A stretch of 13,289 nucleotides of DNA. It comes from Fonticula alba ATCC 38817. Its lineage: Eukaryota > Protista > Nucleariida. The number at the start of each line of letters is the position of its first letter. Position 1 is the first letter of the stretch. This document shows, one piece after another, positions 1 through 13,289 of the stretch. The notes beneath the pieces were generated by a model, which saw only the letters and a list, made by a program, of their open reading frames with translations, was not told where the DNA came from and made no database searches. The stretch is taken from NCBI GenBank assembly GCA_000388065.2, contig KB932304.1. One strand, 5' to 3'. The translations under genes were made by a program, and so were the position numbers.

Positions 1-424
1 AAACTCTAAGTCTAGTACTATTATCCAACAAAACTATCAACCTATCATAAACCCCTCTCATTTTTGGGAACACATAAGCAATATGAGCTAGACCCACCTC
101 TGAACGAGGAAGCTTTATACTTAATAACCTATCAAATAAGTCTACATCCAACTTCCTAACCATAAAATAAGCAATAAACCCTCCTACAAAAAAAAAGAGT
201 AATAATATCTGCCTAAGAGCCAAAGACTGGTAGTCAAATCCCCTAAACCCATCCATAACAAATGAAATAGCTACTATGGAGAACACAAACAGAATAAACT
301 GCAATAATAAATATAACACACTAAACAAAATCTCAAAATAATTCAAATGAGACAAGCCACTCAATCTTTTATGGATATCCTTATGATTTGTAGAGAACAA
401 CCATTTAGAAACAAATTGATTCAT
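1..424 (-). CDS. Chimeric membrane-protein ORF, 3'-truncated by the window edge (>=141 aa): cox1-like first 17 codons fused to an orf282-family body
   Basis: Manual translation: ATG at 424-422 preceded by an in-frame TAA, no stop down to base 2. MNQFVSKWLFSTNHKDI-HKRLSGLSHLNYFEILFSVLYLLLQFILFVFSIVAISF...GFIAYFMVRKLDVDLFDRLLSIKLPRSEVGL... Absent from the ORF track, probably because no stop falls in the window. Confidence 0.8.
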   Translation of the reverse strand, partial: MNQFVSKWLFSTNHKDIHKRLSGLSHLNYFEILFSVLYLLLQFILFVFSIVAISFVMDGFRGFDYQSLALRQILLLFFFVGGFIAYFMVRKLDVDLFDRLLSIKLPRSEVGLAHIAYVFPKMRGVYDRLIVLLDNSTRLRV

Positions 425-457
425 TTATGATTTGTTTATAGTATATTGGTTGTTTAT

Positions 458-530
458 GGCGGACTATAGGATTCGAACCCATGACCAACAGAATCACAAT
501 CTGGTGCTCTACCAACTGAGCTAAGCCCGC
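458..530 (-). tRNA. trnH: tRNA-His(GTG)
   Basis: GCGGGCT/AGTCCGC acceptor, D arm GCTC-AGTTGGTA-GAGC, loop TT-GTG-AT, T loop TTCGAAT, discriminator C. Confidence 0.95.
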
Positions 531-541
531 ATAATTTTAGT

Positions 542-613
542 TTGAGAAAATGGGATTCGAACCCATGCGTCATGAAATCAAAATCCATTGCCTTACCACT
601 TGGCTATTCCTCA
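542..613 (-). tRNA. trnQ: tRNA-Gln(TTG)
   Basis: TGAGGAA/TTTCTCA acceptor, ATGGA-TT-TTG-AT-TTCAT anticodon arm, ATGGG-TTCGAAT-CCCAT T arm. Confidence 0.95.
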
Positions 614-869
614 ATGGAGTTTCCTCCTTATATTTTGTTAATATTAGTTCTTAAATTTAGTTAATTTTTATTAGAATTAGATAAAACTTCTCTAACTAAT
701 GATACTTTTTCCATATTAACACAATATGAATATATCATGTTATAACTAATTGTAAAAAATACACAAAACATAAAAGAAAGATTAAAAAAAGTTAATAAAT
801 CTACTTGTGGCATAAAATATAATATATAATGGCTATATTATCTGGAAGATTATTAATATATTATCTATT

Positions 870-952
870 TGAGGGCGATGGGATTCGAACCCATGCTCAC
901 ATTCGTGGATAGATTTACAGTCTATTGCTTTAAACCGCTCAGCCACACCCTC
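870..952 (-). tRNA. trnY: tRNA-Tyr(GTA), long variable arm (bacterial type)
   Basis: GAGGGTG/CGCCCTC acceptor, ATAGA-CT-GTA-AA-TCTAT, variable region CCACGAATGTGAGC. Confidence 0.95.
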
Positions 953-954
953 AA

Positions 955-1026
955 TGAGTTTAACAGGACTCGAACCTGCGACCAACGGATTAAAAGTCCG
1001 CTGCTCTACCACTGAGCTATAAACTC
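955..1026 (-). tRNA. trnK: tRNA-Lys(TTT)
   Basis: GAGTTTA/TAAACTC acceptor, GCGGA-CT-TTT-AA-TCCGT, GCAGG-TTCGAGT-CCTGT, discriminator A. Confidence 0.95.
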
Positions 1027-1146
1027 TTATTTATAAAGTTAAATAACCCCCATTCAGTCTAATTTATTTTACTATTCCTTTACGATCTAGTGTCGAACAG
1101 ATTTAAGCTTCTAATATAATAGCATTTATTTAGGCTATAACGTAGG

Positions 1147-1195
1147 AATTTCCTAATCCTGAAGAGATTGTCGTATCTTGCCCTGTTAGGAAATT
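1147..1195. repeat. 10-bp perfect inverted repeat in the spacer between divergent tRNA clusters
   Basis: AATTTCCTAA (1147-1156) / TTAGGAAATT (1186-1195). Confidence 0.7.
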
Positions 1196-1222
1196 ATTAG
1201 TTATGTTGTTATTCAAAAAATA

Positions 1223-1307
1223 GCCCGCTTGGTGGAACTGGCAGACACGACAGACTTAAAATCTGTTTTCAGTTTATGAAGTATTGGTTCGAGTCCAATA
1301 GTGGGTA
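1223..1307 (+). tRNA. trnL: tRNA-Leu(TAA), long variable arm
   Basis: GCCCGCT/AGTGGGT acceptor, ACAGA-CT-TAA-AA-TCTGT, ATTGG-TTCGAGT-CCAAT. Confidence 0.95.
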
Positions 1308-1309
1308 TT

Positions 1310-1381
1310 GGGCTTATAGTTTAGTGGTAAAACGTTCCACTCATGATGGATACTACGTGGGTTCGATTCCTACTAAGCCCA
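1310..1381 (+). tRNA. trnI: tRNA with CAT anticodon, probably lysidine-type tRNA-Ile(CAT) rather than Met
   Basis: GGGCTTA/TAAGCCC acceptor, GTTT/AAAC D stem, loop CT-CAT-GA. The GGGCTTATAGTTTA...CCTACTAAGCC frame resembles mitochondrial trnI(CAU) genes as I recall them. tRNA call is firm; Ile versus Met is inferred. Confidence 0.8.
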
Positions 1382-1408
1382 ATGCTCCCGATCTTTTGAT
1401 CGTAGCAT
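1382..1408 (+). other. Stem-loop immediately 3' of the Leu-Ile tRNA pair
   Basis: ATGCT-CC-CGATC-TTTT-GATCG-T-AGCAT. Confidence 0.6.
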
Positions 1409-1564
1409 ACCACTATGATAGTTTATGGATGTATCTTTCGCACACACACATGCTCAGATATTACCTATCTCTTAATATTGCTTTTAGGCCACACAATATA
1501 ATTTATATTTCATTTTTTTAAATGAGATTTGTTTTTTAAGTATTTATATTATAGTTTGTTTTAA

Positions 1565-1602
1565 TTATAAAATTTTTTTTTATGAAAAATATTTTATTTG
1601 TG
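1565..1602 (+). repeat. 38-bp perfect copy of the leader and first 7 codons of orf731 (inverted relative to 13252-13289)
   Basis: TTATAAAATTTTTTTTTATGAAAAATATTTTATTTGTG is identical to the reverse complement of 13252-13289. Confidence 0.95.
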
Positions 1603-1647
1603 TATGTTCCAGCTAGTGAGACACTAGTGTGGGTTGTTAGTGATTAA
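1582..1647 (+). CDS. 21-aa upstream ORF (MKNILFVYVPASETLVWVVSD), in frame with orf282 and separated from it by one TAA
   Basis: ATG at 1582, TAA at 1645-1647, then open FSCGSKFRFSYFTIRFIF to the ATG at 1702 (120-nt offset). Confidence 0.45.
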   Translation: MKNILFVYVPASETLVWVVSD

Positions 1648-1701
1648 TTCAGTTGTGGATCAAAATTTAGATTTAGTTATTTTACTATTAGATTTATATT
1701 T

Positions 1702-2550
1702 ATGTATAATAGGTTAGATTTAATGGAGTTAAAAGCCTTATATGAAAACATGATAGCCCCGATTTTATCTATTATTTTATTTATAGTTAAATTTTTGATG
1801 TATATAATTGGAATAATTTATATATCTAAAATACAACCAGTTTATATATCTGAAGCTTCTACTGATTATTTTTTGAAGTATTATTATTATGTTATTATTG
1901 TTATTTTTATTGGATTAGGGTATCTAGTTAGTAAGTACTTCTTTAATGATTTGTATAGTAATTTGTCTTTGCCTTCGGCTAGTAAAGGATTTTATTATTT
2001 ATTGGGTCTGTTTTTGGAAGAGTATTTATTGGATAAGTGTTCTTTGTTGCTAGCTTATATTGGTCCTGCTCGAAGTAAATTGTTGGTTTTTAATTTTGTG
2101 AAATTTTTAGTTAAAGTATTGTTTCCTTTGTTTCAAGTAGGTTGTTTTGTTTTATTTCTGGTTGGGGTTATTTCCTCTTGGTATTTAATTGTGTTTGTAG
2201 CAGCTGCCCTGGTTAATTGGCTGTTTTGTTTAGTTATTTTTTCTTATGAAAAGACTTGTACAGTGGCTTTTGAGTATTTAAAAACATTGATTGATGTGGA
2301 GGTTATAGACTCTGTCCCTTTGTTTGATAGTAGGTTTTTAGCTGTTGTAGCTATCACTGTAAAGATCTCTGAAGAGGGTAAAAACGAAGGGTTTGAAGCA
2401 GCTGATGGTGGAAACTTAGGCCAGCGCTGGCTTTTCTATGCTTATTTTTCTGCTTATAAGGGAATGTATGATGCTTATTTAGGTTATACAACGAAAGCTA
2501 TGGCTGTGCTCAGAGTGTCTGTTTGGTTTTTTATAGTGATGGTAATATAA
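1702..2550 (+). CDS. orf282, multi-pass membrane protein of unknown function; intact member of a local paralog family
   Basis: Long ORF with several hydrophobic segments; by eye, no tatC, ccmC or respiratory-chain motifs. Confidence 0.75.
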   Translation: MYNRLDLMELKALYENMIAPILSIILFIVKFLMYIIGIIYISKIQPVYISEASTDYFLKYYYYVIIVIFIGLGYLVSKYFFNDLYSNLSLPSASKGFYYLLGLFLEEYLLDKCSLLLAYIGPARSKLLVFNFVKFLVKVLFPLFQVGCFVLFLVGVISSWYLIVFVAAALVNWLFCLVIFSYEKTCTVAFEYLKTLIDVEVIDSVPLFDSRFLAVVAITVKISEEGKNEGFEAADGGNLGQRWLFYAYFSAYKGMYDAYLGYTTKAMAVLRVSVWFFIVMVI

Positions 2551-2987
2551 TGTTTAGTTTTGTTAAAAATATTAGATTTTATTCTACTATAGCTAGTGGG
2601 AAATTAAGATTAGGGTTTGTCAATGACGCTAGTAAGGCTAGCTTACGTGGTAACTTTAGAAAAGGAGGACTGGACATTTTGCACCCAGTACTTACAAAGT
2701 TTGATGAAGAGGTTGAGACTCATTGTGTTCTATTACAAGGAACTAGTGTAAGTACACCCACAAATCCAGCAGAGTTGATAGATAACGATTTAAATATGGT
2801 TGGTGAGAATAAAGCACAATATGGGGTTGTACCTCATCAAAAGGTCTGTTTTAATAATAACCAGTTTAGTCCTATTAAAGGCTCTGAAAAATTTATTGAA
2901 CAAAATGGGGATAGGGTAATCGATATTGTTAAAAGTAAAAACCCGGGTTTATTGAATGAAAATGATACTGATAGTGATGTAGATTAG
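2550..2987 (+). CDS. orf145, soluble hypothetical protein, probably translationally coupled to orf282
   Basis: TAATG stop/start overlap at 2548-2552 favours the ATG at 2550 over the TTG at 2523. Confidence 0.65.
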   Translation: MFSFVKNIRFYSTIASGKLRLGFVNDASKASLRGNFRKGGLDILHPVLTKFDEEVETHCVLLQGTSVSTPTNPAELIDNDLNMVGENKAQYGVVPHQKVCFNNNQFSPIKGSEKFIEQNGDRVIDIVKSKNPGLLNENDTDSDVD

Positions 2988-3220
2988 TAAAAGGATAAAT
3001 TACATATATAATAATAGTTAAATTATATATTGTATTATAATCTAAATTAATTTAACTGCTATGATTTCACGATGTAGAATTTATTAGTATAAGTTTAAAT
3101 AAAAAATAAAAGAATAATTACACTATATAATATTGATCTAAACTGTAATATGTTCATGATAATAAACATTAATAATTACTGATTCACATACAAAATTAAA
3201 AACAACATAAAATAATATAA

Positions 3221-3635
3221 AGAGTTTATAGCTCAGTTGGTAGAGCAATTGCTTTGCAAGCAATAGGTCATGGGTTCGAGTCCTGTTAAACTCCATAAGA
3301 ATTAAGTATTCTATAGTATAGTTTATAGCTCAGGTGTTTCTAGGGTGTTGAGCTATTTATATGTTTTTTATATAAGAATGTTGTGTATTTTCTGCCTGTA
3401 GTTTATGGTTTTATCCTTGTTGTATAAAAAATATGGTTTATGTAAAATAACCTATTATTTAGGTTATTTGATACTGTACAGAGCACTTCTGTATGTTAAG
3501 CTCTTTAAACTATTAACTATTGGTGTTATAATAGTTTTATATAGCCCCTATTTAATATTCAAGTAGGGGCTTATTCAAAGTATAGTAAAATAAAGAGATT
3601 ATTTTACTAGAATATATCTATATGTTTAATATTAT
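3221..3635 (+). repeat. Diverged duplicated module, copy 1 (copy 2 at 6731-7130)
   Basis: Collinear blocks: tRNA(-like) gene plus CATAAGAA; 3392-3425 vs 6888-6921 (28/34 identical); AGCCC(C)TA hairpins; 3607-3635 vs 7102-7130 (24/29 identical). Confidence 0.8.
3222..3294 (+). tRNA. trnA: tRNA-Ala(TGC) by anticodon, with an atypical Lys-identical acceptor stem
   Basis: GAGTTTA/TAAACTC acceptor, GCTC-AGTTGGTA-GAGC, ATTGC-TT-TGC-AA-GCAAT, ATGGG-TTCGAGT-CCTGT, discriminator C. Confidence 0.8.
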
Positions 3636-3833
3636 CTTGTATATTAATTAATAATTTATTAGTAGTTAATATCATATTAAATAGCTATTATTTCCTGCTG
3701 ATTGTAAAGTATTATAATCCTTTTAGATTTAGAATTTATTAGCGTTATATTTTGTATAATTTATGTGGGTTTTTATTTCGGTATGTTTTTGTGGTGTAAT
3801 GTAAGATTTTATATTATATATATACATGTATAA
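3598..3833 (+). pseudogene. Decayed partial duplicate of nad6
   Basis: 3723-3773 matches nad6 4029-4079 at 48/51 nt (LDLEFISVIFCIIYVGF vs LDLDFIGVIFCIIYVGF); stops and frameshifts upstream, TAA at 3831-3833. Confidence 0.8.
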
Positions 3834-3866
3834 TATTTAATATTAGACTAAAGCTGATGATTATAA

Positions 3867-4427
3867 ATGTATATGGTGCTATTTTCTTTAGAGTTTTTAG
3901 TATTTTTTATTTTATTTGTAGTTTTATTGTGTGCTCTTCGTTTTTATTATAATTTTTTGTTTGAAGAGTTGACATTGATAAATTCTATTCTTTGTATTTA
4001 TTTTATTGCTTTATTGATATTATTGAAATTAGATTTAGATTTTATTGGTGTTATATTTTGTATAATTTATGTGGGTTTTATTTTGGTTTTAATTATTCAC
4101 ATGATTAGGTTTTTTTCAGGTTTTGGTTCGGTAGAAAATGTTATTTCATTTTCTAATGTGTTGTTTTTATTGTCTCCATTTTTGTTATATGTATGTTTTA
4201 AATTTTTTGGGGGTTTGTCTCCGATGTTTGAATCTAATGGTGTGTTAGAGCTGGATCTTTTAAATGGTTACGAATCTATTAATGTTGGTTTATCTAAGCC
4301 TATTTTATCTCAAGTTAGTGATTATATGTTTTTTTTTGATGGGTTGATTACATTGGGGTGTATATTAACTTTATTGACAGCTACTATAGGTGTTATTATT
4401 ATTAATAAATACGGAAATAAAAAGTAG
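3867..4427 (+). CDS. nad6: NADH dehydrogenase subunit 6
   Basis: Hydrophobic 186 aa with DFIGVIFCIIYVGFILVL (Nad6 YVGAI-type motif) and C-terminal LLTATIGVIII (LLxAMIGAIVL-type motif). Confidence 0.88.
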   Translation: MYMVLFSLEFLVFFILFVVLLCALRFYYNFLFEELTLINSILCIYFIALLILLKLDLDFIGVIFCIIYVGFILVLIIHMIRFFSGFGSVENVISFSNVLFLLSPFLLYVCFKFFGGLSPMFESNGVLELDLLNGYESINVGLSKPILSQVSDYMFFFDGLITLGCILTLLTATIGVIIINKYGNKK

Positions 4428-4914
4428 TTTGCCTTCTAGATTGGGGCGCTCTTTATTTTGGTTAAAAAATTATTATAGTAAGGATTATGGCTCTATGCTA
4501 AATAAATCTATATCTATAGATAATTACTTAGAAAATAGAAAAAGTAGAAAGAGGCAAAGGGGGGGTAGGTTATGTGCAAGTTATTCACATAACCTGTTAT
4601 ATGGTCACTTTAGACTAGTGCCTGTATCTAAAAAAGATAATAAGGATATTAAGTCATATTACTTACTTGCAAATTTCTGTAAAAGGTATTTAATAGTAAA
4701 AAAAAAAAAAATTAGAAGAAGGGTATTTAAAGCATATAGAAATAATATAAGGTATTGTTTTAGTTATAAGGGTGCTCTAGACTTAAACAGAGTTGATTTT
4801 TTTAAAAATACAGTTGATTTAAGTTATTTTAATAAATTAAATAAACTTGATTCAGATAATACTGTAGCAATTAGGCAAGCTATAGAGTCTATTGCTTTAC
4901 AAAAAAGTAAATAA
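4411..4914 (+). CDS. rps3: Ribosomal protein S3, N-terminal part (rps3_a); start codon uncertain, ACG at 4411 fits the alignment
   Basis: (T/M)EIKSSLPSRLGRSLFWLKNYYSKDYGSMLNKSISIDNYL resembles the uS3 N-terminus MGQKVxPxxFRLG....W.S.W....Y...L..D..IR.YL; basic; directly upstream of the S3 C-terminal ORF. Confidence 0.6.
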   Translation, partial: TEIKSSLPSRLGRSLFWLKNYYSKDYGSMLNKSISIDNYLENRKSRKRQRGGRLCASYSHNLLYGHFRLVPVSKKDNKDIKSYYLLANFCKRYLIVKKKKIRRRVFKAYRNNIRYCFSYKGALDLNRVDFFKNTVDLSYFNKLNKLDSDNTVAIRQAIESIALQKSK

Positions 4915-4915
4915 T

Positions 4916-6289
4916 ATGTTAATTGACTGTACTTACTCAGGTGAATTAATAGAAACTAAGGATAAAGTTCTATCTGGTCTGAATAAAGATAATAAAAGAA
5001 CAGAACAAACAGTATTATATGAATCTCATAATAAAGATTCTGCTTATAAAGTAATAACTTCTAATAACATCACTTTCATTATGAAAGAATTAAAGTATTT
5101 TAATAGTATTAATACTATTAAATATAGTTTTAATGAGTCAATTTATTTTAATTTATATCATAAATTAAAATTTATTAAAATTCCTAATAAATTTTATTTA
5201 AAACAATGGTTTCACATAATGAAGCTAAATCATGTAAATTTAAAATATTTTAAATTAAGAAATTTAATTGAGTCTAAGTATACTAAATTAAAGTCTATTA
5301 ATGGTACAATTCCTGAAATTGATATAAAAATGTTAAATACTAATTATATTGAAAGAATATCAGAAAGATACTTTAATAAACTAGATATTTTTTCTAAAAA
5401 TTTTATAAGTGAGTTGTATCCTTTATTTAATTCATTTAGATTAAATGAATTTAAAATAATAAATAAGCCAGATGGACTTTATAGAAAACACAATGAGTTT
5501 AAACCACTAGACCATGGTGTTTTAAGAACAGTTATGTTAGGATTTAACTTCCTAAGTGATAAAAAGATAGAATTAAGATCTAACTCAGATTTATTATTGA
5601 GTGATGCAAGGTCTATAGAACCAAAATTTTTAAATTTCAAGCAAAAATATTTTTCTGAAAGCAGTGATCATTCAATATATAATTCTAATGCCACTGCAAA
5701 TATAAATAATATATCAGTATTTAAAAATACTGATAAAATAAATAATATATTTAATAGTATATCCTTATATAAATTTATAGATATTCAAATGAAATTAAAA
5801 TTAGTAGCTAACAATAATTTAAATAAATTAATAAAAACAAATACAAAAACAAAAAAACAAAAATATAATAAATGGAACAACAAAAGCTACTTAAAAGTAA
5901 TATCATCATACTCTAACATAGAGCATGACACAGGATTTATTACAAGAATATACTCACAATTTACTAATTATTCATTACCATATTGGAATGCACACATCTT
6001 TATACAGATGCTAAGACTAATATTCATGTCAAACAGATTCCTACTATTAAAATTATTATCAAGAGCACTATTCACATTCAGATTCCACCCAAATAAAAGC
6101 AAAGATGCACCAAAAGCTTTAAAAATAGAAGCCTCTGGATTAATAAAAAAATTAGGAAGATCAAACAAAATACAATACAAACTAAAAGACACAAACAAAA
6201 ACAACATCAAATACGCCGTAGATTACGAAAACCTAACTGCATTAAGCAGATACGGAATCACAAACATAAAAGTAAGCCTAGAAAACTAA
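4916..6289 (+). CDS. rps3: Ribosomal protein S3, C-terminal part with a long low-complexity N-terminal region (rps3_b)
   Basis: C-terminal KALKIEASGLIKKLGRS...VDYENLTALSRYGITNIKVSL fits the uS3 C-domain (KGIKI.CSGRL...R...IDY....A.T.YG..GIKVW); ATG 1 nt after the rps3_a stop. Confidence 0.8.
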   Translation: MLIDCTYSGELIETKDKVLSGLNKDNKRTEQTVLYESHNKDSAYKVITSNNITFIMKELKYFNSINTIKYSFNESIYFNLYHKLKFIKIPNKFYLKQWFHIMKLNHVNLKYFKLRNLIESKYTKLKSINGTIPEIDIKMLNTNYIERISERYFNKLDIFSKNFISELYPLFNSFRLNEFKIINKPDGLYRKHNEFKPLDHGVLRTVMLGFNFLSDKKIELRSNSDLLLSDARSIEPKFLNFKQKYFSESSDHSIYNSNATANINNISVFKNTDKINNIFNSISLYKFIDIQMKLKLVANNNLNKLIKTNTKTKKQKYNKWNNKSYLKVISSYSNIEHDTGFITRIYSQFTNYSLPYWNAHIFIQMLRLIFMSNRFLLLKLLSRALFTFRFHPNKSKDAPKALKIEASGLIKKLGRSNKIQYKLKDTNKNNIKYAVDYENLTALSRYGITNIKVSLEN

Positions 6290-6298
6290 AAAAAAAAA

Positions 6299-6730
6299 AT
6301 GATAGTATCAAGACTAAACTATACTTCTTTTTCTTTAGTTAATACACCTAGCATAGAACACAGTGTATTCTTATACTCTGCTATTCTAGCTATGACTCTT
6401 TCTCTAGTAATATATACTGCTGGATACTGTGTAACAAATAACCACAGAACAGACCTAAACAAAATAAGTGCTTATGAGTGTGGATACAGTCCAAACTCTC
6501 ACGAATCAAACCAATACAATGCAAACTTCATAATAATATGTCTATTATTCCTACTAATAGACCTAGAAATACTATTCCTAGTACCATTCCTATACACTGT
6601 TGACTCCATAGACACTACCACATGGAATATCTTCATATACTGTATGTGCACTATCATAGGAGGAATAATATTCGAACTACTAACAAGCTCGTTCGGAAAA
6701 CTAGGTAAAATCATCAAACAAAACAAATAA
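6299..6730 (+). CDS. nad3: NADH dehydrogenase subunit 3
   Basis: KISAYECGY and FLLIDLEILFLVP motifs. Confidence 0.93.
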   Translation: MIVSRLNYTSFSLVNTPSIEHSVFLYSAILAMTLSLVIYTAGYCVTNNHRTDLNKISAYECGYSPNSHESNQYNANFIIICLLFLLIDLEILFLVPFLYTVDSIDTTTWNIFIYCMCTIIGGIIFELLTSSFGKLGKIIKQNK

Positions 6731-7130
6731 AGAGTTTATAGCTCAACGGCTAGAGCAAGTATATACACCTGATATGGGTTCGAATCCCATTAAACTCCAT
6801 AAGAAATAAATATTATAAACACATTGGGGATTTACAGTATGTAAAGTAATTTATCTGTACTATTTATATAACAAGATAGTACATACTCTACCTGAATTTT
6901 ATGGCTAAATCCTTGTTGTATTTTAAATTTAGTTTTTGTGATAAAAACATAAATTAATTTAATTATATAGTAGACACAACAGTCGTGTATATTATGGGAT
7001 TTTTAATATAAACTATTAAAATACCCATAGATCTATATAGCCCTATACAACAATATTATATAGGGCTAACTCTAACAATACATAAATAATGTAGTGTTTA
7101 TCTAGAATATATTCATGTGTTAAATCTTAT
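6731..7130 (+). repeat. Diverged duplicated module, copy 2, with three hairpins
   Basis: Blocks shared with copy 1; stems TGTACTAT/ATAGTACA (6856-6883), TATGGG..TTTTAATA/TATTAAAA..CCCATA (6993-7029), TAGCCCTATA/TATAGGGCTA (7038-7068). Confidence 0.8.
6732..6798 (+). ncRNA. tRNA-like element lacking a proper anticodon arm (pseudo-tRNA or t-element)
   Basis: Perfect acceptor GAGTTTA/TAAACTC, D stem GCTC/GAGC and T arm ATGGG-TTCGAAT-CCCAT, but only 17 nt between D and T arms (22-23 expected); starts 1 nt after the nad3 stop. Confidence 0.75.
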
Positions 7131-7806
7131 ATAAATATATAATAAATATATTATACCTAATCTAACCTGAAGAGGAATAAATAATATTATAAAATAAAAT
7201 AAAAATAATTTTTATTTTATAAATGTGTATTTTATAATACTAATACATTAATAAAACAATATAGAACCAGACATGTAAGTGTCAACCCCATATAATAAAA
7301 ATAATAAGTTCTTAGGTTAGATTTAGTATGCTATAGACTAACTATCAAAACTACATAAATATTTATATTCATTAGGTAGATAAAAAACTTATTGATCTAG
7401 TACATAATACTTATACTAAATATAAATATAATATTATATTTATATTTAAATACACTTATTCAGGGTACATCCTAACTATGATTAGATAAGGTATAAGTTT
7501 CTAAACGATGGTCTGTCAGTACCTTCCCTTTATTAAATTCTAAATAAAATAGATATAACTAAAAAAAGTATATAATATACAATACATTATAAATAATTCT
7601 ATTAAATTAATAAATGTATTGGGGACTGCTAAATAACCCAAATTATTAAAACATATAATATCTAACTCTAAAATATAAAGCCTTAAAATATGAATAAGCA
7701 CCCCAATACATCCTATAGCTAAAATATTATACTATAATATTAATAGCATATATTCTAAGTCTTATTTTGCGGGATAATTAATAAACAGAAATTATTTTGG
7801 ACTGAA

Positions 7807-7832
7807 AAAAAAACTAGGGGCCTAGTTTTTTT
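7807..7832. terminator. Symmetric hairpin with A/T tails, terminator- or processing-like
   Basis: AAAAAAACTAG-GGGC-CTAGTTTTTTT, 11-bp perfect stem, 50 nt past the stop of the 7882-8064 ORF; function inferred. Confidence 0.5.
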
Positions 7833-7881
7833 AATATAAACTAATTTTAAACAGGTTCCTATTAAAACATATTGGTAATAA

Positions 7882-8064
7882 CTAATAATAGGTGCTGGTT
7901 CTAATATGTTTTAATAATTTTAGGTTTATTAAATAAAAACAATATTGTTTAAATATTGTTTGTACCTTATATTTTAAAGATATATATATTATACCAATAA
8001 TGTAGGCTGAATTAGCATATTTAAATAGAATTATAAACCCCCTACTTTTAAAATGTCCTATCAA
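7882..8064 (-). CDS. 60-aa ORF, truncated paralog of the orf282 N-terminus (mini-gene or pseudogene)
   Basis: IILF-x6-YIIGIIYIS matches orf282 in residues and spacing; TTG start. Confidence 0.55.
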   Translation of the reverse strand: MIGHFKSRGFIILFKYANSAYIIGIIYISLKYKVQTIFKQYCFYLINLKLLKHIRTSTYY

Positions 8065-8163
8065 GCTTCTCTAAATACACAGCTATTATTTCTATCTAGA
8101 GAGTTATATTCTAGATTATAACCCACTAGTTTTAGCCAGTACAGCCTTGGACAAATACATCAA

Positions 8164-8520
8164 CCCTTCTTCACTATAAGCCTATACTATAGGAGCATTG
8201 TGTTAGAGGAAATACACTTAATAAATTGAGTTCACTAACATATTGGTGACTGCAAGCCATGATTTTATATAAGAAAGTCTTCACATATAATTCATTCATA
8301 AGTAAAGAGCTCTAACTCTAGTAGGTTCTAACTATTAGATAGTAAGAACTAACACAGTTAGCCTCACACCTACTACCAAACACTATTTTGATTAAGAACT
8401 TAATCACTAATTTAAAATTAACATTAGAATTACATAATAAACCTAAAGACATTATAATACAGATAAATTAATCAAAATTACAATAATATAAACTAGTCTA
8501 AACCTACGCACTAAAAATAA
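8164..8520 (-). pseudogene. Decayed orf282-family copy B
   Basis: One frame with multiple stops gives LFLVRRFRLVYIIVILINLS, VYYVILMLIL, IKSWLAVTNMLVN and SEEG, collinear with orf282 LFIVKFLMYIIGIIYIS, YYYVIIVIFI, ISSW..LVN and SEEG. Confidence 0.45.
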
Positions 8521-8599
8521 AATTATAAATGTTTTTATATTAATAGTGTAAAACTAAGATTATACCCATTAGCTATTGTAATGCTATATCTTCCTAGTA

Positions 8600-9105
8600 G
8601 ACCTGTGCTATATCTAAAACAATATAAATATAACCCAAACAATATCTACTAGGAAAATACTACTATATAAATAACTGCAAGTAGTGTATACACACCTATC
8701 AACTCAATTATAATTTAGCCAGAGTCTTAACAGAGCTTAGTTCACGATTATTTCCTAAAATAATATCCAATAAATACATTTTCTAAGAAATAGCTTAACT
8801 AAAATAAAACAATGATACAGAGCTAGAATTAACCCTTGTAATTCATAAGTCTATAACCATAGATTTATGAATCTAACGAGATACACACTGGAAAATCATA
8901 AGGGTATTATGACTCATATAATATTAGCACTAAAAATGATATAAATACTACAAAAACTATAGCTCTCAACCCCACCCATAACACCATTACTTTAACAAGA
9001 AAAATAAACTGCTATAAAATTAAGACAGAACAAAATACTGTATATAGCCACATATAGATGTCCTGTACTATTCAATTCGTATAATATCTTTTTAATTAAA
9101 ACCAT
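8600..9105 (-). pseudogene. Decayed orf282-family copy A
   Basis: ATG at 9105 gives MVLIKKILYE...SILFCLNFIAVY, with TAA after 37 codons. The 14-mer GTATTTATTGGATA (8764-8777) is identical to orf282 2022-2035. LF-LE-YLLD is recoverable with two 1-nt indels, followed by LGNNR..VKTLAKL vs IGPAR..VKFLVKV. Confidence 0.6.
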
Positions 9106-9143
9106 AATACTAACTAAAGTAACTACACAACAAAGAATTAGTT

Positions 9144-9200
9144 TACAGGCAAGGGGATTCGAACCCATTCACAGGTAAACCTGCTCTTTCCTAGACCTGA
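9144..9200 (-). ncRNA. Minimal tRNA-like element (T arm plus partial acceptor, no anticodon loop)
   Basis: TCAGGTC...GAGCAGG-TTTA-CCTG-TGA-ATGGG-TTCGAAT-CCCCT-TGCCTGT-A; acceptor pairs at 5 of 7 positions, D arm reduced. Confidence 0.6.
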
Positions 9201-9285
9201 AAAAAAAAAAATTATTAAATGTTTTTTATTTAATAAATAAAAAATCTATCAGGGATTTTTTTTATGGTATCGTCTTTGTTTATAT

Positions 9286-10236
9286 TTAATATTTGTTATT
9301 GTTTTGGTTGATAATGTTGTTTGTCCATGTAGTGTAGTTGTATTGGTGTGTTGTTTTGTTTGTTATGTTGTGTTGTAGTATGCTTCCTATTGTTGGGTTT
9401 GTTTGCCTGTTGTGGTTGTTAATGTTTGGGTTTGTTGTGTGGTTTGCTTGTAATGGAGTTAATGTTTCTCTGAGTTCATTTGGTGTGTTGTTTTGTGTTG
9501 TTTCTTGAGTGATTCCTATAGTTTTTAAATAGCTTATCCAATTTTGGTGGATGTTGTTTTGTGTTGCTTCTATTGCTAATTTTGTTAGTTCTTTGTTTGG
9601 AGTTTTTGGGTGGGCTTTTGCGTAGTTTTCTTTAACTGTTTTTGCAAATTCTTTATATTCACTCTCTGACATTAAGTTTAATGCTCGGGCAGTGCTGTTG
9701 TAGAATTGAGTGTAAGAGTGGGAGTTTGATAGGGCTGTGCAATGTAATGATTGTGAGTTGTGAAAGAATTCTACTGCTTTGTCTTCTGAATAAGTTTCGG
9801 CGTATTCTTTGAATTCTTCAGAATAAGTTGTGTCTAGTTTATTGTCTAATTTATCTAGCCATTCTATAATTTCACTGGCTTTTAATAGTCCTGCTGTTTT
9901 ATATGAATTCATATGAGAGTTCATATAAATATAGTGTATTCCTTTATAAGTATCGAATCTAGTAGGAGATCCCTCAGATACTAATGTTTTATTTAAGATA
10001 TAGGCTTTTTTTAAGTCTTCTGCTTGAGAGTTAAATAATAGTTGGAATAAAGATCCTTTACTCATTATGAATGAGTCGATTAATGGTCTTATTAAATAAG
10101 GCTTAGAAATCTTTGTAGGGATTGTTTCAGGGAGTTTTTCTGTGATTATTACACTTGATATTTCACCCCAGTATCCCATATCAAAAAGGATTAGGTTAAC
10201 AGTAGAAAGAAGCATATTATACAAATTAGATAGCAT
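9286..10236 (-). CDS. orf316, hypothetical soluble protein with an HMG-box-like segment and an N/T/Q-rich tail
   Basis: Long ORF overlapping the rps7 end by 11 nt; motif at aa 194-233. Confidence 0.7.
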   Translation of the reverse strand: MLSNLYNMLLSTVNLILFDMGYWGEISSVIITEKLPETIPTKISKPYLIRPLIDSFIMSKGSLFQLLFNSQAEDLKKAYILNKTLVSEGSPTRFDTYKGIHYIYMNSHMNSYKTAGLLKASEIIEWLDKLDNKLDTTYSEEFKEYAETYSEDKAVEFFHNSQSLHCTALSNSHSYTQFYNSTARALNLMSESEYKEFAKTVKENYAKAHPKTPNKELTKLAIEATQNNIHQNWISYLKTIGITQETTQNNTPNELRETLTPLQANHTTNPNINNHNRQTNPTIGSILQHNITNKTTHQYNYTTWTNNIINQNNNKY

Positions 10237-11026
10237 TTTTTTTTTTTTTCACGTCATCATTTTTTGTAAAGCATTTTTTAGTGTTAGTTGCTTTTTCTAA
10301 CATTTTAGTAGGGTGTATTCCTTCTGGTATAATTTTAACCTTAATGTTTTTTTTGATGTTGGCAATTCTATTTAATTTTTTTATGTTTAATTCTTTTGTG
10401 TTTGGTGTAGTTTTAGCTAGTTTAGGGCTTATGTTCTCTTCTTTATGGTTTTTGATAAAGAAGTTTACTAGTCTTACTCTTAGTCTTTTCATTTGTAATA
10501 TTCTATTTTTTAGAGCTACTGTTCTTTTTCTAGATTTTGTAGTATAGAATTCCATGCGATTTTTTCTAGAATATATTGTTAAATGTTTAGTTTGTACATT
10601 CCTAAAATGATTTAATGATACAAGTAGTTTTTTAGGGAGTCCATCTACTCCGTTTAAGTTTTTAATGTGTTGTAATATTAAGTTTTTATAGACTGAAAGT
10701 TTTCTTGAGCCCAACATTAAAAAATGTTTTTTAGATTGTCTTCCCATTCTAATGTTTATGTATTTACTTATTGGTAATGATTCAGATGTTAGGTACATAT
10801 AGTATTCATATGGGCTAACACCATCATTCTCTCTTGATAATATATATACTTGATTTAAAGCATTATGCATTTTTTGACTTTTACCATTTTTTATAAAACC
10901 TTTTCTTATTTTTTCTGTTACAAAATTATCTTGGTAATCTAAGTGTTTATAACCTGCTCCTAAGTTTATTTTTTTAGGGGAGTGACTATAAGATTTATGA
11001 TTATAATTATATATTATATTATTCAT
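10226..11026 (-). CDS. rps7: Ribosomal protein S7, divergent, with a basic C-terminal extension
   Basis: GFIKNGKSQKMHNALNQVY and SPYEYYMYLTSESLPISKYINIRMGR align with uS7 (MK.GKK..A..I...AF; P......AI.N..P..EV...R.GG). Confidence 0.7.
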   Translation of the reverse strand: MNNIIYNYNHKSYSHSPKKINLGAGYKHLDYQDNFVTEKIRKGFIKNGKSQKMHNALNQVYILSRENDGVSPYEYYMYLTSESLPISKYINIRMGRQSKKHFLMLGSRKLSVYKNLILQHIKNLNGVDGLPKKLLVSLNHFRNVQTKHLTIYSRKNRMEFYTTKSRKRTVALKNRILQMKRLRVRLVNFFIKNHKEENISPKLAKTTPNTKELNIKKLNRIANIKKNIKVKIIPEGIHPTKMLEKATNTKKCFTKNDDVKKKKNAI

Positions 11027-11076
11027 ATAATATGAAATATAATTAATTTACAAACTATATCTGGGTACTTAATAAA

Positions 11077-13272
11077 TCAATATTTAAAACATGTTGAGAC
11101 TATTTCCTCATCTATTTCTTTAAGAAGTAGACAGAGCTTATATATCTCAATGGCTTTTTTTATCTCTACTATACTGGGAGTATAGTCCATTAACACCTGC
11201 CTAGTTTTTAAACATTTTTTTAAATAATCTATTAATAAAATAATATTTTCATTCTCTATCTCTTGATAAATATTATTAAATAGCATAATGTTTAACTTTC
11301 CTTCAGCTAATAACTTAATTAATTCTGACGTAAAACAACTATCAGGCTTTGTTAATTTAAACCATCTTAAATGTTCTAATGATTTGTTGTGTGTTTTATA
11401 TTTAATTCTATGTATCTTTTTTTCTAGATTAGATGAATCTAAGTTACTATTTACTAAAAAAGTCCTTAACTCATCTTTAGTAAAGTCTAATTCAGGAAAT
11501 AACAAGTTTAAAGTGTCTTTAATAAATTCTGTATTATTATACTTATATAATTCTGTTTTTACTCTCCTTGTATAAAGAGAGTTTAAGTCTTTAGATAAAA
11601 CTACATTATTATATGTATTACAATTAATATAATTTTTCATTATATTAAATAAGAAATCCCTTCCTCTAAAAGAACCCTGCTCATAAAAAGGCTCCCCCCT
11701 TTTAGATAAAGGTTTTATCGCCCCCTTTTTAAAAAAGAATTTTGTCCTATTAGTATATTTTGTTAATCCTATTCTTTTGTTTTGTCTCAATATTCTTTTC
11801 TTTACTCTATGGGCTATAACCCTTTTATAATGATAAGTAAATAAACAATTGGCATATTTATGGACCATTCCAAAGATAGATTTTCTTAACCTAGGTTTAT
11901 TTTTAGTTAAGAAAAATTTATTACATCTTTTTCTAAGCCTCAATAGACGATATGGTTTATATCTTAATATCCTAACGTTTTTAATCTTTAATTTAATTCT
12001 TCTTTCTATTTTTAAGTTAGCTAAATCTTGTTTATCTTGGATCTTTTGTCTAGCTGCATACTTAAAAGAAAATTTCCTTTCAACTTTTTGAAATAAAAAT
12101 CCTCTAAAATGGCCTATCCTAGCCATAGTTGAAAATGTGTTAGGATCCATTATATTAAAAGTATTAAAAAACCTGGATGTTAATCTAACATCCACTGCAT
12201 TTCTTGCTAGACTATAAATAAGGCGCTTGTCCTCTAAAAAATATGGCCATTTAATATTTTTATTATTAATTTTATTATAATCTTTTAACTCTGAGAAAGA
12301 GTTAAAATAATATAATTTAGATTTACCCTCTTTTTTAATATATATAGGATCAGGAAAAATATCTGGGTTATTTAATAAAAAATTATTAAATGATTTAGAA
12401 CTTTTAGTTTTTAAATTATACTTATAACGACCTACAACATATTTAAATATAGCTAATCGTGACCTCCTCCACTTAAATTTATACTTAGATCTAATAGTTA
12501 ACTTATCTTGTTTATACTTTAAAATATAAAAAGTGTTAAAAGAGCCATGAATTAAACGCTCTAATCTATAAAATAAAACTTTATCTTTTAAATTAGCCCT
12601 ATTACTAATAATTTTAAAATATTTATTAATAGCCAACCTTATAAAATGAAATAAGCCCCTATTCAACTCAGTAAACGTATTCAACCCACCAAATTTATAA
12701 TTCTTTGAATACACTTCACTAAACTCAGATTTCTTATAAGAATTATACCCAGAAATCTTTAAAAATAACTCCCTCTCATACCTCTTATACTTAATAAAAG
12801 CATGAGAAGAACCCTTACGCTCATAAAAATACCTATAATTATAAAAAAAAAAAGGATCTCTAACACCAACATACTTCAACCTCCCATATTTTTTTAAATC
12901 ATATAACATCAAAAACCTCCTCTTATTAAAAAAATTACGCCTCCTTAAAAAAAAAGGAAGCCTCCTAAATTGACCCAAAACATCTTTAGATTCACACTTC
13001 AAATTCACCAACCTACCCCTCTTATTAAAAACCCTATAAAACTTAATAGAATTAGGCAAAGAAACATGAACCCTCCTAAACTCCAACTGAGACAAATCAT
13101 CAATAACACCAGAAACCGATAAAACCGGCAAACCAACCCCACCAGCTGCCAACAAATCCAATACAGCCCCCTTCAAAAACAACAACTCCAAATCATTAAA
13201 ATCCAACAAATAAACAGACCTAATACCGTCCAAATTCAAATACTCTCCTCTCACAAATAAAATATTTTTCAT
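11077..13272 (-). CDS. orf731, very Lys/Arg/Phe-rich protein, possibly a highly diverged or fused ribosomal protein
   Basis: 731 open codons in AT-rich DNA, same strand as and directly upstream of rps7; no unambiguous family motif. Confidence 0.75.
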   Translation of the reverse strand: MKNILFVRGEYLNLDGIRSVYLLDFNDLELLFLKGAVLDLLAAGGVGLPVLSVSGVIDDLSQLEFRRVHVSLPNSIKFYRVFNKRGRLVNLKCESKDVLGQFRRLPFFLRRRNFFNKRRFLMLYDLKKYGRLKYVGVRDPFFFYNYRYFYERKGSSHAFIKYKRYERELFLKISGYNSYKKSEFSEVYSKNYKFGGLNTFTELNRGLFHFIRLAINKYFKIISNRANLKDKVLFYRLERLIHGSFNTFYILKYKQDKLTIRSKYKFKWRRSRLAIFKYVVGRYKYNLKTKSSKSFNNFLLNNPDIFPDPIYIKKEGKSKLYYFNSFSELKDYNKINNKNIKWPYFLEDKRLIYSLARNAVDVRLTSRFFNTFNIMDPNTFSTMARIGHFRGFLFQKVERKFSFKYAARQKIQDKQDLANLKIERRIKLKIKNVRILRYKPYRLLRLRKRCNKFFLTKNKPRLRKSIFGMVHKYANCLFTYHYKRVIAHRVKKRILRQNKRIGLTKYTNRTKFFFKKGAIKPLSKRGEPFYEQGSFRGRDFLFNIMKNYINCNTYNNVVLSKDLNSLYTRRVKTELYKYNNTEFIKDTLNLLFPELDFTKDELRTFLVNSNLDSSNLEKKIHRIKYKTHNKSLEHLRWFKLTKPDSCFTSELIKLLAEGKLNIMLFNNIYQEIENENIILLIDYLKKCLKTRQVLMDYTPSIVEIKKAIEIYKLCLLLKEIDEEIVSTCFKY

Positions 13273-13289
13273 AAAAAAAAATTTTATAA
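13252..13289 (-). repeat. Source copy of the 38-bp leader/start repeat; runs to the window edge and may be longer
   Basis: Reverse complement is identical to 1565-1602. Confidence 0.95.

Follow-up and report, generated by a model that had tools for sequence, protein, structure and literature searches.

The window analysed here is a stretch of 13,289 nt from Fonticula alba ATCC 38817 (contig KB932304.1). It is AT-rich organellar DNA with eight tRNA genes, and as its nad5 gene contains no TGA and always encodes tryptophan by TGG, the standard code applies. At its left-hand end a minus-strand reading frame begins at ATG 424, abutted on the 5' side by a TAA stop, and stays open as far as base 2, giving a reading-frame translation of 141 codons that reaches the window edge and is a lower bound, as the 3' end of the ORF falls outside the window. 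Codons 1-17 (374-424, minus strand) read MNQFVSKWLFSTNHKDI, HKRLSG... comes next, and codons 18-141 (124 codons) proved unrelated to any known sequence in homology searches. The minus-strand order leading into this frame is trnK, trnY, atp8, trnQ, trnH (530-458) and then ATG 424. The features needed below are as follows:

1-373, minus strand: orphan part of the ORF, codons 18-141, with two predicted transmembrane helices and running past the window edge (translation, hydropathy, shuffles, codon usage)
343-371, minus strand: 29-nt element, T AAA AGA TTG AGT GGC TTG TCT CAT TTG A (KRLSGLSHL), with a paralog in another mitochondrial contig
371-374, minus strand: CCAT linker, the first letters unlike cox1, common to the window form and form D
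374-424, minus strand: Cox1 N-terminus, codons 1-17, MNQFVSKWLFSTNHKDI (translation and alignment to COX1 chains)
KDI-HK junction, minus strand: predicted junction peptide of the chimera, WLFSTNHKDIHK type (from translation)
375-435, minus strand: cox1 leader (425-435) and first 50 nt of cox1 coding sequence (424-375), identical to the genuine cox1 locus (RNA and DNA contigs)
375-1007, minus strand: repeated segment common to the cox1 locus and the chimera locus, minimum extent (single X6 unitig and depths)
458-530, minus strand: trnH (tRNA search)
540-614, minus strand: trnQ (tRNA search)
661-813, minus strand: atp8, starting MPQVD (translation)
869-953, minus strand: trnY (tRNA search)
955-1026, minus strand: trnK, part of it inside the repeat (tRNA search)
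6299-6730: nad3 (Pfam Oxidored_q4 on the identical product)

The original prediction, made from the letters alone, was of a frame open from ATG 424 to the edge in which a Cox1 N-terminus is fused to a membrane protein, and the frame, with MNQFVSKWLFSTNHKDI followed by HKRLSG, was reproduced exactly. The Cox1 identity of codons 1-17 was borne out by a composite of these codons and GVLYLIFAS (the nine residues which real contigs carry past base 375), which aligned with residues 2-23 of solved COX1 chains at an E-value of about 2e-07. The membrane label is supported by two hydrophobic segments in the product, at about residues 30-57 and 70-90 (Kyte-Doolittle above 1.6). Across the 124 post-junction codons, 6.5e-05 of mononucleotide shuffles remained open, the remaining five frames of 1-373 hold 7-15 stops apiece, and codon usage in this region, scored against nad5, nad3 and atp8, was positive in the ORF frame only. 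A frame of this length without stops, in DNA so rich in AT, speaks to some degree against a remnant that is entirely dead.

No relatives of the product were found: there was no Pfam family above noise (for the 124 residues available), no homolog of the 141-aa product in a word-based search of 5.8 billion proteins or by phmmer against 1.84 billion representatives, and no Atlas match above 0.72. When IMG/VR, JGI metagenomes and GTDB genomes were scanned for exact matches to the cox1 start, the atp8 start and the paralog start, these too returned nothing for the surroundings of the chimera. Nothing significant was obtained by tblastn and blastn of the ORF against the rest of the window, or by BLASTP of its product against orf282 and orf186, and membership of an in-window family of membrane ORFs was rejected on these searches.

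Intact cox1 and the repeated segment

Logan contigs were aligned to positions 1-1500 of the window. DNA contigs from five runs, two of culture DNA (X1 and X2) and three from independent samples (X6, X8 from soil and X9 from sludge), join ...AAGGATAT straight to AGGGGTGTTATACC..., which reads KDI-GVLYLIFAS. As this join is present in DNA contigs it is genomic and not spliced. Identity with cox1 extends through base 375, which is position two of codon 17; at position 374 the window has C and cox1 has A, the codon being Ile either way, and the minus-strand sense past base 375 is AGGGGTGTTATACCTTATATTTGCATCTTT in both DNA and RNA contigs. The uninterrupted cox1 5' end lies on DNA contigs of 2363-2365 nt (2363 nt in X2; 1001 nt in X1), and it is by this 5' end that the intact cox1 is known. 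All of the cox1-body DNA contigs stop at base 404, an overlap (375-404) of exactly k-1 = 30 nt, and thus the de Bruijn graph branches at 375. An intact, uninterrupted cox1 therefore exists as DNA apart from the chimera, and the donor gene has been kept, with its intact 5' end in the same mitochondrial DNA as the chimera in each of the five runs.

The chimera and cox1 share an upstream segment of at least 633 bp (375-1007), which ends in cox1 codon 17. In X6 one unitig spans 375-1007, beginning exactly at 375, at a depth of 51.4, compared to 21.8 for the cox1 body; the corresponding depths were 269-293 and 122.5 in X8, and 20.6-24.4 and 9.7 in X9. Relative to the shared segment, the depth of the cox1 body is therefore approximately 0.40-0.47 across three independent samples, indicating a repeat of about two copies, one of which runs into cox1 and the other into the chimeric ORF. 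A 34-nt node (371-404) ties window letters 371-374 to the cox1 start at a depth of 140 in X8 and 10.1 in X9, making up the remaining depth of the shared segment in both samples. The chimera thus roughly equals cox1 in copy number; the depths are assembler word depths, from which X6 implies a ratio of window form to cox1 form of about 1.4 rather than 1. Sampled-word shares for 1-1200 were 1.00 in X1-X7 and 0.99 in X8 and X9. The A-to-C junction leading into the chimera rests on these word shares, the 371-404 node and the branch at 375 rather than on a spanning read; contigs over the ends of the stretch are absent from the listing, in which depth is zero at 1-300 and 1051-1300 for every run.

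An atp8-type ORF of 50 codons (MPQVDLL; 661-813, minus strand) lies between trnY and trnQ, with no Pfam match on record for its product. Because this ORF sits inside the repeated segment, the mitochondrial DNA probably has two or more copies of atp8, trnH, trnQ and trnY. The genes trnK and trnA (956-1011 and 3238-3293) are alike in their acceptor and T-arm sequence, 75% over 56 nt, and it is this likeness that makes the Logan unitigs break near 1007, so that the right-hand end of the repeat is hidden.

Another reading is that the window is misassembled or a nuclear copy of mitochondrial sequence, the 374/375 junction then being absent from the mitochondrial genome; in its favour, assembly here meant resolving a repeat no shorter than 633 bp, and no displayed read or contig crosses 374/375 in the window configuration. 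This we regard as extremely improbable, since the branch falls at exactly 375 in every DNA sample, X8 and X9 show letters 371-374 joined to the cox1 start at a depth typical of mitochondrial DNA, the 0.99-1.00 word share of 1-1200 is common to the culture and to independent samples from soil, sludge and elsewhere, and the non-cox1 branch has about half the depth of the shared segment, far over the nuclear level. The junction is seen as a branch in the mitochondrial graph, and the two copies may lie on one molecule or on alternative isomers.

The same data bear on a reading in which the window holds cox1 exon 1 and a group I or group II intron with an in-frame ORF, the exon carrying GVLY lying farther left and being joined by splicing. 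In-frame intronic ORFs are frequent in the cox1 genes of fungi and protists; the exon part here would end in U (base 375), like group I 5' exons, and the sequence after 374 is missing from RNA contigs, as an excised intron would be. Against this, the joined cox1 stands in the DNA contigs of all five runs, and the depth of its body relative to the 5' segment is about 0.40-0.47, where an optional or fixed intron predicts about 1. The original prediction had proposed an intron model search; when this was run no group I or group II Rfam match was obtained in the window at E up to 1, with 374 nt of the candidate inside the window. The sequence has no GUGYG start, the ORF (124 residues searched with Pfam) has no LAGLIDADG, GIY-YIG or RT/maturase domain and is of a two-helix membrane type instead, and a paralog of the ORF start has an ATG of its own (see below). 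The intron reading was therefore rejected, on the genomic KDI-GVLY join, the unequal depth and the lack of an endonuclease or maturase family, and we consider it very unlikely. The ORF does resemble those of homing endonucleases and maturases in the cox1 introns of fungi and protists in that it follows a short cox1 start in frame and is absent from RNA; it differs from them in the joined cox1 in DNA, in the depth ratio of about 0.40-0.47, and in that no intron core (within the 374 nt inside the window) or endonuclease/maturase domain was found.

Contexts of the cox1 start

The 29-nt element immediately downstream of the junction has no second copy within the window, and a paralog of it was found in another mitochondrial contig (record 1 of X2; 4983 nt, depth 315), which matches 343-371 with 1 mismatch and has a loose end to the right of 371. 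There the element is preceded by TAG ATG AAG CTT AG, that is by a stop and then its own start, reading MKLS-KRLSGLSHL in the same frame. With a paralog carrying its own stop and ATG, the orphan ORF type has its own native start (MKLS). In the window copy the cox1 flank and leader, the 17 codons and a His codon replace MKLS, in frame. The chimeric structure put forward in the original prediction is thus supported by the DNA join, the depth ratio, the shared flank of at least 633 bp and the ATG-bearing paralog.

In form D, found in X8 and X9, the cox1 start and CCAT are present and the sequence then diverges to the left of 371, reading KDIH-SYKFVRRFRD; its contig is 2085 nt long, with a depth of 71.7 in X8, and is open in frame for the 10 visible codons. 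As CCAT is common to the window form and form D, base 371 is a second breakpoint, and the fusion partner past 371 differs between strains. The depths in X8 would fit two strains, with the cox1 depth of 122.5 shared and the CCAT node of 140 made up of form D (71.7) and the window form (about 68).

A fourth context for the cox1 start joins 476 to 398, skipping 77 nt at 4 nt of microhomology, with new sequence next. This joint was found in contig L007 (2012; L007:1430-1550), in which the Lys codon is also altered by an A-to-G change and the new sequence starts after GGATAT, and in the sludge sample X9 at a depth of 6.5. The tail of L007 runs into an Illumina adapter, and its end was considered as a pure artefact, an idea which was dropped as the same 398-to-476 joint occurs in X9; the variant may be a real, degenerate third copy. 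A search for contigs encoding atp8 gave L007 only, and none is on record for orf282. The cox1 start therefore stands in at least four sequence contexts.

Other parts of the window also carry duplicated sequence. A 38-nt perfect inverted copy (1565-1602 and 13252-13289, the latter reaching the right window edge) holds the orf731 leader and first 7 codons (MKNILFV). Position 1582 opens an ORF of 21 codons (MKNILFVYVPASETLVWVVSD*) in the frame of orf282 (ATG 1702), from which it is split off by a TAA at 1645-1647; 1565-1602 is thus a second duplicated gene start and not a continuous fusion. The nad3 region (6284-6922) belongs to a 2120-nt unit, an identical contig in 14 samples, flanked on the left by nad5 in L001 but by orf465 in L002 and L003; the window tracks this unit for 639 nt only, diverging after 6922, and these flanks suggest that arrangements alternate or that strains differ. 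The ORF orf186 is partly duplicated, as a direct repeat of 56 nt (3723-3778 and 4029-4084; 91% identity) has one copy within it and one immediately upstream. Beyond the nad3 region, 6923-9285 is about 2.3 kb without a long ORF, where the sole Rfam matches were tRNA-like elements and no rRNA match was obtained (both at E up to 1).

Transcripts across the junction

RNA contigs of 2394 nt from two runs of the 2012 culture, X26 (depth 86) and X27 (depth 69), match the window only at 375-435 and then continue into the cox1 body (...AAG GAT ATA GGG GTG TTA TAC CTT ATA TTT GCA TCT, KDI-GVLYLIFAS); they pass base 375 without a branch and contain no words from 1-374. Each is the 2363-nt DNA contig with 31 nt added and stops at 435, 22 nt below trnH, and a contig from a compost metatranscriptome (X25) matches 375-438, again followed by the cox1 body. 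The 5' end of the cox1 mRNA at about 435-438 looks tRNA-punctuated. It falls inside the part shared with the chimera, which has the cox1 5' flank in common, the 375-1007 unitig being on both branches. When 40 words of 1-460 were sampled, a share of 0.05 (about 2/40) was found in the four culture RNA runs (X26-X29) and 0.10 in X25, as expected from 375-435 or 375-438 alone. No chimeric RNA was found in the contigs of the four culture runs and the one metatranscriptome, and the chimera is thus unexpressed or rare in the RNA libraries checked. This evidence is at contig level, from libraries which are probably poly(A)-biased, and atp8 is likewise missing from the RNA contigs, so that mitochondrial transcripts are detected with limited sensitivity. 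The RNA runs of organism B (2026 raw reads) were left out, because its DNA runs have about 450 million contig letters and are probably from another organism or a community merely containing Fonticula.

The original prediction had supposed that the ORF has taken over cox1 expression signals, or that its product could interfere with the insertion or assembly of Cox1. Neither suggestion gained support, as the RNA contigs are unbranched at 375 with about 2/40 words of 1-460, and there was no chimeric RNA in the contigs of X26-X29. It had also suggested looking for cox1 elsewhere in the genome and for RNA across base 374, where a lack of transcription would point to a silent remnant: the search found the uninterrupted cox1 in DNA contigs, identical to the window down to 375, and the RNA contigs contained no chimeric transcript, in agreement with a silent or very weakly expressed chimera.

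The same chimera might instead be a working gene, expressed from the processing site, leader and start codon of cox1 in unsampled conditions such as aggregation or fruiting, with a membrane product that affects respiration or Cox1 assembly, or one that is selfish like plant CMS proteins. In keeping with this, at least 633 bp upstream are identical to the expressed cox1, the frame is open for at least 124 further codons (P about 6.5e-05) with mitochondrial codon usage and two hydrophobic helices, the copy number is like that of cox1, with word shares of 0.99-1.00 in samples from 2012 to 2025, and form D is also in frame over its 10 visible codons. We nevertheless think a working gene unlikely, because no chimeric RNA was seen in the four culture runs and one metatranscriptome though the cox1 mRNA reached a depth of 69-86 (X26, X27), there are no homologs on which selection could be tested, an in-frame fusion has a 1-in-3 prior, and what follows 371 is not the same in all strains (window form against form D), suggesting turnover rather than conservation. 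With no chimeric transcript in the available RNA the chimera is most likely silent or very weakly expressed, a by-product rather than a working gene.

Origin and parallels of the chimera

In our reading a mitochondrial segment of at least 633 bp is repeated, comprising part of trnK, trnY, atp8, trnQ, trnH, the leader of cox1 and 50 nt of its coding sequence. An intact, transcribed cox1 lies behind one copy, and CCAT followed by an orphan two-helix membrane ORF behind the window copy. The chimera arose as sequence was duplicated and recombined in a mitochondrial genome that is rich in repeats and rearranging, and the tRNA-punctuated 5' end, leader and start codon of cox1 could let it be expressed like cox1. 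The repeat, the intact cox1, the in-frame fusion and the copy number are structural observations, and the potential for expression is something that we infer from them. With good confidence, we take the chimeric ORF at the edge of this repeat to be a by-product, either silent or expressed very weakly, rather than a functional gene.

Mitochondrial ORFs that are chimeras with the 5' ends of cox1 or atp genes are a classical cause of cytoplasmic male sterility. In the literature searched they are reported only from plants and one green alga, and that literature holds no description of the structure of the Fonticula mitochondrial genome. The closest known parallel to the Fonticula chimera is orf256 of wheat (Triticum timopheevii cytoplasm), a CMS-associated ORF which carries the coxI flank from -228 to -1 and 33 nt from the start of the coding sequence, the rest being unrelated, and the DNA of which is present in several species with RNA expression in some only (PMC4030846). 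The Fonticula chimera similarly has at least 583 nt of identical 5' flank and 50 nt from the start of cox1 with the rest unrelated, intact cox1 is kept in both, and the chimera is without RNA in the contigs checked, as orf256 is in some species. It differs in that the host is an amoeboid relative of fungi and not a plant, in that the repeat also holds tRNA genes and atp8, in that the partner appears to be a pre-existing orphan gene with its native start replaced, and in being known from DNA alone, with no transcript, protein or phenotype. Male sterility as such is inapplicable to Fonticula.

Chimeric ORFs are also generated in the multipartite mitochondrial genomes of plants, where recombination at repeats goes with alternative flanks and with duplicated 5' ends of genes (PMC11312923), and the Fonticula genome is comparable in its four or more cox1-start contexts, its alternative nad3 flanks and its duplicated orf731 leader. 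It differs from plant isomers in that some of these contexts may be strain differences among environmental samples.

Of the properties of plant CMS-type ORFs, the chimera has the in-frame fusion, the retained donor, the shared donor 5' flank and a hydrophobic predicted product, and transcription was not found in the RNA contigs of X26-X29. It is conceivable, though we rate it as rather improbable, that Fonticula has a system resembling plant CMS, in which orphan membrane ORFs repeatedly capture the leaders and initial codons of essential genes (cox1 here, the orf731 leader before orf282, and further cox1-start contexts of other strains) and in which the chimera is conditionally expressed, for example in aggregation or fruiting, as a membrane protein that alters respiration or is selfish. 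If true, this would be the first case outside plants and algae. The biological impact of the chimera is speculative. For annotation, no intron or split cox1 should be called at the 374/375 site. The presence of the same architecture as in plant chimeric ORFs, at mitochondrial copy number, in a sister lineage of fungi means that repeat-driven "start capture" is not confined to plant mitochondria, and the mitochondrial genome of Fonticula emerges as a structurally dynamic one.

Follow-up and report, generated by a model that had tools for sequence, protein, structure and literature searches.

Toxin-antitoxin modules of type II, such as MazEF, Kis-Kid and CcdAB, consist of a pair of small genes in which the stop codon of one overlaps the start codon of the next, the toxin-fold gene standing second, and many divergent and decayed copies can be found in one genome. 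Their antitoxins are small DNA-binding proteins, whereas those of the type III toxins (ToxN, CptN, AbiQ) are tandem RNA repeats upstream. Two kinds of mitochondrial gene also bear comparison. Plant CMS ORFs join pieces of ordinary genes to hydrophobic ORFs at recombination repeats, and the ORF families of fungal and protist mitochondrial DNA (mtDNA), whether plasmid-derived (dpo/rpo) or of the homing-endonuclease kind, are multi-copy, patchy and decaying. To our knowledge, toxin-antitoxin-like modules have not been described from mitochondrial genomes, and our literature search found neither such modules for mitochondria nor the ORF family reported here.

We examined 13,289 nt of Fonticula alba ATCC 38817 (GCA_000388065.2, contig KB932304.1), hereafter the window; the organism is an amoeba and a relative of fungi. 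The window carries a pair of coupled genes, which we call A and B, that resembles type II modules in its two small genes, its overlapping stop and start, its predicted toxin-fold gene in second place and its divergent and decayed copies. It differs from them in having no detectable sequence homology, in its mitochondrial location, in the existence of a natural A-B fusion and in an upstream partner that is a 285-aa, five-helix membrane protein rather than a small DNA-binding antitoxin. The type III toxin CptN is among the best fold matches of B, but a conserved protein-coding gene takes the place of the upstream RNA repeats. An ORF at the left edge of the window is built like plant CMS ORFs, with a cox1 leader, 17 codons and a 32-nt cob piece set on a hydrophobic ORF at a recombination repeat. 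Unlike theirs, its body is not random intergenic sequence but that of a conserved gene family whose members have a coupled partner gene, and no phenotype or restorer is known for it. The A-B family shares its multi-copy, patchy and decaying character with the dpo/rpo and homing-endonuclease ORFs, but has none of their domains and a membrane-plus-soluble two-gene architecture.

A coupled two-gene family in the mitochondrial DNA

The intact A gene of the window, orf282 (A1; 1702-2550, plus strand, 282 aa), is confirmed as a member of a genuine multi-copy family, as the preliminary description had proposed. Phmmer links six loci including orf282 at E 1e-5 to 1e-80, and the profile-HMM comparison with the whole mitogenome and relatives that had been suggested agrees with this and also matched relatives outside Fonticula. 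In whole-genome profile searches, members of both families occur only on the mitochondrial contigs C211 and C212, with eight loci and one relic for A, and five intact genes and two remnants for B. Four A copies (A1-A4) are intact and A5 is truncated, only the C-terminal half of an A gene lies upstream of B5, and A6/B6 has decayed through four stops and one frameshift. Paralogues are 24-44% identical. Diverged intact paralogues, truncated copies and pseudogenes thus stand side by side in one genome, the pattern of birth-and-death evolution, and the earlier picture of an expanding and decaying mtDNA family is borne out by intact, truncated, stop-ridden and relic copies that lie mostly outside the window. 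In the dN/dS comparison proposed at the same time, omega is ~0.33-0.43 for the two least diverged pairs; dS is saturated for most pairs, which makes this a poor measure of selection.

Behind each intact A comes a B, and their stop and start overlap or nearly touch (TAATG, ATGA, 11 nt of overlap or a gap of 4 nt). In the window the partner is B1 (2550-2987, plus strand, 145 aa), assigned to family B by phmmer/HMM matches, whose ATG overlaps the TAA of orf282 (TAATG). The unit is a coupled two-gene cassette and not, as first described, a lone membrane ORF. An exhaustive search of 1.84 billion proteins found B relatives outside Fonticula, and relatives of the pair lie on six AT-rich environmental contigs, one of them as a fusion protein. 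In each of six contexts looked up, the B relative follows a membrane ORF of 240-285 aa or is fused to one; four of these membrane ORFs are recognized by the A profile built for Fonticula (E 6e-14 to 9e-39). The fusion protein, of 471 aa, argues that A and B act together. One outside contig has two B paralogues, only one carries an rRNA gene, and conservation across the relatives is stronger in B than in A. One outside relative is found in assembly GCA_004565545.1. A further candidate, P0007 (3048 aa), matched in eight stretches, but its score is a sum of weak matches; it is a repeat protein unrelated to the family, and we discarded it as a false positive. Since the family has outside relatives, including a fusion, it is not private to this genome, which leaves its description as "accessory and selfish" unproven.

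Family A proteins are ~285 aa long, with some five helices and a soluble hairpin loop that is conserved, and are best read as inner-membrane-type proteins. The topology and structure predictions that the preliminary description had called for gave about five hydrophobic helices for A1 (hydropathy) and a confident model for B1; the A1 model is only moderately confident (AF2, pLDDT 61 overall, 70-82 in the C-terminal half) and matched no fold in the PDB or the ESM Atlas. A1 has no Pfam match, and Pfam found only nad3 and a faint rps3 among all ORFs of the window. No known mitochondrial protein family and no solved structure was matched by A, a word-indexed search with the family-A alignment returned zero matches, and a feature search of the ESM Atlas was of no use for either A1 or B1. 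Pfam searches of A and B found no polymerase, endonuclease or reverse-transcriptase domains. The upstream gene, coupled to B at the intact loci and in the outside contexts looked up, resembles no known antitoxin. A complex prediction for A1 with B1 scored 0.00, which is no answer and speaks neither for nor against binding.

Predicted fold of the downstream protein

Family B proteins are soluble and ~145 aa long, and the AF2 model of B1 has a pLDDT of 83 and a pTM of 0.77. Four structure searches with this model ranked MazF, CcdB, Kid, ToxN and CptN first, in each case over the whole domain. The top Foldseek matches all belong to the MazF/CcdB/ToxN superfamily (E 0.02-0.2), and the ESM Atlas gave PemK/MazF and ToxN clusters at TM 0.46-0.57 (0.52 for the ToxN cluster). 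In a wide structure search the Z-scores were 6.9 for CptN (113-114 residues aligned), 6.3 for MazF, 5.7 for CcdB and 5.4 for Kid. A repeat search returned 93 chains at Z of at least 5 and gave the best match of all, Bacillus cereus MazF (Z 7.0, rmsd 3.2 Å, 104 of 116 residues aligned); values of up to 7 are moderate and fall in the range where the tool warns that a common arrangement may be all that is matched. The model covers ~90% of MazF chains at Z 6-7. The fold of the MazF/CcdB/ToxN toxins, a small beta-barrel core that a C-terminal helix closes off, is confidently predicted for B. The preliminary description had guessed at a toxin-like role, a guess to which this predicted fold lends unexpected support.

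The primary sequence gives no such link. Five B members had no match in Pfam at E up to 10, a profile search of the PDB found no relevant match, and B has no significant match to PF02452, PF01845, PF13958 or their solved members. Hhalign gave a probability of 0.07% against an alignment of 18 MazF sequences, and PF02452 was not found in the Fonticula genome. Among 15 B sequences T65 and Q90 do not vary and H45 hardly does, one relative having R there. The order and spacing of these residues resemble those of R29, T52 and Q77 in the MazF alignment, with His in B where MazF has Arg; R29 and T52 we take to have a catalytic role in MazF.

Borrowed starts and decayed copies

A 1.5-kb repeat, recognized by DNA identity and tRNA calls, occupies 375-1911 of the window and is present three times, the other copies being C211:12735-14271 (99% identical) and C212:5283-6823 (97%). 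It contains, in order, the 5' end of cox1, tRNAs, atp8, more tRNAs, and the beginning of an A gene from its leader to codon 70. The first 70 codons of orf282 lie inside it, and three A paralogues share these codons at 99%, their remaining sequence being only 24-26% identical. The repeat is thus a supplier of ready-made starts to genes on both of its flanks. Fonticula mtDNA as a whole abounds in large repeats and in alternative junctions, through which many other things are duplicated.

On the other flank lies the left-edge ORF (A7; 2-424, minus strand, at least 141 codons), a family-A member that has diverged and whose head is chimeric. The head begins with the cox1 start codon and codons 2-17 (375-424, minus strand; DNA identity and blastx), part of a piece that is identical to C211:12735-12840 at 106 of 106 nt, the 5' leader included. 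Joined to it is a 32-nt piece of cob (340-371, minus strand; approximately codons 4-14, KRLSGLSHL), identical at 30 of 32 nt to the cob 5' end. With gene fragments joined at the edge of the repeat and a hydrophobic product, the ORF really is a CMS-style chimera (the preliminary description had suggested a possible CMS-like character for the family), and its cox1 head, followed by LSGLS, is found again at the head of an unambiguous decayed copy on C212.

For the body of this ORF, an alignment in register with orf282 had been claimed. The six-member A profile scored it at -3.4 bits, and frameshift-tolerant alignment placed it towards the top of an empirical null distribution derived from unrelated membrane genes (p 0.002-0.4). 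A ten-member profile that includes the outside relatives bears the claim out: its positions 16-125 match residues 28-137 at 11.5 bits (E 0.008), which makes the ORF the best non-member among ~1300 six-frame ORFs. Control scores did not exceed 7.3 bits for a reversed database and 10.3 bits for ten shuffled ones, and the composition shuffling that had been named as the decisive check gave no score as high as 11.5 bits in 2000 shuffles of the ORF. Two helices are predicted at the positions of TM1 and TM2.

Three further minus-strand copies had been described between 7.8 and 9.1 kb. The one at 7882-8064 is weakly borne out by two short pieces. The first (7972-8031, minus strand; 20 codons, A profile positions 25-44, IILF......YIIGIIYIS) shares with orf282 the nine residues YIIGIIYIS, whose DNA differs from that of orf282 only synonymously, and IILF at the same spacing; no other run of at least eight residues is shared in the whole mtDNA, and the alignment score by itself is not significant. 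The second (7797-7883, minus strand; 29 codons, profile positions 59-87) lies on the same strand in collinear order and in a different frame. Its 10.4 bits (E 0.018) rank next after the left-edge ORF, and one of 11 null databases reaches 10.3 bits, so this piece rests mainly on its position. The stretch 7797-8031 is probably a decayed N-terminal relic of an A gene.

The copies at 8164-8520 and 8600-9105 (minus strand) were not confirmed and look like chance similarity, with frameshift-tolerant alignment scores of 29-46 against null means of 32-39. Matches of 8164-9105 to the ten-member A profile have E 9-30 and are not collinear, and blastx found nothing there. The only clear DNA homology nearby is a ~180-nt tRNA-remnant module at ~9100-9240. 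A 61% DNA match of 8383-9275 to C212:3214-4053 reduces to that module plus AT-rich noise, and blastn matches (+1/-1) of 8392-8648 to the orf282 5' region are no better than those to unrelated genes and were discarded. Of up to five copies in 9 kb, three therefore stand.

Competing explanations and their meaning

Our preferred reading, held tentatively and at somewhat less than an even chance, is a toxin-antitoxin-like selfish two-gene cassette that has multiplied in Fonticula mtDNA and been remodelled by recombination at the 1.5-kb repeat. A and B would work together as one unit, while the copies diverge to ~25% identity, lose their ends, gather stops and fade to relics by birth and death. Recombination at the repeat repeatedly gives A genes a new ready-made 5' end, with the left-edge ORF and the decayed C212 copy starting instead from cox1 codons and a cob-like piece. 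B may be an RNA-cutting or otherwise growth-blocking protein of toxin type; the membrane protein A, translated along with it, would restrain or neutralise it, so that mtDNA molecules carrying the cassette would be hard to lose, as with an addiction module. The toxin-like character first suggested gains from the predicted fold of B, but several points tell against it: B appears to have no sequence link to any toxin family, a five-helix membrane "antitoxin" would be of no known type and A has no fold match, and the fusion and the conservation across organisms would fit an ordinary conserved complex equally well. Such a complex, tethered to the membrane and serving a fast-evolving mitochondrial function (say, an inner-membrane-anchored nuclease for RNA processing or an assembly factor), with the extra copies as neutral segmental duplicates driven by repeats, is a serious contender that we nevertheless doubt. 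Pair order and key residues are conserved in the six outside contigs, once as a fusion, the large repeats and alternative junctions of this mtDNA duplicate much else, and the missing sequence link to toxins speaks for this account. Yet it is rare for housekeeping genes to be represented in a single mtDNA by pseudogenes and at least five paralogues that are only ~25% identical, one outside contig has B in duplicate as well, and A matches no known mitochondrial family or solved structure while B resembles a toxin fold only.

That the membrane ORF acts alone, as a toxic protein of the CMS or pore-forming kind with as many as five copies in the window, and that the downstream ORF is irrelevant, is improbable. 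The multi-helix nature of A and the cox1 and cob pieces on the hydrophobic left-edge ORF speak for it, but two of the five claimed copies fail every test, B accompanies A everywhere and is the better conserved of the two, and stop-start overlap and fusion tie the two together. Least probable by far is that AT-rich hydrophobic codon bias produced ORFs that are not genes. In pairwise comparison with single members the left-edge ORF and the 7.8-9.1-kb stretch do score within or near the empirical null, and for 8164-9105 this account holds; it is refuted for the core family by E-values down to 1e-80, by outside relatives reaching 1e-38 and by the left-edge ORF beating all shuffles with the extended profile, and chance would not keep frames of 282 and 145 codons open in DNA of ~30% G+C, where we estimate stops at ~8% of random codons.

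Even under the ordinary reading, the locus offers a conserved pair of mitochondrial genes that is new and confidently modelled in structure, and a clear case of repeats handing ready-made starts to neighbouring ORFs. If B does work as a MazF-type protein and its membrane partner holds it, the pair would give selfish competition between mtDNAs a concrete molecular basis and provide a non-plant parallel to CMS genes. The boldest form of our preferred reading, which we consider rather unlikely, is that the mtDNAs of Fonticula and some other protists carry true addiction cassettes, each pairing a MazF-fold nuclease with an antidote that is a membrane protein. Such cassettes would be competitors inside the organelle, would secure or skew the transmission of the mtDNA molecules that carry them, and would change shape whenever they capture the start of an essential gene; they would amount to a bacterial-style selfish system in an organelle, one with no detectable bacterial sequence relatives.

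Coupled family A and family B genes

The gene orf282 (window 1702–2550) encodes a membrane protein of 282 aa with about five helices, and the preliminary description had placed it in a multi-copy family. This placement is borne out: orf282 (hereafter A1) is a member of a genuine multi-copy family, family A, and matches five other loci with phmmer E values of 1e-5 to 1e-80. These are A2 (C211:14062–14937), A3 (C212:4731–5597), A4 (C211:19223–20047), the truncated A5 (C211:16393–17031) and the decayed A6 (C212:7201–7563). A profile built from these loci scores every member at E 1e-35 to 1e-124 and leaves all else at noise level, and a whole-genome search recovered the same six places and found no family A on nuclear contigs. 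Divergence between the paralogues is saturated at synonymous sites (dS), with omega of approximately 0.33 and 0.43 for the two least diverged pairs. About five hydrophobic helices are predicted in the protein, together with a conserved soluble stretch that includes a hairpin; neither a Pfam match nor a fold match was found for the protein.

Downstream of every intact A lies another conserved ORF, family B, which encodes a soluble partner protein of about 145 aa. B1 (window 2550–2987) is the partner of A1, and B2, B3 and B4 lie 3' of A2, A3 and A4. The A stop and the B start overlap or nearly touch in all four intact pairs (TAATG at A1/B1, ATGA at A3/B3, an 11-nt overlap at A2/B2 and a 4-nt gap at A4/B4). 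For a further copy, B5 (C211:28692–29222), the 430 nt available on its 5' side encode the C-terminal half of another A (E 1e-10), and just downstream is a minus-strand B-like remnant (C211:28382–28642; 13.5 bits, E 0.0025). A6 keeps nearly the full length of the gene but has decayed, with four stops and a frameshift, and the B that follows it is decayed too. The mitochondrial genome hence carries a coupled, conserved, multi-copy A–B cassette, some copies of which are decaying.

Outside Fonticula, a word-indexed search with the family-A alignment found no relatives. An exhaustive profile search with B returned 15 proteins at E ≤1e-3. Four are Fonticula's own B proteins, judged by length and, for the fragment, by sequence; ten are real relatives (126–165 aa; one is a 471-aa protein with the B domain at its C-terminus). 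One more protein in this set, P0007, was rejected as a false positive. In each of the six genomic contexts retrieved, a membrane ORF of 240–285 aa either directly precedes the B relative or is fused to it, and four of the outside membrane partners match the Fonticula A profile (E 6e-14, 3e-12, 3e-38 and 9e-39). Hence, the pair is conserved beyond Fonticula, and the fusion protein argues that A and B act together. The outside contigs have 25–33% G+C, and the 5' part of an organelle-like SSU rRNA lies on one of them. Another, L024, contains two B paralogues (773–1153 and 1479–1904); Fonticula is therefore not alone in having multiple copies.

Mitochondrial setting and exchanged 5' ends

The window (C211:31901–45189) is the end of a 45-kb AT-rich contig, C211, in a 31-Mb assembly. 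Contigs C211–C214 encode cox1-3, cob, nad genes, atp6/8, rRNAs and tRNAs in the standard genetic code and are therefore mitochondrial. Window 6284–13289 is 100% identical to C212:10975–17980 over 7 kb reaching the end of C212, and the first 702 nt are common to both contigs (C211:1–702 and C212:1–702); large repeats or alternative junctions therefore entangle the mitochondrial assembly. A degenerate direct duplication of approximately 470 nt (window 3197–3659 and 6706–7154, 66.7% identity) begins in both copies with a tRNA or tRNA-like gene, tRNA-Ala at 3222–3294 and a tRNA called by Rfam only at 6732–6798. Window 9100–9240 and C212:~3900–4053 share a well-conserved module of about 180 nt that contains a tRNA-like remnant, in each case 3' of unrelated minus-strand genes. 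Also encoded on the minus strand are TatC (C212:1706–2416; PF00902, E 3e-9), a CcmC-like ORF (C211:6285–6878; PF01578, E 2.8e-5, below the cut-off) and a 587-aa ORF (C211:4512–6272) with a W-x-W-D-P-x-E motif and without a Pfam match. The host is a relative of fungi, and in an opisthokont, genes of cytochrome c maturation system I would be unusual.

The 5' ends of A genes have been exchanged through a 1.5-kb repeat (window 375–1911) present in three copies of 97–99% identity, which spans the cox1 5' end, tRNAs, atp8, and the leader and first 70 codons of an A gene. Because these codons lie inside the repeat, A1, A2 and A3 are approximately 99% identical over them (over 98 codons for A2/A3), and then 24–26% identical; old paralogues have therefore acquired a common 5' module in the recent past. 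The opposite end of the repeat has the cox1 start joined to A-type bodies, namely the left-edge ORF and A6. The orf282 leader and first eight codons (window 1632–1726) recur at C213:1–95, where they head an unrelated 377-aa basic ORF, and a 38-nt leader piece (window 1565–1602) has an inverted copy at the right-hand end (13252–13289), overlapping the start of orf731. Different genes therefore seem to make repeated use of one start module.

The left-edge ORF (window 2–424, minus strand, 141 codons within the window) has a chimeric start, consisting of the cox1 leader and first 17 codons (106/106 nt identical) followed by a 32-nt piece with 30 positions identical to cob codons ~4–14. On C212, at the cox1 end of the 1.5-kb repeat, cox1 codons 8–17 are followed by LSGLS, encoded with all-synonymous differences, and then by A6, the N-terminal part of which matches profile positions 33–123. 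The common cox1–LSGLS head therefore indicates one chimeric ancestor for both loci, of which one, the decayed A6, is unambiguously family A.

An in-register relationship of the left-edge ORF to orf282, proposed from the sequence alone, is upheld by the broader of two profiles. A six-member profile gives −3.4 bits, and alignment scores give p 0.04–0.4, or 0.002–0.05 with query and target swapped. A ten-member profile, including the outside relatives and an extended A6 (X at its stops), gives 11.5 bits (E 0.008), aligning profile 16–125 with ORF residues 28–137 and ranking the ORF as the best non-member among about 1,300 ORFs. The reversed database reaches at most 7.3 bits and ten shuffled databases at most 10.3; in a check set beforehand, none of 2,000 composition-preserving shuffles of the ORF reached its score. 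Its two predicted helices are at the expected TM1 and TM2 positions.

Claimed copies at 7.8–9.1 kb

Three further copies had been claimed at 8600–9105, 8164–8520 and 7882–8064, and we scored them with a frameshift-tolerant protein-to-DNA aligner written for this analysis, using as null approximately 230–460 windows of unrelated mtDNA on both strands, genuine membrane-protein genes included. The first two are not recovered as copies: they score 29–46 against a null mean of 32–39, blastx finds no match in either, and their profile matches are out of order at E 9–30. The only solid DNA homology near 8164–9105 is the tRNA-remnant module at ~9100–9240.

The third segment contains YIIGIIYIS, identical to residues 34–42 of A1–A3 with four nucleotide differences, all synonymous, and IILF lies upstream at the same spacing. 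In six frames, this is the only run of at least eight residues common to the family and the remaining mtDNA, and about five runs of seven occur by chance. The next-best extended-profile match after the left-edge ORF is window 7797–7883 (10.4 bits, profile 59–87), approximately 90 nt downstream of YIIGIIYIS on the same strand, in the right order and in a different frame. By a rough estimate, the top noise match would fall by chance within ~300 nt, in order and on the correct strand, a few times in a thousand. Window 7797–8031 is probably a decayed N-terminal relic of family A.

Predicted fold of B and the nature of the cassette

The AlphaFold2 model of B, built from just five sequences, has a pLDDT of 83 (core >90) and a pTM of 0.77. 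Foldseek on PDB places MazF, CcdB, CptN and ToxN on top (E 0.02–0.2). A search of 48,161 chains that does not rely on Foldseek gives CptN (Z 6.9), MazF (6.3 and 5.8) and CcdB (5.7), with Kid (5.4), ToxN (5.3) and AbiQ (5.2) also among the top matches over residues 17–133, although values of Z <8 may reflect a common arrangement. A second structure comparison finds 93 chains at Z of at least 5 and aligns B. cereus MazF over 104/116 residues (Z 7.0, rmsd 3.2 Å). In the ESM Atlas, B matches PemK/MazF and ToxN clusters (TM 0.46–0.57). Sequence methods found no toxin-family relationship for B, and the models support a MazF/CcdB-like predicted fold with moderate strength. T65 and Q90 do not vary among the 15 B sequences compared, and H45 is nearly invariant (Arg in one relative). 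The order and spacing of H45/T65/Q90 (20 and 25 residues) resemble those of R29/T52/Q77 in a MazF sequence alignment (23 and 25); R29 and T52 are catalytic residues of MazF.

In the literature searched, neither this ORF family nor any MazF-like gene of a mitochondrial genome was found described; Fonticula alba is among the species abbreviations of the gene-content figure of a 2024 review.

The main rival explanation is an ordinary conserved membrane-tethered complex, the copies of which arise as by-products in a genome prone to recombination. Conservation outside Fonticula and the fusion protein are compatible with such a complex and with a toxin-antitoxin-like module alike. The toxin-antitoxin-like module is favoured by the many paralogues at approximately 25% identity, by the pseudogenes and by the toxin fold predicted for B. 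In this reading, B would supply the toxin-type component, and A, in the membrane, would hold it or act as its antidote. If the cassette behaves like a toxin-antitoxin or addiction module, its multiplication and turnover would be accounted for.

Follow-up and report, generated by a model that had tools for sequence, protein, structure and literature searches.

The start shared by orf731 and the orf282 leader probably marks one end of a 1,127-bp mitochondrial repeat in Fonticula alba

The window analysed here, the whole stretch of 13,289 nt, has the hallmarks of mitochondrial sequence (a high AT content, with the standard genetic code), and its DNA is mitochondrial DNA of Fonticula alba. At the left end of the window lies a cox1-headed ORF, then a group of tRNA genes, then orf282 and a 154-aa ORF; orf731 occupies the right end and reads leftward (Table 1). 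Besides these genes, the window contains tRNA-Ala, nad3 and several orphan ORFs. A Pfam search with E-values up to 10 returned nothing credible for orf731, orf266, orf316, orf282 and the 154-aa ORF. No homologues of orf282 in other sequences were found by database search, in a collection where orf282 itself was not called. In the literature we found no paper describing the structure of the F. alba mitochondrial genome.

The window was compared with two kinds of public data. The scaffold KK198105.1 (17,980 bp, assembly GCA_000388065.2) carries the exact orf731 protein; its coordinates are given below with the prefix L002. Logan contigs, built with k=31, end at the start of a repeat and reach 30 nt into it. 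Contigs of four public runs (X4, X9, X12 and the RNA run X19) were compared with positions 1-3300 of the window. The X4 run (DNA of the source organism, 2012) has single-copy contigs at a depth of 320-405; the RNA runs X19 and X25 are tiny, 11-12 million letters. RNA-seq runs from 2026 listed under the label 'organism B' were set aside, since this label covers numerous unconnected studies and probably stands for a host or a co-cultured organism.

Table 1. Features of the window and X4 contigs that cover its left part
Feature	Position	Strand	Basis or remark
cox1-headed ORF, first 141 codons	2-424	-	ORF list
Leftward repeat extension, about three copies	375..475	-	first 50 nt of cox1 (424-375), spacer, 3′ part of tRNA-His
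tRNA-His, straddles left edge of R	458-530	-	ARAGORN + Rfam
Repeat R, 1,127 bp, perfect, about four copies in mitochondrial DNA	476..1602	.	X4 contig record 10
tRNA-Gln, tRNA-Tyr, tRNA-Lys, within R	540..1026	-	ARAGORN + Rfam
tRNA-Leu(UAA) and tRNA-Met, within R	1223..1382	+	ARAGORN + Rfam
38-mer, last 38 nt of R	1565..1602	+	sequence comparison, motif search
21-codon ORF (MKNILFVYVPASETLVWVVSD), ends at TAA; first seven codons are the orf731 start	1582..1647	+	translation
Leader and first eight codons of orf282 family, about three copies	1603..1726	+	X4 contig 1573-1726
orf282, orphan predicted multi-pass membrane protein	1702..2550	+	ORF list, hydropathy
154-aa ORF, overlaps orf282, second gene of cassette	2523..2987	+	35% identical to ORF after orf289, E 4e-24
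orf731, very basic orphan ORF; ATG and first seven codons inside repeat	11077..13272	-	ORF list
Inverted orf731-side copy of R, first 38 nt, cut by sequence end	13252..13289	-	KK198105.1 ends at identical base
X4 contig with orf731, 4,009 nt	touches only 1573-1602		depth 394.2, about one copy (record 12)
X4 contig	1573-1726		depth 1030.6, about three copies; single contig in X9 too
X4 contig	1697-1855		depth 673.6, about two copies
X4 contig	1826-3255		depth 319.5, one copy

We saw that 13252-13289, read on the opposite strand, matches the segment 1565-1602 (TTATAAAATTTTTTTTTATGAAAAATATTTTATTTGTG) at every base, exactly as an earlier note on this DNA had reported. The 38-mer is made up of 17 nt, the ATG at 1582 and six more codons (MKNILFV in all). 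Its 29-nt core, with up to three mismatches allowed, is found at only two sites in the window (none expected in 200 shuffles) and, in KK198105.1, only at the two corresponding sites. The match is not due to chance. A leader motif serving as a common signal in front of genes was considered as well and rejected, the motif being present only at ends of R in the window and KK198105.1.

The figure of 38 is a lower bound, with identity reaching the last base of the window (13289). KK198105.1 is 100% identical to window 6284-13289 and stops at the same terminal base, with just 17 nt upstream of the orf731 ATG. An extension past 13289, which the earlier note had called for, was thus not to be had from either scaffold; the k=31 contigs, on the other hand, indicated a repeat of 1,127 bp, designated R in Table 1. 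Only 38 nt looked common because the assembly halts 38 nt into the orf731-side copy of R.

In X4 the repeat is seen as one unbranched contig of 1,127 nt (record 10) that corresponds exactly to 476-1602 and has a depth of 1279.5, versus 320-405 for single-copy contigs. It holds a leftward row of tRNA genes (Lys, Tyr, Gln and part of His) that faces cox1 or its chimeras, the rightward tRNA-Leu and tRNA-Met genes, an 81-aa ORF and, at its right end, a 199-nt AT-rich spacer after tRNA-Met followed by the ATG and six codons. Folding of 1383-1720 was unremarkable (z = -1.3), and we propose no structured RNA element in the leader. KK198105.1 carries a copy of window 476-1911 in inverted orientation, ahead of orf289, a paralogue of orf282; positions 476-1602 correspond to L002 6823-5697. 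This copy shows its first mismatch to the window only at 1856; the ATG, the leader and the TAA are identical.

The contig of R forks at 1602: in X4 about one copy leads into orf731 and about three copies lead into an orf282-type leader. The loose end past 1602 in X4 reads AGAGGAGAGTATTTG... (AGAGGAGAGTATTTGAATTTGG), which is orf731 from codon 8 onward. Flank depths in X4 sum to 1228 on the left (897.5 + 330.8) and 1425 on the right (1031 + 394), in agreement with the 1280 of R. The k=31 contigs give R four right flanks and at least three left ones, with pairings of left and right flanks taken from the two scaffolds only. In X9, record 19 ends at 1602; in X12, record 4 spans 982-1911. The depth ratio between R and the family-side contig 1573-1726 is ∼3.2:1 in X9 (105 vs 32) and 1.24:1 in X4, a hint that the proportions of the flanks of R differ between samples.

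Past 1602 the orf731 context and the leader context were compared in register, with 56 identities in 200 positions versus 61 expected; their local alignment score fell below the shuffled mean. Position 1602 is a sharp recombination edge, not a place where homology has decayed.

The edge on the orf731 side was reproduced in other data. The predicted 734-aa product of this edge (FFF followed by orf731) was found on eight Logan contigs from several runs, all starting at 13281; this position is exactly 30 nt into the repeat, as predicted for a break at k=31. Because all eight contigs begin at 13281, the fork at 13251/13252 is real and reproducible. No fork at 1564/1565 was present among the loose ends listed for X4, X9 and X12; together with the depth of R, this indicates that sequence entering R from orf731 continues through R. 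The k=31 contigs do not span R (1,127 bp, far longer than 31) from orf731 to any left flank; that the orf731-side copy is full length we infer from the absent fork and from a depth of 3.3-4.0 copies, not a clean four.

Segment 1565-1602 is, then, probably where R ends on the right. R measures 1,127 bp and is present in about four copies, one of which is adjoined by orf731 and three by members of the orf282 family.

To the left, the repeat extends into the X4 contig 375-505 (depth 897.5), which ends 50 nt into cox1 and has two continuations before 375. A contig of the RNA run X19 (2,395 nt, depth 69) with intact cox1 overlaps 375-435 and then goes on as normal cox1; its end, at 435, lies next to tRNA-His on the downstream side of that gene, with 11 nt between it and the cox1 ATG. 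An RNA contig end at this position is what one would expect for the 5′-end of a tRNA-punctuated mRNA. The copy in KK198105.1 is without window 399-475, the cox1 ATG and part of tRNA-His being missing; what it retains of the cox1 head has diverged (..FSTNHEDI.., L002 6824-6880).

In the window, the block 375-1602 is contiguous, with the cox1 head (375-424) at one end and the orf731 head (1582-1602) at the other. The two 'captures' of start sites are two ends of one duplicated block, not independent cases. The earlier note had put the orf731 leader beside the cox1-headed paralogue as signs of a recurring mechanism; with both heads at the ends of one contiguous block, the recurrence is lost. What stands of its proposal is an origin by DNA duplication or recombination, through which an upstream region came to be shared along with an ATG and the first seven codons; what falls is the independent second case.

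The ATG at 1582 is 120 nt (40 codons) before the ATG at 1702 and hence in frame with orf282; the in-frame TAG at 1552 makes it the first start in its frame. Translation of 1582-2547 (322 codons) bore out the observation that there is one stop in this whole frame, the TAA at 1645-1647, located 54 nt before the ATG of the orf282 family. Chance alone would account for the in-frame arrangement: there is one stop in 40 codons in the frame of orf282 vs two in 39 codons in the +1 frame, and the chance of being in frame is one in three.

The TAA is invariant in all copies seen (X4, X9, X12 and KK198105.1); the polymorphism at 1645-1647 that the earlier note had thought worth looking for did not appear in any of them. 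TAA is also the commonest stop codon, ending six of the nine ORFs checked, and ARAGORN and Rfam found no suppressor tRNA reading TAA in the window. Neither a functional fusion nor read-through of this codon, one of the fates suggested for it, has support here, with a TAA that is fixed in all copies and is the usual stop, and no suppressor tRNA in the window; nor is there a sign of reassignment, TAA being used as a terminator. A chimeric ORF of the type known from cytoplasmic male sterility (CMS) would be continuous; the frame headed by orf731 codons ends after 21 codons in every copy and every run. The 21-codon ORF is most likely a dead end and a by-product, with orf282 translated from its own ATG at 1702.

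Downstream of the leader, the copies diverge one after another. The genes orf282 and orf289 are identical up to 1855, and their products are 49% identical over 270 aa (E 1e-62); the orf289 copy is then followed by a relative of the 154-aa ORF of the window. A third paralogue of the orf282 family shares the leader and the first eight codons (MYNRLDLM) and diverges after 1726 (CTTTGTCTTTTCTTTTTTCTAAGAATGATT).

The other neighbour of R, orf731, encodes a very basic product (pI 10.2, 21% Lys+Arg). Its database search gave a sole match, orf731 itself, and JGI metagenome contigs contained neither a relative of orf731 nor an exact match to its start junction. An Atlas feature match to ribosomal protein S7 (Ribosomal_S7, score 0.78) was below the meaningful level and had no support from Pfam; this identity was rejected. 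The ATG in R is the only start available to orf731, all codons upstream of codon 8 being supplied by R. To call orf731 a 'resident gene' is an assumption.

Any explanation has to start from the established extent and approximate copy number of R, the fork and sharp breakpoint at 1602 and the invariant TAA. The earlier note had in mind a repeat of ∼38 bp, captured independently, and a fusion headed by orf731 codons that is regulated by the TAA or read through it; the in-frame arrangement with a single stop speaks for such a fusion. However, the 38 bp are really the edge of a 1,127-bp repeat in about four copies, as judged from k=31 contigs, with the contig unbroken over 476-1602 at about four-copy depth; the frame statistics are unremarkable, TAA ends six of nine ORFs checked, no suppressor tRNA was found, and the codon is the same in X4, X9, X12 and KK198105.1. 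A short independent capture is therefore very unlikely. Still harder to believe is a chimeric join made by the assembler, be it in the 38 nt at the scaffold end or at the 1602/1603 junction. The identity does sit at the very end of two scaffolds sharing 7 kb, and the mitochondrial assembly is clearly fragmented at repeats; but the orf731 junction is present in eight contigs from several runs, the junction of R to the leader is present in X4, X9, X12 and KK198105.1, and X12 record 4 crosses it, reaching >600 nt into R and ∼300 nt beyond. The assembly chimera that the earlier note had feared is thus countered by both junctions being present in contigs of independent runs. One could also suppose that 13289 is the true end of a linear mitochondrial DNA whose last 38 nt match an internal site by happenstance; two scaffolds stop at this one base, and a DNA end would produce no fork in the k-mer graph. 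Against this, the depths of R and its left flanks (1280 and 1228) are about one copy higher than the three-copy value (1031), the edge of a repeat is a usual place for an assembler to stop, and no telomere-like feature was seen, all of which makes a true end very improbable.

Transfer in the reverse direction deserves more attention, although we rate it as rather unlikely. R, the ATG and the 21-codon ORF would then be native to the cassette of the orf282 family (or to cox1 plus a family gene), and orf731 would be the chimera: it would have lost its own 5′-end and then gained R by recombination. Family genes make up three of the four right flanks of R; orf731 has no relatives to vouch for its N-terminus, and its every codon before codon 8 comes from R. 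An orphan itself, orf731 may be the recipient of R rather than its donor. On the other hand, the other edge of the block clearly comes from a resident gene, cox1, which places R once beside an intact cox1; the simplest source would be a copy with a genuine gene start at either end, and the 21-codon ORF resembles a truncated remnant rather than a gene.

To return to the reading in which R ends in the true start of orf731, we propose that a divergent cox1/tRNA/orf731 intergenic region was the source of the block 375-1602, which a single copying event would have placed between two genes of the orf282 family. Such an event would account for both heads, the 50 nt of cox1 and the 21 nt of orf731 at opposite edges of the block; it predicts one copy of R that joins intact cox1 to orf731. 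The block may then have spread by further duplication and gene conversion. The nested limits of identity at 1602, 1726 and 1855 would follow from later duplication or gene conversion going outward from R.

The role of R in expression may be read, with caution, from strand composition. The sense-strand GC skew just outside the 1602 end is +0.41 for orf282, +0.49 for orf289 and +0.62 for orf731, and it decays downstream in each case (window 1603-2400, L002 4800-5690 and window 12400-13251, respectively). This pattern suggests that R could be a divergent transcription-start and tRNA module with starts reading outward and driving each neighbour; the skew could equally mark replication starts or reflect the amino-acid composition of the proteins. 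Of the two tiny RNA runs, X19 yielded no contig over 476-3300 but contained roughly a third of the words of the 5′ kilobase of orf731; X25 contained 0.14 of the words of 1400-3000.

Start codons in the window are found in dissimilar surroundings. The ATGs of nad3 and orf316 come directly after runs of 11-13 A (6288-6298 and 10237-10249), and the ATG common to orf731 and the 21-codon ORF comes directly after nine T (1573-1581); the A-run and the T-run may be different start contexts.

One could speculate further that R is a portable two-way expression cassette, with its promoter or promoters and tRNA genes, that gene conversion pastes in front of orphan genes. We hold this to be possible but doubtful. 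If it were true, each pasting would give the neighbours transcription and sometimes a start codon, and an opisthokont mitochondrion would be generating and trying out chimeric genes in the manner of plants.

Identical as they are and placed in both orientations, the copies of R should cause inversions and rearrangements of the genome. A second repeat is seen from 6284 on, with nad3 and a tRNA-like element (6284-6922 in the window, L002 10975-11613, and 2188-2825 in the Logan contig L003). On the left it is joined to a 465-aa orphan ORF in the window and to nad5 in KK198105.1; Logan contigs with left partners of both kinds stop 30 nt past the boundary at 6284, and L003 departs from the window sequence after ∼6917-6922. 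At least one of the NCBI scaffolds may show just one of several isomers.

The mitochondrial genome of F. alba is probably rich in repeats and present as multiple isomers, with chimeric gene starts. The reading of this locus is corrected in that two apparent start-site captures collapse into the edges of one repeat. The main value of R lies in understanding and finishing this unusual genome; long reads are needed for finishing and annotation, because the scaffolds break at repeat copies or choose arbitrarily among them.

Several features of R have parallels in known systems. In plant mitochondrial genomes, large and intermediate repeats recombine and give rise to isomers and subgenomic molecules. 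The F. alba copies are like such repeats in being identical, ∼1.1-1.4 kb long and present in both orientations; 476-1602 is the same, base for base, in the window and in KK198105.1. The likeness extends to several alternative flanks on each side of R, to assembly breaks at its edges and to ratios of flank depth that vary between samples. In contrast to the plant repeats, the host is an opisthokont amoeba, R consists of a tRNA cluster with two gene starts, and the isomers are putative here.

The likeness to tRNA-punctuated mitochondrial transcription is partial: tRNA-Leu and tRNA-Met are located just before the leader, and the cox1 RNA contig ends after tRNA-His; however, a spacer of 199 nt separates tRNA-Met from the ATG in R.

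The ORFs associated with CMS are ORFs of unidentified function whose 5′ flank and initial codons stem from a resident mitochondrial gene, and they are transcribed, usually along with neighbouring genes. At least one account links chimeric ORFs to CMS in plants (PMC3152571). What we see in F. alba is similar in that the edge of R falls a few codons into a gene, from which the gene of an orphan membrane protein inherits an upstream region and an ATG; the cox1-headed neighbour in the window is a true in-frame example. Unlike CMS ORFs, the orf282 fusion is broken by a TAA after 21 codons, so that orf282 does not qualify as a chimeric ORF; the donor, orf731, is an orphan too, and the locus is known from sequence alone, with no phenotype known. 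Plants are well known for repeats with chimeric starts in this style, of which there are few descriptions from the relatives of fungi and animals; R is a fresh instance of a recognised phenomenon, recombining mitochondrial repeats that create chimeric gene starts.
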